This document shows, one piece after another, positions 1 to 64,000 of a stretch of 64,000 nucleotides of DNA. The DNA is taken from contig SVJD01000006.1 in NCBI GenBank assembly GCA_015069165.1, positions 2,276 through 66,275 on the forward strand, given 5' to 3'. Source of the DNA: Oscillospiraceae bacterium (GTDB lineage: Bacteria; Bacillota; Clostridia; UBA1212; UBA1255). How positions within the stretch are numbered: position 1 is the stretch's first letter; every line of letters begins with the position of its first letter. The notes beneath the pieces were generated by a model. The model did no database searches and was not told the DNA's origin. It was given only the letters and a program-made list of their open reading frames with translations. Both the position numbers and the translations under genes were made by a program.

Positions 1-803
1 TCTTCAATGGCAGCCTCAGCGCGAACAAGAATCCTGCCGCGGCCCGTTCTGAAAGCCTCACGAATACCCTGCTTGCCTAAAATATTGGCACCGGTCGGGA
101 AGTCAGGACCCTTTATGTACTGCATAAGTTCATCAATGGAAATATCAGGGTTGTCAATTACTTGAATAACACCGTCAATTACCTCTCCCAAGTTATGGGG
201 AGGAATGTTTGTCGCCATACCTACGGCAATACCTGAAGAACCGTTTACAAGCATGTTCGGGAAACGTGAAGGCAAAACAACAGGTTCCATCTCATGTTCA
301 TCGTAGTTAGGTCTGAAATCTACTGTGTTTTTATTGATGTCAGCAACCATTTCCATAGAAATCTTTGACATCTTTGCCTCAGTATAACGCTGTGCTGCCG
401 GTGGGTCGCCATCTCGCGAACCAAAGTTACCTTGTCCGTCAACCAACACATATCTCATTGAAAAATCCTGAGCAAGTCTTACCAAACTATCATAGATAGC
501 TGCATCGCCATGGGGATGGTATTTACCCATTACATGACCTACCGTTGTGGCAGATTTTCTTGTCGCTTTCTCAGGAGTGTATCCCAATTCAAACATTGAA
601 TACACAATTCTTCTGTGAACAGGTTTTAATCCGTCGCGTACATCGGGGAGTGCTCTGTCTACAATAACACTCATAGAATAATCTATAAAAGATGTTTTCA
701 TCTCGTTAACGATGTCCACAGGGATAATTCTGTCGTAATCTCCTGTGCTTACTTCTGCGGAATTTTGCTCCTCAATAGCATCTTTGTTGAATTCATCACT
801 CAT
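1..803 (-). CDS. gyrA: DNA gyrase subunit A (5' part; runs off window start)
   Basis: Not in ORF track. Manual translation from ATG (cat 801-803, RBS aaggag): MSDEFNKD...[26 protein letters not shown]...[26 protein letters not shown]. Confidence 0.95.
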
Positions 804-855
804 TATAAAAATAACTCCTTTTTGGAATTCTGTTATATGCTTTTACATCTTTTAT

Positions 856-884
856 ATTTTATCACTTTTCTGCAAAAAAGTCCA
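856..884 (-). promoter_or_regulatory. sigma-A-like promoter for gyrA
   Basis: Minus strand TGGACT-N17-TAAAAT with TG extension. Confidence 0.55.
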
Positions 885-890
885 CAAATT

Positions 891-1820
891 TCAACTTTGA
901 CCTGATGCTGCAAGGACTTTTTCGTTGTTATTACGAATCACAAGACCATTGGCTTCTTTGGGTATTCTGACAATAAATTCCATATAATCGCCCCTGTCAA
1001 ATTGGGCTGCCTTTGCCTCAACTCCTGAACGTTTTAAGATAGAAATAGTTTCTTTTATTGTATTAATGAAAATCTTTATATCTCTCACGACAAATTTAAC
1101 ACTGCCTCTTTTTGTCGGTAACTTTTTCTGAACGGGAATAAAATATCCCTTTTCCATTATTTCTTCGTTATATTTTTCTATAGTTCTGTCTATAAGCTCT
1201 TCTGCTTCCTTTACACTGCAATGCTTTTCGCAAATTTGCTTTAAAATCTTAAGCTGAAGCTGCTCATCCGGTATTTTAAGAAGTGCTCTTGCATGTCTTT
1301 CTGTCAATTTATTATCAGAAAGAATCTTTTTCACCATAGGCGGTAATTTAAGTAATCTTACTTTATTGGCAATGGAAGACTGACTTTTGCCGACTTTACG
1401 CGCAAGTTCCTCTTGCGTCATTCCGTGGTCTATCAAAAGACAGTAATATCCTTCTGCTTCTTCCATAAAATTTAAATCTTCTCTTTGTAAATTCTCAATA
1501 AGGGCCAGCACCGCAGAATCATTGTCGGCAGCGCTGTATACAATTGCCGGTACTGTCGTAAGTCCCGCAATTTTAGCGGCTCTTAATCTTCTTTCACCTG
1601 CTATCAATTCATAAGATTGTTCTCCTCTGAGCGGTCTGACAGTAATTGGTTGAAGTATCCCGTATTCTTTAATTGAATTCGCTAAATCATACAAGGCACT
1701 TCTTGAAAATTCCTTTCTTGGCTGATACGGATTTGCCTTTATTTTATTCGTTGGTATTTCTGTAATGTAATCTCTCGGCCTTTCGTTTGCAAAATCCTCA
1801 TGTTTAAGTACACAATTCAT
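891..1820 (-). CDS. noc: Nucleoid occlusion protein Noc (ParB paralogue)
   Basis: ParB CTPase box (LIAGERRLRA), IENLQREDL. HTH region GKSQSSIANKVRLLKL...TERHAR has the Noc-type Q/K/K/R specificity residues. Located downstream of rsmG. Confidence 0.85.
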   Translation of the reverse strand: MNCVLKHEDFANERPRDYITEIPTNKIKANPYQPRKEFSRSALYDLANSIKEYGILQPITVRPLRGEQSYELIAGERRLRAAKIAGLTTVPAIVYSAADNDSAVLALIENLQREDLNFMEEAEGYYCLLIDHGMTQEELARKVGKSQSSIANKVRLLKLPPMVKKILSDNKLTERHARALLKIPDEQLQLKILKQICEKHCSVKEAEELIDRTIEKYNEEIMEKGYFIPVQKKLPTKRGSVKFVVRDIKIFINTIKETISILKRSGVEAKAAQFDRGDYMEFIVRIPKEANGLVIRNNNEKVLAASGQS

Positions 1821-1972
1821 TTAAAAAACCTCCTTTGTAAGTATGTAACGGGTGTTACATAACGGTTATACCTCATTTTCAACAAAAAATAAAGGTTTTC
1901 GACCGTTCTAAAAAGGAGTTTTGTTCGACCAACAGACTGCGTTTTTACCACATTCAGACAATATTCGACTGT

Positions 1973-2689
1973 TTACAGCGGGTTTTTCTTCGGAATGCCG
2001 GCTTTTCGCGGGTAACGAGTCGACAAAAAGTTGTTCTTTTTTACGCATATAATTCGACGTGTAAAGTCGCTTTCAGGCAAAGTGAATACTTCTTCGGACA
2101 TAATCTCTCCCGACAACTCTTTTAATGCGCTGTCATAAGAATCTTCCTCATTTGAGCCTTTCATAGCAATAAAACAACCGTCTTTTTTTACAAAAGGCAT
2201 ACAATATTCAAGTAAAATATTCATAGGTGCAACTGCCCTGGCCGTAACGCAATCAAATTTTTCACGAAGCTTTTTATCTCTGCCGCCATCTTCGGCTCTT
2301 GCATGTATAGCGCGAATTCCTTTAAGTTGTAATTCGGAAATTACAGTATTCAAAAAGTTCACGCGCTTTCCCAATGAATCCAATAAAACAACTTCCGTAT
2401 CCGGACACATAATTTTTAACGGAATTCCCGGAAATCCCGCTCCCGTTCCTATATCTGCCAAACTTTTACACTTTTGGTTTTCCACGTACGGAATGATTGT
2501 TATACTGTCCACAAAATGCTTTATAACTACTTCCTTAGGCTCACAAACAGCTGTAAGATTCATCACTTTATTCCATTCAAGCAATAAATCACCATATTTA
2601 GAAAATTTTTCTAATTGTTCGTCTGTAACTATTATATTTAACTGAGCTGCTGCCGATTTAAAAAATTCGGCTAATTCTAAATTCAACAT
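1973..2689 (-). CDS. rsmG: 16S rRNA m7G527 methyltransferase
   Basis: WNKVMNLTA, DIGTGAGFPG, TARAVA, YPRKAG. Confidence 0.96.
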   Translation of the reverse strand: MLNLELAEFFKSAAAQLNIIVTDEQLEKFSKYGDLLLEWNKVMNLTAVCEPKEVVIKHFVDSITIIPYVENQKCKSLADIGTGAGFPGIPLKIMCPDTEVVLLDSLGKRVNFLNTVISELQLKGIRAIHARAEDGGRDKKLREKFDCVTARAVAPMNILLEYCMPFVKKDGCFIAMKGSNEEDSYDSALKELSGEIMSEEVFTLPESDFTRRIICVKKNNFLSTRYPRKAGIPKKNPL

Positions 2690-4608
2690 TACTTTTCCTC
2701 CTCAGAGGTTTTCCCTTCAGCACTGAAAAAAATCATAAGCGCAGTTATATCCGCAGGAGAAACACCTGTAATTCTACTTGCTTGTCCCATTGATTCAGGC
2801 TGTATTTTAGTAAGTTTTTCTCTTGCTTCAAGGCAAATATTTTTTACTACGCTGTAATCAAACGGAACAGGAAGACGTTTTTTCTCCAATTTTCTGAATT
2901 GATTTATCTGAATTTCCTGTCTTTTTATATATCCTTCATATTTTACGGAAATTTCTACCTGTTCTGCCTCTCTGAATGTAAGCTCGGTTTTTTCACTGTT
3001 TTCTTGTTCTGCTTCATATTCACATATTAAGTCATAACTTATCTCAGGTCTTCTTAATAAATCCGCCAAAGTACAACTTCCTTTTAAAGGAGTTGAATCC
3101 ACTCTTGCCATCAATTCATTTATTTTTGTTCCCGGTGACACAAAAGTATTATTGAGTCTTTCAATTTCCTTTTGAATATTTTCCATTTTTGTCTTAAATT
3201 TGTTATAACGTTCTTCGGTAATAAGTCCGGCCTCGTAACCCTTTGGTGTAAGTCTGCTGTCAGCGTTATCTTGACGTAAAACAAGTCTGTATTCCGCACG
3301 TGAAGTCATCATTCTGTAAGGTTCACGAGTTCCGCGTGTAACCAAATCGTCAATAAGAACACCTATGTAACCCTCGGAACGGTCAATTACGATAGGTTCT
3401 TTTCCTTGAAGCTTTCTTCCTGCATTTATTCCGGCCATCAAACCTTGCGCCGCAGCTTCTTCGTAACCTGAAGAACCGTTTATCTGTCCTGCACAGAAAA
3501 GTCCGTCAACTATGCGGCTTTCTAAAGATAATTTTAATTGTCTTGCATCTATTGCATCATATTCTATTGCATATGCGGGTCTCATAATAGAAGCTTTTTC
3601 CAAACCTTCTATTGAATGGATAAAGTCACACTGTACATCCTCCGGTAAACTGGAAGACATTCCCTGAACGTACATTTCTTCCGTATCGCTTCCCATAGGC
3701 TCTATAAAAAGCTGATGGCGTTCTTTATCTGCAAATCTCATTATTTTATCTTCTATTGAAGGACAATATCTCGGTCCGACACCTTCAATCATTCCGTTAT
3801 AAAGAGGTGATCTGTGCAAATTAGCCTTAATTATATCATGTGTACGCCGGTTTGTATGCGTAAGATAACAAGGAAGCTGCTCATTTTGCGGTGCGTCTTC
3901 ATCAAATGAGAAAGAAAAAGGTAAATCATCGCCGTGTTGAGGTTCTGTTTTTGAAAAATCAACACTTTGTCTGTTAACTCTCGGCGGTGTACCTGTTTTT
4001 AATCTTATTATAGAAAATCCCAAATCTGCCAAACAGCCTGATAATGCGTTTGCCGGAAAATGTCCGTCCGGTCCGCTGCTGTAACTGTACTCTCCGATAA
4101 TTACTTTACCTTTAAGATATGTTCCCGTACACGCAATTACACATTTACAGCCATATTCCGCGCCTAAATGTGTAGCAACACCTGTTACTTTAGGTATACC
4201 GTTTTCTCCCATTTCCGTAAATATCTTTACTATTTCTGCTTGCTTTAAATCAATATTTTTTTCTAATTCAAGCAAGTGCTTCATTTCTGACTGATAACGT
4301 CTTCTGTCAATCTGGGCTCTGGGTGAATAAACGGCAGGACCTTTTGCTTTATTAAGAAGTTTTGTCTGAATTGCAGTTTTATCCGCAATTTTTCCCATAA
4401 CTCCGCCCATCGCATCTATTTCGCGCACAAGTTGCCCTTTGGCAGTTCCTCCAATACTTGGATTACATGCCATATTTGCAACACTGTCTATATTTACACC
4501 GAATATTACCGTTTTAAATCCCAATCTTGCGGCAGCCACAGCAGCTTCACATCCTGCGTGTCCTGCACCTATTACCGCAACATCATAATCTTCAAAATGT
4601 ACACCCAT
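2689..4608 (-). CDS. mnmG: tRNA uridine 5-carboxymethylaminomethyl modification enzyme
   Basis: GAGHAGCEAA, CNPSIGG, GPRYCPSIEDK, AGQINGSSGYEEAAAQG. Confidence 0.97.
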   Translation of the reverse strand: MGVHFEDYDVAVIGAGHAGCEAAVAAARLGFKTVIFGVNIDSVANMACNPSIGGTAKGQLVREIDAMGGVMGKIADKTAIQTKLLNKAKGPAVYSPRAQIDRRRYQSEMKHLLELEKNIDLKQAEIVKIFTEMGENGIPKVTGVATHLGAEYGCKCVIACTGTYLKGKVIIGEYSYSSGPDGHFPANALSGCLADLGFSIIRLKTGTPPRVNRQSVDFSKTEPQHGDDLPFSFSFDEDAPQNEQLPCYLTHTNRRTHDIIKANLHRSPLYNGMIEGVGPRYCPSIEDKIMRFADKERHQLFIEPMGSDTEEMYVQGMSSSLPEDVQCDFIHSIEGLEKASIMRPAYAIEYDAIDARQLKLSLESRIVDGLFCAGQINGSSGYEEAAAQGLMAGINAGRKLQGKEPIVIDRSEGYIGVLIDDLVTRGTREPYRMMTSRAEYRLVLRQDNADSRLTPKGYEAGLITEERYNKFKTKMENIQKEIERLNNTFVSPGTKINELMARVDSTPLKGSCTLADLLRRPEISYDLICEYEAEQENSEKTELTFREAEQVEISVKYEGYIKRQEIQINQFRKLEKKRLPVPFDYSVVKNICLEAREKLTKIQPESMGQASRITGVSPADITALMIFFSAEGKTSEEEK

Positions 4609-4619
4609 ATTATCGACTC

Positions 4620-6023
4620 CTATTTTCCAAGACAGAATTTACTGAAAATTGTTTCCATTACATCTTCTTCTATGGATTCTCCTGTAATTTCTCCCAAAAA
4701 TTTGCCGCATTCCCATATATCGTAAGAAATGCAATCAAGCGGCATATTTAAAGTAAAACTTTCTCTTGCCTTTCTTAAAGCTCCGAGAGCTGAATCAAGC
4801 AGTCCTTTATGTCTTTCGCTTGTTATAACTGTTTGATTCTCTGTTATTTCACCGATTTTCATAAGTTCTTTTATTTTTTCAAACAATAACTTAATTCCCG
4901 TTTCTTCCTTTACTGATATTTTGACGGAATCTTCGGAGAAAATTTCTGCTGTATTTGCCGCTTCTATATCACATTTATTCAGAACCGTAATTATACTTTT
5001 TAATGGGAACTTTTCTTTTATTTCATCAAGTAAAACTTTTGAAGCTTCTGCGCGCTCAATATTAGAAATATCTGCCATAAATACCACAACATTACTGTTT
5101 TCAATAGCTTCATAAGATTTATCCACACCTATTCTTTCTACAACATCAGTAGTTTCTCTAAGTCCTGCCGTATCTGTCAAAATAATGGGAATTCCCTCAT
5201 AGTCAATGCTTTCTTCTATTGTATCGCGTGTTGTACCTGCAATATCTGTAACAATAGCTCTTTCATAGCCGGAAAGTAAGTTAAGCAAAGAAGATTTTCC
5301 GACATTCGGTATACCTGCAATCGAAATTCTAATACCTTCTTTTAAAATTCTTCCTTGATAAAAGGTTGATGACAAGTTTTCCAATATTTTTTCACTTTCA
5401 TCTAAAAGGCTCATGGCAGAATTTCCGGTTTCTTCTTCCATTTCGTATTCCGGATAATCAAGTGCAACTTCAATTTCAGCAAGGCAAAGTTTTAATTTTT
5501 CGCGAATTTTTACAATTTCGCGTGTTAACCTGCCGGATAATTGCTGCGCTGCAGTTTTTCTGCCCGATTCCGTACGAGCATTGATTATATCCATTACAGC
5601 TTCTGCTTTTGAAAGGTCAATTCTACCATTCAAAAAAGCTCTTTTTGTAAATTCTCCCGGTTCGGCAGGTCTGATACCTAATTTAAAAAGTATAGATAAA
5701 ATTTTTTTCATAACAGCATAGCCGCCGTGAGAATTTATTTCTACAATATCTTCTTTTGTATATGAATGAGGCCCTTTCATAACACTTAAAAGACACTCAT
5801 CAATAATTTCTTCCGTTTCCGGATCTATAATATTGCCGAATTTTATCGTATGAGAAGACATACGGGCAACCGTATCTACTTCAGTTGCCCGCTTATTAAC
5901 GCCTCTAAATATCTTGTTTGTTTTTTCAATTGCTTCATTGCCGCTGATACGTATTATACCTATTCCGCCTGCACCTTGAGGAGTGGAAATTGCTGCAATT
6001 GTATCTTCGTTATTATATCTCAT
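4620..6023 (-). CDS. mnmE: tRNA modification GTPase
   Basis: DTIAAISTP, GIPNVGKSS, GTTRD, DTAG, C-terminal FCLGK. Confidence 0.97.
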   Translation of the reverse strand: MRYNNEDTIAAISTPQGAGGIGIIRISGNEAIEKTNKIFRGVNKRATEVDTVARMSSHTIKFGNIIDPETEEIIDECLLSVMKGPHSYTKEDIVEINSHGGYAVMKKILSILFKLGIRPAEPGEFTKRAFLNGRIDLSKAEAVMDIINARTESGRKTAAQQLSGRLTREIVKIREKLKLCLAEIEVALDYPEYEMEEETGNSAMSLLDESEKILENLSSTFYQGRILKEGIRISIAGIPNVGKSSLLNLLSGYERAIVTDIAGTTRDTIEESIDYEGIPIILTDTAGLRETTDVVERIGVDKSYEAIENSNVVVFMADISNIERAEASKVLLDEIKEKFPLKSIITVLNKCDIEAANTAEIFSEDSVKISVKEETGIKLLFEKIKELMKIGEITENQTVITSERHKGLLDSALGALRKARESFTLNMPLDCISYDIWECGKFLGEITGESIEEDVMETIFSKFCLGK

Positions 6024-6029
6024 AAATTA

Positions 6030-6689
6030 TCAGAATTTCTTAACGTATGGTCTTGTTTTTACTATTACACAACGATTAGGCTCAATTCCCTGACTCTCTG
6101 TCACAACATTTCTGTTGCTTTGAAGAGTTGAGTGAATAATTCTTCTCTCGTATGCCGGCATAGGATCCAAAGAAACAGGTCTTTTATATTTAGTAACTCT
6201 TGCAGCAGCTCTGTTAGCTATTGAAACAAGAGTTTCTTCTCTGTGCTTCCTGTAATCCTCTATATCAATGTAAACACGTTTGTAATCTTCTTTACCTTTA
6301 TTTACCAAAATACTTGCAAGGTAGTTAATAGCATACAAAGAATCGCCGTGTCTGCCTATAAGATGAGAAACATCGTTACCGGAAATGTTTACTTTTATAA
6401 CCGGAATTCCATCTTCTTCCTCTTCTGTAATAATATATTTAGGATAATCATCTTCACTGCGAGATCTGTTTATTATTTCATCCAAGAAATTTGCTACTAT
6501 TTTAGTATCCGGAATATTTACCGTAACTCTCACTTTTGCACCTTTTCCGCCGAAAATACCGAGTTTAGCTTTGCTTCCTTCGTCTAAAATATCTACTTTT
6601 GCATCTTCAAGCTCAATATTTAATTCTTCCAATGCAAGTTGAATTGCCTCATCAATTGTTTTTGCTTCTTTCTCTACAAATTCAGGCAT
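6030..6689 (-). CDS. jag: RNA-binding protein Jag/EloR/KhpB (KH + R3H)
   Basis: Jag-N, LIGRHG KH loop, ERRIIH R3H motif, synteny. Confidence 0.92.
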   Translation of the reverse strand: MPEFVEKEAKTIDEAIQLALEELNIELEDAKVDILDEGSKAKLGIFGGKGAKVRVTVNIPDTKIVANFLDEIINRSRSEDDYPKYIITEEEEDGIPVIKVNISGNDVSHLIGRHGDSLYAINYLASILVNKGKEDYKRVYIDIEDYRKHREETLVSIANRAAARVTKYKRPVSLDPMPAYERRIIHSTLQSNRNVVTESQGIEPNRCVIVKTRPYVKKF

Positions 6690-7419
6690 TTTTCACACTT
6701 CCTTCTTTTTTCTTTGTAAACACATTTCTTATTAAATATGTTTGTAATATACTCAAGACATTACCAACTGCCCAGTAAAGAGCCAATCCGGCCGGAACCA
6801 TAAATCCGAAAATCAATGTCATAAAAGGCATAACTTTCATCATACCGTTCATAGGATTAGGTGCCGCGTCTTTGTTTTCATCTTTTTTTGTTTTTGCTTT
6901 TTTCATTGACAACATCTGTGAAAGATATGTTGTAGCAAATGCAAGTATCGGGAATAATAAAAGCGGTAAATAAAGCTTGTAATCCGCTTTATCCAATGTC
7001 CATACTTTCCACTCAGGTGTAACACTCAAATCGAAAATTCCGAGGAAAATTTTATTAACGTCTGCTCCTATATACTTTTCTACATCTCTGATGATCTCAT
7101 AAAGAGCCATGAGAATAGGAAACTGCAACAACATAGGAAGACATCCCGCCAAAGGATTGATGTTGTATTTTGTATAAAGTTTCTGTTGTTCTTGTTGTAA
7201 TCTGTTTTGATCGTTGCCGTACTTTTGTTTTAAAGCTTCAATTTCAGGCATAAGCGCCTGTTGTTTATCCATTGTTCTTTGTTGACTTAAATTCAACGGA
7301 AATAAAAGAAGTCTTGCAAAAATTGTAAACAGTATAATGGCAAGTCCATAACTGTCAAATGCAAGATATTCATAGATGTATTTAATTAAAATACCAAACG
7401 GTTTTGCTATAAAGCCCAC
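6682..7419 (-). CDS. yidC: Membrane protein insertase YidC/SpoIIIJ
   Basis: YGLAIILFT..RLLLFPL, GCLPMLLQFPIL, PAGLALYW. Confidence 0.93.
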   Translation of the reverse strand: MGFIAKPFGILIKYIYEYLAFDSYGLAIILFTIFARLLLFPLNLSQQRTMDKQQALMPEIEALKQKYGNDQNRLQQEQQKLYTKYNINPLAGCLPMLLQFPILMALYEIIRDVEKYIGADVNKIFLGIFDLSVTPEWKVWTLDKADYKLYLPLLLFPILAFATTYLSQMLSMKKAKTKKDENKDAAPNPMNGMMKVMPFMTLIFGFMVPAGLALYWAVGNVLSILQTYLIRNVFTKKKEGSVKNA

Positions 7420-7450
7420 TTAATAACAATCCCTTCTTTTTAATGTTTTT

Positions 7451-7660
7451 TTATTTCACGGGATCATATCCGCCTTTACAAAACGGATTGCATCTTAAAA
7501 CTCTCCACAATGACATAAAAAAACCCTTAAATGCCCCATATTTTTGAATAGCTTCTAAAGCATACTGGGAACAAGTAGGATAAAATCTGCAACAAGGCTT
7601 CTTTATCGGCGAAATATATTTCTGATAAAATCGTATTAGTGTTATAAATACCTTTTTCAA
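7451..7660 (-). CDS. yidD: Membrane protein insertion efficiency factor
   Basis: [28 protein letters not shown]. Confidence 0.95.
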
Positions 7661-8025
7661 ATTAACATCCCCAATGAAGAAGAAAGCCTTTTAATCTCTT
7701 TATCTACTTCCCTATAAGTCGGAATAGAAACAGCTTTTAGTTTTTTGTTAGGAGAATCGGCTTTTCTTTCAGATGCTCTGGCCATAAAAATAATGTCATA
7801 GCCCGTCTTCATCTGATCGCGGGAAAGACGGTAAGATTCTCTTATAAGGCGTTTCATTCTGTTTCTCTGAACACTGTTGCCAAATCTTTTTCCCGTCGTT
7901 ATCCCGATTCTGTTAAATTCTTTTTTATTGGGCAAAACATACATTACCAAATGTTTACCGGCTTTGTAGCGCCCTTTTTTGTATACTGTCCGAAATTCAG
8001 TATTTTTTTTGAGGGTAAAATTCAT
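7657..8025 (-). CDS. rnpA: RNase P protein component
   Basis: [25 protein letters not shown] (RNR motif). Confidence 0.93.
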
Positions 8026-8049
8026 TATAACTCCTCCAAAAAATTAAAC

Positions 8050-8184
8050 TTATGCAGACAATACTTTTCTTCCTTTTTGGCGTCTTCTTCTTAATACTTT
8101 TCTGCCATTAGCTGTTTTCATTCTTGCACGGAATCCGTGAACTTTGCTTCTTTGTCTTTTTTTAGGCTGATACGGTCTTATCAT
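8050..8184 (-). CDS. rpmH: 50S ribosomal protein L34 (44 aa)
   Basis: Not in ORF track. Manual translation [44 protein letters not shown]; RBS aaggagg. Confidence 0.97.
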
Positions 8185-8264
8185 ATCGGCACCTCCTTCA
8201 TCCATTATGTTTTTAAAAACACACATTTTAACCCTTTTTTATTTTAGGGCAAAAAGCACGCTAT

Positions 8265-8293
8265 ATTATACTTGTACGCACTTAAAAAGTCAA
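8265..8293 (-). promoter_or_regulatory. sigma-A promoter of rpmH operon
   Basis: Minus strand TTGACT-N17-TATAAT. Confidence 0.75.
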
Positions 8294-8426
8294 TAAAAAT
8301 TAATTTTTTTGAGTTAAAAAATTTTTTTTAAAATGTTTATCACAACATGTGGTAGATATACAAGAATAAAGCACAAATAGTAGTAAAATGCAAGAAAATA
8401 GGGCATTTTTTACAAAAAATAGCCTA

Positions 8427-8456
8427 TTGCATTTCCGTATTGTTTTCTGTTATATT
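8427..8456 (+). promoter_or_regulatory. Candidate sigma-A promoter of dnaA
   Basis: TTGCAT-N18-TATATT with TG extension. Confidence 0.45.
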
Positions 8457-8595
8457 ATTACAGCACAAAAAAAGTACAGTACTTTTTCAAGTGATTTTTC
8501 TGCTTTTTGATTTTTCATAAGCGGCTTACATAGGATGACTATTTTTTAATTAACAAAAGCTTTATGAAGTATGATGGAAATTCCGGAGGAACCCT

Positions 8596-9951
8596 ATGGA
8601 AACGCAAGGTTACACGATCGAAAATATAAATGAAATTTGGACAAAGTGCAAAGGTAAACTTAAAGATATAATTCTTTCTGTTCACTACGAAACTTTTATA
8701 GAATCTTTAAAACTCGTTGAAATAATCGGAGATACTGCTCATTTTACAGTTCCGTACGAGTTTTGCATCAATACTCTTGAAACAAAGTATTATAATGATA
8801 TAAAAAATATTCTCAATGAAGTTACCAACCACTGTTTTGTAACTTTAGCATTTCACTTAGAAGGGGAATATGAACCTAAAATTAACAATAATACCGTTAT
8901 TTCAAAAAATTCAAGCGAAGAATTAAATATGCATAAGTCAAATCTTAATCCTAAATATACATTTGATTCTTTTATAATAGGAAACAGTAACAGAATGGCT
9001 TATGCTGCTGCCGTGGCAATTTCCGATTCTCCCGGAACGGCATATAATCCGTTATTTATTTACGGTAATTCAGGTCTCGGAAAGACTCACTTGATGCACG
9101 CAATAGGAAATCAAATTTTAAAAAATGATCCTACGAAAAAAGTGTTATATGTTACTTCTGAAGTTTTCACAACAGAATTTATCGAAGCGATTGCAAATAA
9201 AAAGAATAATGAATTCCGTAATAAATACAGAAAAATAGATGTTCTTTTAATTGACGATATTCAATTTATATCTCGAATGGAAAGAACACAAGAAGAGTTT
9301 TTCTATACATTCAGTTCTTTGTATGAAGAAAAAAAACAAATTGTAATTTCTTGCGACAGCCCGCTTAATAAAATTGAAATTCTCGAAGACAGGCTTCGTA
9401 CAAGATTCGGTTGGGGATTAATTGTTGATATTCAGGTACCGGATTTTGAAACAAAAGTTGCAATTCTTAACAGGAAAGCCTCAGAAAATTCCATAGATGT
9501 AGATAATGAAATTCTCGATTATATTGCAAATTATACAAGTGATAATATCAGAGAACTTGAAGGTGTGATAAATCATCTTTCAATTTCGCTTATGCAAGGT
9601 AAAGAAATTACTCTTAATTTGGCAAAAGAAGCTTTAAAGCATTACCAAAAGAGTGATATTCAGGAAATAGATGCAAATATTATTATAGATAGTGTTTCCA
9701 GATACTTTAATTTAAGTGTAGAAGACATTCTTTCGAAAAAGAGAACAAAAGAATTGGTTTTCCCGAGACAAATATCAATGTATTTGTGCAGAACCCTTAC
9801 AGATATGTCTTATCCGGACATCGGAAAGGCTTTTAACGGCAGAGATCATACGACTGTAATGTATGCCTGTGACCAAATTACTAAACAAGTAGACACTAAT
9901 CCAGAGCTCAAACAAATAATGGAAGAGCTTAAAAAGAATATTATAATTTGA
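8596..9951 (+). CDS. dnaA: Chromosomal replication initiator DnaA
   Basis: LNPKYTFDSF, YNPLFIYGNSGLGKTHL, LLIDDIQF, GRDHTTVMYA. Confidence 0.98.
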   Translation: METQGYTIENINEIWTKCKGKLKDIILSVHYETFIESLKLVEIIGDTAHFTVPYEFCINTLETKYYNDIKNILNEVTNHCFVTLAFHLEGEYEPKINNNTVISKNSSEELNMHKSNLNPKYTFDSFIIGNSNRMAYAAAVAISDSPGTAYNPLFIYGNSGLGKTHLMHAIGNQILKNDPTKKVLYVTSEVFTTEFIEAIANKKNNEFRNKYRKIDVLLIDDIQFISRMERTQEEFFYTFSSLYEEKKQIVISCDSPLNKIEILEDRLRTRFGWGLIVDIQVPDFETKVAILNRKASENSIDVDNEILDYIANYTSDNIRELEGVINHLSISLMQGKEITLNLAKEALKHYQKSDIQEIDANIIIDSVSRYFNLSVEDILSKKRTKELVFPRQISMYLCRTLTDMSYPDIGKAFNGRDHTTVMYACDQITKQVDTNPELKQIMEELKKNIII

Positions 9952-9953
9952 TT

Positions 9954-10175
9954 TTTTCCACAGAAAAAAGTGGATATGTGGAAAAATCCCTGTGGACAAA
10001 TTGTGGAAAAAATCATAAAATAATTATGCTGTGGAAACTGTGGATAATTTTTCACGGTTATTAACAGGGTTATCAACAGGCAAATTTGCCTATATATAGC
10101 TAAAAATTTAACTTTTCCACATAATCCACAGATACTACTACTACTACTACTAAGAATATTATATTATATTATAAA
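9954..10175. other. oriC: about 11 DnaA boxes, DnaA-trios and AT-rich unwinding element
   Basis: Boxes include TGTGGATAA 10039-47, TTATCAACA 10070-78, TTTTCCACA 10113-21, TAATCCACA 10122-30. These are followed by (TAC)6 at 10133-50 and an AT-rich tract. Gene orientation switches nearby. Confidence 0.92.
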
Positions 10176-10204
10176 AAGCGATGTGCATCCGGAGGTTATT
10201 TATT

Positions 10205-11320
10205 ATGAAATTGACTTGTAACAGAGATAATTTGGTAAGCGGTATTAATATTGTTCAAAAAGCAGTACCCACAAAAACAACTGCTGATATTTTGCAAGGA
10301 ATATTGATAGAAGTCGGCGAAGAACTTCGTTTTACCGGAAATGATAACGAATTCGGTATTGTTTATGAAATTCCTGCTATTATTGAAGAAATAGGAAGCG
10401 TTGTTGTTAATTCGAAGACTTTTGGCGATATTGTAAGAAAACTCCCGGATATATATGTTACACTTGAAACGATCAATGATGGTTCAATGCTTTCTATAAC
10501 AAGCGGACATGCAAATTATAAAATCAAAGTTTATCCTACGGAAAGTTATCCGCCGGTTGCATTTCTTGATACATCTGTTTCTTTTGATATTAAAGAAAGT
10601 GTTCTTGTTGAACTTATAAAACAAACTTCTTTTGCGGCAGCTATGCAAGATGAAAAAAGAGTTATATTAAAAGGAGTATATATTGAGCAAAAGGAAAATC
10701 AGCTTAGTTTTGTAGCAATAGACGGATTCCGTTTGGCTAAAAAAACTATAGAAATTGATGATTCAAGAGAGTTTTCAATAATAGTACCAACAAAAATTCT
10801 TAATGAGCTTTCAAAATCATTAAGCGGTGAGGACGAAATAATTCACTTCTGCTGCAATGAAAATCAGATTATGTTTTTCTGTGATACATTCAGAATGGTT
10901 TCTAAGCTCTATAAAGGCGATTATATTGATTATAGGAAAATGTTCCCAAGAGAATATAAAACGACCTGTATAATAAATAATAAGGCGTTTTTAAGCGCAT
11001 TTGAAAGATCATCTCTCGTTATACAAGATGAAAAGAAATATCCGCTTGCTGTTAAATTTGATAATAATGATGAAGTTGTTATGTATGTTAACGCAGAAAA
11101 CGGTATTTTAAGAGAAGTTATTTCTGCTGAAGTTACAGGGGAAAATATTGAAATAGGAATGTGTATTAAAAATATTTTGGAATGTCTTAAAGCTACAGGC
11201 GAAGAAAATATTATAATTTCTCTTACACATGCTTTGGGACCTTGTGTTATAACAGGTGTTGAAGATAAAAGTTTCCAATATCTTGTTATGCCGGTTAAAA
11301 TTACTTCTAAAACAGTTTAA
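10205..11320 (+). CDS. dnaN: DNA polymerase III beta clamp
   Basis: VAIDGFRLA, YLVMPV, follows dnaA. Start moved to ATG 10205 (RBS ggagg 10191). Confidence 0.95.
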   Translation: MKLTCNRDNLVSGINIVQKAVPTKTTADILQGILIEVGEELRFTGNDNEFGIVYEIPAIIEEIGSVVVNSKTFGDIVRKLPDIYVTLETINDGSMLSITSGHANYKIKVYPTESYPPVAFLDTSVSFDIKESVLVELIKQTSFAAAMQDEKRVILKGVYIEQKENQLSFVAIDGFRLAKKTIEIDDSREFSIIVPTKILNELSKSLSGEDEIIHFCCNENQIMFFCDTFRMVSKLYKGDYIDYRKMFPREYKTTCIINNKAFLSAFERSSLVIQDEKKYPLAVKFDNNDEVVMYVNAENGILREVISAEVTGENIEIGMCIKNILECLKATGEENIIISLTHALGPCVITGVEDKSFQYLVMPVKITSKTV

Positions 11321-11332
11321 TTAAAAATCAAT

Positions 11333-12472
11333 ATGTTTATTAGTCATATTTTATTGGAAAATTACAGAAATTATACATCATTGGATATTAAATTATCCAA
11401 TGATGTTAATGTTTTTTACGGAAATAACGGACAAGGTAAAACAAATTTACTTGAGTCCATTTTTTTCACTGTAATAGGTAAGTCTTTTAGAGGAACTAAA
11501 GATATTGATATAATAAATTATGGCAAAGATCATTTTAATATAGAAATTGATATTTCTGATGATATAACGGAAAATATAGCAATAAAATATAATAAAAATA
11601 AAGAAAAGTATATAAAAGTTAATGGTTTATATTTAAGAAAAACAGGGCACTTGATGGGAAATGTTATAGCAGTTATATTTTCACCGGAAGATATGCAATT
11701 AATTTCAGAAGGTCCTTCTGTAAGAAGAAAGTTTTTAGATATAGCAATAAGTCAAGTAAAACCTACTTATTATTTTGATTTACTCCAATATAATAAAATT
11801 TTATTTCAAAAAAACACATTGTTAAAAAATATAAAATATGGAAAGTGTAAAGAAGACAATGCTTTTTTAACTGTATGGAATGAGCAACTTTCGGATATAG
11901 GTGCAAAAATAATATATGAGAGAAATAAAATTATAAATGATTTATCTGTGATTGCTTCAGAAAAACATTTAAAAATAGCAGAAAAAAGTGCCGAAAAAGA
12001 TGAATTATTTAAAATTTTTTACAGTACGGATATTTCCCGGGAAATACTTGCTGAAAATAATGTTGAAAAATATAAAGAAGAATTATTTATTTTGTTAGAA
12101 AGTAAAGCTAAGAAAGAGATTGAAAGAGAAATGACTCTTTCCGGACCTCACAGAGATGATATTGATTTTAAGCTTGATGATAAAGATATGAAGAAATTTA
12201 GTTCTCAAGGACAAAAGAGAACTGCAATATTATCTTTAAAATTAGCAGAACTTGAATTATTAAAAAAAGTTACAGGCAGAAAACCTATATTTTTATTAGA
12301 TGATGTATTTTCTGAACTTGACGATAAAAGGCAAGAAGCTTTTTTAAGAGAAATAAACGGTGTTCAGACTTTTATTTCTTGTGTAAATATCGATTCCTTA
12401 AAGTGTGACGGAAAAAAATTAATACCGTTTGAAATTAAAAACGGCGGTGTTGTCGAAAAAACCTTTTTGTGA
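11333..12472 (+). CDS. recF: DNA replication/repair protein RecF
   Basis: GNNGQGKTNLLE, GPHRDD, SQGQKR, LLDDVFSELD. Confidence 0.96.
   Translation: MFISHILLENYRNYTSLDIKLSNDVNVFYGNNGQGKTNLLESIFFTVIGKSFRGTKDIDIINYGKDHFNIEIDISDDITENIAIKYNKNKEKYIKVNGLYLRKTGHLMGNVIAVIFSPEDMQLISEGPSVRRKFLDIAISQVKPTYYFDLLQYNKILFQKNTLLKNIKYGKCKEDNAFLTVWNEQLSDIGAKIIYERNKIINDLSVIASEKHLKIAEKSAEKDELFKIFYSTDISREILAENNVEKYKEELFILLESKAKKEIEREMTLSGPHRDDIDFKLDDKDMKKFSSQGQKRTAILSLKLAELELLKKVTGRKPIFLLDDVFSELDDKRQEAFLREINGVQTFISCVNIDSLKCDGKKLIPFEIKNGGVVEKTFL
12031..12046. promoter_or_regulatory. Noc-binding site (NBS) consensus inside recF
   Basis: Exact palindrome TATTTCCCGGGAAATA. Confidence 0.7.
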
Positions 12473-12478
12473 TACAAT
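12450..12478 (+). promoter_or_regulatory. Candidate promoter for remB-gyrB, overlapped by a Spo0A box
   Basis: TTGTCG-N17-TACAAT with TG extension; TGTCGAA at 12451-57. Confidence 0.5.
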
Positions 12479-12514
12479 AATACAGATTATAGATGAATTT
12501 TTTAGGAGTTAATC

Positions 12515-12778
12515 ATGTATTTGCATATTGGCGATAATGTTTCAATAAAAAGTAGTCAAATTATAGGTTTTTTTGATATTGATAAGACTACTACAACAAA
12601 AGAAACGAGAAACTTTTTGAGTAATTCAGAGCAAAAGGGAGCCAGTGTGACAATTTCTGAGGATATGCCTAAGTCATTTATAGTAACAGCGGATAAAAAA
12701 GGGGAAGAAAATTCAAAAGTTTATATTTCTCCTATATCTGTTTCAACATTAAAAAAGAGATCTAAAAAAGGATTTTAA
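12515..12778 (+). CDS. remB: DUF370/RemB-family protein
   Basis: MYLHIG..IIGFFD..PKSFIV..VYISPISVSTLKKR; between recF and gyrB. Confidence 0.85.
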   Translation: MYLHIGDNVSIKSSQIIGFFDIDKTTTTKETRNFLSNSEQKGASVTISEDMPKSFIVTADKKGEENSKVYISPISVSTLKKRSKKGF

Positions 12779-12782
12779 TTAG

Positions 12783-14720
<1,938 letters not shown>

Positions 14721-14731
14721 TAAACATACAT

Positions 14732-14747
14732 TGTTTCACGTGAAACA
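14732..14747. promoter_or_regulatory. parS centromere site
   Basis: Perfect TGTTTCACGTGAAACA immediately upstream of parA. Confidence 0.93.
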
Positions 14748-14773
14748 TTTTATGAAAGGGAGTATCTTGTTTT

Positions 14774-15535
14774 ATGGCTAAAGTTATTGCTGTAGCAAAC
14801 CAAAAAGGTGGTGTAGGAAAAACTACAACATCAATAAATTTAAGTTCTTGTGTTGCGTATAGGGGAAAACGCGTTCTTTTAATAGATTTAGATCCACAAG
14901 GAAACGCTACAACCGGTTTAGGTGTGGATAAAAAGGAAATGAAATCCTCTATTTATGATGTGATTATAAATGAAGCACCTATACAGGAAGTAAAATTAGA
15001 AACTATGCAAGAAACATTGTTTTTATGTCCTTCGAGTATAAGCCTTGCAGGAGCGGAAATAGAGTTAGTTAGTCTTCTTTCCAGAGAAAACAGATTGAAA
15101 TATGCTATTTCAGAAGTACAAGATGAATATGATTATATATTTATCGATTGTCCACCTTCATTAGGATTATTAACTTTGAATGCTTTAACTGCTGCTGATA
15201 CTGTTTTGGTGCCTATACAGTGTGAATATTTTGCTTTAGAAGGTTTATCTCAATTGATGGATACTGTCAGACTTGTGCAAAAGCATTTAAATAAGTCATT
15301 AAAAGTAGAAGGCGTTGTACTCACAATGTTTGATGCTCGTACCAATTTATCAATCGAAGTAGCCGAAGAAGTCAGAAAGCATTTTACAAACAAAGTATAT
15401 CAAACACTTATCCCGAGAAATGTGCGATTAAGTGAAGCACCGAGCTATGGACTTCCCATTATAATGTATGATAAAAGCTCAAAGGGAGCGGAAGCATATT
15501 TACAGCTTGCGGATGAATTAATTAATATACGTTAA
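14774..15535 (+). CDS. parA: ParA/Soj ATPase
   Basis: NQKGGVGKTT, DLDPQGNAT, IDCPPSLG, PRNVRLSEAPSYG. Confidence 0.96.
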   Translation: MAKVIAVANQKGGVGKTTTSINLSSCVAYRGKRVLLIDLDPQGNATTGLGVDKKEMKSSIYDVIINEAPIQEVKLETMQETLFLCPSSISLAGAEIELVSLLSRENRLKYAISEVQDEYDYIFIDCPPSLGLLTLNALTAADTVLVPIQCEYFALEGLSQLMDTVRLVQKHLNKSLKVEGVVLTMFDARTNLSIEVAEEVRKHFTNKVYQTLIPRNVRLSEAPSYGLPIIMYDKSSKGAEAYLQLADELINIR

Positions 15536-15564
15536 TTGTTATTTTTAGTGGAGGTTTTGGGAAA

Positions 15565-16434
15565 ATGGCTGTAAAAAGATCAGCACTTGGAAAAGGATTA
15601 GGTGCTTTAATTAAAGAAAATACAACTGTAGAAGCAAAAAACAGCGTTATAGAGGTTGATATAAATAAAATTGAACCGGGAGTAGGTCAGCCGCGTAAAA
15701 ATTTCGACAAAGAAAAAATAGAAGCTTTGGCAGAATCAATTAAAGAACATGGTATTATTCAACCTTTAATTGTAACAAAAGAAAATGATACTTATTATAT
15801 TATTGCAGGCGAAAGAAGATGGAGAGCAGCGAGAGTTGCAGGAATTAAGAAAATTCCTGTTATAGAGAGAACTGCTACTACAAAAGAAGTAATGGAGCTT
15901 GCTTTGATTGAAAATATTCAAAGGGAAGATTTAAATCCTGTTGAAGAAGCCGAAGCATATCAAAAACTTATGGAAGAATTTTCAATGACACAAGATCAAG
16001 TTGCTTCGATAGTCGGAAAAAGCCGACCTGCTGTAGCTAATACTTTAAGACTTTTAAATCTTTCAAAAGATGTAAGAGGTTTTTTGATAAGCGGAGAGCT
16101 TACTGTTGGTCAAGCAAGACCGTTGTTATCTATTGTAAAGGCAAAAGATCAGAAAGTGGCTGCAGAATATATAGTAAAAGCCGGATTAAATGCAAGACAG
16201 GTTGAACAGTATGTAAAAAGAATTAGTTCTAAGACAGAAGAAGTAAAAAATAACGATGATTCCGAAAAAGATATTATCAATAAACAAGAAATAAAATTTG
16301 TGCAGGATAAATTAAGAGCTTCTTTAGGCACGAAAGTTTTGTTAAGCGATAATAAAGGTAAAGGAAAAATAACAATAGAGTATTATTCCGAGGATGAAAG
16401 GGAACGTCTTATTGAATTATTAACAAGCAAATAA
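15565..16434 (+). CDS. parB: ParB/Spo0J
   Basis: LGKGLGAL N-terminal peptide, IAGERRWRA, GKSRPAVANTLRLL (ParB-type R/T/G residues). Confidence 0.96.
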   Translation: MAVKRSALGKGLGALIKENTTVEAKNSVIEVDINKIEPGVGQPRKNFDKEKIEALAESIKEHGIIQPLIVTKENDTYYIIAGERRWRAARVAGIKKIPVIERTATTKEVMELALIENIQREDLNPVEEAEAYQKLMEEFSMTQDQVASIVGKSRPAVANTLRLLNLSKDVRGFLISGELTVGQARPLLSIVKAKDQKVAAEYIVKAGLNARQVEQYVKRISSKTEEVKNNDDSEKDIINKQEIKFVQDKLRASLGTKVLLSDNKGKGKITIEYYSEDERERLIELLTSK

Positions 16435-16436
16435 GG

Positions 16437-16940
16437 GTGTTATTTATGGAAAAGTATTTTTTATATGTATTTATTTTATTTGGAATATTGCTTATTATTT
16501 GTTTTATTATAATTTACAAATTATATAAGAAAGTAAATAAATTACAGAAGAAACAACTTTTGCTTAATGATAAACTTAAAGGTCAAAGTGCTGAGGATTT
16601 ACTTTATGATGTTTTAAGAGATGGAATTGAAATAAAAACAGATCTCAAAGCAGTTCATAGAGAGATTTCTTCATTGCAAGATAAACAAAGTAAGTGTTTC
16701 GATAAAGTTAAGATAATTAGATATCATACAGCAGCGGAAAGTGAAGCAAAATTAAGTTATTCTGTAGGTCTTTCAAATGATAACGGAGATGCTCTTGTAA
16801 TTACAGGTCTTCAATACAGACAGGGTTGCAATATGTATTATAAGCAAGTAAAGGAAGGAATTCCTGATTTTGAGTTATCGCAAGAGGAAAAATGCTCAAT
16901 TGACCGCACAAATGCGACGGATGTAATCAGAAAAAAGTAA
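16437..16940 (+). CDS. DUF4446-like membrane-anchored protein
   Basis: N-terminal TM helix, coiled coil, LSYSVGL..ELSQEE; typical position after parB. Confidence 0.6.
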   Translation: MLFMEKYFLYVFILFGILLIICFIIIYKLYKKVNKLQKKQLLLNDKLKGQSAEDLLYDVLRDGIEIKTDLKAVHREISSLQDKQSKCFDKVKIIRYHTAAESEAKLSYSVGLSNDNGDALVITGLQYRQGCNMYYKQVKEGIPDFELSQEEKCSIDRTNATDVIRKK

Positions 16941-16946
16941 AAAATT

Positions 16947-17567
16947 ATGTTTAAATTTTTAAATAAGAAAAATAATAAATCAAATCAAGAAGTTTGGATT
17001 ATCGCGGGATTGGGAAATCCGGGACCTGAATATGAGGATACTCGTCATAACTGCGGTTTTAAAACTATTGATAAATTAATCAAAAAAATAGGCGAAAATC
17101 AAAAAGAAAATGTGAAATTTAAGAGTAAATATATTATTTGTCAGCATAAAGACAAAAAAATTGTTCTTTTAAAGCCGCAAACGTATATGAATAACAGTGG
17201 AGAAGCTGTTGAAAGTGTTATGAATTGGTTTAAAAGTGACGAGGCACATTTAATTGTAGTGTATGATGATTACGCAATAGATGTTGAACAAATCAGAGTA
17301 AAGGCAAAAGGCAGTGCCGGCAGTCATAACGGAATGAAATCAATTATACAATATGTGGGCTCTGAAAATTTCACAAGAATTAAAGTTGGAATCGGACCTA
17401 AAAATCCTAATATGGATACCGTAAAGTTTGTTTTAGGACATTTTTCTGCGGAAGAAAAAGAAAAATTGGATAAATCTTTTGAAAAAGCTGCAGAAGCGGC
17501 TTTGTTTATTGTTGAAAAAGGTGTTGAAGAAGCAATGAATAAATTCAACAGTAAAGGAAAAAAGTAA
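16947..17567 (+). CDS. pth: Peptidyl-tRNA hydrolase
   Basis: AGLGNPG..TRHNCGF, KPQTYMNNSG, GSHNGMKSI. Confidence 0.95.
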   Translation: MFKFLNKKNNKSNQEVWIIAGLGNPGPEYEDTRHNCGFKTIDKLIKKIGENQKENVKFKSKYIICQHKDKKIVLLKPQTYMNNSGEAVESVMNWFKSDEAHLIVVYDDYAIDVEQIRVKAKGSAGSHNGMKSIIQYVGSENFTRIKVGIGPKNPNMDTVKFVLGHFSAEEKEKLDKSFEKAAEAALFIVEKGVEEAMNKFNSKGKK

Positions 17568-17602
17568 AAAAAGTAATTATAAATAAATATAAATACTGAT
17601 TT

Positions 17603-20600
17603 TTGGCGATTATGGACAATTTTGATTTTATAAAAAAAAGTAAAAGTTATAAAAAATTTTATGATAATTTTTCCTGTGAGAATAAAAAAATAAGTCTCAC
17701 AGGAATTACTTCGTCATACGCTGCTAACATTATATGTGCTGTTACTGATGATGAAAAAGATGGTGCATGTGAAGGAAAATGTGTATATATTGCTTCAAAT
17801 GCGCTGTATGCAGCAAAATTCGCAGATGATTTGCGATTTTTTATAAAAAATCCGGAGGATATTTTAGTATTAGCTCCGTATGAATATATGCTTTATGATG
17901 TTGAATCAAAGAGTTCCGAGTTAAGCGCTCAAAGAATAGATGTTTTGTATAGATTACTGCAGGGTAATTGGAAAATTCTTATTACCACTCCTGTAGCCGT
18001 TGCTCAGTGGTTCCCGAATCCCCAATACATTAAAAATTCAGGAATAAAGGTTAAAACTGGCGAAATAATTGAAATTGATGATTTAGCAAAAAAATTATCA
18101 TCAATAAGATATATGCGATTATCTGAAATTGATGGAAAAGGACAATTTGCCGTAAGAGGAGATATTGTAGATATATTTCCTTATGGTGCCGAAAATCCTA
18201 TAAGAATAGAATTTTTTGATAATGAAATAGATTCTGTAAGAATTTTTGACATTTTATCACAAAGAACAATTGAAAAAACAGATGAAGTTCTGATTTTGCC
18301 TGATAATGAGACATATATTTGGAATTGGGATCACGCAGACAGGGTAAGAAGCGATATTTTACGTGATTTGGATTTTATGAACCTTAAAGAAACATCTTCT
18401 TTATACAACAGAGTAAAAAGTGATGTAGATAAAATGCTTCCGAGAAATCTTTTTCAAGGATATGACAGATATTTACCGTATATTTTAGATAATAAATATA
18501 CGCTTTTTGATTATACAGGTAAGTGCCATGTTTTTTTGGAAGATTTAAATGGTTTTAATGAGTCTATAAATTCCACAAAAGATGATTATGTAAGAATTTG
18601 TGAGACTATTCAGGATTCAATAGGTGTTTTAGCAAAGACTTATGATATTATGATGGATTCTCTGCAAACGGAAATGATGTGCGAAGAGTCTTCATATAAT
18701 ATTATATATGTAGATAAATTCCTTGCAGACAGAAAAAATTGCGAAATTATTGAGTTCCCGTGCAGAAGTACAGACCCGTTTGGCGGCAATTTGCAAATGC
18801 TTTTAGATTCTATACAGGAAATGGTAGAAAATAAGTACGAAACAGTACTTGTTACAGATAGCGAAGGTAAGAAAAATAGATTTTTATCAATGCAAGAGGA
18901 TAATGCGATACCAAAAACAGTTAAAATAATGGTGTCAAAACATGGATTATCCTCAGGTTTTATATGTGATGATGTTAAATTTGCCGTTTTTTCCGATGAT
19001 TCTCTTTTTAAAAGAGAACGTGTAGCAGCGAGAAAAAAATTAAAAGGAAAGCCTATATCAAATTTCGCCGAAATAGAAGCAGGCGACTTGGTTGTACACG
19101 AAGTACACGGTGTAGGCCGCTTTGAAAAGATTGAAACGGTAGAAATTGACGGAATCAGACGTGACTATATAAAAATTAACTATAGAGATGACGGAGTTTT
19201 ATATGTTCCGACACCTCAGCTTGACAGTATACAAAAATATATAGGTCCGGATGGTATAAATCCAAAGCTCAATAAGTTAGGTTCAGCTGAATGGAATCGT
19301 ACTACTGCAAAAGTTAAAGAATCTTTGCGTACTTATGCAAAAGAGCTCGTTGAATTGTATGCAAGACGTTCCAAGATAAAAGGGCACGCATATTCTCGTG
19401 ACACAGTATGGCAAAATGAGTTTGAAGAATATTTTCCCTATGACGAAACTGATGACCAATTAAGATGTACAGAAGAAATTAAAGAAGATTTGGAAAAAAA
19501 TCATCCTATGGAGCGTTTGTTATGTGGCGATGTAGGATACGGAAAGACAGAGGTAGCTTTAAGAGCTGCTTTCAAAGTAGTTTGTGAAGGAAAACAAGTA
19601 GCTTTTTTAGTACCGACTACAGTTTTAGCACAGCAACATTACAAGAATTTTGTGGAAAGATTCAGTAAATTTCCTGTAAAAATAGATTATTTGTGCAGAT
19701 TTCGCACAACTGCGGAGAAAAAGAAGATTTTAAAAGATCTTGAAGAAGGAAAAACAGATATCCTTGTAGGAACGCACAGTATTATAAAAGGTAACGTCAA
19801 ATTTAAAGATTTAGGACTTGTGGTAATAGACGAAGAACAAAGATTCGGCGTTATGCATAAGGAAAAATTGAAAAAAGACAGACCGGACGTGGATATTCTT
19901 ACGCTTTCCGCGACACCTATACCGAGAACACTTCATATGTCACTTTCCGGCATTAGAGATATAAGTTTATTGGAAGAACCGCCGCAAAACAGACATCCGG
20001 TGCAGACTTATGTGGCAGAATGGGAGCCGGCAATGATAAAAAATGCCGTTTACAGAGAAATGGGCAGAAAAGGACAAGTTTTCTACCTATATAATAAAGT
20101 GAAATCTATAGATGAGAAAAAAAGACAGCTTCAAGAGCTTATTCCCGAGGCCAGAATAACCGTAGGACACGGTCAAATGGGAGAAAGGGAACTTGAAGCA
20201 GTTATGGAATCGTTTTACAGAGGGGAATATGACATTTTGCTTTGTACAACCATAATAGAATCCGGTCTTGATATGCCAAACGTAAACACAATTATAGTTG
20301 AAGAAAGCGATCACATGGGTTTGGCACAACTATACCAAATACGAGGCCGCGTCGGACGTTCCGGCAAGACTGCATATGCATACATTACGTATAAAAAAGA
20401 TAAAACGCTCAATGAAAATGCTGAAAAAAGACTCCGTACCATACGAGATTTTACGGAATTCGGATCCGGATTTAAAATTGCATTGCGAGATTTGGAAATA
20501 AGAGGTGCAGGCAGCGTTTTGGGAGAAAGACAACACGGACAGTTGGCAATTGTCGGATATGATACGTATTGCAGACTTTTAAGTGAGGTTATCGAAGAAG

Positions 20601-21097
20601 AAACGGGTCAAATTCCGGAAGAAAAGATTCAAGTAAGTGTTTCTTTCCAAATAAATGGTTATATTGGCTCGGATTATATAGAAAACGAAGAAGCAAGACT
20701 TGATATTTATCAAAAAATATCTCGTGTAGAGACAGAAAATGATGAATACGAGATTACTGATGAGCTTATAGACAGATACGGGGATATACCGAAAAGCGTG
20801 GAAAATCTTATAAAAATATCCAGAATCAGGTATTTATGTTCAAAAGTAGGTATCAGTTCTGTAATAGAGAAGAATGGAAGCGTTGAATTTATAACGACAG
20901 CAGAAAGTAAAGCTTTTTATTCCGTAATACAAAATATAACAACCGGTACGGAGTTTATGTCAAAATACGGAAGTAAAATCAAATTTGTAGCATCTGACGA
21001 GCCGTATTTGTTGTATAAATTAAGCGGAAAAAACAAATTACAAGAAGTTCTTGTTTTTGCAGAGGATATTTTGAAATTTTACCATTGCAAAAAATGA
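17603..21097 (+). CDS. mfd: Transcription-repair coupling factor
   Basis: CarD-like RID (GDLVVHEVHGVG), GDVGYGKTEV, DEEQRFG, SATPIPRT, QIRGRVGR, TRCF domain. Confidence 0.97.
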   Translation: MAIMDNFDFIKKSKSYKKFYDNFSCENKKISLTGITSSYAANIICAVTDDEKDGACEGKCVYIASNALYAAKFADDLRFFIKNPEDILVLAPYEYMLYDVESKSSELSAQRIDVLYRLLQGNWKILITTPVAVAQWFPNPQYIKNSGIKVKTGEIIEIDDLAKKLSSIRYMRLSEIDGKGQFAVRGDIVDIFPYGAENPIRIEFFDNEIDSVRIFDILSQRTIEKTDEVLILPDNETYIWNWDHADRVRSDILRDLDFMNLKETSSLYNRVKSDVDKMLPRNLFQGYDRYLPYILDNKYTLFDYTGKCHVFLEDLNGFNESINSTKDDYVRICETIQDSIGVLAKTYDIMMDSLQTEMMCEESSYNIIYVDKFLADRKNCEIIEFPCRSTDPFGGNLQMLLDSIQEMVENKYETVLVTDSEGKKNRFLSMQEDNAIPKTVKIMVSKHGLSSGFICDDVKFAVFSDDSLFKRERVAARKKLKGKPISNFAEIEAGDLVVHEVHGVGRFEKIETVEIDGIRRDYIKINYRDDGVLYVPTPQLDSIQKYIGPDGINPKLNKLGSAEWNRTTAKVKESLRTYAKELVELYARRSKIKGHAYSRDTVWQNEFEEYFPYDETDDQLRCTEEIKEDLEKNHPMERLLCGDVGYGKTEVALRAAFKVVCEGKQVAFLVPTTVLAQQHYKNFVERFSKFPVKIDYLCRFRTTAEKKKILKDLEEGKTDILVGTHSIIKGNVKFKDLGLVVIDEEQRFGVMHKEKLKKDRPDVDILTLSATPIPRTLHMSLSGIRDISLLEEPPQNRHPVQTYVAEWEPAMIKNAVYREMGRKGQVFYLYNKVKSIDEKKRQLQELIPEARITVGHGQMGERELEAVMESFYRGEYDILLCTTIIESGLDMPNVNTIIVEESDHMGLAQLYQIRGRVGRSGKTAYAYITYKKDKTLNENAEKRLRTIRDFTEFGSGFKIALRDLEIRGAGSVLGERQHGQLAIVGYDTYCRLLSEVIEEETGQIPEEKIQVSVSFQINGYIGSDYIENEEARLDIYQKISRVETENDEYEITDELIDRYGDIPKSVENLIKISRIRYLCSKVGISSVIEKNGSVEFITTAESKAFYSVIQNITTGTEFMSKYGSKIKFVASDEPYLLYKLSGKNKLQEVLVFAEDILKFYHCKK

Positions 21098-21187
21098 AAA
21101 ACATATATATAATGTTATAAGCAGTTTTGCACAATGCGGGCAAAGCACAATTTTCTGTAATTTAATTCATATAAGGAGCGGTATAAA

Positions 21188-22561
21188 ATGGCCGATAAGA
21201 GACTTAAACCCAAAAAGAAAAACACAAAAAGTTATGACAACAAGTTAATCACATGGATTTCCGTAGGACTTGGAGCATTTGTTGCTGTTGTTATTGCTAT
21301 TGTACTTATTATTACAATGACTACAGGTTACATTGCTAAAGTGGACGGGCTTAAAATCTATGATTATGAATATACTTTCTTCTTGCAACAAGCAATGTAT
21401 GAATTACAAGATGAAAAGTTTGAAGAACCCGAAGGTTTCAGTGATATGTCAACTGAAGAACAAGATGAGTTATACAAAGCTTTCTGGACAGATGAGGTTA
21501 AAGCAGAGGCTGCTAAAAACGCTCTTGAAGATGCAAGACAGTTTAAAGCTCAATACAGATTGGCAAGAGACAAGGGTTATAAACTTACTTCAGATGAGAA
21601 GAACAATCTTAAAGCTAATATTACACAGTACTATAACCAGTATATCAGCTACGGATATTCAGCAGAATTGGTTGAGGCATACTTCCTCGGCGGTATGAGC
21701 CTTTCAGAATACAAAGATTTTGCTGTAATTCAAAGCACAATTGAAAAATATAAAACAGCACTTAAAGAGGATATAAATCCTTCTGATGATGAGCTTAAAG
21801 CTATTTACGAAGAAAATCCCGATGATTACAGAACAGTAGGAGTTCGTAAATTCAAAATTGCTATTGATGTTACAAAACCCACAGACGATCAAGCAGAAGA
21901 TTATCAGACAAAGTTGGATGCATACAACAAAGCATGTGATGAAGCTAAAAAATATGCACAGGAGATCATCGATACTTACAATTCCGGTAAAACGATGAAC
22001 ACATATAAAAAAGATTCAAACGGTGAATATGTTTTAGATGATGCAGGAAATAAGACAGTTGATAAAGAAGCACTTTCTTTTGTTGATTATGTAAAAGCTG
22101 AATCTGATGATTCATCTTCAAGTTCAACAGGCGGTTTAAGTGAAATCAATAACAATGCAAAAGATGCTGTTGAAGAAATTACAGATTACGCACTTTCAAT
22201 GATTTGGAATGCAGACCGCACACAAATTGTTAAGAAAGATGCTGAAAGCGAGCCTAAGACTGCAGACAATGAAGAGTCAACAGAAGAAAATACTGTAATG
22301 ACAGATCTTGAAATGATCGAAACAGAAACAGCTATTTATGTTGTAAGAGCAGAGTCAATTACAGACTATGAGAATTCAAAAGAGTCTGAAGAAGGTGCTG
22401 CAGACAGCATTAAAGATGTAATCAAAGCTGAAGTTCTTGAAGAGAAAGCAGTTGAAAAGCTTGAAGCTCTTGTTAATGAAAAAGGCGATGATTATAAAAT
22501 CACAAGCAAAAAAACAGACGAGATTGAAGAGCTTAATAAAGAAATTTTTTCAGGTATCTGA
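21188..22561 (+). CDS. PrsA/SurA-like membrane-anchored foldase
   Basis: TM anchor, then IAKVDGLKI SurA-N-like segment, ELKAIYEENPD; position after mfd. Confidence 0.6.
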   Translation: MADKRLKPKKKNTKSYDNKLITWISVGLGAFVAVVIAIVLIITMTTGYIAKVDGLKIYDYEYTFFLQQAMYELQDEKFEEPEGFSDMSTEEQDELYKAFWTDEVKAEAAKNALEDARQFKAQYRLARDKGYKLTSDEKNNLKANITQYYNQYISYGYSAELVEAYFLGGMSLSEYKDFAVIQSTIEKYKTALKEDINPSDDELKAIYEENPDDYRTVGVRKFKIAIDVTKPTDDQAEDYQTKLDAYNKACDEAKKYAQEIIDTYNSGKTMNTYKKDSNGEYVLDDAGNKTVDKEALSFVDYVKAESDDSSSSSTGGLSEINNNAKDAVEEITDYALSMIWNADRTQIVKKDAESEPKTADNEESTEENTVMTDLEMIETETAIYVVRAESITDYENSKESEEGAADSIKDVIKAEVLEEKAVEKLEALVNEKGDDYKITSKKTDEIEELNKEIFSGI

Positions 22562-22583
22562 TTTAAATTATGATTTGATTTAT

Positions 22584-22612
22584 AAAACGGACTCCTTTTG
22601 AGTCCGTTTTTA
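22584..22612 (+). terminator. Intrinsic terminator
   Basis: AAAACGGACTC-CTTTT-GAGTCCGTTTT. Confidence 0.8.
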
Positions 22613-22622
22613 TTTATTACCT

Positions 22623-23459
22623 ATGATTATTTATTTTGCGGAGAAAAGAATGAAACGATTTATGGATTTTAAAAAGGTAATATTTATAATATTTGTTATA
22701 ACTTTTATTGCTGTTTTAAGTATGAATTTTGTTTGGGCAGAAACGGCAGTACCGACAAATGAGCCCACAAATGAGCCGGTAAGTGAACCGACAAAATCCC
22801 CGAATGTTATATATTCAATAGGCGATTTTAAATTGACGGCTCAATATGAAGATAAAAGAAATGTAAATGAAAATTTGGCCATAAATGTAAAAAAATCAAA
22901 CATTAATACTTTGTCGCCGCAAATAATACAATCAATAAGAGCACAAGAGGGAGATAAGGATATTTTTGTATATTTTGAGCTTGAATTACAAATGAACGGA
23001 AGAAAAGTTTCGCCTGATACAACTCTTGATATTGAAATTGAAAATGTTGATGTTTTTGAAAAATACCAAAAAATAACCATATTCAGTATATCTGAAAACG
23101 AAGTTTTAAAGATTTTTCCGGAATCGGAAACAGAAAAAGCTAAATTCAGCTCATTTACTTTAGGCAAATTTGTTGCGGCAGGAGTTTTGAATCCGGAAGC
23201 TTCTCCGGAAGCGGAGAGTACAGCGGGAGCTACTCCGACTTTACAAAACAGCGAGACAGCGGGTATAATACCTACGGATAATCATTCATCAACAAATAAG
23301 AACAATAACGGTGATTCCATTTCGGCAGGAGCATTTGTTTTTTGGTTACTTGCAGCGTTAGTGATAGGTATTTGGGTAGGTATGGTTATCGGATATGCAT
23401 TGTGGGGACGCTACAAAACAAAAAAGATACAAAGAGGCCCGTATATAATAGGTGAATAA
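22623..23459 (+). CDS. Secreted/membrane-anchored protein with Pro/Thr linkers
   Basis: Signal peptide (FVWA), PTNEPT repeats, C-terminal TM helix and basic tail. Confidence 0.65.
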   Translation: MIIYFAEKRMKRFMDFKKVIFIIFVITFIAVLSMNFVWAETAVPTNEPTNEPVSEPTKSPNVIYSIGDFKLTAQYEDKRNVNENLAINVKKSNINTLSPQIIQSIRAQEGDKDIFVYFELELQMNGRKVSPDTTLDIEIENVDVFEKYQKITIFSISENEVLKIFPESETEKAKFSSFTLGKFVAAGVLNPEASPEAESTAGATPTLQNSETAGIIPTDNHSSTNKNNNGDSISAGAFVFWLLAALVIGIWVGMVIGYALWGRYKTKKIQRGPYIIGE

Positions 23460-24051
23460 TTTGATTGCGGAGAGTAAAATGGCAGATAAAAATATCAAAA
23501 AAACAAATACTTCAAAAAAATTATTGCTGATTTTAATGTCGGTATTGCTTGTGTTTTCTATACTTTTTCACACTACAGCTGTTTTCGCAGCAACGGCTTC
23601 ACCGACGAAAAGTCTGACAACACCCGAGGGCACAGGTATTATAAATAATCCTTTGATTACACCCAAAGTGACGCCTTCTGCATCTGCATCCGTTTCGCCT
23701 TCGCCTTCTCCGACGGCAACAAAGGAGCCTGAATTTTTGCAGGATTTTACTATTCCTCCTTTGAAAGAAACAGAAGCTCCTAATGAAAACTCAAATGTGA
23801 ACAATATAGCTAAACCCGATTCTGCAGGAGCTACTATAGGACTTGTACAGGTAGATAATATTGAAGCAAAAAGACCTTTTATGTGGTCAGATTTAATAAA
23901 GTACCTTGCTTATGTCTTTTTTGCCTTAGCTATAGTAGCTGTATTATATGGTCTTGCAAGCATGGCGGCACTTATTTTCTTTAAAAAGGACATTACGTTG
24001 GCAGGTATGCGTAAGCGTAAAAAAGATAACAAAAAGAAGAATAAAAAATGA
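23452..24051 (+). CDS. Ser/Pro/Thr-rich surface protein with C-terminal TM
   Basis: Signal peptide (AVFA), SPSPSPTAT tract, TM helix, Lys-rich tail. Confidence 0.65.
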   Translation: MNNLIAESKMADKNIKKTNTSKKLLLILMSVLLVFSILFHTTAVFAATASPTKSLTTPEGTGIINNPLITPKVTPSASASVSPSPSPTATKEPEFLQDFTIPPLKETEAPNENSNVNNIAKPDSAGATIGLVQVDNIEAKRPFMWSDLIKYLAYVFFALAIVAVLYGLASMAALIFFKKDITLAGMRKRKKDNKKKNKK

Positions 24052-24842
24052 TAATTTTAACAATCATAGCTTGTATTTTTATGTATATACAGGCAAAAAA
24101 AGTTATTTTAAAAAGTATAAAATCAGATTTAGGTGTTAAAACTGTTTTAATTTCAGATTTACATTTTGATATTTCTTTGGTTGACCGTAAGAAAATTATT
24201 GATATGGTAAGCAGTGAAGAGCCGGAAATAATTGCCATTACCGGCGATTTATGCAGCAATATGAAAAATTTTCATAAAGTGGAAGATTTTTTGCGTAATT
24301 TATCCGAAAGGAACAGTTGTCCTATTTTAATTACGTTAGGCAACCATGACAATAAAATATTTAAAAATACGGGGTATAGTAAAGAAGAATATATCAAGAA
24401 TTTAGAAAAAACAGGAAATTTTGTGCGTGTTTTGGAAAATGATGAATTTGAGTATAAAGATGTGTTATTTTGCGGTCTCGGAGATATAAAAACAAATCAA
24501 GAAGATTGCGGCAAACTTACAAAAAATTGGCATCAAAAAGCTAAAGAAAAAAACAAAAAGTTTGTTTTACTTACTCATAATCCGGATATGGCATTGCATG
24601 TAGACAGCAAAAATGCTCCTGATATAATGCTTGCGGGACATACTCACGGCGGTCAAATGAAAATTCCGTTCAACATTGAGTTTGCTTTGTTAAAAAAAGA
24701 CATTTTACCCAAAAAGAAAATTTTTTACGGGGGAAAAGAGTATAACGGTATAAAAATGTATATAACTTCCGGAATAGGTTGCTCGGGAGTGCCTTTTAGA
24801 TTTCGTTCTGTTGCGGAGATTGCGGTTTTTAAATCAATTTGA
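24048..24842 (+). CDS. Metallophosphoesterase (calcineurin-like)
   Basis: SDLH, TGD, GNHD, THNPD, GHTHGGQ. Confidence 0.9.
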   Translation: MIILTIIACIFMYIQAKKVILKSIKSDLGVKTVLISDLHFDISLVDRKKIIDMVSSEEPEIIAITGDLCSNMKNFHKVEDFLRNLSERNSCPILITLGNHDNKIFKNTGYSKEEYIKNLEKTGNFVRVLENDEFEYKDVLFCGLGDIKTNQEDCGKLTKNWHQKAKEKNKKFVLLTHNPDMALHVDSKNAPDIMLAGHTHGGQMKIPFNIEFALLKKDILPKKKIFYGGKEYNGIKMYITSGIGCSGVPFRFRSVAEIAVFKSI

Positions 24843-24897
24843 CAACGATAATTTGCTTTGTTATATTATCTGTATTATTTTCGAAAGGGGAATACCC

Positions 24898-26760
24898 ATG
24901 AAAAAGAAATTGTTTTGTTTATTTATTGCTTTTTCTATGATATTTGGGTTAGTGGCTTGCGATAGTATGACCGGCAACAAAAATCAAAAAAAGAAAAATG
25001 TAAGATATGAAGGACCGTTTGTAGAATTAAACGGCGAGTATGGCGGCACAGATGATTTGGGGCGCGAAATTAACGGTTTTACTGACGTGGGAGCTGCAAA
25101 AAATAGAAAAGTGGGTATTTTCTATTTTCTGTGGATGGGCGAACACGGAACAAGCGGCCCTTATGATAACAGTAAAATAGTAAAAAATAATTCAAAAGCA
25201 CTCACTTCTGAGAAAAATTGGATGGCAGCAGGCGGCGGTCCTCAAACAGTACACCATTTTTGGGGCGAACCCCTTTTTGGTTATTACCTTTCTACTGATG
25301 AATGGGTAATGAGAAAACATGTGCAAATGCTCACGGATGCCGGAGTTGACTTTATCGTTTTTGATGCGACCAATGGATTTTCATATACTGCAAGAGTGGA
25401 AGAACTTATTAAAATTTGGTATGAATACCTTGAAAAAGGCATAGATGTTCCCAAATTGGCTTTTTATACAAATACTAATTCCGGCGCAACAATGCAGGAA
25501 ATTTATAACAAAATATATAATAGCCAAAGATTAAACAAAAAATATCCCAGACTTTCCGAACTTTGGTATAACTGGGATGGAAAGCCTATGATTGTAGGTA
25601 AATCTTATGAAGCATCGGCTGAAATAAAAGAATATTTTACGCTTAAAGAGTCACAGTGGCCAAACAGAGACAGAGGGGACAACGGTTTTCCCTGGATGGA
25701 ATTTGACAGATCACTTACAAAAGATTCAATTTACGGCAAAGATGGCAGAAAAGAAGTTATGAATGTTTCCGTTGCGCAACATTCCGACACTGTACGCTTT
25801 AGCAGTACGGCATGGTACGGCGGAAATGACAGAACGAGAAGCTGGCATGACGGCAAGAACGATACATCTGAAAATGCTGTTTTGTATGGTTACAACTTTG
25901 CAGAGCAGTGGGAGTATGCAATAGCACAAGACCCTGAAATGATATTTATTACCGGTTGGAATGAATGGGTTGCACAGAGGCAAAAGCCTTCCGGAAATGA
26001 GCAAATTGTTTTCGTAGATTGCGCGGATTATAACACAAGCCGAGATATTGAGCCTGCGGCAAGCGTTTTCGGAGATAATTACTATATGCAAATGGTAGAT
26101 TATATCAAAAAATATAAAGGTTCGGAGGGACGCGTTTATGTGGGTGACGACAAAACTATAGACATAAACGGAGATTTCAGCCAGTGGGAAGATGCGGCAA
26201 TTTCGGCAAAATATAAAGACTATGACAACGATATTGTTGACAGAAATCAAGCCGGTTTCGGCGATGAAAGATACATAAACAAAACAGGACGAAATGACAT
26301 TGTCAATATGAAAGTTGCCCACGACAAAGAGTATGTTTATTTTTATGTTGATACTGTAAAGGATTTAACTGATTCTGCCGACGAAAATTGGATGACGCTT
26401 TTTATAAATTCAGGTGCAGAAGGCAACAAGAATTGGTACGGTTATGATTTTGCGGTCAATGTAACCTCGCCCGACGGAAATTCAGGCGTGCTTTCAAAGG
26501 TCGGCGGAAACGGTTGGAATTGGGAAAACGCAGGAACGGTTCAAATGAAAATCGAAGGCAACAAAATGATGCTTGCAATATCGAGAAACGATTTGGGAAT
26601 TCCTGACAATGAAGGAAAAACACTTATTGATATTCAGTTTAAATGGGCAGACAATTATCAAAAGGATGAAAACGGTAAGTTTGAGGTATGGACGTTCTAT
26701 TCCGACGGAGATGCGGCACCTTACGGCAGACTGAATTACATTTACTCAGAAAAAGCATAA
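24898..26760 (+). CDS. Lipoprotein with GH99/GH71-like glycoside hydrolase domain
   Basis: Lipobox LVAC after ATG 24898; VGIFYFLW, WGEPLFGYY, AGVDF, ITGWNEW. Confidence 0.6.
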   Translation: MKKKLFCLFIAFSMIFGLVACDSMTGNKNQKKKNVRYEGPFVELNGEYGGTDDLGREINGFTDVGAAKNRKVGIFYFLWMGEHGTSGPYDNSKIVKNNSKALTSEKNWMAAGGGPQTVHHFWGEPLFGYYLSTDEWVMRKHVQMLTDAGVDFIVFDATNGFSYTARVEELIKIWYEYLEKGIDVPKLAFYTNTNSGATMQEIYNKIYNSQRLNKKYPRLSELWYNWDGKPMIVGKSYEASAEIKEYFTLKESQWPNRDRGDNGFPWMEFDRSLTKDSIYGKDGRKEVMNVSVAQHSDTVRFSSTAWYGGNDRTRSWHDGKNDTSENAVLYGYNFAEQWEYAIAQDPEMIFITGWNEWVAQRQKPSGNEQIVFVDCADYNTSRDIEPAASVFGDNYYMQMVDYIKKYKGSEGRVYVGDDKTIDINGDFSQWEDAAISAKYKDYDNDIVDRNQAGFGDERYINKTGRNDIVNMKVAHDKEYVYFYVDTVKDLTDSADENWMTLFINSGAEGNKNWYGYDFAVNVTSPDGNSGVLSKVGGNGWNWENAGTVQMKIEGNKMMLAISRNDLGIPDNEGKTLIDIQFKWADNYQKDENGKFEVWTFYSDGDAAPYGRLNYIYSEKA

Positions 26761-26787
26761 AAACGGAAAAATGTAATAAATTGGAGC

Positions 26788-26826
26788 GGCGTAGCGAACA
26801 AAAATTGTTTGCTACGTCTTTTTTTT
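26788..26826 (+). terminator. Intrinsic terminator
   Basis: GGCGTAGCGAACAA..TTGTTTGCTACGTC followed by a T-tract. Confidence 0.75.
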
Positions 26827-26841
26827 GTGTTATAATAGACT

Positions 26842-28473
26842 TTGGACAAATTTAATGATGTGAATGGGGTGCTAATTATGTTTTACAGAGCAGTGGCAGC
26901 AACATGCCCGGGAAACAATAAAGAATATAACAGCAATAATATATACCTGAATTCAAAATACATAACAGAAGAATATAAGTCATCCGAGATTCTTTTAAGA
27001 CAGAAAAGAGAGCAGGAGGGTCTTCAGTTTTATGCAATATCTGAGGGTTTCGGCGCAGAGCGTTATGCAGATGAGGCTTCTTTACTTACAGTTAAAAAGC
27101 TCGCAGAGCTTCAAGCAAAAGTAGGAGCGGATAAAATAAGTGCCGAATATGACGAAGCTGCAGACATTTTGTATTCATATATGGAAGAATTTGTAAACAG
27201 CGCAAATGAATCTGTAACATCAAAAGCAACGGAACTTTCCAACAGAGATGTTTTGGCTTCTGTAGCTGCAGTTGCAATATATGAGAATGCTATTATTACT
27301 TGTAATTTGGGAAATACCAGAATTTTCCTTTTCAGGAAAGGCAAGTTAAGCAAACTTTCAGAAGAACAAAATCATGCATACATGATGTTCAAAAACGGTA
27401 TCATCGATGAAACAAGATTGCAAACTCACTCAAAGAGAAACAAGCTCACGCAATATCTCGGAATACTCCCCGATGAAATGCAACCGGAGCCGTATTATTC
27501 CGAAGCAGAAGTTAAACACGGAGATATTTTCGTAATTTGCAGTAGTTCTTTCTGTGACAATGTTTCAGAAGAAAGCCTTTGCGAAATGATAAAAAATTCA
27601 AAGAGCTTGAGCCAAATTATAGATAAAATGATGACGGCGGCAGCAGAAAAAGGCTTTGAAAAAGATACTTCCGTTATGGTTATCAGAGCTGATTCTCACG
27701 AAAAGGCAGCAGCTGTTGTGACGGGCGGAGCGGCAAGTGCCGCAGCCGGAGCTGCAGCAGGTGTTGGCGCGGCAAAGGCATCAAATGATAAAAACAATAC
27801 GGAAAATAAAGAAGAAGATTCAAAAGGAACTTTTTTGGATAAAGTTAAAAATTTCCTGGGATTTGGTTCTACTGCCGAAAATGAAAAAATTTGGCCTGCA
27901 ATAGTAACTTTTGTTTGTTGCATTTTGGTAGTAATTGTTTTAGCTATTTTGGGCGTGAAGATATATAATGCTTCTAAGGATCCGGGCAGTGAACCTACCA
28001 AAGATCCCATAAGTACAATCGAACCTACCTCGGAAGTTACGGGAACTCCTACAGATGCTCCGGTAAGTTCAGAGCCTACTGAAATTGTTACAGAAGCTCC
28101 TACGCAGGGAATTACAACGGAAGCTCCTACAGAAACACCTGCAGCTACTGAAGTAACTACACAAGCACCTGCTACACAAACACCTACACGAGTTCCTACG
28201 CAAGCACCTGCTACACCGACGCCTACACGAGCTCCCACACAAGCTCCTGTGACACAGTCACCCACACAAACTCCTACTGTAGAACCTACACAGGAACCTA
28301 CAGCAGAACCTGCAACGGAAGCTCCTACAGCAGAACCCACAGCAGAGCCTACGGAAACTCCTTCCGAAGAGCCTACAGAAGTTCCGTCAACAGAAGAGCC
28401 TGTAACAACACCTGAGGCTACAGAGGAAATTCCGTCGGAACCTACACCAAACGGCGAAGAAATAACACAGTAA
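26842..28473 (+). CDS. PP2C-like (degenerate) domain + TM + Pro/Thr/Glu-rich extracellular tail
   Basis: PP2C motif spacing (AISEGFG, NLGNTRIF, NKLTQYLG, GDIFVICSS), TM IWPAIVTFVCC.., ~165-aa P/T/E tail. Start may be ATG 26878. Confidence 0.75.
   Translation: MDKFNDVNGVLIMFYRAVAATCPGNNKEYNSNNIYLNSKYITEEYKSSEILLRQKREQEGLQFYAISEGFGAERYADEASLLTVKKLAELQAKVGADKISAEYDEAADILYSYMEEFVNSANESVTSKATELSNRDVLASVAAVAIYENAIITCNLGNTRIFLFRKGKLSKLSEEQNHAYMMFKNGIIDETRLQTHSKRNKLTQYLGILPDEMQPEPYYSEAEVKHGDIFVICSSSFCDNVSEESLCEMIKNSKSLSQIIDKMMTAAAEKGFEKDTSVMVIRADSHEKAAAVVTGGAASAAAGAAAGVGAAKASNDKNNTENKEEDSKGTFLDKVKNFLGFGSTAENEKIWPAIVTFVCCILVVIVLAILGVKIYNASKDPGSEPTKDPISTIEPTSEVTGTPTDAPVSSEPTEIVTEAPTQGITTEAPTETPAATEVTTQAPATQTPTRVPTQAPATPTPTRAPTQAPVTQSPTQTPTVEPTQEPTAEPATEAPTAEPTAEPTETPSEEPTEVPSTEEPVTTPEATEEIPSEPTPNGEEITQ
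28159..28275 (+). repeat. Three imperfect 39-bp coding tandem repeats
   Basis: TQAPATQTPTRVP / TQAPATPTPTRAP / TQAPVTQSPTQTP. Confidence 0.75.
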
Positions 28474-28511
28474 GTTTTAATATAACAGCAGAAAGGACAG
28501 TATCAGAAAAA

Positions 28512-29024
28512 ATGGAACATTGTCAAAATTGCAAATGTAATGAAAAACACGATTATACTTTATTGGCACCGGTTATGGAAGAATATGCCAAAGTACCGGG
28601 AAGTCTTATAACAATACTTCAGCACGCGCAGGAAATATACGGATATTTGCCTACTGATGTGTTGTGGCACATAGCAGAAGAAACAGGAATTAAACCTGCA
28701 AAAGTTTTGGGCGTAGCTACGTTCTATACACAATTCCGCTTTAAACCTGTGGGAAAATACTTGATTTTGTTATGCTGCGGTACTGCTTGCCATGTAAACG
28801 GAGCTAAGAAAATAGAAGAAACAATTTGTGAAGAATTGGGAATAAAAGACGGCGATACAACAGATGATGGTTTATTTTCATTGAAAGTTGTTGCTTGTCT
28901 CGGATGTTGCAGCCTTTCACCTGTTATGATGATTAACGATGAAACATACGGTTCCCTTACTCCCGATAAGGTAAAGAAGATTTTAAAAGAGTTAAGAGAG
29001 AAAAGTGAGGCTGAAAATAAATGA
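28512..29024 (+). CDS. NuoE/HydC-like [2Fe-2S] subunit (StnA-like)
   Basis: VATFYTQF, CCGTACHV, ACLGCCSLSPV. Confidence 0.9.
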   Translation: MEHCQNCKCNEKHDYTLLAPVMEEYAKVPGSLITILQHAQEIYGYLPTDVLWHIAEETGIKPAKVLGVATFYTQFRFKPVGKYLILLCCGTACHVNGAKKIEETICEELGIKDGDTTDDGLFSLKVVACLGCCSLSPVMMINDETYGSLTPDKVKKILKELREKSEAENK

Positions 29025-30763
29025 AGATAGTAATCGGACAAGGCAGCTGCGGAATTGCGGCAGGTGCAGGAAAAATTTATGATTATTTAAAAGAGAATAC
29101 AAGCTTTGCAGAGATTTCTATAACCGGATGTATAGGTATGTGTTATTTGGAGCCTATCGTAGATGTAATAGACGATGGAAAGAAGCGCACATATTGCAAA
29201 GTAAGTGCAGATATTTTGCCGGAGTTTTCAAAGGCACTGGAAGAAAAGAATTTCGACAGCGAAATACTTAAAAAGTATGAGCTTAAAGACGAAGACAGAG
29301 AATTTTTGGAAAAACAGACAAGAATTGCCTTGAGAAACTGCGGAATTATCAATCCCGAAAGTATTGATGATTATATTGAAGCAGGCGGCTACAAAGCTCT
29401 TACAAAAGTTTTGGGCGAAATGACACCTGAACAAGTAATCGATGTAATAAAAACTTCCGGTCTTGCAGGCCGCGGAGGTGCAGGATTCCCCACTTGGTTT
29501 AAGTGGAATGCGGCAAGACAGTCACAAAGCGAACAAAAATATTTGATTTGTAATGCCGACGAGGGAGATCCGGGAGCATTCATGGACAGAGCAGTTATTG
29601 AGAGTGACCCCCACAACCTTATTGAGGGTATGCTCATTGGCGCGTATGCAATCGGTGCAAGTGAAGCGGTTGTTTACGTTCGTGCGGAATACCCGCTTGC
29701 TATTGTTCGTCTTACAAATGCTATTAAACAAGCAGAAGAACGCGGATTCTTAGGTGAAAATATTGCAGGAAGCGGTTTTTCTTGCAAAATGAGAATTAAA
29801 GCAGGTGCAGGCGCATTTGTTTGCGGTGAGGAAACAGCACTTATTGAATCTTTGGAAGGTCAAAGAGGTATGCCCAGACTTAAACCTCCTTTCCCTGCAC
29901 AAAAAGGTTATTGGCAGCAACCATCTAATATAAATAACGTAGAAACTTTTGCAAATGTTGCTTGGATTTTGGCAAACGGCGGTGAAGCTTTTGCTGCAAT
30001 GGGAACAGAAGACAGCAAAGGAACTAAAGTTTTCGCTCTTACAGGAAAAATCAAAAGAGGCGGTCTTGTTGAGATTCCTATGGGTAAAACACTTCGCGAT
30101 GTTATTTACGATATCGGCGGCGGTATAAGAAACGACAAAGAATTTAAAGCAGTTCAGATGGGTGGCCCTTCGGGCGGATGTATCCCCACAGAACTTTTGG
30201 ATACTGTTATTGATTATAAAAAACTTTCCGCAACAGGTGCTATTATGGGCTCCGGCGGAATGGTTGTTATGGATGAGACAACTTGTATGGTAGACATGGC
30301 AAGATTTTTCCTTGATTTTACAACAAAGGAATCTTGCGGAAAATGTATTCACTGCCGTATAGGAACAAAACGTATGTTGGAAATCCTTAACAGAATTGTA
30401 AACGGAGAAGGACGCGACGGAGATATTGAGTTACTGGAAGAATTGTGTCTTACAATTAAAGATGGTGCTCTTTGCGGTCTCGGTCAAACAGCTCCAAACC
30501 CGGTACTTACAACGATTAAATATTTCCGCAATGAATATGAAGCTCATATTTATGATAAGAAATGTCCCGCAGGACACTGCGCAAGTCTGATTACATATCA
30601 GATAGATCCCGATAAGTGCCGCGGATGTACTCTTTGTGCAAGACAGTGCCCCGTTGGAGCTATTTCCGGAAAAGTAAAAGAGCCTCATGTAATTGATACA
30701 GAAAAATGTATTAAGTGCGGCAAATGTAAAGAATCCTGTAAATTCGGCGCAATTCATGTTTGA
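29021..30763 (+). CDS. NuoF/HydB-like FMN/NADH-binding subunit with C-terminal 2x[4Fe-4S] (StnB-like)
   Basis: GRGGAGFP, NADEGDPG, FVCGEETAL, ESCGKCIHCR, two C-terminal ferredoxin motifs. Confidence 0.9.
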   Translation: MKIVIGQGSCGIAAGAGKIYDYLKENTSFAEISITGCIGMCYLEPIVDVIDDGKKRTYCKVSADILPEFSKALEEKNFDSEILKKYELKDEDREFLEKQTRIALRNCGIINPESIDDYIEAGGYKALTKVLGEMTPEQVIDVIKTSGLAGRGGAGFPTWFKWNAARQSQSEQKYLICNADEGDPGAFMDRAVIESDPHNLIEGMLIGAYAIGASEAVVYVRAEYPLAIVRLTNAIKQAEERGFLGENIAGSGFSCKMRIKAGAGAFVCGEETALIESLEGQRGMPRLKPPFPAQKGYWQQPSNINNVETFANVAWILANGGEAFAAMGTEDSKGTKVFALTGKIKRGGLVEIPMGKTLRDVIYDIGGGIRNDKEFKAVQMGGPSGGCIPTELLDTVIDYKKLSATGAIMGSGGMVVMDETTCMVDMARFFLDFTTKESCGKCIHCRIGTKRMLEILNRIVNGEGRDGDIELLEELCLTIKDGALCGLGQTAPNPVLTTIKYFRNEYEAHIYDKKCPAGHCASLITYQIDPDKCRGCTLCARQCPVGAISGKVKEPHVIDTEKCIKCGKCKESCKFGAIHV

Positions 30764-30790
30764 TTGTGTAAGAGGAAAGGAAGAATTGAA

Positions 30791-33484
30791 ATGAGTATAC
30801 ATTTTAAAATAAACAATATAGAAGTTGAAGCAGAAGCAGGCGAACTCCTCATAAACGTAGCTAAAAGATATGGCGTGGACATTCCGTCACTTTGCCATAA
30901 TGAAAAAGTAAAATCTTACGGTGCTTGCGGTGTCTGCGTAGTTGAAAGTGCAAAAGGCGGAAAATTGATGCGCTCATGTTCTACGGAAGTTGGCCCCCAA
31001 TTCGAAGGAATGGAAATTTGCACAGAATCAGACAGAGTTGTAAGAGCCAGAAAAGTTGCTCTTGAATTACTTATGACAGACCACACAGGTGATTGTCGCC
31101 CTCCTTGTATGTTGGAGTGTCCCGCACACACAGACTGTCAGGGATATGTTGGTTTGATTGCAAACGGTTATGCAGAAGAAGCAGTAAAATTGATCATGGA
31201 AAAAATTCCGCTTCCTGCTTCAATTGGTAGAGTTTGTCCGCATCCGTGCGAAAAAGCTTGCCGCAGAGCAGCTCTTGAAGAGCCTGTTTCAATTGCAAAC
31301 CTTAAGCGTTTCGCAGCAGATGTAAACCTTGAAAAAGGCAAAGATGCGTATAAACCGGCAATTGCGGCAGAAACAGGCAAAAAAGTTGCTGTAATAGGCG
31401 GCGGCCCTGCAGGACTTACTGCTGCAGCTTCACTCAGAGCAAAAGGCCACACAGTAGAAGTTTTCGATATGATGCCTGAAATGGGCGGTATGCTCAGATA
31501 CGGAATTCCCGAGTACAGACTTCCCAAGGCTGTTGTTGCAGAAGAAGTTGCATTGCTTGAATCTATGGGAATTGCAATGCATAACAATATAAAAATCGGT
31601 GAAGGTGAATACACTCTCGAAAAAATGTCTGCCGAATACGATGCAGTTATTGTTGCAATCGGTGCTTGGACAAGCAGTAAAATGAGAATCCCCGGAGAAG
31701 AACTTGCCGGTGTTATGGGTGGTATTGATTTCCTTCGTGAAATCAATCTGGGAAATATTCCCAATATTGGTAAAAAAGTTGTAATCGTAGGCGGTGGTAA
31801 CACTGCTATGGATGCTTGCAGAAGTGCAGTGCGCGCAGGTGCTGATGAAGTTTATACTTTATACAGAAGAACACGTGCAGAAATGCCTGCCGAGCAAGTT
31901 GAAATTGACGAGGCAGAAGAAGAAGGAGTTATCTTTAAATTCCTTTGCAATCCTGTTGAAATTATAGGAGAAAATGGTAAAGCTGTAAAAGTAAAAGCAC
32001 AAAAAATGATGCTTGGCGAGCCTGATGCCAGCGGCAGACGTGCACCTGTGCCGATTGAAGGAGAATTCGACATTATAGATGTTGACACAGTTATAATGGC
32101 TATCGGTCAAGGCTGTAATGTAAAAGGTTTTGAAAGTCTCGAACTGACAAGAAAGAATACTGTAGTTGCTGACGAAAACACATATACAACATCAATTGAA
32201 GGTGTGTTTGCGTGCGGAGACATCACAAACAGAGGTCCCGGAATTGCTATCGCGGCAATCGCAGAAGCTCAAAAAGCAGCAGTTGCAGCACATGAATATA
32301 TGATGAGCGGCAGTGTTCCGACTATAGTGAAAAATGAGGATAATGCGTTCTATTCAAAGAGACCTCTCACGAAAGAAGATGTTAAAGAAGAATATGCATT
32401 TAGAGGAACAGAGGAAAGAGTTCCTATGAAACACCGCTTGGCAGAGGAAAGAAAAGGCGACTTTAACGAGTTTATGAAAGGCTTTTCTCGCGCAGAAGCA
32501 GAAAAAGAAGCTGCAAGATGTCTTGAATGCGGATGCCTTGACTATTATGAGTGCCGTTTGATTGATTATGCTAACAGATATGATGTAAAACCTGAAAGAA
32601 TCGGCGGCTACAAACATAAGAGAGCTGATATGAAAGTTCGTTCAGAATATTTCACAAGAGATACAGACAAATGTATTCTTTGCGGTTTGTGTGTTCGCGC
32701 TTGTGAAGAAGTTACGGGCAGAGGCGTTTTGGGCTTGGTTGACAGAGGTTTTGATACAACAGTTCAGCCGGCAATGGGACTTCCTTTGAATCAAGCAGAC
32801 TGTATGTCATGCGGTTTGTGCGTTTCTGTTTGTCCTACAGGCGCTCTTACTGAAAACATGAACGGAATGAAAGCTGTTCCGCTTCCTGAGAATATGTTTG
32901 TTCATAAATGTACTATGTGTTCTGCAGGTTGTGACATGATGATTTCACATTACGGAAATGCTATCACTAAAGCAGTTCCCATGGGCGGTAAAAACGCAGA
33001 TGTTCTTTGTGAAAGAGGAAGATTTGTACTTCCTGAGAGATTTACAATGGGCAACGCTATGGAAGCAGTGCAAAAGGCATTCGGAAAGATTTTGAAGAGC
33101 GGCGCAATGTCAGCAGGAAAAATCGGAGTTTTGATTTCTGCTTCTTGCACGGAAAAGCAAGTTAACAATATTCTTTCATTTACGGCAGCCATTATGCCTG
33201 CGTTTGTTGCTTCTAATTCTATGGGCAAACCGATTCCCGAGAAATACAGAGCCTCTGTAGAATTCGCGGCAATTAAGAACGGCAAAGCCACAAGCATAGA
33301 CGAGCTTACAATCGGTGTAAATGATGAAATTCTTAAGAAGGCCGGTGTAACAATGCTCAATGAACAGCAGAAAGCTAAAATTGAGTCGGGCGAAATCGAA
33401 ACATTGTTTGTTTTTGGCGACGATATCTGCGACATTGATACATCAAAGGTTAAAAACACTGAAATTGTCAGAATTGAGTTTTAA
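30791..33484 (+). CDS. [2Fe-2S] + GltD/NfnB-like FAD/NADPH oxidoreductase + NuoG-like Fe-S subunit (StnC-like)
   Basis: GACGVC..C, HTGDCRPPC, GRVCPHPCE, GGGPAG, GGGNTAMD, YRR, CILCGLCVRAC; no H-cluster motifs. Start ATG 30791. Confidence 0.8.
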   Translation: MSIHFKINNIEVEAEAGELLINVAKRYGVDIPSLCHNEKVKSYGACGVCVVESAKGGKLMRSCSTEVGPQFEGMEICTESDRVVRARKVALELLMTDHTGDCRPPCMLECPAHTDCQGYVGLIANGYAEEAVKLIMEKIPLPASIGRVCPHPCEKACRRAALEEPVSIANLKRFAADVNLEKGKDAYKPAIAAETGKKVAVIGGGPAGLTAAASLRAKGHTVEVFDMMPEMGGMLRYGIPEYRLPKAVVAEEVALLESMGIAMHNNIKIGEGEYTLEKMSAEYDAVIVAIGAWTSSKMRIPGEELAGVMGGIDFLREINLGNIPNIGKKVVIVGGGNTAMDACRSAVRAGADEVYTLYRRTRAEMPAEQVEIDEAEEEGVIFKFLCNPVEIIGENGKAVKVKAQKMMLGEPDASGRRAPVPIEGEFDIIDVDTVIMAIGQGCNVKGFESLELTRKNTVVADENTYTTSIEGVFACGDITNRGPGIAIAAIAEAQKAAVAAHEYMMSGSVPTIVKNEDNAFYSKRPLTKEDVKEEYAFRGTEERVPMKHRLAEERKGDFNEFMKGFSRAEAEKEAARCLECGCLDYYECRLIDYANRYDVKPERIGGYKHKRADMKVRSEYFTRDTDKCILCGLCVRACEEVTGRGVLGLVDRGFDTTVQPAMGLPLNQADCMSCGLCVSVCPTGALTENMNGMKAVPLPENMFVHKCTMCSAGCDMMISHYGNAITKAVPMGGKNADVLCERGRFVLPERFTMGNAMEAVQKAFGKILKSGAMSAGKIGVLISASCTEKQVNNILSFTAAIMPAFVASNSMGKPIPEKYRASVEFAAIKNGKATSIDELTIGVNDEILKKAGVTMLNEQQKAKIESGEIETLFVFGDDICDIDTSKVKNTEIVRIEF

Positions 33485-33487
33485 GAT

Positions 33488-34141
33488 ATGATGCCAAATA
33501 TTAAAACGCATTTAAAAGGTATGGGGAAGCTCGCTTACGTGTATATGTTGGCGGTTGCCTTGAGTTGGGTAGCTTTCCCCGTAATTGTTATATGTTTACA
33601 GCAATATGCACAAATATATGTGGTGATTAGCGTATATACTTTTTTTGTAACATTGATTCTTATCGCTATGTTATATATAACTATGCACGGTTTCGGCGAA
33701 GCAGACAGGAAGCCGTACGGTTGGGCAAGGTATAATACGAAAGGTTTTGTTTGTGCGCTTATGATGTTTGCGGCTGTTTTATTGGCAGAAGAAATTATTA
33801 TTCTTTTAGCTGACCAATATATTATAGTGAAACATCCTTTTTTGACGATAGAATCATTGAATCACTACGCAAAACTTGTTATATATATGCCTTTTATGTG
33901 GTTTTACAGAATTATTTCACCGCCTACGGAAGTGAGCGTGGTGCCGGACATTACGTGGTCAACCGCGTTTTTCCCGGGAATTATTATTTTGCTTGCATCC
34001 GGAATAGGCTATATTATGGGTTATCACGGTATCAGAATCATTAAAAATCCGCCAAAAGCAGCGGCTTTACGCAAATTTTTATACGGCGGACCTCGCAAAT
34101 CCAAAAAGAAGAAACCGATTCCGAAAGAAGATGCCAAATAG
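33488..34141 (+). CDS. Hypothetical multi-pass membrane protein
   Basis: Four to five hydrophobic segments; abuts the upstream gene. Confidence 0.65.
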   Translation: MMPNIKTHLKGMGKLAYVYMLAVALSWVAFPVIVICLQQYAQIYVVISVYTFFVTLILIAMLYITMHGFGEADRKPYGWARYNTKGFVCALMMFAAVLLAEEIIILLADQYIIVKHPFLTIESLNHYAKLVIYMPFMWFYRIISPPTEVSVVPDITWSTAFFPGIIILLASGIGYIMGYHGIRIIKNPPKAAALRKFLYGGPRKSKKKKPIPKEDAK

Positions 34142-34158
34142 GGCAGGAGGATTTATAA

Positions 34159-35001
34159 ATGCAAATAGAAGAGTTTTCAGAAAAAATAGAGGAACTTGTC
34201 ATTGATATTTATGAAGAAAGCGTTCAAAACAGAGAATCTGCTTGGATAGTTTTCGAAAAGAAAATGGATGACAGGTTTGCGGAGAATAAAGAGTTTATAG
34301 AAGAAACTACAAAAGATTGGACTGTAGAAGATTGGAAAAATTTATTTTTGCATCAAATAAATATCGGCAATCCTGATATTTATGCTTTTATCGCTGAAAA
34401 AATAGAAATTTTGACCAATAATGAGTATTTCCGTAATTGCATTTCCGAAAATTTGAGCGTTCTTGAAAAGAATGTATATTCCACAACAGACAAAGATGCA
34501 TTGTATAAATCAGATGTTTTGTTAAGTGCAGTAAAAGCACTCAACAGAATCGGCAGTTCTTCAGCAAAAGCGGAAATTGAGCAAGCATTCCGTATGTGCG
34601 CAGTTGCTAATGAACATATTTTATATGAACTTGCGGAATATGTGGCATCGCAGTGTGAAGAAAAGCTTCCGGAGATGATTTCCGATGAGAGTATAGAAGG
34701 CGAAAAATTAGTAGCTCTTTTATCAATGTGCATAGAGACCGATAAGCGCAGTGATAAAATTTATGAGGCAATGAAGCAAAGATTCAAGAAGTTGCCAAAT
34801 GATAGTGAAACAAAAGATATTTTTGCGGCGATTTTCGGAGATTACGGCGAGCCTAATGCAATAATGATGTTGCGAAAATTTGCAAAGACGTTGATTGCTG
34901 TGTACAAAGAAAATTACGACAGAGAACTTTTCAGCAGAATCATGATGGTAATGTCTGTAATCGAAGGACTTGGCGGTTTGACTGACGATTTAATGGAATA
35001 A
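34159..35001 (+). CDS. Hypothetical acidic alpha-helical (HEAT-like) protein
   Basis: Strong RBS (ggagg), 280 aa, DYGEPNAIMMLR segment. Confidence 0.6.
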   Translation: MQIEEFSEKIEELVIDIYEESVQNRESAWIVFEKKMDDRFAENKEFIEETTKDWTVEDWKNLFLHQINIGNPDIYAFIAEKIEILTNNEYFRNCISENLSVLEKNVYSTTDKDALYKSDVLLSAVKALNRIGSSSAKAEIEQAFRMCAVANEHILYELAEYVASQCEEKLPEMISDESIEGEKLVALLSMCIETDKRSDKIYEAMKQRFKKLPNDSETKDIFAAIFGDYGEPNAIMMLRKFAKTLIAVYKENYDRELFSRIMMVMSVIEGLGGLTDDLME

Positions 35002-35081
35002 AAAATTAAGAATATTTTAGTGCCCCCTGTAATATGCTTTAGTAAGTGGTATGCAGGGGGTGTCTTTATTTGATACTTATA

Positions 35082-35825
35082 ATGAAAAAAACAAATGTAA
35101 TATTGGGAATTTTAATTTTTGTGCTTGTGGCGGCAATTATCGCACTGAATATAGGCTTTACGGATGCCGAAGAAGGGAAAGTTGTCAGTGCCTCGGGATA
35201 TGTGGAAACGCTTTCCACAACCGGAAAAATCGTTGTACTTGATGCAGGGCACGGAGGAGAAGATCCGGGTGCAGTAAGTGCGTACAGCGGTGCGAAAGAA
35301 AAGGATATTACATTGGTAATTACGCAAAAAACAAAAAAACTTCTGGAAGATGCGGGGTATACCGTGATTATGACGAGAAGCGAAGATGTTTTGGGGTACG
35401 ATGATGAAAAACTTTCTATGACGGCAAAGAGAAGACAGGATTTGCTCAAAAGAAAGAAAATGATGGATGAGAGTAAAGCTGATATAGTTATAAGTATTCA
35501 TCTTAATTCTTTCAGTGATTCTCAATATCACGGCGCGCAAACGTTTTATACAAAGGAGTCTCTTTCCAGTAAAAAATTGGCAATAAGCTTGCAAACGGCG
35601 TTAAAAGAAATTTTGGAGCCGGAAAACGAAAGAGAAGCACTTTTAAAGTCAGAGGATATAATTATTACAAAAAATTGTAAAGTAACAACTGCCATAGTGG
35701 AGTGCGGTTTCTTATCTAATCAAGAAGAGGAAAAGAAGTTGGTTGATGAAGGTTATCAGACAAAAATTGCGGAAGCAATAAAAGCCGGAGTTGATAATTA
35801 CTTTACGGTAATAGCACCAAAATAG
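35082..35825 (+). CDS. cwlD: N-acetylmuramoyl-L-alanine amidase, CwlD-like
   Basis: VVLDAGHGGEDPG, EKDITL, SIHLNS, GAQTFY, IVECGFLSN. Start taken as ATG 35082. Confidence 0.75.
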   Translation: MKKTNVILGILIFVLVAAIIALNIGFTDAEEGKVVSASGYVETLSTTGKIVVLDAGHGGEDPGAVSAYSGAKEKDITLVITQKTKKLLEDAGYTVIMTRSEDVLGYDDEKLSMTAKRRQDLLKRKKMMDESKADIVISIHLNSFSDSQYHGAQTFYTKESLSSKKLAISLQTALKEILEPENEREALLKSEDIIITKNCKVTTAIVECGFLSNQEEEKKLVDEGYQTKIAEAIKAGVDNYFTVIAPK

Positions 35826-35837
35826 TCGGTTTTTATA

Positions 35838-35933
35838 ACAGGTCGGGAAATAATATTCTCGGCCTGTTTGAGTTTTTAGCTAAATACAGGGAAATTTTAG
35901 AGGTCGGCGGGAAATAGTAATCCCGTCGATTTT
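35838..35933 (+). terminator. Two tandem terminator-like hairpins
   Basis: ACAGGTCGGGAA..TTCTCGGCCTGT and GGTCGGCGGGA..TCCCGTCGATT followed by T-tracts. Confidence 0.6.
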
Positions 35934-35992
35934 TGTTGTTTTTTGGTTTATTCTTTTGCTTGTAACCGTTGAAGTAACGGGAATAAACGGAG

Positions 35993-37537
35993 GTGCAATT
36001 AATGAAAGAGATTTTAAACGGACGATTTTCAATATTAGAAACCGTAACTGAAAACAGGCTGTATAAAGCTGTGGATACCGCTACAGGAAAAATGACAGCT
36101 GTGAAAAAATGGGTAAATGAGGACAGTTATTATAAAGCAGAATTGAAAGCGTTAAAAAATTTTAAGCACCTCGATATACCGCAATTTATTTGCAACTTTG
36201 AAGAAGAAGGCGAAAAATATATTGCGGAAGAATGGTTGGACGGAGCCCCACCTCTACAGTTCAGTACTCCGGAAGAAACAATAGACCTTGCCGTTAAACT
36301 TGCAGAATTTGTTTCCGTGCTCACCTCATCATTTTCGTATATACACGGAGATATAAAACCGTCCAACATTATCGTGCAAAACGGCAAGGTTTACTTTATG
36401 GATTTTGAGTGTTCAGTGGCGTTAGATGTTAAAAGAAGGGAAAATTTACAAGAAACAATCAAAATAACGGGCAAGTATTTTACAGCCCCTGAGGTTTTTT
36501 ACGGAAATCAATGTTTGCAAAGCGATATTTACTCCATAGGAGCCATAATGGCATGGATGTTGGGAGGGGTTGATGATAATGGGATAAATTTATCAAATGT
36601 TGCAGCTGACGGTAGTTTAAAGGCGATTATAAAAAAATGCACTGCATACAGAGCTGAGAACAGGTACAAAACAGCAGAGGAACTTATTTATGCGTTAAAA
36701 GAAATAAAAAATAATGTGGAATTAAATATCATACCGGAAAAAATATCACATCCGGGAGAGAGATTTTCCGTTTATATAGATTGTAATGTGTTTTTTGCAT
36801 GGGAACTGGCGGAAGTTGCGACAACATATTTCGGAATGAAAACTTGCGTTATGGCTGTAAGTCAAAGAACCCAAAAAAAACTTAACTATTTTGCGGATCT
36901 GAATAGAAACTACGGTACACAGAGTGTTGAAGAAGAAATTTCTCCTTATTTTCTCAGCAGCGAGTCATTATTTAAAAAAGATTGTGAAAAGTGGCTTTCA
37001 AAAGGGCTTATAAATAAAACTTCCGATGGAGAAGGGAAGTTGTTTTATTCAGGTTCAAGATTTATAGGAGAGGCAGAGCCTGAAAATGAAGGCTATATCA
37101 GCGATCTGGTTAAATGGGGCAAGGAAAATTTTGACTGTGTAATATTTGTAACAGATAGATATGACGATAAACCTGCAGTGAAAAATTTAGCTTGCGAATG
37201 TGATTATACAATAGCAACTCCTCTTGCAAATATTGATGATATTGAAGCATGTAAGGATTATTACGAAAGTCTTGGAGGAAATGTATTATATTCAGTTTGG
37301 GAATATAATCAGCAGAGCAGTTTACCGGAAAAGAGCATTATGCTTATGGTGGGAGAGGAAAAATACATTGGTGCAATTTTTTACAGCGATGAAAAAAATT
37401 ATAAGCGTAATTTTGCAGGAAAAATTCAGCCTATTTTTAAAACCAAAGGAAGAGAAGAACAGGCAGGATATGTAAAGATTATTAATAGGTTGTTCAGAGC
37501 AGCGGGTAACAGTGAAGAAAGGTGTGTATGTAAATGA
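35993..37537 (+). CDS. Ser/Thr kinase-like domain fused to degenerate MinD/CpaE-like domain
   Basis: AVKK, IHGDIKPSN, DFE, FTAPE, SDIYSIG. C-terminal ENFDCVIF..CDYTIAT resembles a MinD/CpaE fold. Confidence 0.7.
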   Translation: MQLMKEILNGRFSILETVTENRLYKAVDTATGKMTAVKKWVNEDSYYKAELKALKNFKHLDIPQFICNFEEEGEKYIAEEWLDGAPPLQFSTPEETIDLAVKLAEFVSVLTSSFSYIHGDIKPSNIIVQNGKVYFMDFECSVALDVKRRENLQETIKITGKYFTAPEVFYGNQCLQSDIYSIGAIMAWMLGGVDDNGINLSNVAADGSLKAIIKKCTAYRAENRYKTAEELIYALKEIKNNVELNIIPEKISHPGERFSVYIDCNVFFAWELAEVATTYFGMKTCVMAVSQRTQKKLNYFADLNRNYGTQSVEEEISPYFLSSESLFKKDCEKWLSKGLINKTSDGEGKLFYSGSRFIGEAEPENEGYISDLVKWGKENFDCVIFVTDRYDDKPAVKNLACECDYTIATPLANIDDIEACKDYYESLGGNVLYSVWEYNQQSSLPEKSIMLMVGEEKYIGAIFYSDEKNYKRNFAGKIQPIFKTKGREEQAGYVKIINRLFRAAGNSEERCVCK

Positions 37538-38244
37538 AAAAGAATACAATTTTTAAAACAGCATTGTTTTTATTAAGCTTGGCAGTAGTGGCGGGAATAT
37601 ATACGTTTATAGTTATACCATCAGTAAAAAAAGAAGAAAAAGAATTTTATGAGAAGAAATTGGAACAGGAAATGTATACGTATATGAGTGTGTTAACTTA
37701 TACAGGCGATACTCCTTTACTTGAAAATACAATCATAACAGAGGCAGTAGAAACATGTTTTGAAAAAGTTCAGATGCCCTTGGGATGCGTTACATCGGAT
37801 TATGTTGGAAATTTTGAAGATATTTGCGGTTTGCAATTAAAATACACAATTTGCAAAGGACAACAAGTGTCCTCGCAAAATTTTAAGGAATTTTTAAAGG
37901 ATAGTGACGGAACAGAAAGGTTAAAAGAGTTTAAAATCAGAAGCTTAGTAGCAGGTCAGGCAATGCCCGGAAGATTTGCGGATATTTTATTGAAATATCC
38001 TGACGGAAGTTCTGCCGTAGTTGTACCTAAAATACAAATTTATGATATACAACAAGAAGATAACGGGGGTTCTGTAAAAAATAAAAATGAAGAAGAAGGT
38101 TATACCGTTGTTTTTGCTGTAAATGAAGAAGAACATAATTCTTTAACAGAAGCTGTTAAAGAGGGGGTTTTAGATATTCGCATTTATTTAAATGATGCAC
38201 AACTTCCGTCAGAAAAAACGTATGTGCCGTCAAGTAATATTTAA
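37534..38244 (+). CDS. CpaB/RcpC (SAF)-like membrane-anchored protein
   Basis: N-terminal TM, LKYTICKGQQV, PGRFADILL..VVPKIQIYDI. Confidence 0.55.
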   Translation: MKKNTIFKTALFLLSLAVVAGIYTFIVIPSVKKEEKEFYEKKLEQEMYTYMSVLTYTGDTPLLENTIITEAVETCFEKVQMPLGCVTSDYVGNFEDICGLQLKYTICKGQQVSSQNFKEFLKDSDGTERLKEFKIRSLVAGQAMPGRFADILLKYPDGSSAVVVPKIQIYDIQQEDNGGSVKNKNEEEGYTVVFAVNEEEHNSLTEAVKEGVLDIRIYLNDAQLPSEKTYVPSSNI

Positions 38245-38257
38245 CAGGGTTATTGAT

Positions 38258-39943
38258 ATGGGATATATTGATTCACAAGCATGGAAAAATTTAATAGAGA
38301 TTGTAGCTGACAGTTTATCTGACAGTATTCGTTTTGCTGAAATATATAAAGTAGACAGAATGAATGCGGAAAAAGCCATCAGAACTTTTACTTCCATAAA
38401 AGATATGGCGGCACTTGGAAGTAAATCTGCAAGACAGAGCATTGTAGATTACTATATAAGGCTTTTAGAAGCTTATAAGCAAGAAGAATTGGAAGAGATG
38501 ATCAATAAAGTTGTGGATTTTAAAACGATCCGAAATAACGAGCCGGAAATAGTATTTGAGTTATTATTGGCAAATTTTTCTTTTGAAGAAATATGGGATA
38601 ATTACAGAGAGTTTACTGAGGATTTGAGTTCTGTCGAGGGTGATTTATTGGTAAAAGTCGGAGAAAAAATGTCTCGGGAAACAAATTTTATGAAAAAATA
38701 TGAGGCAAAAAGGGAAAAATTGAATTTTATATGTATTTTGTTGTATGCAGTGAGCTACGGTCAAAGTTGCATTGAGGCACTGCAATATAAAGATATAAAT
38801 GAAATCGGTATTTTAAATAAGAATTACATTTATATAATACACAAAGGTGCAAAGATTCATTTAAAATTTTTGAAATTCGGAAACAGCGGGACAATAATTA
38901 ACATTCAGAAAAAAACTACTCAAAAATCAGCTCTGAATTATGATATGCAAAACCCTATGTTGGTAACAGCTAAAAATAATTCAAACAGAATAAGTGTTGC
39001 AGGATATGATGTTACTCCCGGGGATGATGATCTTTATTACAATGAAAGAATCTTTAATTTAAGTATTGTTTCTTTGGAGGATATAAGGGATAAGTACAAA
39101 ACGGTGGATAATCGTATTGTGGAATTCTTGAAATTCAATCAAAGAGGCAGGGGCAGTTTTATTGTATCGGGTTCCGATATGGGTGTGGGAAAGAGTACTT
39201 TTTTGCTTTCTATGATAGGCGAATACCCGAACTCGTGGGGGATAGGGATTCTCGACCAACAAAATGAGCTGCAAATAGGAGTGAAATATCCCGAAAAGAA
39301 CGTAATTACGTTGGTTGAAAACAGTAAAAGAAATTTGGCTCAATGTTTTGCATATTTACTTAAAACTTCTCGCGATGTTCTTGTTGTTAGTGAAATTACT
39401 TTGCCGGAAGAGGTTTCGGAGTTGGTAAACTCAGCTTTAAGGCTTAATGCCGGAGTAAGTGCAACAATGCACTCTTTTTCTCCAAAGGAAGTTATACCGA
39501 ATTTAAGGAATTTAATGATGAAAACGCCGATGTATCATGATAAAAATACAGCAGAGGAGGATATTTCGAATTGTATAGATTTAATAATACATTTGAAAAG
39601 GTTAAAATCCGGGCGAATTGTTGTAGACAGTATACACGAAGTGTTTTCAGATGCATCGTGGAGAGATGAATATGTAAAAAAAGATTTGAGCATAAAAGGA
39701 AAACAACAAAAGGACTCTCTTATGATGGAATTTATGGATATTGGCATTAAATACTTCAGCAGTTTAATGGCAGGAAAACAATATATGCTTAAAACATTGT
39801 TTAAATATAAAGAAAATGCCGAGGAAGAGGGCTCTGAATGGGAGATTTCAGAGGCTCCGTCGGAACATTACCTAAATAAAATGAGCAGATATGCGGGAGA
39901 GGATTATACCGAGGAAATACGAAAAATGTTTAAAGGTGTGTGA
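38258..39943 (+). CDS. CpaF/TadA/VirB11-like secretion ATPase
   Basis: GSDMGVGKST, DQQNEL, DVLVVSEI, ATMHS, IDLIIHLKR..GRIVV. Start taken as ATG 38258. Confidence 0.75.
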   Translation: MGYIDSQAWKNLIEIVADSLSDSIRFAEIYKVDRMNAEKAIRTFTSIKDMAALGSKSARQSIVDYYIRLLEAYKQEELEEMINKVVDFKTIRNNEPEIVFELLLANFSFEEIWDNYREFTEDLSSVEGDLLVKVGEKMSRETNFMKKYEAKREKLNFICILLYAVSYGQSCIEALQYKDINEIGILNKNYIYIIHKGAKIHLKFLKFGNSGTIINIQKKTTQKSALNYDMQNPMLVTAKNNSNRISVAGYDVTPGDDDLYYNERIFNLSIVSLEDIRDKYKTVDNRIVEFLKFNQRGRGSFIVSGSDMGVGKSTFLLSMIGEYPNSWGIGILDQQNELQIGVKYPEKNVITLVENSKRNLAQCFAYLLKTSRDVLVVSEITLPEEVSELVNSALRLNAGVSATMHSFSPKEVIPNLRNLMMKTPMYHDKNTAEEDISNCIDLIIHLKRLKSGRIVVDSIHEVFSDASWRDEYVKKDLSIKGKQQKDSLMMEFMDIGIKYFSSLMAGKQYMLKTLFKYKENAEEEGSEWEISEAPSEHYLNKMSRYAGEDYTEEIRKMFKGV

Positions 39944-40908
39944 TTTTTATGGAGAAAATTTTATTTGTTTTGTTTTTTACAGGCGGATGTATTTGTATAG
40001 CGGGAGCTTTAGCACTTATGGTATTTAATATTATTCGAAAAAGAAAGTATGGCAGAATTTCATCTTCTGTTTTCTTTGAAAAATATGCAGAGAAAATATA
40101 CAGACCTCTTTCTAAAAACAAGTATTTTGTTAAATTTAATAACGAAATAGCATATAAAATTTCAGTTTTTAACTCTGCGTCTTTTGAAAAGAACAGGCAA
40201 ATAAGTGTCTTTGTGATTTTGGGGTTTACATTAGTTGTTTTGATATTATCGGTATTATTTGTATATATTTATATGCCTTATTGGTATATTGCGCTTGTGT
40301 ACATTGCCTTTTCTCTCACTGCAGTATTGTTTTTGTTGCAGTTTGTCTCGGATTCTATTATGAACAGCTATTTAAAACGCTTGCCGGAAGCAATAAAAAT
40401 TTTACTGTCGAGATTTATGACAAAAGGCAGTATATCAAAAGCAATTCAAGTAAGTATTCCGGATTTGCCCAAAGGCATTAAAAATGAAATGATAAGAATA
40501 TATGATGCCATGAAACAAAATGAAACAGAAAAAACGAAGGAGGTTTTTTGGGAAATAGACAGAAAGTATACAAATGAACACATGTCTGTTTTACTTGATT
40601 TAATTCGTTTAGCACATTACAACGGCGGAACGGAAAGTGTAAAAATTCAATTTGATACAATGATTAAAGATATTTTGGAGGATTTGGAAAACCAGCAGGA
40701 CTTAAAAGGTGCGGCAATGAGCTATATCGGAATGTCTGTTGCTTTTATGAGCGCACTTCCCATAGTAAAGCTTTATAATGCAAGTATTTTAAGCAGCTCA
40801 GAGATGCAATACTACGATTCTCGCAGCGGAATGCTTTTTGCTGCCGCATATATAGGTTTTTTGTTTATACTTATTGCGATTTTGTTTTATCTAAAGAAAA
40901 AGGGGTGA
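39940..40908 (+). CDS. TadB-like inner-membrane platform protein
   Basis: Multi-TM with LPEAIKIL..GSISKAI soluble loop, following the ATPase. Confidence 0.6.
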   Translation: MIFMEKILFVLFFTGGCICIAGALALMVFNIIRKRKYGRISSSVFFEKYAEKIYRPLSKNKYFVKFNNEIAYKISVFNSASFEKNRQISVFVILGFTLVVLILSVLFVYIYMPYWYIALVYIAFSLTAVLFLLQFVSDSIMNSYLKRLPEAIKILLSRFMTKGSISKAIQVSIPDLPKGIKNEMIRIYDAMKQNETEKTKEVFWEIDRKYTNEHMSVLLDLIRLAHYNGGTESVKIQFDTMIKDILEDLENQQDLKGAAMSYIGMSVAFMSALPIVKLYNASILSSSEMQYYDSRSGMLFAAAYIGFLFILIAILFYLKKKG

Positions 40909-40914
40909 AAAGCA

Positions 40915-41553
40915 GTGAAATTGAGATTTTTCTTTTTGGGAAGCTCTCTTATGATAGGTATAGCGGTTGTTTTGACGGATCTTGTGATAGGAGAAATACA
41001 GCAAGAAGAATTATTGCTTAAGATAATCATTACAATTATTGTTTCTTGCATTGCTTTTTATGTTCCCTTTTTGATTAAGTTTATACAAAAGTCGGGAGAG
41101 ACTTTTAAAAAGAGAAAGGAATTACGCTTTTTAAAGAAAATTTTTGTTATGTGCGGAAGTGTAAAGCCGGTGGATTATATGCAGGTTGTAAATAACATGT
41201 ATGAAAGAGCAGACTGCTATAAAAAAGATTTGGAAAACATTATGGATGTTTTACGTAAAAGTAATGTAGATAAAGAAGACTTTTTTTATGAACTTTTGAG
41301 TGAAACTCAGGATATAGATTCTAAATTGTTTTATGAAAAAATATGTATAGGATTTTTATATGATTTTGATTTAGCTATCAAAAGTATTGAGGGGGATTTT
41401 TTACAGGAAAAAAGGGCATATGCCAGATTTATCAAAAAACGTGTGAATCTTATCCATATAGTGGGAGTAACGGGACTATTTGTTGCTATGACGATTCTTT
41501 TAATGTATATGTTAAAACCCTGGTTAAATTCTATGAGTTTTCAACAGTTTTAA
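40915..41553 (+). CDS. TadC-like membrane protein
   Basis: Two N-terminal TMs, FYVPFL..KELRFL, one C-terminal TM. Confidence 0.55.
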   Translation: MKLRFFFLGSSLMIGIAVVLTDLVIGEIQQEELLLKIIITIIVSCIAFYVPFLIKFIQKSGETFKKRKELRFLKKIFVMCGSVKPVDYMQVVNNMYERADCYKKDLENIMDVLRKSNVDKEDFFYELLSETQDIDSKLFYEKICIGFLYDFDLAIKSIEGDFLQEKRAYARFIKKRVNLIHIVGVTGLFVAMTILLMYMLKPWLNSMSFQQF

Positions 41554-41580
41554 GTAATAAAATAAACGGAGGTATATTAA

Positions 41581-42000
41581 ATGGATAAAGTTGTAACTGA
41601 AATTATAATCGGAGCAGTAATTCTTGCACTGCTTATTTCAATAATACCCATTTACAGAAGCAGCGCAGCTTTGGTAAGTGCTGCAGGGCAGACCATAGAT
41701 GCCAATGAAAATATTAAGGAGGTGACTTTCGGAAGAATCCCCGGAAAAGGGGATGTTGTCTATGGGGGATATTTATTGGACTTTGTTCGGTATTCAACAG
41801 AAAAATATGAAACAAAAATAAATGTGGAGTTTTCTGATGAAATGTATGTTATTCATAAAGACAGTAATTTAAATTCTCTTAAAAAAATAGAGAACGATAT
41901 GCTGTTTGAAGTAAAGCACAGTGTATTGGACGGGAATAGATTGGAACTTTACTTTGCTTTTTGTGATGAGGAAAGTTTAAGCGGTGAAGAAGTTGTGTGA
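41581..42000 (+). CDS. Pilin-like small protein, single N-terminal hydrophobic helix
   Basis: MDKVVTEIIIGAVILALLISII; RBS ggagg. Confidence 0.5.
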   Translation: MDKVVTEIIIGAVILALLISIIPIYRSSAALVSAAGQTIDANENIKEVTFGRIPGKGDVVYGGYLLDFVRYSTEKYETKINVEFSDEMYVIHKDSNLNSLKKIENDMLFEVKHSVLDGNRLELYFAFCDEESLSGEEVV

Positions 42001-42041
42001 TTGCTTTAGATTGTAATGATTTTTATGATAGGAGAGTGTAT

Positions 42042-42410
42042 ATGGAAAAGGTTATTGCTAGTATAGTTATTATTGTTTTGACAATGGGACTTATTAGTTA
42101 TGCGATTGTCGGACAGATGGGAGGCTTCAGAGATACTGCTGACGTGGTAACGGAAGAAGAAAGCAGATTGGACACGATGTTAAAAGATACTTCTGTTGTT
42201 CCTTTGACTACAGTAAAAAATTATTTAAACAAAAGTTCTGCATCCGGATATGAAATCAGTGTTGACGGCGAAAGTATTACCAGTACAGAAGAACTTTCGG
42301 AATATAATGACAATACGTTGTTCACAATGAGCAAAACATACGATGCATACGGCAAAATAACTAATATTTCTTTTGTGCTTAAGGATCAATCGTTTGCTAA
42401 AGCGGTTTGA
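42042..42410 (+). CDS. Pilin-like small protein (N-terminus similar to previous gene)
   Basis: MEKVIASIVIIVLTMGLISYAI from ATG 42042 (RBS aggag). Confidence 0.5.
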   Translation: MEKVIASIVIIVLTMGLISYAIVGQMGGFRDTADVVTEEESRLDTMLKDTSVVPLTTVKNYLNKSSASGYEISVDGESITSTEELSEYNDNTLFTMSKTYDAYGKITNISFVLKDQSFAKAV

Positions 42411-42420
42411 GAAAAATTTA

Positions 42421-42454
42421 TTTCGGGTGTCGGTAATAATGCCGATGCCCGAAA
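42421..42454 (+). terminator. Intra-operon stem-loop
   Basis: TTTCGGGTGTCGGT..GCCGATGCCCGAAA; no clear T-tract. Confidence 0.5.
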
Positions 42455-42481
42455 GATTTAATTAAAGGGGGTTGGGGATAT

Positions 42482-42889
42482 ATGACGGGAAAGTTTGTGG
42501 CATATATTTTATCAATAGGAGCATTCTTCTATATAGTTTTGATATGTCTGTCATTTTTTATTTATATGGCGACAAGTGAACGGGTAAACGATATTTGTTA
42601 TGATGCGGCGGAAACTATAAGCACAAGAGGCTATTTATCGAAAGATGTTTTATCATACATTAAAGGAAATCTTTCCTGTTACGGAGAATATCAAATCAAT
42701 TTTACTTTGGAAAAAAGAATTGGAGAAAGGGCTGTTTATTATCACGGGGAAGAGCAAATTGCCGAGAAGGTTCTTTCTAAGGGAGATAGGGTAATTATTT
42801 CTGCAACCGGAGAAAATCCGACATTATTTGAAAAAATTACAGGTGCAGATATGAATATTGCAACGGTTAAAGTTGCTATTGTAAATTAA
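42482..42889 (+). CDS. TadE/pseudopilin-like small protein
   Basis: N-terminal TM; ICYDAAETISTRGYLS, LSKGDRVII. Confidence 0.5.
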   Translation: MTGKFVAYILSIGAFFYIVLICLSFFIYMATSERVNDICYDAAETISTRGYLSKDVLSYIKGNLSCYGEYQINFTLEKRIGERAVYYHGEEQIAEKVLSKGDRVIISATGENPTLFEKITGADMNIATVKVAIVN

Positions 42890-42897
42890 AAGAGAGG

Positions 42898-43440
42898 GTG
42901 GATTTAATGCAGCAAATATTATGTTTTTTTGTGTCAATATTCATTTTTTCTTCTTTGTTTGTATCTTCTGTAAAACCTCTCGGAGAAAAACAAAAAAGCA
43001 GAGAAGCAAAACAAAATTTAAATACTGCAGGAAGAGAAGTTGTTAATCACATTGAATATGATAATGGGAAATTTAAAATAAACGAAGAAACATATTTAAA
43101 AAGTATATCATCACTGAACAACTCGTGTGAAATAATAGGAGCAATTTTTAATTATGAAGAATGTATCACTGTTGCCAAGAAAAAGGGAAACGAAGTTATT
43201 GTTAAGAAAGTTTCTGCAAAACAGATGAATAAAAGCAACAGAAGGAATTCTGTAAATTCTTTACTTGGTTTTTTATTTGATGAAAAAGACAAAGAAATTT
43301 ATATAAATATAGCGTTAGAAGAAGAGGGCGATTTTTTTAATGAGGAACTTTTTAACAAAATGAAAGAAAATACGGCGTTCATAATAGGGTTAAAAGAAAG
43401 CAAAGTTATTGTTTCGGGATTTGAGTTAATTAAACAATAG
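42898..43440 (+). CDS. Pseudopilin-like exported protein
   Basis: N-terminal hydrophobic helix; last gene of the Tad-like run. Confidence 0.45.
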   Translation: MDLMQQILCFFVSIFIFSSLFVSSVKPLGEKQKSREAKQNLNTAGREVVNHIEYDNGKFKINEETYLKSISSLNNSCEIIGAIFNYEECITVAKKKGNEVIVKKVSAKQMNKSNRRNSVNSLLGFLFDEKDKEIYINIALEEEGDFFNEELFNKMKENTAFIIGLKESKVIVSGFELIKQ

Positions 43441-43639
43441 TTTTACACAGAGTTTTCCACAGAATATTGTGGAAAACCTTGTGGATTTCGCAAAAACGAA
43501 TATATGCGTTATAAACAGGTCAAAAACGAAAAGGTATCATTTATAGCGAAAAATCAGATGTTCTCCACAGAAAACCTGTGGATAAGTCGGAAATTTCTGT
43601 GAATAAGTCTGCGGAAAATTGTGGAATACTTGTGGAAAT
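43441..43639. promoter_or_regulatory. Second DnaA-box cluster (about 11 boxes)
   Basis: TTTTCCACA 43453, TGTGGAAAA 43468, TTCTCCACA 43561, TGTGGATAA 43577, TGTGAATAA 43598, TGTGGAATA 43620, TGTGGAAAT 43631 and others. Confidence 0.8.
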
Positions 43640-43675
43640 CGCTTTTTGAAATATTAAGAAAAGTTTAATTTTTTG

Positions 43676-44353
43676 TTACATCAGATAAAAAAGTATACTA
43701 AAGAAATGCAGGATACTTCCGATTAAAACAAACAAGTGAAAGACAGAATGCATGTAACGTATGTTTTTCTTTTTGCTTAAACCATATAAAACAGCACCTA
43801 GAGTATATGATATGCCTCCTATAAGTAAAAACATAAGACAATTTGGGTGAAAATGTTTTATCATCGGCCCTGTTACTGTGGCAACACACCAACCCATTGC
43901 TATATAACAAATCATGGAAAAAACCTTGAATTTTTTCATGTTTACAGCATTAAGAACGATTCCTAAAGCAGCGGCAGCCCAGATAATTCCGAAAATTGTC
44001 CATGCAAGACCGGGACTATGCGGTCGCAGGCCGCTAAGCATATACGGGGTGTATGTTCCGGCAATAAGGAAGAAAATAGAACAATGGTCTATTATGCGAA
44101 AAACTTTTTTTGCTTTTTTATGAGTTATCCCATGGTAAAGACTTGACATTGTATAGAGAATAAGCATTGAACCGCCGTAAATCGCACCGCTTACAACGCC
44201 CCACACATTTCCGTGTATAGCGGCCATAATTACGCATAAAGTTATAGAAACAATTGCCAAAGCGCCTCCGACAATATGTGAAACCATATTGAAAATCTCT
44301 TCTCCCTTAGTATAAAGAGGTGTATCATTTTCTTTTGTTTTTATATTTTGCAT
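43676..44353 (-). CDS. Hemolysin III / PAQR family membrane protein
   Basis: EEIFNMVSH, SSLYH, DHCSIFFLIAGTYTP, HSVFHLFV..H. Confidence 0.92.
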   Translation of the reverse strand: MQNIKTKENDTPLYTKGEEIFNMVSHIVGGALAIVSITLCVIMAAIHGNVWGVVSGAIYGGSMLILYTMSSLYHGITHKKAKKVFRIIDHCSIFFLIAGTYTPYMLSGLRPHSPGLAWTIFGIIWAAAALGIVLNAVNMKKFKVFSMICYIAMGWCVATVTGPMIKHFHPNCLMFLLIGGISYTLGAVLYGLSKKKNIRYMHSVFHLFVLIGSILHFFSILFYLM

Positions 44354-44430
44354 ATTAAATACTCCTGTTTTTTATCTGTAGGGAACAGTATACATTAATT
44401 TCCAAAAAAATACAAAAATAGTTTTGCGAA

Positions 44431-45312
44431 ATGAGAATATGTGCTATAATTGCGTGCGGAGGCGATTTAATGATCTCAGAAAATAAGTACTGCGTTGAGA
44501 GTCTAAAACAAATAAAATGCTTTTTGTTAGATATGGATGGCACTATTTATTTGGGAGATAATGTTATTAACGGCACTCATGAGTTTCTTGATATATTAAA
44601 AAAGCAAAATAAAAGAGCAATGTATATCACCAATAATTCATCGAAAGCAACGTCTCAATATGTTGAAAAACTTTCAAGATTGGGGATTTCTTCTAAAGAA
44701 GAAGATTTTTTTACTTCGGTTAATGCTCTGGAGTATAATCTGACAATTAAAAAACCGGGAGCAAGACTTTTTGTTTTGGGTACACCGGCTTTTGAAGAGT
44801 ATCTTACCGAAAAAGGTTTTGAAATAGTAAAAGAATATTATAAAGAAGAAGAAAAAAGGCCGGATTTTGTCATTTTAGCCTTTGATTTGACATTAACTTA
44901 TGATAAACTGCGTATTGCGTGTGATTATATAGCAGATGGTGTCGAATACTGGTCTACTCATCCGGATATGGTTTGTCCGGTGGCGGATGGACGTTTTATA
45001 CCCGATGCGGGGTCTTTTATAGAATGTATATACGGAACCACGGGAAAAAGACCGTCTTTTATAGTCGGAAAGCCGAATCCTTGTATGATTCAAGTGATTA
45101 TGGAAAAATACGGATACAAGCCGGATGAAGTCGCAGTTATTGGTGACAGACTTCATACAGATATAATGTCAGCGGTTAATGCCGGAGTGAAATCCATTTG
45201 TGTTTTGAGCGGCGAAACGAAAATTGAAGACATTGAAAAAATAGAAGAAAAGAATAAACCGAGTTATGTTTTTGACAGCATAGAAGATGTGTACGATATA
45301 TTGAAAAAATGA
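44431..45312 (+). CDS. HAD-IIA (NagD-like) phosphatase
   Basis: LLDMDGTIY, TNNS, GKP, IGDRLHTDI. Start probably ATG 44470. Confidence 0.9.
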   Translation: MRICAIIACGGDLMISENKYCVESLKQIKCFLLDMDGTIYLGDNVINGTHEFLDILKKQNKRAMYITNNSSKATSQYVEKLSRLGISSKEEDFFTSVNALEYNLTIKKPGARLFVLGTPAFEEYLTEKGFEIVKEYYKEEEKRPDFVILAFDLTLTYDKLRIACDYIADGVEYWSTHPDMVCPVADGRFIPDAGSFIECIYGTTGKRPSFIVGKPNPCMIQVIMEKYGYKPDEVAVIGDRLHTDIMSAVNAGVKSICVLSGETKIEDIEKIEEKNKPSYVFDSIEDVYDILKK

Positions 45313-45369
45313 AGAATAAGCCGGACAAGCGGTACAAAAAATATTTACAGTAAATTTGGGGTTGGTATT

Positions 45370-46731
45370 TTGAAAAAAAGTGAGCAATATAAAAGAATTT
45401 TTCGTTTGGGATTTGTAGCAATACTGTTTTTGGCAGAAATGCTCTTGTTCTATTATGTATGGAGAACATATTACAGTGACCTTATGGAAATCACTTACGC
45501 AAACTTAGGACACTGGATGATTGTCGGTGTATACGGATTGATGCTTTATATCTTTACTGTTTTGTTTGCAGGTTGGAAAATAGGTTACTTGCGAATATTT
45601 AATACTGTATATTTGCAATCTATTGCGACAATATCTGCAAACATAATTATTTATTTGCAGATAGTATTGCTTACAAAGCATTTTTATTCGGTAGTACCCA
45701 TAATTGTTATGAGTCTTGCAGATGTTGCCATAATTGCTTTGTGGAGTCCGATTGCGTCACTTCTTTACAGAGTTGTATATCCTCCGAGAAAAGTTTTAAT
45801 GGTATATGCAGAGCGTTGGTTTGAGGGAATTTTGGAAAAGTTCAATTCAAGAGCCGATTGTTTCCACGTAGAGGAACTAATCAATGTTACGGAAGGTTTG
45901 GAGGCTATTTACGAAAAGTGCCATTTATACGAAGCTGTAATTATATGTGATGTTCCGTCAGAAACAAGAAATAAAATATTGAAATATTGTTATGATAATT
46001 CAATAAGAACATATACTACACCTAAGATTTCTGATGTTATAATGAGAAGTTCAGAGGAAATACATCTTTTTGACACTCCGCTTTTGCTTTCAAGAAATGT
46101 AGGACTTACTGCTGAGCAGAGATTTATGAAAAGATTTTTTGATATTGTGCTTTCTGCTCTTGCGTTGTTAATCTTTTGGCCTTTCATGGCAATTATTGCC
46201 GTAGCAATAAAGCTTGATGACAGAGGTCCTGTGTTTTTCAAACAAGACAGAGTAACAAAAGACGGCAAAGTATTTTCTATATTGAAATTCCGAAGTATGA
46301 TTGTAGATGCAGAGAAAAACGGAGCAGTTATTCCGGCAGTAGATAACGACCCCAGAATAACAAGAGTCGGCAAAATAATAAGAAAAATCAGAGTGGACGA
46401 GCTTCCTCAAATTCTCAATATTTTAAAAGGAGAAATGAGTATTGTAGGTCCGAGACCGGAGCGCGTTGAGCATGTAGAAAAGTATAAAAAAGAAATTCCT
46501 GAGTTTAAATACAGAGAAAAAGTTAAAGCAGGACTTACAGGTGTGGCGCAAGTGTATGGTAAATATAATACTTCTGCGTATGACAAGTTGAAACTTGACC
46601 TTATGTATATACAGAATTACAGAGTTTTATTTGATATAGAATTGATTATTCAAACAGTAAAAATTTTGTTTGAGAAAGAAAGTACAGAAGGTTTCGATAA
46701 GGTTAAGACAAAAAAAGATGAAGATAAATAA
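45370..46731 (+). CDS. Polyprenyl-phosphate sugar phosphotransferase (priming glycosyltransferase)
   Basis: KRFFDI, KFRSM, DPRITRVG, DELPQILNILKGEMSIVGPRPE, GLTGVAQV. Confidence 0.9.
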   Translation: MKKSEQYKRIFRLGFVAILFLAEMLLFYYVWRTYYSDLMEITYANLGHWMIVGVYGLMLYIFTVLFAGWKIGYLRIFNTVYLQSIATISANIIIYLQIVLLTKHFYSVVPIIVMSLADVAIIALWSPIASLLYRVVYPPRKVLMVYAERWFEGILEKFNSRADCFHVEELINVTEGLEAIYEKCHLYEAVIICDVPSETRNKILKYCYDNSIRTYTTPKISDVIMRSSEEIHLFDTPLLLSRNVGLTAEQRFMKRFFDIVLSALALLIFWPFMAIIAVAIKLDDRGPVFFKQDRVTKDGKVFSILKFRSMIVDAEKNGAVIPAVDNDPRITRVGKIIRKIRVDELPQILNILKGEMSIVGPRPERVEHVEKYKKEIPEFKYREKVKAGLTGVAQVYGKYNTSAYDKLKLDLMYIQNYRVLFDIELIIQTVKILFEKESTEGFDKVKTKKDEDK

Positions 46732-46750
46732 TCTGATTTGAAATTTTGTG

Positions 46751-46778
46751 TTGACGTAAAAGGATTTTATGGTATAAT
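46751..46778 (+). promoter_or_regulatory. sigma-A promoter of tRNA-Ser
   Basis: TTGACG-N16-TATAAT with TG extension. Confidence 0.7.
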
Positions 46779-46797
46779 CATAAAAGCTCGGCGACAC

Positions 46798-46889
46798 GGA
46801 GATATACCCAAGTTGGCCGAAGGGGCGCCCCTGCTAAGGGTGTAGGTCGGGAAACCGGCGCGAGAGTTCAAATCTCTCTATCTCCGCCA
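46798..46889 (+). tRNA. tRNA-Ser(GCT)
   Basis: Acceptor GGAGATA/TATCTCC-GCCA, anticodon arm CGCCC-CTGCTAA-GGGTG, long variable arm, GTTCAAATC. Confidence 0.96.
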
Positions 46890-46893
46890 CAGC

Positions 46894-46930
46894 GAAAACG
46901 GCATCCAAAAGGGTGCTGTTTTTTTTGTTT
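46894..46930 (+). terminator. Terminator after tRNA
   Basis: AAAACGGCATCC-AAAA-GGGTGCTGTTTT followed by a T-tract. Confidence 0.8.
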
Positions 46931-46943
46931 TTTTAAAAAAATG

Positions 46944-46976
46944 TTGACAAACGCATTTTGCAGTGTTAAAATGCGT
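46944..46976 (+). promoter_or_regulatory. sigma-A promoter with overlapping inverted-repeat operator
   Basis: TTGACA-N17-TAAAAT; ACGCATTTT-N8-AAAATGCGT at 46951-76. Confidence 0.7.
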
Positions 46977-46997
46977 AGCGAATTTGAATATCGCAAG

Positions 46998-47262
46998 AAA
47001 CGACTATGATGAAGACGGTCGGAATTTGAAACTGCACAGAGAGTTGTCGGTTGGTGTGAGACAACAGTGAATTTTTCCAATGACTTATCACTTCTGAGTC
47101 GGAGGACCGAAAGGCAATGCTTAGTAGACTCCTTCCGTAATGCTGCGTAAAGGCAAAGGGCTTGTTTGAGCTCGGAAAGTGACGGAAAATTTTCCGTAAT
47201 TTGAGTGGTACCGCGGGTTTTACAACTCGTCTCAAAAGTTTTCTTTTGGGGCGAGTTTTTTG
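46998..47262 (+). ncRNA. T-box riboswitch leader (specifier probably ATC Ile, CTT Leu as alternative)
   Basis: AGAGA and GGTGTGA stem-I motifs, GACTTATCACTTC specifier region, T-box AATTTGAGTGGTACCGCG 47198-215, terminator 47224-61. Confidence 0.9.
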
Positions 47263-47319
47263 TTTTATTCAAATTCGTAACCATTAAAAATATGTCAAAA
47301 TTGAAAGGAGACAACAAAA

Positions 47320-49617
47320 ATGGATTACAGTTTGAAAGAAGTCGCAGGAAGAATCAAGGATCTGCGAGAGGCAAAGGGATACACACAAGAAAAACTCGCT
47401 AAGCTTTGCGGTGTGACAGTTGAAGAATATCAGGTTTTGGAAAAAGGCGAAACCGACTTTAGCTTTACTTTTATTTACAAATGCGCAAAAGCATGCGATG
47501 TAGAAGTTGTAGATTTACTTGAAGGCAGAAGCACAACACTTACTTCATTTGCTATCACAAGAAAGGGAGAGGGACTTAAAATTTTAAAGCAACACGGAGT
47601 TGAATATAACAACCTTGCTCCGAAGTTTAAAGATAAACTTGCAGAACCTTTCCTCGTAAAATTTCCGTATCTTCCGGAAGAACAAAACACACCGATGAAG
47701 CTTAACTCCCATAACGGTCAGGAGTTTGATGTTATCGTTAAGGGTTCACTTAAAGTACAAGTTGGTAATCATGTAGATATTCTTAACGAAGGTGATTCAA
47801 TTTTCTATAACAGCCTTATACCTCACGGTATGGTTGCAGTAAGTGAAGGCGGTTGTGAATTTCACGCTGTAGTTCTTAATCCTCAGGACGGTCTTGTAAC
47901 TGAGGAATATCCGGAAGCTCCGTTTGTTGCGGCAAAAGCAGTTGAGAAAAAAACAACAACAACGGTTGCCGATAATTTCGTTGAATCATATTATGATGAA
48001 AATGGAGTATTTAACGGCATCAAATTCAAAAATGAAGATAAGTTTAACTTTGCATTTGACTGTGTTGATGCCATTGCAGAAAAGACACCTGATAAACTTG
48101 CAATGCTGTGGGTTGCAAATGATAAGACAGACCGTAAATTTACCTTTATGGATATGAAACGATATTCCGCAAAGACAGCCAACTATTTTGAATCACTCGG
48201 AATCAAAAAAGGCGACACAGTAATGCTCGTACTCAAAAGACATTATCAATTCTGGTTCTGTATGCTTGCCTTGCATAAAATCGGTGCAATAGCAATTCCT
48301 GCAACAAATCAGCTCGTTGAGCACGACTTTGATTACAGATATAAAGCCGCGAAAGTAAAAGCGATAGTTTGTACCGCAGACGGAGATGTATCTGTTGAGG
48401 CAGAAAAAGCCGCAGCAAATTACCCGGAAATGCTTAAAATCTTGGTAGGAGGTAAAAAAGAAGGGTGGCACGATTATAATGTTGAAATGGAACGTTTCAG
48501 CACACACTATGATCGTAATGAAAATTCTCCTTGCGGAGAAGAACCTATGCTTATGCTCTTCACATCCGGTACAACAGGATATCCCAGAATTGCAACACAT
48601 TCTTTCAAGTATGCGTTGGGCCATTATCCCACAGCAAAACATTGGCATAATGTAAATCCGGACGGTTTGCACTTTACAATTTCCGACACCGGTTGGGGTA
48701 AAGCACTTTGGGGCAAACTTTACGGTCAGTGGCTCTGCGAAGCAGGCGTATTTACCTACGACTTTGACAGATTCCGCTCTGAAGATATTTTGCCTATGTT
48801 TGCGAAATATCACATTACGACTTTCTGCGCACCGCCGACAATGTACAGATTCTTTATTAAAGAAGATTTGTCAAAATATGACTTATCCTCAATTGAATAC
48901 GCCACAACAGCAGGCGAAGCACTCAATCCGGAAGTGTTCAATCAATTCAAAAAAGCAACAGGGCTTACTATTATGGAAGGCTTTGGTCAGACAGAAACTA
49001 CTTTGTCTATAGCAAACTTTGTAGGTTCAACACCAAAAATCGGCTCTATGGGCAGACCGAGTCCCCTTTACGATGTTGTGGTTCTTGACCCGGACGGAAA
49101 TCAGTGCAAAACAGGAGATACGGGCGAGATTTGTATTCGCACAAAAGACAATGTACCTTGCGGACTCTTTATAGGTTATTATTTAGATGCAAAAAAGACA
49201 AAAGAAGTTTGGCATGACGGTTACTATCATACAGGCGACCAAGCAACAATGGACGAGGACGGATACCTCTGGTATGTTGGCCGTATAGATGACGTTATCA
49301 AATCATCCGGTTACCGCATCGGACCTTTCGAAATAGAAAGTGTTATTATGGAACTTCCTTATGTTTTGGAATGTGCGGTTACTCCGGTTCCTGATGAAGT
49401 ACGCGGCCAAATAGTAAAAGCAACTATTGTTCTTGTAAAAGGAAAAGAGGGAACAGATGAGCTTAAAAAGGAAATTCAGGAGTATGTTAAGACACATACT
49501 GCACCTTATAAGTATCCGAGAATAGTTGAGTTTGTAACAGAACTTCCCAAGACCATAAGCGGTAAGGTAAGACGTGTGGAAATTCGTAAAAACGATTTGG
49601 AAAAAATACAAAAATAA
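47320..49617 (+). CDS. XRE-HTH + cupin + acyl-CoA synthetase fusion
   Basis: RIKDLREAKGYTQEKLAKLCG; HNGQEF..EGDSIFYNS..PHG; FTSGTTGYP, EGFGQTE, YHTGD, GRIDDVIKSSGYRIGP, LPKTISGK. Confidence 0.9.
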   Translation: MDYSLKEVAGRIKDLREAKGYTQEKLAKLCGVTVEEYQVLEKGETDFSFTFIYKCAKACDVEVVDLLEGRSTTLTSFAITRKGEGLKILKQHGVEYNNLAPKFKDKLAEPFLVKFPYLPEEQNTPMKLNSHNGQEFDVIVKGSLKVQVGNHVDILNEGDSIFYNSLIPHGMVAVSEGGCEFHAVVLNPQDGLVTEEYPEAPFVAAKAVEKKTTTTVADNFVESYYDENGVFNGIKFKNEDKFNFAFDCVDAIAEKTPDKLAMLWVANDKTDRKFTFMDMKRYSAKTANYFESLGIKKGDTVMLVLKRHYQFWFCMLALHKIGAIAIPATNQLVEHDFDYRYKAAKVKAIVCTADGDVSVEAEKAAANYPEMLKILVGGKKEGWHDYNVEMERFSTHYDRNENSPCGEEPMLMLFTSGTTGYPRIATHSFKYALGHYPTAKHWHNVNPDGLHFTISDTGWGKALWGKLYGQWLCEAGVFTYDFDRFRSEDILPMFAKYHITTFCAPPTMYRFFIKEDLSKYDLSSIEYATTAGEALNPEVFNQFKKATGLTIMEGFGQTETTLSIANFVGSTPKIGSMGRPSPLYDVVVLDPDGNQCKTGDTGEICIRTKDNVPCGLFIGYYLDAKKTKEVWHDGYYHTGDQATMDEDGYLWYVGRIDDVIKSSGYRIGPFEIESVIMELPYVLECAVTPVPDEVRGQIVKATIVLVKGKEGTDELKKEIQEYVKTHTAPYKYPRIVEFVTELPKTISGKVRRVEIRKNDLEKIQK

Positions 49618-49626
49618 ACAGTTAAG

Positions 49627-49660
49627 CTGCCATTCTGACATAACAGAATGGCAGTTTTTT
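49627..49660 (+). terminator. Intrinsic terminator
   Basis: CTGCCATTCTG-ACATAA-CAGAATGGCAG followed by T6. Confidence 0.85.
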
Positions 49661-49723
49661 CTTGAAAAAACAAACATAAGGTTGTATAATCAAAAAATAA
49701 AAATACGGAATGAGGATATAAAC

Positions 49724-52150
49724 ATGCTTAAAAAACATTTACGTTCCATTTTGAACATATCTATAGGTGTAGCTATAGCTTTGGTCGCTGTTTTATCTGT
49801 GGCTTTGCTTTCAGGTTGTGACGGTACAACACCGGCACCGGCTGTTAAAACACCTGACCCGATAATAAATTTTGCAAATCCCGATAAGCAAGTGCTTACA
49901 GCAGGGGGAAATTCTCCTCAAATACAAATACCTACTTATAACGAAGTTGCGGTTGACGCATTGGGCAGAAGTTTGCCTGACTATGATCAAGTCGGCGGAC
50001 CTAAGGAGAATAAATACGTAGGTGTATTTTATTTCTTATGGACATCCGACCGTAATTTGCATACAAGTTTTGATAACACGAAATTGATTGCGCAAAACCC
50101 CTCGTCGCCGAAACTCGGAGGCAGAAATGTGTATCATTGGTGGGCAGAGCCCGAGACAGGTTATCATGATGCAGGTGATACTTGGCAGATAAAGAGAGAT
50201 TTGTATTATTTGTCCGCTGCCGGTGTTGACTTCTTGTATTTAGATTTTACTAACCAATATATATATGCAGATGCACTTACAAAACTTCTTGACGTGAGCC
50301 TTGAACTTCGTGAACAAGGAATTATGACACCATATCTCGTACCATGGGCAGCCGGAGCAGATATTACGCCCGGTCCCGGTGTTGCCGGTCAAGACTTAGT
50401 GGATTTATATAAACAATTCTACAAAAATGAAAAATACGCAGACTTATGGTTCCATTGGGAAGGAAAACCTCTTGCTATATTGGTACCGCCGCTGGATGTT
50501 TTGGAAGCCACGGGAGATTCCGTATTGGCAGAATGCAGGGAATACTTTACATTCAGAGTTGCTTGGACAAGAGATGTAACATGGCCGGGCGAAGAAGAAG
50601 GCCGTTGGTGCTGGCCGGACAATGATATAGTAAATTACGGTTACTATTACGGTTGGGATGAAGATCCGAATAAGGCGGAATTTGCCGGAATCGGTTTGGC
50701 AGGCTTTGCCGATATGGGACACGGAAGAAGCGGAGAGTATTCAACTTCGCAATATCTTGATATTTTTTCAGAGTCGGAATATACGGGGCAAGGTATAGCA
50801 TTCCGTGAGGCTTTTGATTTGGTAATGGAAAAGAATCCCGAAGTAGAAGTAATAACCATTTCACGTTGGAACGAATGGATTGCAATGAATTTGGGAAAAA
50901 ATGATTTCGGATTTGTAGATCAATACAACCGTGAATTCAGCCGTGACATTGAGCCTGCGAAAAACGGATATACAGATAATTACTATTATCAAATGTGCGC
51001 TATAATCAGAGAATTTAAAGGGGTAAGCAAGGCTGATGTCAGCAGCGGAGAATCAAATCCTTATGCGGCGGGAGATTTCTCCAAATGGCAGGAAGTGAAC
51101 CCGGTATATACTGATTTTACAGGAGATACTTCCAAAAGAAATTATCAGGGTGCAGACAATAAGAGCCATTATACAAATAAAACAGGCAGAAACGATATTG
51201 TAGAGAGCCGTTTTGCTTATGACGGAGAGAATGTGTATTTTTATGCGCGTACTGCTGAGTCACTTACAAAGCACACAGGCGAAAATTGGATGCTTCTTTT
51301 CATTGATGCTGATAACAACAAAGAAACAGGTTGGGAAGGATATGATTATCTCATAAATTATTCCGTATTTGATATTAACCGCACAGTAGTTTGCAAATAT
51401 GAAAAAAATGTTTGGAAAGAAATAGGTATTACAGACTACAATTATGCGGGCAAAGAGATCCAGGTTAAAGTGCCCAGAGTTGCACTCGGTCTTACGGGTG
51501 ACAATATTCAGATCGGTTTCCACTGGATGGATAATATTACAAATGTTTACAGTTTGTATGATTGGTTTACAACGGGAGACAGTGCTCCTGAGCGCAGAAA
51601 TAATTATTATGTAAACGTAAGCAGTAAATTTACAGGTAATAAAGATGAAGATATCAGACAAAGAGAAGGAGCAAAGATTCAGTATATGCTCCCGGCAGAC
51701 CTTAAAGATGAAAAAGTAAAAGAGGAATCTTTGAAAGAAGGTTTGACTGTTCAATATTATGATTTGCCTACAGGCTATACAAAACAACCGGAATTGTATT
51801 TGTTAGAGGCTAAGAAAAAGAATAAGAGTTTTGTTGAAAAAGTAAGCCTTGACGGTTTTGCAGAAAAAAGTCAAAACGGATGTTTCGCCCTGGGCTTTAC
51901 AGGATGGATTTATGTGGAAAAAGACGGCGAATATACGTTCTCTTTGAACTCTGATGACGGCAGTATGCTTTATATAAACGATAGACTTATCGTAGATAAT
52001 GGCGGCTCGCGTTATGTTGAAAAGAAATCAGCCTCAATAGGTCTTGCGAAAGGATATCATAAGATTTCTTTGGAATATTTTGAAAGCGGAGACGGAAAGT
52101 CGGTGTTAGAATTCGACTCTGCAGGTTGTAAACTGTTTTCAGTGAAATAA
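49724..52150 (+). CDS. Lipoprotein, GH99/GH71-like domain + C-terminal PA14 domain
   Basis: Lipobox LSGC; VGVFYFLW, WAEPETGY, AGVDF, RWNEW; PA14 GEYTFSLNSDDGSMLYI..GYHKISLEYFE. Start ATG 49724. Confidence 0.65.
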   Translation: MLKKHLRSILNISIGVAIALVAVLSVALLSGCDGTTPAPAVKTPDPIINFANPDKQVLTAGGNSPQIQIPTYNEVAVDALGRSLPDYDQVGGPKENKYVGVFYFLWTSDRNLHTSFDNTKLIAQNPSSPKLGGRNVYHWWAEPETGYHDAGDTWQIKRDLYYLSAAGVDFLYLDFTNQYIYADALTKLLDVSLELREQGIMTPYLVPWAAGADITPGPGVAGQDLVDLYKQFYKNEKYADLWFHWEGKPLAILVPPLDVLEATGDSVLAECREYFTFRVAWTRDVTWPGEEEGRWCWPDNDIVNYGYYYGWDEDPNKAEFAGIGLAGFADMGHGRSGEYSTSQYLDIFSESEYTGQGIAFREAFDLVMEKNPEVEVITISRWNEWIAMNLGKNDFGFVDQYNREFSRDIEPAKNGYTDNYYYQMCAIIREFKGVSKADVSSGESNPYAAGDFSKWQEVNPVYTDFTGDTSKRNYQGADNKSHYTNKTGRNDIVESRFAYDGENVYFYARTAESLTKHTGENWMLLFIDADNNKETGWEGYDYLINYSVFDINRTVVCKYEKNVWKEIGITDYNYAGKEIQVKVPRVALGLTGDNIQIGFHWMDNITNVYSLYDWFTTGDSAPERRNNYYVNVSSKFTGNKDEDIRQREGAKIQYMLPADLKDEKVKEESLKEGLTVQYYDLPTGYTKQPELYLLEAKKKNKSFVEKVSLDGFAEKSQNGCFALGFTGWIYVEKDGEYTFSLNSDDGSMLYINDRLIVDNGGSRYVEKKSASIGLAKGYHKISLEYFESGDGKSVLEFDSAGCKLFSVK

Positions 52151-52171
52151 AACAACTAAGGGGTTTAGTTT

Positions 52172-52855
52172 ATGAATATAGCTTTAGTTCTTGCAGCAGG
52201 AAAGGGTACGCGTATGGGCGCGGCCATTCCCAAGCAGTTTATAGAATATAAAGAAAAACCGATACTTGTGCACACACTCGAAGCATTTGCGAAACATTCA
52301 GACGTACACAAGATTTGCGTAATTTGTCCGGCTGATAATGTCGAGTACACAAAAGAACTTTTGCAAGAGTATAATATCCCCAAAATAGCGTGGGTTGAAG
52401 CCGGCGGAGCCAGCAGACGCGAATCGTCTTATATTGGGGTAGCCCGTTTGGCGAAGGAGTTCGGCGAAAATGACGTTGTAATGATACACGACGGAGCAAG
52501 ACCGAATGTTTCGGAGCGCATTATATCGGAAAACATTGAAGCTGCTGCAAAATTCGGTGCGTGTGAAACAGCAATACCAAGTCAGGATACTATTGCTGTT
52601 TCGGAAGACGGACAGAAAATTTCCGGCATACCCGACAGAAGCAAAATGTATAATGTACAGACTCCCCAATCTTTTAAAATCGGTATAATTTTAAAAGCTC
52701 ACCAATCATGGATGGAAAGAGATGGCGGAAATGCTACCGATGATGCTGCCCTTGTCATGGCAGACGGGCTCGATGTGTATTTGGTAAAGGGCGAAAAAAA
52801 CAACCTGAAAATCACAACTGAGGAGGACTTGCGAATATTATACAGCATAACGTAA
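52172..52855 (+). CDS. ispD: IspD/TarI-family cytidylyltransferase
   Basis: LAAGKGTRMG..PKQF, IHDGARP, QTPQSF, TDDA, NLKITT. Confidence 0.8.
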   Translation: MNIALVLAAGKGTRMGAAIPKQFIEYKEKPILVHTLEAFAKHSDVHKICVICPADNVEYTKELLQEYNIPKIAWVEAGGASRRESSYIGVARLAKEFGENDVVMIHDGARPNVSERIISENIEAAAKFGACETAIPSQDTIAVSEDGQKISGIPDRSKMYNVQTPQSFKIGIILKAHQSWMERDGGNATDDAALVMADGLDVYLVKGEKNNLKITTEEDLRILYSIT

Positions 52856-52873
52856 AAATTCGGAGGTGCCTTT

Positions 52874-53092
52874 GTGATGGAAAAATCGCTTTGCGTGTTT
52901 AAAACACACAATCAAGCGGTGGCGGCATGGAGTCATTTGAAACGTGCAGGAATAGATTGCACACTGGTCCGCACACCGCAAAATTTGGCAAAAGAGAAAA
53001 CGTGCTCGTACAGTGTTTCGATTTCTGCAGAATATATCGAAAAAGCAAGAGTGATTTTACAGAAAAATACACTTGATTTTTATATTGTGTAA
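52874..53092 (+). CDS. DUF3343-like small protein
   Basis: FKTHNQA..LKRAGI..VRTP..CSYSV; RBS ggagg. Confidence 0.65.
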   Translation: MMEKSLCVFKTHNQAVAAWSHLKRAGIDCTLVRTPQNLAKEKTCSYSVSISAEYIEKARVILQKNTLDFYIV

Positions 53093-53101
53093 ATATATAA
53101 T
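53073..53101 (+). promoter_or_regulatory. sigma-A promoter upstream of 6S-like RNA
   Basis: TTGATT-N17-TATAAT. Confidence 0.7.
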
Positions 53102-53120
53102 TTAGCCATGGAAAGCTCAG

Positions 53121-53316
53121 AAGGCTTCCTGGAGTGTTCGACGAGAACCTATATTTTGAACCTACATCATATAAACGGGAATCCAAGTTAGATGTTTTAG
53201 AAATCAGGCCACATATAATTTCGATTTGTTCGGCAGTGGAAGATTGACACAACACACAGGATACCCACCTAGCTTAGCTAGGTGTCAAAATATCGGGGCG
53301 GCACTTTGGGAGCCTT
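53121..53316 (+). ncRNA. ssrS: Probable 6S RNA
   Basis: ~195 nt rod: AAGGCTTCC..GTGTTCG pairs with CGGCAC..GGGAGCCTT; TATTTTGAACCT pairs with AGGTGTCAAAATA; GGGAATCC pairs with GGATACCC; unpaired central bubble ACATCATATAAAC. Confidence 0.75.
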
Positions 53317-53354
53317 TTTGTGTATTTATTTGAATAATCAGAGGAGATTGTAAA

Positions 53355-53645
53355 ATGGCTTGTACAGAAAAATATATTTTGAATAGCGAATTACAAGAAA
53401 TGCAATTGGGAGAGGGAGAAGGAGAAGGCACCGTGTTGTATGATCCTGCTACAGAAAATACCCACGTGCTTGACGAAGTTGCACAAGACATAATCGAAAT
53501 GTTCAAAAATCCTTCTGCCATAGAAGAAGCTGTGTCAAAGCTTGCAACCATATATGACGAAAAAGAAGAAATAATAGATAAAGATGTGAGAGAGTTTATT
53601 GTTACAGCGTTAAGCAATAACATACTTTTAACTGTTGAAGAATAA
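53355..53645 (+). CDS. Stand-alone PqqD/RiPP recognition element (RRE)
   Basis: 96 aa; VLYDP..THVLDEVAQDI..LATIYD..IDKDVREFIVTALSNNIL. Confidence 0.85.
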   Translation: MACTEKYILNSELQEMQLGEGEGEGTVLYDPATENTHVLDEVAQDIIEMFKNPSAIEEAVSKLATIYDEKEEIIDKDVREFIVTALSNNILLTVEE

Positions 53646-53660
53646 AAATTCAAAGCAGAT

Positions 53661-54560
53661 ATGGACATACTTTTTTACACCAGGGAAAAGTGTAAATATG
53701 CAATGACAGTTATAACTGACGACAAAAACATTGCGGAAATATTCCAAAAGCGATATTTTTGCAATAAAATTTCGTCGGAAAATTTTGCATTGGCAAAGAC
53801 TTGTGCAGAATTTGAGGAACTTTTTACCAAAATACAGGCGGAGCTTCCAAAAAAATCATCAGTGTTTTGTTACAACAGCGGCGAGAAAAAAGCATTTTTT
53901 ATAGAATCAGAGCGGAAAACGGTACTTACCGTTGATTTTTCGTTGCCCCAAGAATTATTACCTATCCAAGTTTTAGAAAATTTGTTATATATATCGTTCA
54001 TTCCCGAAGACAGTGTACTTGCTCTGCACGGTGCGGCGGTAGCAAAAGACGGCAAAGCGTACTTACTGTTGGCCTCTACTACTAGCGGAAAGTCCACGTT
54101 GACCGCTTTTTTGTGGAAAAAAGCAGGGTATGAATATATAACCGATGACGAAATATTTATTTCGCGCAAAGACAGATGTGTGCTGCCCGTGAGAAAAAAT
54201 TTATCACTCAGACAGGGCGGATATGATTTTTTAAATATGGAATTTGAAAAAGAATACCCGATTTTTGACGGCAAAGCACATACACATTTAATAGTGCCCC
54301 AAGAAGAGTTGAAATTCCCTAAATATGAAATAGAAAAAATAGTATTTTTGGCAGGATATGGCAGTGAAGAGCCGTATTTTATCAAAACACAGCCGAGAGA
54401 GGCCTTTTCCAAACTGCTTAAAGGACAGCTTTCCGGCAAGAATTTTGGAGAAAATGTAGCAGAAAAATATAAGATTTTAACTGAATTGGCACAAAAATCT
54501 TATGAAATGAGGTATTCTGATTTATGGACGGCAGAAAAATACTTAAAACACTTACCATAA
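53661..54560 (+). CDS. HPr-kinase-like (PadeK-type) peptide kinase
   Basis: LHGAAV..LLLASTTSGKSTLT..YITDDEIFI. Confidence 0.75.
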   Translation: MDILFYTREKCKYAMTVITDDKNIAEIFQKRYFCNKISSENFALAKTCAEFEELFTKIQAELPKKSSVFCYNSGEKKAFFIESERKTVLTVDFSLPQELLPIQVLENLLYISFIPEDSVLALHGAAVAKDGKAYLLLASTTSGKSTLTAFLWKKAGYEYITDDEIFISRKDRCVLPVRKNLSLRQGGYDFLNMEFEKEYPIFDGKAHTHLIVPQEELKFPKYEIEKIVFLAGYGSEEPYFIKTQPREAFSKLLKGQLSGKNFGENVAEKYKILTELAQKSYEMRYSDLWTAEKYLKHLP

Positions 54561-56659
54561 TGAAATTAAAGCAAAACGATAATGTTTTGCAGGTGGGCGG
54601 GTATAGTATGATTCCTCTGCTGGTTGCCGGGGATTTTATCCGTATAAAAGAACAAGATAAATACGAAATAGGCGATATTGTTGTTTGCGTTGATGACAGA
54701 AGCGGCAAAGTCGGACTTCTGGTACACAGAGTTATTTATATACGCAAAAAGGACGGTAAAATTATTTATGTCATAAAAGGCGACAATGCGGTGGCGGCAG
54801 AATATATAGAGAGTGATTTTTGCTTGGGTAAAGTAACGGAAATCACAAACAGAAATGGTAAAAAACTCGAGGTGAATACACCGAGCGAGAAAGATATGCA
54901 AATAGTTGAGCTTTCAAGAAAAGTTTACCGAATTTACCAAAAAACGGGTGACCCTACAGTAGCATTCAGCAGTGCACCTCACATGGAAATTTATGATAGG
55001 GCGCCTGATTTTATGAAAGAATGCGTTTTTGCGGCGCAAAAAGAAATGATAAAAAGAGCGGCAGAGCTTGTGCAAGGTTTACCGCCTTCACCGCCTGACC
55101 CTAAATTTGAATTTACAAAAGATTATTATGCCTTGCTTGCTTTTCACAGAGTAATGAATGTGTTGGAACCTTATGTTATTGAGGGTAGCGGGCGTTTCGG
55201 AAAGCATATAAAACTCTCTAAAGCCAGAAATTTGTCACTTGCAAGAAGACGTTTGATTAAAGCAAAAGAGATTATTGAAGCTTTTGAAAGAGAAAACATC
55301 AAATATCTCGTATTTAAAGGCTTTGCAACTTCATATTTTATTTTCGGGAATCCCAATATACGAGAATGTGATGATATTGATTTCCTGATTTTGCCGGAAG
55401 ATGTACAAAGAGCTCACGAAATATTAGGAGAATTGGGCTATTGTTACCATGACGAGAGAGGTTTTTACAAACCGGAGATACCCGAAGAACATTATCGAAC
55501 ACATTTAAAACCGTATGTACACGAAAAAGATTTGAATACGGTAGAGCTTCACACTGCCATTTTTACAGAGGAAAAATATACTCCTGCGGTTTTGGAAAAC
55601 AGACAAAAAATTGACATAAATGGTATGGGTGTTTATGTTTTAAAGGATGTTGAAGCTTTTGTTTGCCAGTTATTCATTACGGCTGTTGACGATTACGGAA
55701 CGGCTAATATGACATACGAAATGGATCCGAATATTTTTTTGCAGTTAAAATTCCGTAATTACCTTGATATAGCAATTATGGCAAAAAAATGCGCGGAAAT
55801 TCCGTCAGAAGAAATAATAGAAACCGCAATGAAATACAATGTGAATTTCCAGATGTTTTTTGCTTTGGATTTTACTTGTAAAATGTTTGATTATGCGGAA
55901 TTTACAGAGCCTTTGCGTAAACTTCGCGACAGATTTACAGAAAACGAGCAATTAGAGCCGAGTATGTACGATTTGCCGATAGATGTACAAGATTGTTTAC
56001 GCAGTCCGTTTAAAATGAAAATGAACGGCAAAGCTCTTTGTTATTTAAGAGATTCATATATTTTTTCATCACATTGGCGCAGGGTGCAAAAAAGGATAGA
56101 AAGCGAAGAAATTCCGCAATTAGAACAGCAAGTTATAAATATGCCTACAGCAGAAGGTGTGATACAAAAAGTAAAAAAGACCTCAGCGGGCGTAGTTATA
56201 GAGAACGAAATAGATATTTCGCAAAGAACAGATGAATTTATATTTGTTATAAAGAGATTGTTGGAAGAAAAGTGCAGAAAGCCGGAAGATTACGGCTATG
56301 AAGTGCGTTTTTTGTATGTAAATAAAAAAGAAGGCTATATGCGAAAAGGAAAAATAATGCAAAATATGCACTTGGATATGGAAGAATTGACAGATGAAGT
56401 AATCGCTTATATTCGGAAAACACGGCAAAAGTCAAGAATTTCCCTATATATAGGCAAAAAACGGACTTTTGACAACCTTTCTGAAAATAAAAAAATCACA
56501 ACAAAATTTAATATGTCAAAAGAAATATTTTTGCCTAAAAAAAGCACAAATTTCATAGTATATTCCACTGATATTCTTGATTTGGAATATGCCAAATTAA
56601 AGAAAATAACCTCTATAAATGAAAAAGAGGAAAATATCATAAAAATTTCATTTGACTAA
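54560..56659 (+). CDS. S24/S26 peptidase-like domain fused to nucleotidyltransferase (NTP_transf_5-like)
   Basis: GYSMIPLL.GD..GDIVV..LVHRV..KGDN; FKGFA..RECDDIDFLI..VELH. Start ATG 54560 in TAATG overlap. Confidence 0.75.
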   Translation: MKLKQNDNVLQVGGYSMIPLLVAGDFIRIKEQDKYEIGDIVVCVDDRSGKVGLLVHRVIYIRKKDGKIIYVIKGDNAVAAEYIESDFCLGKVTEITNRNGKKLEVNTPSEKDMQIVELSRKVYRIYQKTGDPTVAFSSAPHMEIYDRAPDFMKECVFAAQKEMIKRAAELVQGLPPSPPDPKFEFTKDYYALLAFHRVMNVLEPYVIEGSGRFGKHIKLSKARNLSLARRRLIKAKEIIEAFERENIKYLVFKGFATSYFIFGNPNIRECDDIDFLILPEDVQRAHEILGELGYCYHDERGFYKPEIPEEHYRTHLKPYVHEKDLNTVELHTAIFTEEKYTPAVLENRQKIDINGMGVYVLKDVEAFVCQLFITAVDDYGTANMTYEMDPNIFLQLKFRNYLDIAIMAKKCAEIPSEEIIETAMKYNVNFQMFFALDFTCKMFDYAEFTEPLRKLRDRFTENEQLEPSMYDLPIDVQDCLRSPFKMKMNGKALCYLRDSYIFSSHWRRVQKRIESEEIPQLEQQVINMPTAEGVIQKVKKTSAGVVIENEIDISQRTDEFIFVIKRLLEEKCRKPEDYGYEVRFLYVNKKEGYMRKGKIMQNMHLDMEELTDEVIAYIRKTRQKSRISLYIGKKRTFDNLSENKKITTKFNMSKEIFLPKKSTNFIVYSTDILDLEYAKLKKITSINEKEENIIKISFD

Positions 56660-56680
56660 AAATCGAATATATATTACAAT
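56652..56680 (+). promoter_or_regulatory. sigma-A-like promoter for regulator-radical SAM pair
   Basis: TTGACT-N17-TACAAT. Confidence 0.6.
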
Positions 56681-56743
56681 AAATGTAATAGTTAAACTTC
56701 TGTGGAAGAAAAAACGCTTCTCGGAAAAAAAGGGGGAATTTCA

Positions 56744-57859
56744 ATGTCCGACAGTAAGTACATTTTAGAAAAAAACAAAGAGGCAGTGTTTGATTTTTTT
56801 GCGTTGCTGAACTCTGTTCAGACGGCAGCAAGTTATGATGATATTTGCCCGCACAAGGAAGTAGCACCTGATGATAAAATTTCAGATGCTTATTACCGTT
56901 TGTATATGATAAGTTCAAGACTCTCATCCGGCTTGAAAATGTTCTTCACTTATAAAGAAGAACGCAAAATGAACTTTTTTGAGTGGATGTTCCGCACGAA
57001 TGTGGATACTTATTCGAGTTGTGAGGATATTATTTCTGAGATTGAGCAGTGGGCTCCCACAAAGCTTGTTTACCAGGCAATGAGATTTAATGATCCCTAT
57101 AATAATTTCCAAGATAAATTTTATGAGGAGATTGTAAATTCAAGAGATTTGTTTATGAGTTATATGAACGGTCTTAATACAACTACAGAAGTAAGATGGG
57201 AAATTATGTCATTTATTCAGCATCCCGAGGAATCACTTGACTTGCTTAAAGAATACATCAAAAAGATGTACCGCGAATTTTCCATAGAGTACGCTAATTT
57301 TTCACAGCAAAGAGCAGCTTTAAACGAGAAATTGGCAGAAAGTATTGCGGATGACTCAATTGATGCGGCAGTTATCGATTACGAGATAGATGAAAAAGAA
57401 ATCGAATCTACAGTTGAGATTTTATCACAATCAATAACACCTCCTACAAAAGAGGTTAAAATTGTAGGCTCGCTTTTCGCACCTAATCAAATGATAAAAA
57501 TAGACGCTTCCAGAGGTCTTTATTATTTGGTTGGTGTAGGTTATATGGATTACTACAACTCATTTATGAATAAAGGTCCGGATGATGTTAAGCTCAATGA
57601 ACTCTTCAGAGCTTTTACAGACGGAACTCGTGCGCAAATTATTGAGATTTTGAGAGAAAAAGAGTGTTATAACGGCGAGCTCAGCAATATGTTGGATGTT
57701 CCCATGTCTTCGCTTACTCATCACATGGAAATTCTCAATACCTGCGGTTTCGTTGTTAAGCGTAATGTAGGTAAACGCACTTATTATAAATTAAACAAGA
57801 AGCAATTTATAAATGCTTCCAGATTGTTACGAAGATATGTAGAAGGTTATGATCTGTAA
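56744..57859 (+). CDS. Large ArsR-family regulator (C-terminal winged HTH, ~290-aa N-terminal domain)
   Basis: FRAFTDGTRAQIIEIL..YNGELSNML..SSLTHHMEILNTCGFV..GKRTYYKLN. Start ATG 56744. Confidence 0.8.
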   Translation: MSDSKYILEKNKEAVFDFFALLNSVQTAASYDDICPHKEVAPDDKISDAYYRLYMISSRLSSGLKMFFTYKEERKMNFFEWMFRTNVDTYSSCEDIISEIEQWAPTKLVYQAMRFNDPYNNFQDKFYEEIVNSRDLFMSYMNGLNTTTEVRWEIMSFIQHPEESLDLLKEYIKKMYREFSIEYANFSQQRAALNEKLAESIADDSIDAAVIDYEIDEKEIESTVEILSQSITPPTKEVKIVGSLFAPNQMIKIDASRGLYYLVGVGYMDYYNSFMNKGPDDVKLNELFRAFTDGTRAQIIEILREKECYNGELSNMLDVPMSSLTHHMEILNTCGFVVKRNVGKRTYYKLNKKQFINASRLLRRYVEGYDL

Positions 57860-58883
57860 AAGCACTTACATTGAAATTACAAACAGATGTAATTTAGATT
57901 GCAGAGATTGTTATAACAGCTCAGGTAGAAATAAACATACAGTGGAGCTTGATCTCGATGTGCTTTTAAAATATATTGAAGATTTAATTATTATATACAA
58001 AGTAAGAAGCATTACATTTTCCGGTGGCGAACCGCTTCTTTACAGCAGAATTGACGATTTGTTTGATGCTTTGACGGAATATACCCGCAAATATTCTGAT
58101 GTAGTGTTTAATTATGTAACAAACGGTACTTTGTATAACAAGAATTTTTACGATTTATTGGAAAACAGCTCTCGATTTATGGTGCAAATAAGTCTTGACG
58201 GACCGAATGAGGAGTCGTGTGCAAGTATACGCGGCTCAGGCACGTTTACAAAAGTAGTAAATAATGTAAGTCAGAGAAAGTTTTTCCATAAACCTGTATT
58301 CAAAATGATTATCAACAAATTCAATGCTCCCTTTGCAGAAGAATACTTCCACTTTGTTTATGAAAAGCTTGGCGGCGAGCCAAGCTTTGCATTTGCAAAT
58401 TATCAGGGAAATGCCATACAAAATTGGAATGAAATGGAACTTTTACCATCCGAAAAGGCTAAAATACTCAGGATGGTTCAACAGAAATACAAAGAATACG
58501 ATATTACAGATATTGCACTTCCCCTTCCCACTGTTCATTGTGACCTTACGGACGCGGACGGCGCAATGGATTTTTGCATCAAGCCGGATGGCTCGGTGCA
58601 ACCGTGTCAGAATCTTTATGACAGCAAATTTTCCCTCGGAAACATTTACAAACTTGACTGGAAAAGTATTGAATTCAACGTAAACAGCCTCAAGGAGTAT
58701 CTGATTAAACGATTGGAAATGGATTTTGGCTGTAAAAAGTGTTTTTTAAACAAAAATTGCGGCAGAGGTTGCCCTGCTTTTGCGTTTATGAGGAACGGAG
58801 ATTTGCTTTTATCTGACGCAGAGTGCGATTTTAAGCGTGTTGCAATGATTTCCATTATAAAAACAGAAAAAGGCTTTAAATAA
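57849..58883 (+). CDS. Radical SAM/SPASM peptide maturase (no fused RRE)
   Basis: CNLDCRDC, SGGEPLL, QISLDG; SPASM HC..GSVQPC..GNI..CKKC..CGRGCPA..C. Confidence 0.9.
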   Translation: MICKSTYIEITNRCNLDCRDCYNSSGRNKHTVELDLDVLLKYIEDLIIIYKVRSITFSGGEPLLYSRIDDLFDALTEYTRKYSDVVFNYVTNGTLYNKNFYDLLENSSRFMVQISLDGPNEESCASIRGSGTFTKVVNNVSQRKFFHKPVFKMIINKFNAPFAEEYFHFVYEKLGGEPSFAFANYQGNAIQNWNEMELLPSEKAKILRMVQQKYKEYDITDIALPLPTVHCDLTDADGAMDFCIKPDGSVQPCQNLYDSKFSLGNIYKLDWKSIEFNVNSLKEYLIKRLEMDFGCKKCFLNKNCGRGCPAFAFMRNGDLLLSDAECDFKRVAMISIIKTEKGFK

Positions 58884-58922
58884 AAGTGCCTATATATAGG
58901 CAAAAATAAGAGGTTTGGTGTA

Positions 58923-58964
58923 TAGTCCGAAATTGTTTGATTTTTGTCAAACATTTCCGGACTA
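58923..58964. repeat. Long imperfect inverted repeat after the radical SAM gene
   Basis: TAGTCCGAAATTGTTTGA..TCAAACATTTCCGGACTA. Confidence 0.65.
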
Positions 58965-59146
58965 AAATTTTGTTAATAAAATTAACTTTTTGTTTCTAAA
59001 ATTGAGAAGTCGAAAAAATGAAAATCATTATTTTTAGATGTTTTTAAATAAATCACATAATAAATATATAAAATATACCCTATTTTTAGCACTGAAAAAG
59101 TACGAGAAAAAAATAATTTATGTGCGAAAACTGTAAAATTGATGGC

Positions 59147-59201
59147 TTGCACGTTTGTTTTTATTGTGCTAACATATCAATGCAGCCGGGAAATATTTCC
59201 C
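59147..59201 (+). promoter_or_regulatory. Candidate promoter with downstream palindrome
   Basis: TTGCAC-N17-TAACAT; GGGAAATATTTCCC at 59188-201. Confidence 0.45.
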
Positions 59202-59244
59202 AAAGGCTTTTTGTAGATTATATGTGGAAAGAGAAGGAGCGACG

Positions 59245-60069
59245 ATGGGTTCTGCAGAGTGGAGTGTAGCGAGTAAGAAAAAGAGTGTTTTGTTTGATGT
59301 ACTTTTTGTTATGGACAGAGCGAACAGAATTAAATCTAAAGAGATACTACGATTTGAATATTCTCTTTTGAAAGCTGAAACAGTCGAGAAATATGATGCA
59401 ATTTATAAAGTGGCAAAGAATGAAAGCGATTTGATGGCTGCGGCGTTTCATGTTTCCCCAAAGAAGATATCCAGTAAACACGATATAATATGTGAGTATT
59501 TACTTGATAAAGCGGTGGATATGGTTTCTTTTAATGAAATGGTCAAATTTTTAGAGAAAACTACAGTGGAAGAGATTGCGTATTATATTGCAGCTACATG
59601 TTTATCTACAAAAGATAAAGAAGTAACAAGAGAAGATATCGCTGAAATAGTAAAGCAGGGAGACCAAAATGTGATTGAGGTTTTATACCATGCAGCGTTA
59701 CCGGAGAAAATCAAGATGAGTGTGTATATGATGGTTTTCAATTATGATAAATTTTTATCAGAGTTAATCTGTTATATGAAGAAACTTCATAAGTATGTTA
59801 ATAATTTATATACGGAGTATTTAGATGTTTATCAACATTCTAAAAATAATCTAGTTGACTTTATGAATGTAAAAGCTAATCGACCTTATTTGATCCGGGA
59901 TATAAAAGAAAAGATTAATGACGAAAGACCAAGGAAACACGTTATAGTATTATCTTTGATAAGGCTTGAATATGGATGGATAAAACAGTCTCAACATGTA
60001 GTATATTATAGCAGAGGTCTTTTGGCAACACAAAGAGTATTACATAGTAGCGATTTTTCGATGTTTTAA
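59245..60069 (+). CDS. Protein resembling the N-terminal domain of the neighbouring ArsR-like regulators, without HTH
   Basis: Helical pattern (EVLYHAALPEKIKMSVYMMVFNYDKFLSELICYMKKLH) parallels 56744 and 60263; ends before any HTH. RBS aaggag, ATG 59245. Confidence 0.55.
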   Translation: MGSAEWSVASKKKSVLFDVLFVMDRANRIKSKEILRFEYSLLKAETVEKYDAIYKVAKNESDLMAAAFHVSPKKISSKHDIICEYLLDKAVDMVSFNEMVKFLEKTTVEEIAYYIAATCLSTKDKEVTREDIAEIVKQGDQNVIEVLYHAALPEKIKMSVYMMVFNYDKFLSELICYMKKLHKYVNNLYTEYLDVYQHSKNNLVDFMNVKANRPYLIRDIKEKINDERPRKHVIVLSLIRLEYGWIKQSQHVVYYSRGLLATQRVLHSSDFSMF

Positions 60070-60087
60070 GGAGGTGAATAAAATAAA

Positions 60088-60204
60088 ATGAAAAAATGGA
60101 GAAATCCTTTGATGGAGACGATTACAAAAGATGAATTGGCAGACCTGGTTACCGCCGCAGGCTGCTCTGATTATTGGGAGGTATGTGTATCTTTCCATAA
60201 TTAA
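60088..60204 (+). CDS. Putative RiPP precursor peptide 1 (38 aa)
   Basis: Not in ORF track. MKKWRNPLMETITKDELADLVTAAGCSDYWEVCVSFHN; RBS aaggaggtg; homologous to 61501-61647. Confidence 0.8.
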   Translation: MKKWRNPLMETITKDELADLVTAAGCSDYWEVCVSFHN

Positions 60205-60262
60205 AAAGCTGGCGCAAGTATAAACAATTTATCTAAAATTTTAAGGAAAAGAGGAATTTATA

Positions 60263-61501
60263 ATGAGAACAAAAAGGACTATTATAAAGAGAACAAGAAA
60301 AACACCGGAAGAGCAAAAACACGTAAATCCCAACAGACTGTTTTTGAGCGAACCGGCACCGTGTTTGAATCCTGCGTTTAAGGATGAGAAATACATAGCA
60401 AGCAGAAAAATCGGCGATTACTACTATTCCATACATGTAAAACCGGCAAAACCCGAAGTTCGTGATGCAATGATATTTTTGAATTTTGCATATAATGACC
60501 GCGAAAGCCTTTATCAAGAGGTAAACGGCAAAGCGGAAGAAAGAGCGTATATGAGCATTGCCACCAAAAGGCTTCTTGCTTACGCTGATGAAAATATTGG
60601 AGCATTGAAACTTTTCTTTACACGTATAAGTGACAAGTTTCCTTTTACAGGTATTGTGATGATGCCGCAAATGTGGAGAGAAGAATTCCCGATTGATTTA
60701 TTGATGGAGCTGATTGATTCATACGATGACGAAATGCTTTTTACAACGCTTCTTGTGTATTTGCACGAGAGACAGATGATGAACAAGGATTTTGTTAAAA
60801 GAATCATTCCGAATCGTGCTCTTTTAGTAATGTATTTGGACGGTGCGATGTATGACAATCAAATAAAAACCGATTTGATGGAGTTATATGATATGTCGAG
60901 CCTTAGCGCAGAAAGCAAACCCTCTTTGAAAGAAATTTTGAAAAAGTTTATACTTGAATTCTACAGTAAATATGAGGAAGTCTTTGAATATGCAAGTAAA
61001 GCCATAAACAAAGAAGTTGCAAGAATTGAAAAAACAATAAGAAAAGAAGGAGAACTTTCCGGTGTTACAGATACTTTTGTCTTTCGCAGAGCAATTTTGC
61101 GAGGCGGAATAGAGAAAAATATTTGTATTGAGTTGTTACCTTTTTGCAGATCGAATGTTGAATATTTTGCCGGTTATCATACAGTGACCATCTGTGTGGG
61201 AAATGGAAACAGTATATTGCCGGGCTCCATAGCAGATTCAGGCAGGATTGGTGAAAAGCTAAAATTACTCACAAATGACCAGCTTTATAAAATAATGAAA
61301 AGTATTTTTGCCAAACCTACAAATTTGAATACTATTGCTGCTGAACTTGAAGTTACACCGGAGCGTGCATACAAAATTTTGGCACAGTTGGTTGAGGAAA
61401 AGTATGTTTTAAAAGAAGAGAACAATCAAATATACACTGCAAATAAGGAATATTTTACTAAGATTATTCATGTTTTAGAAAATTACGGAGGTGAGATATA
61501 A
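60263..61501 (+). CDS. Large regulator-like protein with C-terminal winged HTH
   Basis: LKLLTNDQLYKIMKSI..TNLNTIAAELEVTPERAYKILAQLVEEKYV..IYTAN; core similar to 56744. Confidence 0.7.
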   Translation: MRTKRTIIKRTRKTPEEQKHVNPNRLFLSEPAPCLNPAFKDEKYIASRKIGDYYYSIHVKPAKPEVRDAMIFLNFAYNDRESLYQEVNGKAEERAYMSIATKRLLAYADENIGALKLFFTRISDKFPFTGIVMMPQMWREEFPIDLLMELIDSYDDEMLFTTLLVYLHERQMMNKDFVKRIIPNRALLVMYLDGAMYDNQIKTDLMELYDMSSLSAESKPSLKEILKKFILEFYSKYEEVFEYASKAINKEVARIEKTIRKEGELSGVTDTFVFRRAILRGGIEKNICIELLPFCRSNVEYFAGYHTVTICVGNGNSILPGSIADSGRIGEKLKLLTNDQLYKIMKSIFAKPTNLNTIAAELEVTPERAYKILAQLVEEKYVLKEENNQIYTANKEYFTKIIHVLENYGGEI

Positions 61502-61647
61502 TGAATATTTATACAGGAAAGACAAAAAAGTGGCACGCACCTTTTATGCAAACAATGTCGCGAAATGAGGTGGACAGAGCCATTGCTTTGAGTGCGTGTT
61601 CCGGATATTATGATATTTGCGGATCAAAAAGAGCAAAAATAATTTAA
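61501..61647 (+). CDS. Putative RiPP precursor peptide 2 (48 aa)
   Basis: Not in ORF track. MNIYTGKTKKWHAPFMQTMSRNEVDRAIALSACSGYYDICGSKRAKII; RBS ggaggtg; TAATG overlap with upstream gene. Confidence 0.8.
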   Translation: MNIYTGKTKKWHAPFMQTMSRNEVDRAIALSACSGYYDICGSKRAKII

Positions 61648-61659
61648 TAAGATATTAAC

Positions 61660-61692
61660 ACAATAGCCCCGTTCAGAAAACGGGGCTGTTGT
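61660..61692. terminator. Terminator hairpin between convergent genes
   Basis: ACAATAGCCCCGTT-CAGAA-AACGGGGCTGTTGT. Confidence 0.75.
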
Positions 61693-61782
61693 ATTATATG
61701 CATATATTTTTGTGAAAGGAAGAGATTTTGACACTTATCAGAAATTTGCGAAAGCTTCTTTTCATTAAGTCAGAGTTGGGAC

Positions 61783-64000
61783 TTAATGAATAATTTCCTC
61801 TGCACAGCGTACAGCTTCCATGGCATCTTTTGCATATCTGTCTGCGCCGATTTTGTCGGCGTATTCTTTATTTAACACTGCACCGCCTACGATAATTTTG
61901 CACCAAGGCGCTTCTATTCTTAAAAGTTTGATAGTTTCTTCCATCGCCGGAACGGTTGTCGTCATAAGTGCGCTCAAACCTACCAAAGGGGCGTGCTGCT
62001 TAACAACTTCTGCGGCGATAGTTTCAGGGGGAACATCTTTTCCCAAATCTGTTACTGTAAAACCATAATTTTCCAAAAGAAGTTTTACTATATTTTTGCC
62101 TATATCGTGAATGTCTCCGTGAACGGTTGCAATTACAAAACGGCATTTTTTACTACTTTCGGCAGATTTGTCGGAATTTGCCATAACTGTTTTTATTTTC
62201 TCAAAAGCACTTTTGGCAGCCTCTGCACTCATTAAAAGTTGCGGCAAGTACACTTTCTTTTCCTCAAATCCTTTGCCCACAATATCAAGAGCAGGGATAA
62301 TGTTGTTTTGCACAATGTCAAGAGGAGCTGTTGTACTCAAAAGTTCTTCTGTGATTGTGCCGGCTTCATCTTTAAGACCTTTTATGATAGCTTGTTGTAA
62401 GCTTGATTTATTTTCCTGTTCATTTGAAGAATTACCGTTTTTGGAAGAATTTGTTATTTCTGCCTTTTTTGCAGGAGCTTCGGGGGTAAATTTACTGCAA
62501 AAATCAATGTATTCCGTACAATTTGCATCCATTGAGTGCAAAGCGCGCCATGAAAAATAAGTTTTCATCATATCGTAGGAATAAGGATTCATAATTGCGG
62601 CAGATAAACCGTTTTCCATAGCAGAGCCGAAGAAAACGCTGTTTATTGCATTTCTTTCAGGCAAACCGAAAGAAACATTTGAAACGCCCAATGATGTGTG
62701 ACAGCCAAGCTCGTAACGAATTATGCGAAGTGCTTTTAAAGTTTCCAAAGCTGCATTGCTGTCTGTACTTACTGTCATACAAAGCGGATCGAAAATAATG
62801 TCTTTTTTGCCCAAACCATATTTTGCCGCAACTTCCAGAATTTTTTTGGAGATTTCCACACGTCCTTCTGCAGTGGCGGGAATTCCGTTTTCGTCCAAAG
62901 TTAAAGCTACGATGTAGCCGCCGTATTTTTGCACAAGCGGGAAAATTTTATTCATGCTTTCTGCTTTGCCGTTTACAGAATTTATCATAGCTTTACCGTT
63001 ATAACGTCTTAAAGCAGCTTCCATAGCAATCGGGTCGGAAGTGTCGATTTGCAAAGGCAAGTTGCTGATTGCCTGTAATTCGCAAACAGTTCTTTGGAGC
63101 ATTGATGTTTCGTCAATGTCGGGAAGACCAACATTGACATCCAAAATATGCACGCCTTTTTCCTGCTGATTGATACCTTCTTTTAAAATATAATCAATAT
63201 CATTTTCTATAAGAGCTTGTTTGAAGCGTTTTTTGCCGGTGGGGTTAATACGCTCGCCGATAAGTATGGGCTCGTCTTTGAACTCCACTATATGTGTGCG
63301 GGAAGAAACGCAAGCTATATTTTTTGGTAAAATTTCCAAAGGCTGGAAATTAGGCTCAGTTGCTACTTTATTTACTAAAGAACTTATATATTTCGGTGTT
63401 GTGCCGCAACAGCCGCCTGCGATTCGAGCGCCTTTTTTCAAAGCTATTAAAACGTCTTCGGCAAAAACTTCGGGGGATACATCAAAAACAGTTTGCCCGT
63501 TTACACTTTTGGGAAGACCTGCGTTTGGCTTTAAAAGTACGGGAACTGAGGCATATTTTACATATTCTTCCACAATTGGAAGTAATGCTTTTGGTCCTAA
63601 AGAGCAATTTACACCGATAGCATCAGCGTGCATACCCTCTAAAAGAGCAACCATAGCCGCAGGAGATGCGCCTGTCATCAATTTGCCGTCTTCGCTGTAA
63701 GCATTTGAAACAAATACCGGCAAGTCGGAATTTTCTTTTGCCGCAAGTAACGCTGCTTTTGTTTCATAGCTGTCGTTCATTGTTTCTATAAAAATAAGGT
63801 CTGCGCCGTATTTGACACCGAGTTTTACGGTTTTTGCAAAAACTTCAACTGCATCTTCAAAATCTAAGTCCCCGAAAGGTTTTAAAAGTTTTCCCGTAGG
63901 GCCTATATCCAAGGCAATGAATTTTTCTTGGTTGCCAACAGAGGAAACTTTTGCCGCTTCAACATTTTTTATGGCACCAGATACAATTTCTTCTAATTCT
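61783..64000 (-). CDS. metH: Cobalamin-dependent methionine synthase (Hcy, pterin and B12-binding domains; 5' end outside window)
   Basis: GVNCSLGP, GGCCGTTP, IGERINPTG, DIHDIGKN. Frame stays open to the window end; no C-terminal AdoMet reactivation domain. Confidence 0.9.
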   Translation of the reverse strand, partial: ELEEIVSGAIKNVEAAKVSSVGNQEKFIALDIGPTGKLLKPFGDLDFEDAVEVFAKTVKLGVKYGADLIFIETMNDSYETKAALLAAKENSDLPVFVSNAYSEDGKLMTGASPAAMVALLEGMHADAIGVNCSLGPKALLPIVEEYVKYASVPVLLKPNAGLPKSVNGQTVFDVSPEVFAEDVLIALKKGARIAGGCCGTTPKYISSLVNKVATEPNFQPLEILPKNIACVSSRTHIVEFKDEPILIGERINPTGKKRFKQALIENDIDYILKEGINQQEKGVHILDVNVGLPDIDETSMLQRTVCELQAISNLPLQIDTSDPIAMEAALRRYNGKAMINSVNGKAESMNKIFPLVQKYGGYIVALTLDENGIPATAEGRVEISKKILEVAAKYGLGKKDIIFDPLCMTVSTDSNAALETLKALRIIRYELGCHTSLGVSNVSFGLPERNAINSVFFGSAMENGLSAAIMNPYSYDMMKTYFSWRALHSMDANCTEYIDFCSKFTPEAPAKKAEITNSSKNGNSSNEQENKSSLQQAIIKGLKDEAGTITEELLSTTAPLDIVQNNIIPALDIVGKGFEEKKVYLPQLLMSAEAAKSAFEKIKTVMANSDKSAESSKKCRFVIATVHGDIHDIGKNIVKLLLENYGFTVTDLGKDVPPETIAAEVVKQHAPLVGLSALMTTTVPAMEETIKLLRIEAPWCKIIVGGAVLNKEYADKIGADRYAKDAMEAVRCAEEIIH

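What the first reader, a model, noticed from the sequence alone, without database searches (positions are those of the whole stretch)
53355..61692. Candidate new RiPP system: RRE + kinase + peptidase/nucleotidyltransferase + radical SAM/SPASM + two precursors, without lasso cyclase or exporter
Seen: a stand-alone PqqD/RRE, an HPr-kinase-like enzyme, an S26-NTase fusion, an RRE-less SPASM enzyme, three related regulator-like genes and two homologous short ORFs, closed by a terminator. Known: RRE, PadeK-type kinase and nucleotidyltransferase accompany paeninodin-type lasso clusters, and WxxP/YxxP leaders are RRE-binding motifs; SPASM enzymes cross-link peptides. Here no asparagine-synthetase-like cyclase or B2 protease is present. 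Inference: lasso-type tailoring enzymes are paired with a radical-SAM macrocyclase to make a cross-linked, phosphorylated and possibly nucleotidylated peptide. I do not recognise this as a characterised class.
Basis: partly seen in the sequence, partly recalled or inferred. Interest (0 to 1): 0.92.

Follow-up and report, generated by a model that had tools for sequence, protein, structure and literature searches.

The report
Phosphopeptide gene cluster with radical-SAM enzyme
This is a real, conserved gene cluster in gut Clostridia that joins the recently described machinery for phosphorylated ribosomal peptides to a radical-SAM enzyme, and so probably makes small peptides that are both cross-linked and phosphorylated, a combination that the papers I could search do not describe.

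Summary
Window 53355-61692 encodes a stand-alone PqqD/RRE, an HprK-like kinase, a cytoplasmic SipW-type S26 peptidase fused to an NTP_transf_5 nucleotidyltransferase, an RRE-less radical SAM/SPASM enzyme, ArsR-type proteins and two homologous precursors.

The set recurs in 20 further loci of Clostridia. The S26 peptidase lies beside the rSAM in 21 of 21 loci and the kinase in 20 of 21.

Sixteen aligned precursors share only W-x-x-P, one Ser exactly 23 residues after the Trp, and one downstream Cys.

It is not wholly new. The RRE, kinase, SipW-like peptidase and NTP-transferase set was published in 2026 as "linear polyphosphorylated peptides" (LPP; PMC13381572). There the kinase polyphosphorylates core Ser3 and the peptidase removes the leader with the RRE's help.

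New here are the obligatory rSAM/SPASM partner, the invariant Cys, the WxxP leader with a different spacing, the domain fusions and an ArsR-like gene coupled to each precursor. This genus also has no exporter in the cluster. That paper's main text never mentions radical SAM.

Best reading: an LPP-type pathway that makes Ser-phosphorylated, Cys-cross-linked peptides. The chemistry is inferred, not shown.

Verdict: new variant of a known kind.

The parts
53355..53645 (+). Stand-alone PqqD-family RiPP recognition element (96 aa)
   Evidence: Pfam PqqD E 5.8e-10. NCBIfam PQQ_PqqD 7e-7, PqqD_rel_X 6.7e-5 and lasso_PqqD_Bac 9.5e-4, all below cut-off. Found by tblastn in 18 of 21 loci, and in L099 by Pfam. 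Fused to the S26 peptidase in L008-L011.
53661..54560 (+). HprK-like P-loop kinase (299 aa), the likely Ser kinase
   Evidence: TIGR04352 E 1.8e-12, residues 118-298. H123, G143-K144, T146 and D162-D163 are invariant in 11 of 11. Found in 20 of 21 loci. It is the counterpart of LppK in PMC13381572.
54524..54970 (+). N-terminal S26 (SipW / archaeal-type signal peptidase I) domain of the 711-aa fusion protein; the likely leader peptidase
   Evidence: TIGR02228 E 9.2e-13, residues 13-110. Ser28 in G-x-S-M-x-P, His68-Arg69 and K-G-D-N 85-88 are invariant in 11 of 11. No TM segment. Found in 21 of 21 loci.
55202..55888 (+). NTP_transf_5 nucleotidyltransferase domain of the same protein (residues 227-455)
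   Evidence: PF14907 E 3e-27. It is a separate ~345-aa gene in the distant loci. Found in 16 of 21 loci.
55931..56659 (+). C-terminal ~240-aa domain of the fusion protein, beta-rich, function unknown, confined to the window's own clade
   Evidence: Found in 8 of 21 loci. AF2 model pLDDT 73. No Foldseek PDB match at E <= 0.001. The protein atlas gave only scores <= 0.82.
56702..57859 (+). RegA: ArsR/SmtB-type wHTH protein with a ~270-aa helical N-terminal domain of no known family. The true start is probably the ATG at 56744. Its end overlaps the rSAM start by 11 nt.
   Evidence: NF033788 E 2.2e-16, 59.4 bits, above the 55-bit cut-off. AF2 pLDDT 86. Foldseek matches only ArsR/SmtB repressors, and only over the C-terminus. 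The family has 28 clusters at E <= 0.001, most of them beginning at residue 15.
57849..58883 (+). RRE-less radical SAM/SPASM peptide maturase (344 aa)
   Evidence: Radical_SAM 1.3e-19, SPASM 3.2e-4. Best NCBIfam matches are ScmE 5.4e-27, PapB 2.3e-24 and DynA 5.8e-23, all far below cut-off. Invariant C14, C18, C21, C231, C253, C295, C298, C304, C308 and C326. The best solved relative is SkfB, E 2.1e-30.
58923..58964 (.). Inverted repeat (18-nt arms, 6-nt spacer) in the 340-nt gap before RegB; a candidate operator or transcript end
   Evidence: 89% complementary. Recognisable in L004 and weaker in L003, L095 and L096. Function not tested.
59224..60069 (+). RegB: 281-aa protein of no known family, without an HTH, directly upstream of precursor 1
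   Evidence: No family match. Only weak profile similarity to the N-terminal domain of RegA (hhalign 38%, E 3.3e-4). Found in 7 of 21 loci.
60088..60204 (+). Precursor 1 (38 aa): MKKWRNPLMETITKDELADLVTAAGCSDYWEVCVSFHN
   Evidence: AAGGAGGTG lies 12 nt upstream. Homologous to precursor 2. Orthologues in L003, L004, L095 and L096. Synonymous changes predominate.
60263..61501 (+). RegC: 412-aa paralogue of RegA. Its stop overlaps the start of precursor 2 by one base.
   Evidence: hhalign to RegA 97.4% and to the distant-locus Reg proteins 95.2%. Weak TrmB wHTH match at residues 352-391. TAATG overlap.
61501..61647 (+). Precursor 2 (48 aa): MNIYTGKTKKWHAPFMQTMSRNEVDRAIALSACSGYYDICGSKRAKII
   Evidence: GGAGGTG lies 8 nt upstream. 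Invariant W11, P14, S34 and C40 across 16 aligned precursors.
61665..61687 (.). G+C-rich hairpin between the cluster and the convergent metH-like gene
   Evidence: 10 pairs, 6 of them G-C, flagged for the - strand. Sequence read.

Best explanation
This is a biosynthetic gene cluster for two small ribosomal peptides (RiPPs). It combines the LPP ('linear polyphosphorylated peptide') machinery with a radical SAM/SPASM enzyme.

Proposed pathway:
1. The stand-alone PqqD/RRE binds the W-x-x-P motif of the leader and presents the precursor to all the enzymes. This is inferred from LppB and PqqD.
2. The HprK-like kinase phosphorylates, perhaps several times, the invariant Ser that lies exactly 23 residues after the Trp. 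This is inferred from LppK acting on Ser3.
3. The RRE-less rSAM/SPASM enzyme uses the invariant Cys, 4-8 residues further on, to form an intramolecular cross-link, most likely a thioether. This step is inferred, and the acceptor is unknown.
4. The cytoplasmic SipW-type S26 domain cuts off the leader in the run of small residues 1-2 positions before the Ser. The mature peptides would then be about 13-17 residues long. The site is inferred from LppS and not mapped.
5. The NTP_transf_5 domain may decorate the phosphate. Its activity is unknown even in the LPP system.

The ArsR-type RegA and RegC proteins are probably transcription factors. Each precursor gene follows directly on a Reg gene (pep1 on RegB, pep2 on RegC), and RegC is translationally coupled to pep2. 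These proteins may sense the peptides.

Shown here: the gene content, the catalytic motifs, the conserved co-occurrence and the conserved residues of the precursors. Not shown: any of the chemistry.
For: Domains and motifs are.

Co-occurrence was counted across 21 distinct loci: the window, 17 loci found through the rSAM and 3 found through the kinase. S26 21/21, HprK-like 20/21, PqqD 18/21 by tblastn plus L099 by Pfam, NTase 16/21, Reg 16/21.

The rSAM start overlaps or abuts the RRE gene, or an S26-RRE fusion gene, in L008-L011.

The rSAM has no RRE of its own, since CX3CX2C begins at residue 14. It therefore needs a partner RRE, as PqqE needs PqqD (passage of PMC9389541).

In 16 aligned precursors the only invariant residues after Met1 are W, P, S and C, and the stretch from W to S has no gaps. 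Among 57 database peptides the Ser column reads Ser 52, Thr 2 and gap 3, and the Cys column reads Cys 53 and gap 4. The Ser-to-Thr exchange keeps the hydroxyl.

Published characterisation of the homologous module (PMC13381572, sections 6, 7 and 11 read): LppK places 1-4 phosphates on core Ser3. LppS, with catalytic S29, H68 and D93, removes the leader only when the RRE LppB is present.

The closest solved relative of the rSAM profile is the thioether-forming SkfB (E 2.1e-30), ahead of anSME at 1.1e-19 and the radical SAM protein of 5wgg at 2.3e-18. That SkfB forms a thioether is my recall. PapB, a ranthipeptide maturase, is among the best NCBIfam matches.

The genome holds only these two peptides of the family.
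Against: - No product has been observed.
- Every named family model for the kinase, the RRE and the rSAM scores below its curated cut-off.
- The leader differs from the LPP consensus. It has W rather than Y, and the Ser lies 23 positions after the aromatic residue rather than 18 (against section 6 of PMC13381572). Neither the phosphorylation site nor the cleavage site can simply be transferred.
- LppK did not phosphorylate an S3T variant (section 7), which fits poorly with the two natural Thr variants.
- Similarity to SkfB and PapB does not establish thioether chemistry. DynA, which cross-links through C-C and ether bonds by my recall, PqqE and anSME score in the same range.
- No precursor was found beside the rSAM in L007, L099, L100 or L101.
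- NTase was missed in 5 of 21 loci and Reg in 5 of 21.
- The window's clade has no exporter in the cluster, which is unusual for a secreted RiPP.
Confidence: 0.55

Rival explanations
1. Same RiPP pathway, but the rSAM/SPASM enzyme does not make a thioether. It could install another modification, such as a C-C or C-O cross-link involving the aromatic residue two positions after the Ser, an epimerisation, or an oxidation of Cys or Ser as anSME performs.
For: DynA (5.8e-23), anSME (4.8e-22), mycofactocin MftC (4e-21) and PqqE (1e-15) score close to PapB (2.3e-24). In the window's clade and in L136/L137 the motif C-[ST]-x-[YFH] keeps an aromatic residue.
Against: The aromatic position is not kept in L008-L011, whereas the Cys is invariant in 16 of 16 aligned precursors. 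The best solved relative is a thioether synthase.
Confidence: 0.25
2. The products are not antimicrobials. They are cell-cell or intracellular signals, sensed by the ArsR-type Reg proteins whose genes are coupled to each precursor gene, in an arrangement that resembles receptor-propeptide cassettes of peptide quorum sensing.
For: A Reg gene lies directly upstream of, or overlaps, the precursor gene in the window (two modules) and in L008-L012, L095-L097, L136 and L137. RegA has a bona fide ArsR/SmtB wHTH and a large N-terminal domain of unknown fold. The RegA family is as narrow as the rSAM family, with 28 clusters. No exporter or immunity-like membrane protein lies in the window's cluster.
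Against: No test of binding gave an answer. Regulators beside RiPP clusters are common and need not sense the product. The distant loci carry two ABC half-transporters, as bacteriocin clusters do. The two peptide types, one acidic and aromatic and the other with a basic tail, also fit a two-peptide bacteriocin.
Confidence: 0.3
3. Two independent systems that merely sit side by side: an LPP-type module with its peptides, and an unrelated rSAM enzyme with a different substrate.
For: The LPP module works without any rSAM in Paenibacillus (PMC13381572, section 7). In the window an ArsR-like gene lies between the two parts.
Against: The S26 peptidase lies within 4 kb of the rSAM in 21 of 21 loci, across rSAM identities of 29-69% and several gene orders. 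The rSAM has no RRE of its own and is overlapped by the RRE gene in the distant loci. Only one peptide family is present, and it carries an invariant Cys.
Confidence: 0.05

Closest known systems
Linear polyphosphorylated peptides (LPP), Popov et al., Nat Commun 2026 (PMC13381572; outline and sections 6, 7, 9, 11 and 12 read, supplements not seen)
   Same: [quoted passage not shown] There is no lasso cyclase. The leader has a [Y/W]xxP motif. A conserved Ser lies just after the leader-core junction and is the phosphorylation site in LppA. One to three precursors per cluster. Found in Bacillota.
   Different: Here an rSAM/SPASM enzyme is always present and the core has an invariant Cys. The leader has W rather than Y, the Ser lies 23 rather than 18 positions after the aromatic residue, and the LPP consensus YxxPxVLxHQxIxFETxxS is not matched. 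The cores are about 13-25 residues, against 45 for LppA. The peptidase is fused to the NTase, or in relatives to the RRE. ArsR-like genes are coupled to the precursor genes. The window's clade has no MsbA-like exporter. The hosts are gut Clostridia (Oscillospirales-type MAGs) rather than Bacilli.
Paeninodin-type lasso peptide tailoring (PadeK kinase, PsmN nucleotidyltransferase)
   Same: HprK-like kinase, NTP_transf_5-type enzyme, discrete PqqD RRE and WxxP leaders (passages of PMC7533575; PMC13381572, section 9).
   Different: No Asn-synthetase-like cyclase and no B2 transglutaminase peptidase. According to those passages the lasso kinases act on a C-terminal Ser. Here the conserved Ser is near the N-terminus of the core.
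Sactipeptide and ranthipeptide maturases (SkfB, the radical SAM protein of 5wgg, PapB)
   Same: rSAM with a full seven-Cys SPASM domain acting on short Cys-containing peptides. SkfB is the best solved relative and PapB is among the best family matches.
   Different: Scores lie far below every family cut-off (PapB 86 bits against 340). There is no fused RRE. No known member of these classes comes with a kinase, an S26 peptidase or an NTase (searches found none).
SynChlorMet cassette (ScmC/ScmE), HPr-rel-A system and GeoRSP system: NCBIfam/TIGRFAM-defined sets whose products are uncharacterised (the names come; what these cassettes contain is my recall of Haft and Basu 2011, which the library does not hold)
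   Same: They also pair an HprK-like protein and a PqqD-family protein with rSAM/SPASM enzymes. ScmE is the best NCBIfam match of the rSAM and ScmC matches the kinase.
   Different: All scores are well below cut-off (ScmE 94.6 against 400, ScmC 21.9 against 125, HprK_rel_A 47 against 200, PqqD_rel_X 23.8 against 35). The window's cluster is not a member of any of them.
PQQ and mycofactocin pathways
   Same: A discrete PqqD-family chaperone presents a short precursor to an RRE-less rSAM/SPASM enzyme (passage of PMC9389541). PqqA also carries a W-x-K-P-like start (my recall).
   Different: Those pathways make cofactors from fixed residues. Here the core varies apart from one Ser and one Cys, and a kinase and a leader peptidase are added. 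PqqE 57.5 bits against 381, MftC 75.6 against 265.

Membership tests
LPP (linear polyphosphorylated peptide) clusters | SipW-type (archaeal-type SPase I) Ser/His leader peptidase encoded beside a discrete RRE | tested here: met
   TIGR02228 E 9.2e-13. Ser28, His68 and Asp87 are invariant in 11 of 11. PqqD lies two genes upstream. LppS itself could not be aligned because no sequence was to hand.
LPP (linear polyphosphorylated peptide) clusters | HprK-like kinase | tested here: met
   TIGR04352 E 1.8e-12 (below its cut-off) and conserved P-loop, His and Asp-Asp motifs.
LPP (linear polyphosphorylated peptide) clusters | Uncharacterised NTP transferase | tested here: met
   PF14907 E 3e-27, above cut-off, as a domain of the peptidase protein.
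LPP (linear polyphosphorylated peptide) clusters | MsbA-like exporter in the cluster | tested here: not met
   No TM-like segment in any of the nine proteins and no ABC homologue on the contig. The distant relatives L008-L012 and others do carry two ABC half-transporters: 8 of 21 loci.
LPP (linear polyphosphorylated peptide) clusters | Precursor with the N-terminal consensus YxxPxVLxHQxIxFETxxS | tested here: not met
   The precursors have W-x-x-P, and the conserved Ser lies 23 positions after the W, against 18 after the Y. The intervening residues differ. Only L138 has Y-x-x-P.
LPP (linear polyphosphorylated peptide) clusters | Product stays linear (no cyclising or cross-linking enzyme) | tested here: not met
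   An rSAM/SPASM maturase is present in 21 of 21 loci, and the core has an invariant Cys. The cross-link itself was not observed.
LPP (linear polyphosphorylated peptide) clusters | Polyphosphorylation of the conserved core Ser | not testable with these tools
   Needs mass spectrometry. The column reads Ser in 52 and Thr in 2 of 57 database peptides.
Lasso peptides | Asn-synthetase-like macrolactam cyclase and B2 transglutaminase-like peptidase | tested here: not met
   PF13471: no match in the genome, which is 88.7% complete. PF00733: one match of 40 positions in a 444-aa frame outside the window.
Sactipeptides / ranthipeptides | rSAM with SPASM auxiliary clusters and a Cys-bearing core | tested here: met
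   CX3CX2C plus seven invariant Cys. Invariant core Cys.
Sactipeptides / ranthipeptides | Membership of a named maturase family (PapB, StsB, CteB type and others) | tested here: not met
   83 NCBIfam families matched. None of the 25 best shown reaches its cut-off, and the best bit score of all (ScmE, 94.6) is far below those cut-offs, which range from 170 to 650.
Sactipeptides / ranthipeptides | Cys-S to carbon thioether in the product | not testable with these tools
   Needs MS/MS and NMR.
SynChlorMet cassette / HPr-rel-A system | Proteins reach the curated cut-offs of ScmC, ScmE, HprK_rel_A and PqqD_rel_X | tested here: not met
   21.9 against 125, 94.6 against 400, 47 against 200 and 23.8 against 35 bits.

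The most novel reading that the evidence does not exclude
This is a distinct RiPP class: short peptides that carry both a (poly)phosphorylated Ser and a radical-SAM cross-link from an invariant Cys, made by one RRE-organised complex. The leader's fixed 23-residue spacing would place the Ser for the kinase, the rSAM and the SipW-type peptidase. The two products, one acidic and aromatic and one basic, would act as a pair. They would be sensed by the ArsR-type proteins encoded directly upstream of each precursor, giving a self-regulated peptide circuit that in this genus works without a dedicated exporter.
Probability: 0.25. Interest if true: 0.85.

Novelty: new variant of a known kind. Interest (0 to 1): 0.62.

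Why it matters
LPPs were described only in 2026. Their final products and their biological role are still unknown, and the authors took them to be linear. This cluster shows the same kinase/RRE/SipW-peptidase/NTase machinery tied to a radical SAM/SPASM enzyme in uncultured gut and rumen Clostridia.

If the prediction holds, phosphorylation and radical cross-linking meet in one small peptide, which would be a new chemotype. The precursors are also much shorter and simpler than LppA, with a core of 13-16 residues and only one Ser and one Cys conserved. That would make it easier to work out what the kinase and the enigmatic NTP transferase do.

The fusions support the published finding that the peptidase needs the RRE. 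They also suggest that the peptidase and the NTase act in one complex. The Reg gene upstream of each precursor is a testable lead to how such clusters are controlled.

Tried and rejected
- Complex prediction, RegC with precursor 2, each as an alignment: no verdict (score 0.00). I do not use it either way.
- The look-up of sequencing runs for RNA: no RNA holder listed.
- The protein-atlas search on residues 460-711 of the fusion protein: only hypothetical proteins, scores <= 0.82.
- Foldseek against the PDB. For the RegA model only the C-terminal ArsR domain matched, and nothing matched the N-terminal domain. For the C-terminal domain of the fusion protein no match reached E <= 0.001.
- Sequence searches of the PDB with the kinase, alone and as a profile, and with the PqqD: no meaningful match. 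The HPrK fold is therefore not confirmed by structure, and the LppB crystal structure was not found.
- Precursors in L007, L099, L100 and L101: none found with the peptide HMM or a W-x-x-P scan. L101 is flanked by housekeeping genes.
- A classical A-x-A signal-peptidase rule for the cleavage site. I considered it because columns -1 and -3 before the residue preceding the Ser are small or aliphatic. I did not adopt it as settled, because LppS cuts after F-E-T (PMC13381572, section 11).
- NTP_transf_5 as a marker of RiPPs: rejected. The two other copies in this genome lie in a polysaccharide locus and beside a thymidylate-kinase-like gene.
- Literature. Searches found no paper that joins a radical SAM enzyme with an HprK-like kinase or a SipW-like peptidase in a RiPP. 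One search was badly worded and returned mostly epilepsy papers. Haft and Basu 2011 is not held, so what I say about the SCM, GeoRSP and HPr-rel-A cassettes beyond their NCBIfam names is recalled.
- Supplementary Data 2 of PMC13381572 (domain co-occurrence around SpI genes) could list Radical_SAM. I could not see it.

Full report
**What is there**

Between a 6S RNA gene (53123-53316) and a convergent metH-like gene, nine + strand genes fill 53355-61647.
- A 96-aa PqqD-family RRE (Pfam E 5.8e-10).
- A 299-aa HprK-like P-loop protein (TIGR04352 E 1.8e-12).
- A 711-aa fusion protein. It has an archaeal/SipW-type signal-peptidase-I domain (TIGR02228 E 9.2e-13), an NTP_transf_5 domain (PF14907 E 3e-27) and a ~240-aa C-terminal domain with no relatives of known function.
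- RegA, with an ArsR/SmtB wHTH that scores above the NCBIfam cut-off.
- A 344-aa radical SAM/SPASM enzyme.
- RegB, then a 38-aa ORF, then RegC, then a 48-aa ORF.

None of the nine proteins has a membrane segment, and the contig carries no ABC transporter homologue. RegA and RegC are full-length paralogues (hhalign 97.4%). RegB is at best a distant relative that has lost the HTH (12-38%).

**The enzymes look active**

- The peptidase domain keeps Ser28 in G-x-S-M-x-P, His68-Arg69 and K-G-D-N in 11 of 11 homologues. This is the Ser/His type, with no signal anchor.
- The kinase keeps His123, the G-K-[ST]-T P-loop and Asp162-Asp163 in 11 of 11.
- The rSAM keeps CX3CX2C at residues 14-21 and seven further Cys in 37 of 37 sequences. 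It therefore has a full SPASM domain and no N-terminal RRE.

**The short ORFs are genes**

They resemble each other (E 4e-11) and follow strong ribosome-binding sites. Orthologues occur in every complete related locus. Changes fall mostly on third codon positions: for pep1, window against L004, 10 synonymous against 2 non-synonymous codon changes in 24 codons. A profile of 16 of them finds 57 peptide clusters in the 5.8-billion-protein collection and nothing else in the window's own genome.

**Is the combination real?**

The rSAM defines a narrow clade. In the protein search, 39 listed clusters have E <= 4e-55, and the next best stands at 7e-35. All come from metagenomes or MAGs. Their record titles name Acutalibacteraceae, Candidatus Egerieisoma, Oscillospiraceae and unclassified Clostridia.

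In the window's own order, 12 of 46 genomes have the rSAM, among them 7 of the 9 other genomes of its genus. A search with the kinase profile in 399 scored Clostridia genomes found 21 with a match and brought in three further loci from other families.

I counted 21 distinct loci: the window, 17 found through the rSAM and 3 found through the kinase. L102 was dropped because it is the same contig as L005. Several loci are cut by contig ends. The counts are:

| Component | Loci with it |
|---|---|
| S26 peptidase | 21/21 |
| HprK-like kinase | 20/21 (weak in L099, missed in L100) |
| PqqD | 18/21 by tblastn, plus L099 by Pfam |
| NTase | 16/21 |
| Reg | 16/21 |
| ABC exporters | 8/21 |
| Precursor of this family | 14/21 |

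Gene order and fusions differ between clades:
- The window's clade has S26-NTase-Cdom, RegA before the rSAM, and two further modules (RegB-pep1, RegC-pep2).
- L008-L011 have HprK, an S26-PqqD fusion, the rSAM, two ABC half-transporters, a separate NTase and one Reg-precursor module.
- L136 and L137 run Reg, precursor, PqqD, rSAM, HprK, S26.

Conservation through such rearrangement argues for one functional unit.

**The precursors**

Across 16 aligned precursors the only invariant residues after Met1 are Trp, Pro (W-x-x-P), one Ser and one Cys. There is no gap between the Trp and the Ser, so the Ser always lies 23 residues after the Trp. The Cys follows 4-8 residues later.

Among the 57 database peptides the Ser column reads Ser 52, Thr 2 and gap 3, and the three gapped peptides have aberrant C-termini. 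The Cys column reads Cys 53 and gap 4. The position two before the Ser is Ala or Gly in 55.

In the window's clade the core begins C-[ST]-x-[YFH]. It ends either acidic and aromatic (the pep1 type) or with a basic tail (the pep2 type).

**What is already known**

A full-text search for HprK together with RiPP led to Popov et al., Nat Commun 2026 (PMC13381572). I read the outline, sections 6, 7, 9, 11 and 12, and term searches. I did not see the supplements.

They define 'linear polyphosphorylated peptides'. These clusters have a SipW-like signal peptidase (LppS), a discrete RRE (LppB), an HprK-like kinase (LppK), an uncharacterised NTP transferase (LppN) and an MsbA-like pump. They often lie beside paeninodin-type lasso clusters in Bacilli. 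Their findings:
- LppK puts 1-4 phosphates on Ser3 of the core.
- LppS (S29, H68, D93) removes the leader only with LppB, and does so poorly on unphosphorylated substrate.
- LppN showed no activity.
- The final product and its role are unknown.
- The leader consensus is YxxPxVLxHQxIxFETxxS.

The words radical, SPASM, thioether and Clostridia do not occur in the main text.

The window's cluster therefore contains the complete LPP enzyme core. This explains the S26 domain as the leader peptidase and the invariant Ser as the likely phosphorylation site.

**What differs from LPP**

1. An rSAM/SPASM enzyme is always present, with a matching invariant Cys, so the product is probably not linear.
2. 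The leader has W rather than Y, a longer fixed spacing to the Ser, and otherwise a different sequence.
3. The cores are very short.
4. The peptidase is fused to the NTase, or in relatives to the RRE.
5. A Reg gene lies directly upstream of each precursor gene, often with overlapping stop and start codons.
6. The window's clade has no exporter.

No search found a paper that describes such a hybrid. NCBIfam does name three uncharacterised cassettes that pair HprK-like and PqqD-like proteins with rSAM/SPASM enzymes (SynChlorMet, GeoRSP, HPr-rel-A). The window's proteins score far below their cut-offs.

**Mechanism**

The proposed steps are set out under Best explanation; what follows is how firm each one is.
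- RRE binding, Ser phosphorylation and S26 cleavage rest on homology to characterised LPP enzymes and on the pattern of precursor conservation. I put them at about 0.7.
- I hold that the rSAM acts on the same peptides at about 0.85. It lacks an RRE, it overlaps the RRE gene in the distant loci, and only one peptide family is present.
- Thioether chemistry is a weaker guess, at about 0.5. SkfB is the best solved relative at E 2.1e-30 and PapB is among the best family matches, but enzymes with other chemistries score nearby.
- The roles of the NTase and of the C-terminal domain are unknown.
- RegA is very probably a DNA-binding regulator. Whether it senses the peptides is open, because the complex prediction gave no verdict.

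**Verdict**

This is a real and coherent cluster. It is a new variant of a known kind: LPP-type machinery joined to a radical SAM enzyme.

Noticed in passing
window 53123-53316 (+): A 6S/SsrS RNA gene (Rfam RF00013, 75.2 bits, E 8.5e-14, full length) ends 39 nt before the PqqD start codon. The cluster may therefore be read through from, or share signals with, the 6S RNA gene.
   Followed up: partly
window 58923-58964: An 18-nt inverted repeat with a 6-nt spacer lies in the long gap between the rSAM and RegB. It is recognisable in L004 and less so in other relatives. It is a candidate operator for the ArsR-type proteins, or a transcript end.
   Followed up: partly
L109 4609-6244 (own genome, contig C18): The genome also carries what looks like a SCIFF-type system (that name is my recall). 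A 61-aa ORF with a Cys-rich C-terminus (six Cys in about 30 residues) lies directly upstream of a 464-aa radical SAM protein. That protein is 22-23% identical to the cluster's rSAM, and its N-terminus resembles the cluster's PqqD (33% over 54 residues, tblastn E 1.8e-4). It was not scanned against family libraries.
   Followed up: partly
L008 9246-10004, L009 8498-9217, L010 9282-10004, L011 9270-10004: In the distant relatives the S26 leader peptidase is fused to the PqqD RRE in one ~240-aa protein. This natural fusion agrees with the published finding that the SipW-like peptidase needs the RRE.
   Followed up: yes
L096 and L097 (two contigs of one genome, G029): One genome carries both cluster types. 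One is the window's type, with two further modules (RegB-pep1 and RegC-pep2). The other is the distant type, with one precursor and an ABC exporter. This raises the same question of cross-talk between leaders that the LPP paper asked for LPP and lasso clusters.
   Followed up: partly
P0168 and P0170 (database peptides): Two natural precursor variants have Thr in place of the otherwise invariant Ser, although the characterised LppK did not accept Thr.
   Followed up: no
L107 7170-8324 and L108 6257-7333 (own genome, contigs C6 and C48): Two further NTP_transf_5 genes lie outside any RiPP context. One is in a polysaccharide biosynthesis locus. The other lies beside a thymidylate-kinase-like gene and an AMP-binding enzyme.
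   Followed up: partly
window 52172-53092; L003, L004, L006: The IspD gene and a conserved 72-aa ORF flank the cluster on the same side in the window and in three relatives. Within this genus the cluster therefore sits at a fixed chromosomal place.
   Followed up: partly
L099 1843-3336: A second small HprK-like gene (weak Hpr_kinase_C match) and a second S24/S26-like gene lie 6 kb upstream of a reduced PqqD-S26-rSAM trio. No precursor was found there.
   Followed up: partly

Follow-up and report, generated by a model that had tools for sequence, protein, structure and literature searches.

Do the two short open reading frames near the end of this 64,000-nucleotide stretch of Oscillospiraceae DNA (the window, meaning the whole stretch analysed) encode RiPP precursors, and what would the neighbouring enzymes make of them? 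An earlier note read the two as homologous precursor peptides, and both frames are present on the forward strand where it had placed them.

60088..60204, + strand: predicted precursor peptide A, 38 aa; leader MKKWRNPLMETITKDELADLVTAAG, core CSDYWEVCVSFHN
61501..61647, + strand: predicted precursor peptide B, 48 aa; leader MNIYTGKTKKWHAPFMQTMSRNEVDRAIALSA, core CSGYYDICGSKRAKII

BLASTP confirms the claimed homology, with 12 identities in an ungapped alignment of 34 residues (37 bits, E 4e-11 as a single comparison), and its specificity was assessed by Smith-Waterman comparison with every stop-to-stop frame of 25-90 aa that the window contains, 1205 in total. Among these 1205 frames A and B are each other's best non-self match, with scores of 83 and 87 against 34 and 38 for the next best, and none of 20000 shuffles of B scored 83 or more (top shuffle 51). 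The ribosome-binding sites that had been claimed for both frames are found as well: GGAGGTG lies at 60070-60076 upstream of A, with 13 nt between GGAGG and the ATG, and at 61487-61493 upstream of B, 9 nt before the ATG. The 48-aa sequence of peptide B also has a letter-identical entry, P0001, in the protein collection.

Six other genomes from the same genus keep the A/B pair (G002, G004, G006, G007, G008 and G009) at a spacing of 1.3-1.6 kb, and a more divergent pair occurs in G024. Comparison of orthologues gives leader pN/pS values of 0.08-0.45 in 42/42 pairs, with pS up to about 1; by peptide, the range is 0.08-0.45 for A (21/21 pairs) and 0.08-0.40 for B (21/21 pairs). A GGAGG-type site precedes the ATG in all 15 homologues inspected. 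Neither Pfam nor NCBIfam holds a model of the family, which comprises 124 short representatives (at 50% identity) among 1.84 billion proteins. On sequence grounds, peptides A and B are real, conserved and homologous precursor peptides of the RiPP type.

The predicted gene cluster of the two peptides corresponds to positions 53355-61647 of the window and contains the following further genes.

53355..53645, + strand: PqqD-type discrete RiPP recognition element (RRE), 96 aa; Pfam PqqD E 5.8e-10, 39.8 bits, cutoff 23.4
53661..54560, + strand: HprK-related kinase, 299 aa; NCBIfam HprK_rel_A E 1.8e-12, 47 bits, below the cutoff of 200; P-loop STTSGKST
54524..56659, + strand: S26 and NTP_transf_5 fusion protein, 711 aa; NCBIfam sigpep_I_arch E 9.2e-13, 48.4 bits, cutoff 51.85
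56702..57859, + strand: H385, ArsR-type paralogue, 385 aa; NCBIfam HTH_metalloreg (NF033788) 59.4 bits, cutoff 55; Pfam HTH_5 E 8.1e-9
57849..58883, + strand: radical SAM (rSAM)/SPASM enzyme, 344 aa; Pfam Radical_SAM E 1.3e-19; SPASM 21.4 bits, cutoff 21.5
59224..60069, + strand: U281, ArsR-type paralogue without HTH, 281 aa; directly 5' of peptide A
60263..61501, + strand: U412, ArsR-type paralogue with a degenerate C-terminal winged HTH, 412 aa; directly 5' of peptide B, whose ATG overlaps the TAA of U412 by one base (TAATG)

The PqqD gene is syntenic in G002, G003, G004, G007 and G009; its product matches NCBIfam lasso PqqD models below cutoff and has no significant match to any solved RRE among known structures (best E 0.13). 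Conserved in synteny too, the kinase has no Pfam match. The fusion protein (Pfam NTP_transf_5 E 3e-27, Peptidase_S24 E 3.1e-4) consists of an N-terminal S26 signal-peptidase-like domain of the archaeal/SipW type, which lacks a hydrophobic anchor, followed by an NTP_transf_5 nucleotidyltransferase domain. Its S26 motifs G-x-S-M-x-P, H-R and K-G-D are kept in 12/12 aligned homologues, the window residues being S28, H68 and D87. The rSAM enzyme carries no fused RRE; it has a CxxxCxxC motif at residues 14-21, and its SPASM cysteines (C231, C253, C295, C298, C304, C308, C326) do not vary across the alignment.

Gene order across relatives ties the peptides to these enzymes. The order PqqD, kinase, S26/nucleotidyltransferase, H385, rSAM, U281, peptide A, U412, peptide B is kept in G004, G007 and G009, and across two contigs in G002, while distant genomes show compact clusters of another order: regulator, peptide, PqqD, rSAM, kinase and S26 in G049 and on contig C143 of G090; regulator, peptide, PqqD and rSAM on a second, cut contig of G090 (C234, locus L081); and regulator, peptide, kinase, S26, rSAM and nucleotidyltransferase on contig C13 of G009. 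Peptide modules also lie apart from the enzymes in G024, G025 (which has four regulator-peptide modules), G035 and G036, and linkage is therefore not universal. The gene set adjacent to the rSAM gene in G035 and G036 lacks the kinase, and the peptides of these genomes carry Thr instead of Ser. The earlier note had let its reading depend on homologues near rSAM or PqqD genes, and such homologues are found, adjoining these genes or in the same genome.

What the enzymes would act on can be read from two sets, 30 collected homologues and 121 database representatives with scored cores. The leader follows the consensus KWxKPxhxThxxxELxxxIxxxA-CS, and the WxxP motif pointed out in the earlier note holds up as a signature of the family (W 30/30, P 28/30 among the collected homologues); the leader aromatic is W in 114 and Y in 9 of the 124 short representatives. 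The distance from this Trp to the Cys at the junction is 22 residues in 30/30. Small residues occupy position -1 (A 23, G 7), position -3 is A in 13, L in 10, I, T and S in 2 each and V in 1, and at +2 there is Ser in 28 homologues and Thr in the other 2. Beyond the junction the core is hypervariable, with 2 Cys in 26/30. The larger set agrees: of its 121 representatives, 117 have S/T at +2, 110 have Cys at +1 and 117 have a downstream Cys. Where the Cys at +1 is missing (11 representative cores), Ser at +1 or +2 is kept in 10, and 8 of these 10 keep a single downstream Cys. Two Ser had been put forward as conserved kinase targets; the first is conserved and a plausible target, but the second is not conserved.

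Two other candidates in this region were set aside. A 49-aa Cys-rich frame at 59120-59269, in the gap between the rSAM gene and U281, has no conserved counterpart at nine related loci (best tblastn E 0.51) and was rejected as a third precursor. The L-S-A-C sequence resembles a lipobox, and a lipoprotein signal was rejected because the leader has no hydrophobic h-region.

We consider it probable that A and B are the two precursor peptides of a RiPP pathway encoded at 53355-61647, the steps of which we infer from sequence and from analogy. The discrete PqqD protein would bind the leader through the W-x-x-P motif and thereby set the register of the core, the Trp standing at a fixed 22 residues from the Ala/Gly-Cys-Ser junction. 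The HprK-like kinase would then phosphorylate the conserved Ser near the junction, as LppK, described below, does on Ser3 of its core, and the rSAM/SPASM enzyme would make an intramolecular crosslink from the conserved cysteine or cysteines, most likely a thioether. The anchor-less S26 domain is predicted to remove the leader at the Ala/Gly-Cys bond or one residue before it, at a site where residue -1 is small and residue -3 small or aliphatic, and the phosphate may be decorated by the NTP_transf_5 domain fused to S26. One enzyme set would thus yield two products, both short peptides (about 12-17 residues): the A type would have an aromatic tail and the B type a basic one. The presence of the rSAM/SPASM enzyme argues against a merely linear product, and the Ser at +2 (28/30) would fit polyphosphorylation. 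Several points count against this pathway: the kinase and S26 scores (47/200 and 48.4/51.85) lie below the NCBIfam cutoffs, the PqqD protein has no match to a solved RRE, the contig carries no exporter, linkage is not universal and the set in G035 and G036 is without a kinase.

The closest known system to the window cluster is the family of linear polyphosphorylated peptides (LPP), as presented in the main text on lppA-K-B-S-D-N of Paenibacillus alginolyticus (Popov et al., Nat Commun 2026, PMC13381572). According to that text, the SpI-like peptidase is the leader peptidase and requires the RRE, the kinase LppK polyphosphorylates Ser3 of the core, and [Y/W]xxP is the RRE-binding motif, bound by the discrete RREs of Bacillota lasso and LPP systems; the clusters carry an MsbA-like pump, and the leader consensus is YxxPxVLxHQxIxFETxxS. 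The definition of the family dates only from 2026. With LPP clusters as so described, the window cluster shares the number of precursors (one to three in each cluster), leaders with a conserved [Y/W]xxP motif and C-termini that vary strongly, together with a conserved Ser two or three residues past the cleavage site, where LPP has its polyphosphorylated Ser3. Both systems have an HprK-like kinase and a PF14907-type NTP transferase, and both have an archaeal/SipW-type signal peptidase I homologue, which in the window lies two genes from the PqqD RRE, scores just under its cutoff and keeps the catalytic Ser, His and Asp (S28/H68, compared with S29/H68 in LppS).

The differences are as clear. The window cluster has an rSAM/SPASM enzyme and its cores carry a conserved Cys, whereas the LPP systems of the main text have neither Cys cores nor rSAM, and the terms radical, SPASM, Clostridi and ArsR are absent from the main text of PMC13381572. 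The window leader has WxxP rather than YxxP and does not match the rest of the LPP consensus, and its Trp lies 22 residues before the junction, whereas the Tyr of LppA is at -16. In the window, unlike LPP, the S26 and NTP transferase domains are fused, each precursor is tied to an ArsR-type paralogue, and no MsbA-like exporter is found on the contig: a search with the ABC exporter of the G009 C13 cluster gave 29 matches, all on contigs other than that of the window (C59). The hosts of the window family are relatives of Eubacteriales MAGs, not Bacilli. We therefore judge the locus, from its gene content, to be a putative new, rSAM-bearing variant of LPP-like RiPP machinery, in which an LPP-type recruitment and processing module (an RRE with a [W/Y]xxP leader, an HprK-like kinase and a signal-peptidase-like leader protease) would be coupled to an rSAM/SPASM enzyme and Cys-bearing cores. 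A description of kinase, signal-peptidase-like protease and rSAM in one RiPP pathway was not found in the literature, nor was anything relevant on SipW with radical SAM in a RiPP context or on HprK with sactipeptides or ranthipeptides; the supplements of PMC13381572 may list rSAM-linked signal peptidases.

Phosphorylated lasso peptides of the paeninodin/pseudomycoidin type are further removed, as Pfam and NCBIfam detect neither a lasso cyclase nor a B2 cysteine protease among the cluster proteins. Phosphorylated lasso peptides have their Ser site at the C-terminus, whereas the conserved Ser of the window peptides is at the N-terminal end of the core.

The association of each peptide gene with its own ArsR-type paralogue raises a different prospect. 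Peptide A orthologues sit behind a U281 orthologue in G002, G004, G006, G007, G008 and G009, and peptide B orthologues behind a U412 orthologue in six genomes; every inspected peptide gene with upstream DNA present lies directly behind a member of the ArsR-type family (hhalign probabilities 99.3, 97.1 and 98.9). H385 combines a mostly helical N-terminal domain of about 290 aa with a C-terminal winged HTH. When its AF2 model (mean pLDDT 82.9) was searched against the PDB with Foldseek, the matches listed were ArsR-family and similar small winged-helix regulators only, over at most 106 columns and with TM-scores of 0.7-0.84 depending on the target, and they included no structural relative of the N-terminal domain. 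The profile of U412 matches that of the H385 family over 338 columns including the HTH (hhalign probability 99.3, E 2.8e-20), and the clusters nearest to it in the Atlas consist of ArsR/SmtB proteins some 350-400 aa long. U281 has neither a Pfam nor an NCBIfam family, and its five-sequence profile covers only the N-terminal two thirds of the H385 family (probability 97.1, E 6.4e-11). The winged HTH is thus present in H385, recognized in U412 by profile match only and missing from U281. In the Atlas, a single row was good enough for a family name, DUF5937 (TM 0.45).

These paralogues most likely regulate transcription of the modules whose precursor genes they precede, and they may sense the peptide. 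The peptides could accordingly be signalling or regulatory ligands of the adjoining proteins, each mature or unmodified peptide controlling DNA binding by its partner in a regulator-peptide cassette in which the enzymes only mature the signal. This overlaps with the RiPP pathway rather than excluding it, and we hold it to be rather unlikely. Regulator-peptide modules that stand apart from the enzymes in four genomes would suit such a cassette, as would the regulator directly 5' of each inspected peptide gene, the H385 HTH score above the ArsR/SmtB cutoff, the lack of an exporter on the contig and the faster evolution of the partners than of the enzymes (U281 42% and U412 55% identical between G000 and G004, against 62% for rSAM and 77% for H385). 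Yet U281 has lost its HTH, and the gene behind H385 encodes the rSAM enzyme and not a peptide. RiPP clusters moreover often have a cluster-situated regulator beside the precursor gene, which does not have to bind the peptide, and the known peptide-sensing regulators of Firmicutes (RRNPP type), with an N-terminal HTH and TPR repeats, differ in architecture from the H385 family.

Returning to the RiPP pathway, the nature of the crosslink is where the detailed core reading of the earlier note comes in. Its motif C-S-x-Y-[WY]-[DE]-[VI]-C-x-S is confined to the window pair (2/30 homologues, 0/121 representatives), and the Cx6C spacing is borne out in 15/30 homologues but not in the rest. The same note compared a Cx4[DE] spacing with PapA and freyrasin and proposed a Y-x-[DE] cyclophane triad, from which it would follow that the products are ranthipeptides with Cys linked to Asp/Glu, or three-residue cyclophanes, with two phosphorylated Ser. 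We regard this as very unlikely. Both spacings occur in the two window peptides, and the rSAM enzyme does match the PapB model (E 2.3e-24) and the YhhB cyclophane model (E 7e-15); an aromatic-type residue at core position +4 is also conserved (Y21, F5, H2 and W1 of 30). The residue two positions on is variable, however: aromatic-x-[DE] occurs in just 7/30 homologues and Cx4[DE] in 7/30 homologues and 18/121 representatives, and the second Ser is not conserved. Because these core motifs are not conserved, neither the analogy with PapA-like ranthipeptides nor the cyclophane triad has comparative support. What stands of the earlier interpretation is its outline: the peptides are precursors of the RiPP type whose leader is conserved and whose Cys-bearing core varies. 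It did not include the S26 signal-peptidase-like protease for the leader, the relationship to LPP or the ArsR-type paralogue at each peptide gene.

The rSAM scores against NCBIfam models are 94.6 for ScmE (cutoff 400), 86.3 for PapB (NF047865; 340), 81.4 for DynA (450), 78.5 for anSME, 72.4 for StsB (625) and 54.8 for YhhB (445), and the best solved relative is anSME (4k37, E 1.7e-11); the best family scores are alike and all far below cutoff, and the reaction is not readable from sequence. Sactipeptide and ranthipeptide systems (PapB, CteB, SkfB, StsB) resemble the window pathway in their rSAM/SPASM enzymes with full auxiliary-cluster cysteines, RRE-dependent leaders and short Cys cores, but the window enzyme reaches none of their models, its RRE is a separate protein, its cores show no conserved donor-acceptor spacing, and its pathway includes a kinase and an S26 peptidase. 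The SynChlorMet (SCM) cassette and the 'HPr-rel-A system', uncharacterised gene-neighbourhood families of NCBIfam/TIGRFAMs, are the only curated families that join an HprK-like kinase with rSAM/SPASM (ScmC, ScmE) or with a PqqD chaperone (HprK_rel_A, PqqD_rel_X). They provide the best or near-best models for the window rSAM, kinase and PqqD protein, but all score below cutoff (ScmE 94.6/400, ScmC 21.9/125, HprK_rel_A 47/200, PqqD_rel_X 23.8/35).

Across the order, an orthologous rSAM gene is found in 11/11 genomes with a peptide, against 2/35 without a peptide match, and of these two exceptions G003 is cut at the contig end and G032 is divergent. Genome contigs were also searched with the rSAM alignment, by back-translated patterns that correspond to generic rSAM motifs. 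Of L103, L104 and L105, among the matches listed, L103 (36% identity, E 7e-68) is a close relative and has a peptide of the family; L104 and L105 have no convincing peptide. That A and B are instead unmodified small proteins, for example disulfide-bonded peptides or proteins that assist or antagonise the adjoining ArsR-type paralogues, with the rSAM cluster nearby by chance, is highly improbable. In its favour are the modules far from enzymes in four genomes and the two Cys that could simply form a disulfide; against it stand this phyletic tie, the compact enzyme clusters around the peptide in G049, G090 and on contig C13 of G009, the fixed 22-residue ruler with a signal-peptidase-type -3/-1 pattern in 30/30, and the eight cores without the +1 Cys that keep Ser and one downstream Cys, in which a disulfide is impossible.

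A bolder extension of the RiPP pathway is that the locus represents an unrecognised RiPP class of anaerobic Clostridia, in which a soluble signal-peptidase homologue frees, in the cytoplasm, a peptide of 12-20 residues that is phosphorylated and crosslinked by the rSAM enzyme, and each precursor has its own ArsR-type receptor. We offer this as speculation and consider it improbable as a whole; were it true, the cluster would serve peptide signalling or self-sensing through paired A and B signals and would not be a simple antimicrobial one. The locus offers a connection between RiPP precursors and dedicated ArsR-type regulators that can be put to the test. The precursor family is sizeable, the compact eight-gene cluster could be expressed in a heterologous host, and KWxxP followed by the 22-residue ruler, then A, the junction and CSx[YF]...C, supplies a signature for genome mining of further precursors.

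The cluster is followed by one further feature.

61665..61687, no strand assigned: G+C-rich hairpin, 10 pairs, 6 of them G-C, listed for the - strand in the hairpin scan

It lies 18 nt past the peptide B stop codon, in the gap that separates the convergent cluster from the metH-like gene, and likely marks the end of the transcription unit.

Two short open reading frames, peptides A and B, had been proposed in an earlier note as homologous precursor peptides. Both are present on the forward strand as described, each with the ribosome-binding site (GGAGGTG) that had been read ahead of its start codon, and they accompany the following genes:

Upstream of the peptides, + strand: PqqD protein, 96 aa
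Upstream of the peptides, + strand: HprK-related kinase with a P-loop, 299 aa
+ strand: fusion of an S26 archaeal/SipW-type signal-peptidase domain with an NTP_transf_5 domain, 711 aa, N-terminus not hydrophobic
+ strand: H385, ArsR-type family paralogue with a C-terminal ArsR-type HTH, 385 aa
+ strand: rSAM/SPASM enzyme without a fused RiPP recognition element (RRE), 344 aa
+ strand: U281, ArsR-type family paralogue, 281 aa, followed by peptide A
60088-60204, + strand: peptide A, 38-aa ORF
+ strand: U412, ArsR-type family paralogue, 412 aa, followed by peptide B
61501-61647, + strand: peptide B, 48-aa ORF
Between peptide B and a convergent metH-like gene: G+C-rich hairpin

BLASTP reproduces the ungapped alignment of A with B on which the proposal was based (12/34 identical, 23/34 positive, 37 bits, E 4e-11). 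When each peptide was scored against every one of the 1205 stop-to-stop frames in the window that are 25-90 aa long, the best non-self match of A was B and vice versa (scores 83 and 87; runners-up 34 and 38), and none of 20000 shuffles reached 83 (maximum 51). The ATG of peptide B overlaps the TAA of U412.

The gene order is kept in three relatives (G004, G007 and G009) and is spread over two contigs in G002, and the G003 copy of the cluster breaks off within the rSAM gene, where its contig stops. All 12 homologues of the S26 domain retain its motifs G-x-S-M-x-P, H-R and K-G-D, and the seven SPASM cysteines and CxxxCxxC of the rSAM enzyme are invariant in 11 orthologues. Four genomes of the genus carry the cluster at one and the same chromosomal position (window 52172-53092; loci L035, L043 and L184), preceded by an ispD-like gene and by a 72-aa ORF that is itself conserved, and followed by the convergent metH-like gene.

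The note had proposed searching more widely with a profile built from both peptides, and such searches recovered homologues in the genus, order, class and protein representatives. Copies exist in six of nine other same-genus genomes (G002, G004, G006, G007, G008 and G009), always as one A-type and one B-type peptide 1.3-1.6 kb apart, with a third copy in G009; a sister genus (G024) has one pair. Of 46 genomes of the order, 11 carry the family, as do 12 of 400 sampled from the class. A word-indexed protein search found 23 family proteins, none bearing any name other than 'hypothetical protein', and when 1.84 billion representatives were searched exhaustively with a profile, 130 matched at E <= 0.001, 124 of them <= 90 aa; no Pfam or NCBIfam model matches peptide A or B. 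In each of the 15 homologues inspected, a GGAGG-like site lies upstream of the ATG. Over the 26 leader codons that start two residues ahead of Trp and end with Cys-Ser, pN/pS is 0.08-0.45 in 21/21 A-type and 21/21 B-type orthologue pairs, with synonymous differences near saturation, which indicates that the leader is under purifying selection for its amino-acid sequence.

An alignment of 30 sequences reveals a fixed register. Trp is present in all 30 and Pro in 28, the Trp-to-Cys spacing is exactly 22 in every sequence, and position -3 is always A, L, I, T, S or V. The Cys is preceded by Ala (23) or Gly (7) and followed by Ser (28) or Thr (2); 29 sequences have an aromatic residue or His at +4, and a second Cys lies 3 to 10 residues on in all except one peptide (Cx6C in 15). 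Beyond Cys-Ser the core, 12-20 residues long, is hypervariable. In a second set of 121 representative cores, Cys is at +1 in 110, S/T at +2 in 117 and a downstream Cys in 117; among the 11 scored without Cys at +1, ten have Ser at +1 or +2, eight of these with one downstream Cys. At the genus level, A-type cores carry aromatic C-terminal residues and B-type cores a basic tail. The RiPP-precursor reading was right in outline; its chemical detail is not supported: the motif C-S-x-Y-[WY]-[DE]-[VI]-C-x-S belongs to the window pair only (2/30 and 0/121), the Cx4[DE] spacing occurs in 7/30 and 18/121, and the second of the two Ser thought to be conserved varies.

Several further features are visible among the representatives. 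Arg is the last residue in 54/121 cores, a hint that this end may serve as a signal for recognition or trimming. Core sub-types can be recognized (P0076, P0083, P0094, P0109, P0130, P0132 and P0133, and many with terminal F-[AF]-R), including one with a long tail …(L/I)DS(I/T)PG…P…(I/V)(M/L) and another ending in C-x-x-x-F-x-R. The leaders of P0095 and P0110 are normal and match those of the G007 peptides exactly, but the sequence from the junction onwards is unrelated; both look more like products of a frameshifted gene call or a sequencing error than like variants.

Linkage to the enzymes extends to distant genomes. Compact clusters in G049 and on one G090 contig (C143) read ArsR-type gene-peptide-PqqD-rSAM-kinase-S26, a second, cut G090 contig (C234, L081) shows ArsR-type gene-peptide-PqqD-rSAM, and G009 contig C13 reads ArsR-type gene-peptide-kinase-S26-rSAM-NTP transferase, followed by two ABC exporters. 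Homologues do lie beside PqqD and rSAM genes; a lack of homologues in such surroundings was among the outcomes that the note had named as refuting its proposal. Peptide modules stand apart from the enzymes in G024, G025, G035 and G036, all of which encode an orthologous rSAM (E about 1e-72 to 1e-76) adjoined by PqqD and S26. Within the order, an rSAM orthologue is found in 11 of 11 peptide-bearing genomes versus 2 of 35 without a peptide, counts in which kin are not independent, the peptide-bearing genomes representing four genera (g1, g5, g6 and g13). One of the two exceptions is the truncated G003; the other, G032, has a divergent peptide of YxxP type at its locus.

The G032 peptide is a 70-codon frame (contig C3, L183:8425-8637) flanked by an HprK-like gene and an rSAM that is divergent (E 2.3e-34), with a Y-S-K-P leader motif and A-N-S-S where the family has A-C-S. 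It looks, from its sequence, like an intermediate between the YxxP leaders of linear polyphosphorylated peptides (LPP) and the WxxP family. The family peptides of G035 and G036 have Thr at the junction, not Ser. In both genomes a second trio without rSAM lies ~6 kb from the PqqD-S26-rSAM set (L099:4052-5545, G036 C10; L100:15680-17176, G035 C2), with an HprK-like gene, an S26-like gene and, in L100, a 97-aa putative PqqD-like ORF; this trio may be an LPP-type cluster proper. In an Eubacteriales bacterium MAG (JAZSPB010000104.1; L103:10074-10208), Trp replaces the first Cys (…AAA-W-S-G-E-D-I-C…) of a family peptide with an ArsR-type fragment match upstream; S26-PqqD-rSAM and two ABC exporters are encoded at the locus as well, and a second rSAM gene begins there.

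LPP, the nearest known system, were defined by Popov et al. (Nat Commun 2026; PMC13381572). As described there, LPP clusters encode a SipW-like signal peptidase (LppS), a discrete RRE (LppB), an HprK-like kinase (LppK), an NTP transferase (LppN) and an MsbA-like pump, and the precursors are 35-200 aa long with a leader YxxPxVLxHQxIxFETxxS and variable C-termini. LppK adds several phosphates to core Ser3, and LppS (catalytic S29, H68, D93) removes the leader only with LppB. The choice of RRE is set by Tyr versus Trp in [Y/W]xxP, WxxP being typical of paeninodin-like lasso leaders (PMC13381572). Of the five core functions in that description, four recur in the window cluster, together with the precursor logic. 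The window cluster differs in its rSAM/SPASM enzyme, conserved core Cys, WxxP leader with a longer ruler, fused peptidase and transferase, ArsR-type partners and lack of a linked exporter. A term search of the main text of PMC13381572 found none of radical, SPASM, Clostridi or ArsR, and our literature search found no description of LPP-type machinery combined with rSAM. Set against the published account to that extent, the system belongs with LPP as a new variant that carries an rSAM enzyme.

What the sequences show is which parts there are, that these are conserved and linked, and that the register is fixed. By analogy with LPP, PqqD would bind the WxxP motif, the kinase would phosphorylate the junction Ser, and the S26 domain, helped by the RRE, would cleave the leader at the small-residue site. 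Cleavage could occur either just before Cys or one residue upstream of that; the second option would yield A-C-S with Ser at +3, resembling the A-Q-S core reported for LPP. From its enzyme class, the rSAM/SPASM protein would crosslink the core through Cys. Its family scores are near-equal and far below cutoffs (ScmE 94.6, PapB 86.3, DynA 81.4, anSME 78.5) and its best solved relative is anSME, so the reaction type is not indicated. Ser at +2 and one downstream Cys are almost never lost, and our first guess is a crosslink that involves these two positions or the stretch separating them.

What was least expected at this locus is the tie between a peptide and an ArsR-type gene: in every locus with upstream DNA present, such a gene lies directly ahead of the peptide. 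H385, U412, U281 and the proteins ahead of the G025 orphan peptides belong to a single family (against the H385-family profile, hhalign gives probabilities of 99.3 for U412, 97.1 for U281 and 98.9 for the G025 partners). H385 scores above the NCBIfam ArsR/SmtB cutoff, and its AlphaFold2 model (pLDDT 82.9) comprises a mostly helical domain of about 290 residues and a winged HTH; the Foldseek matches listed are all small ArsR-type or similar regulators, with <= 106 aligned columns. In the language-model Atlas the neighbours of U412 are Bacillota ArsR/SmtB proteins about 350-400 aa long. U281 lacks the HTH. The system has a previously unmodelled precursor family and, with it, an unexplained pairing of precursor and regulator.

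A 49-codon Cys-rich ORF in the rSAM-U281 spacer (59120-59269, + strand) was rejected as a further candidate precursor, having no conservation in relatives. It overlaps the annotated GTG start of U281, and U281 orthologues suggest that the true start lies a few codons downstream of 59224.
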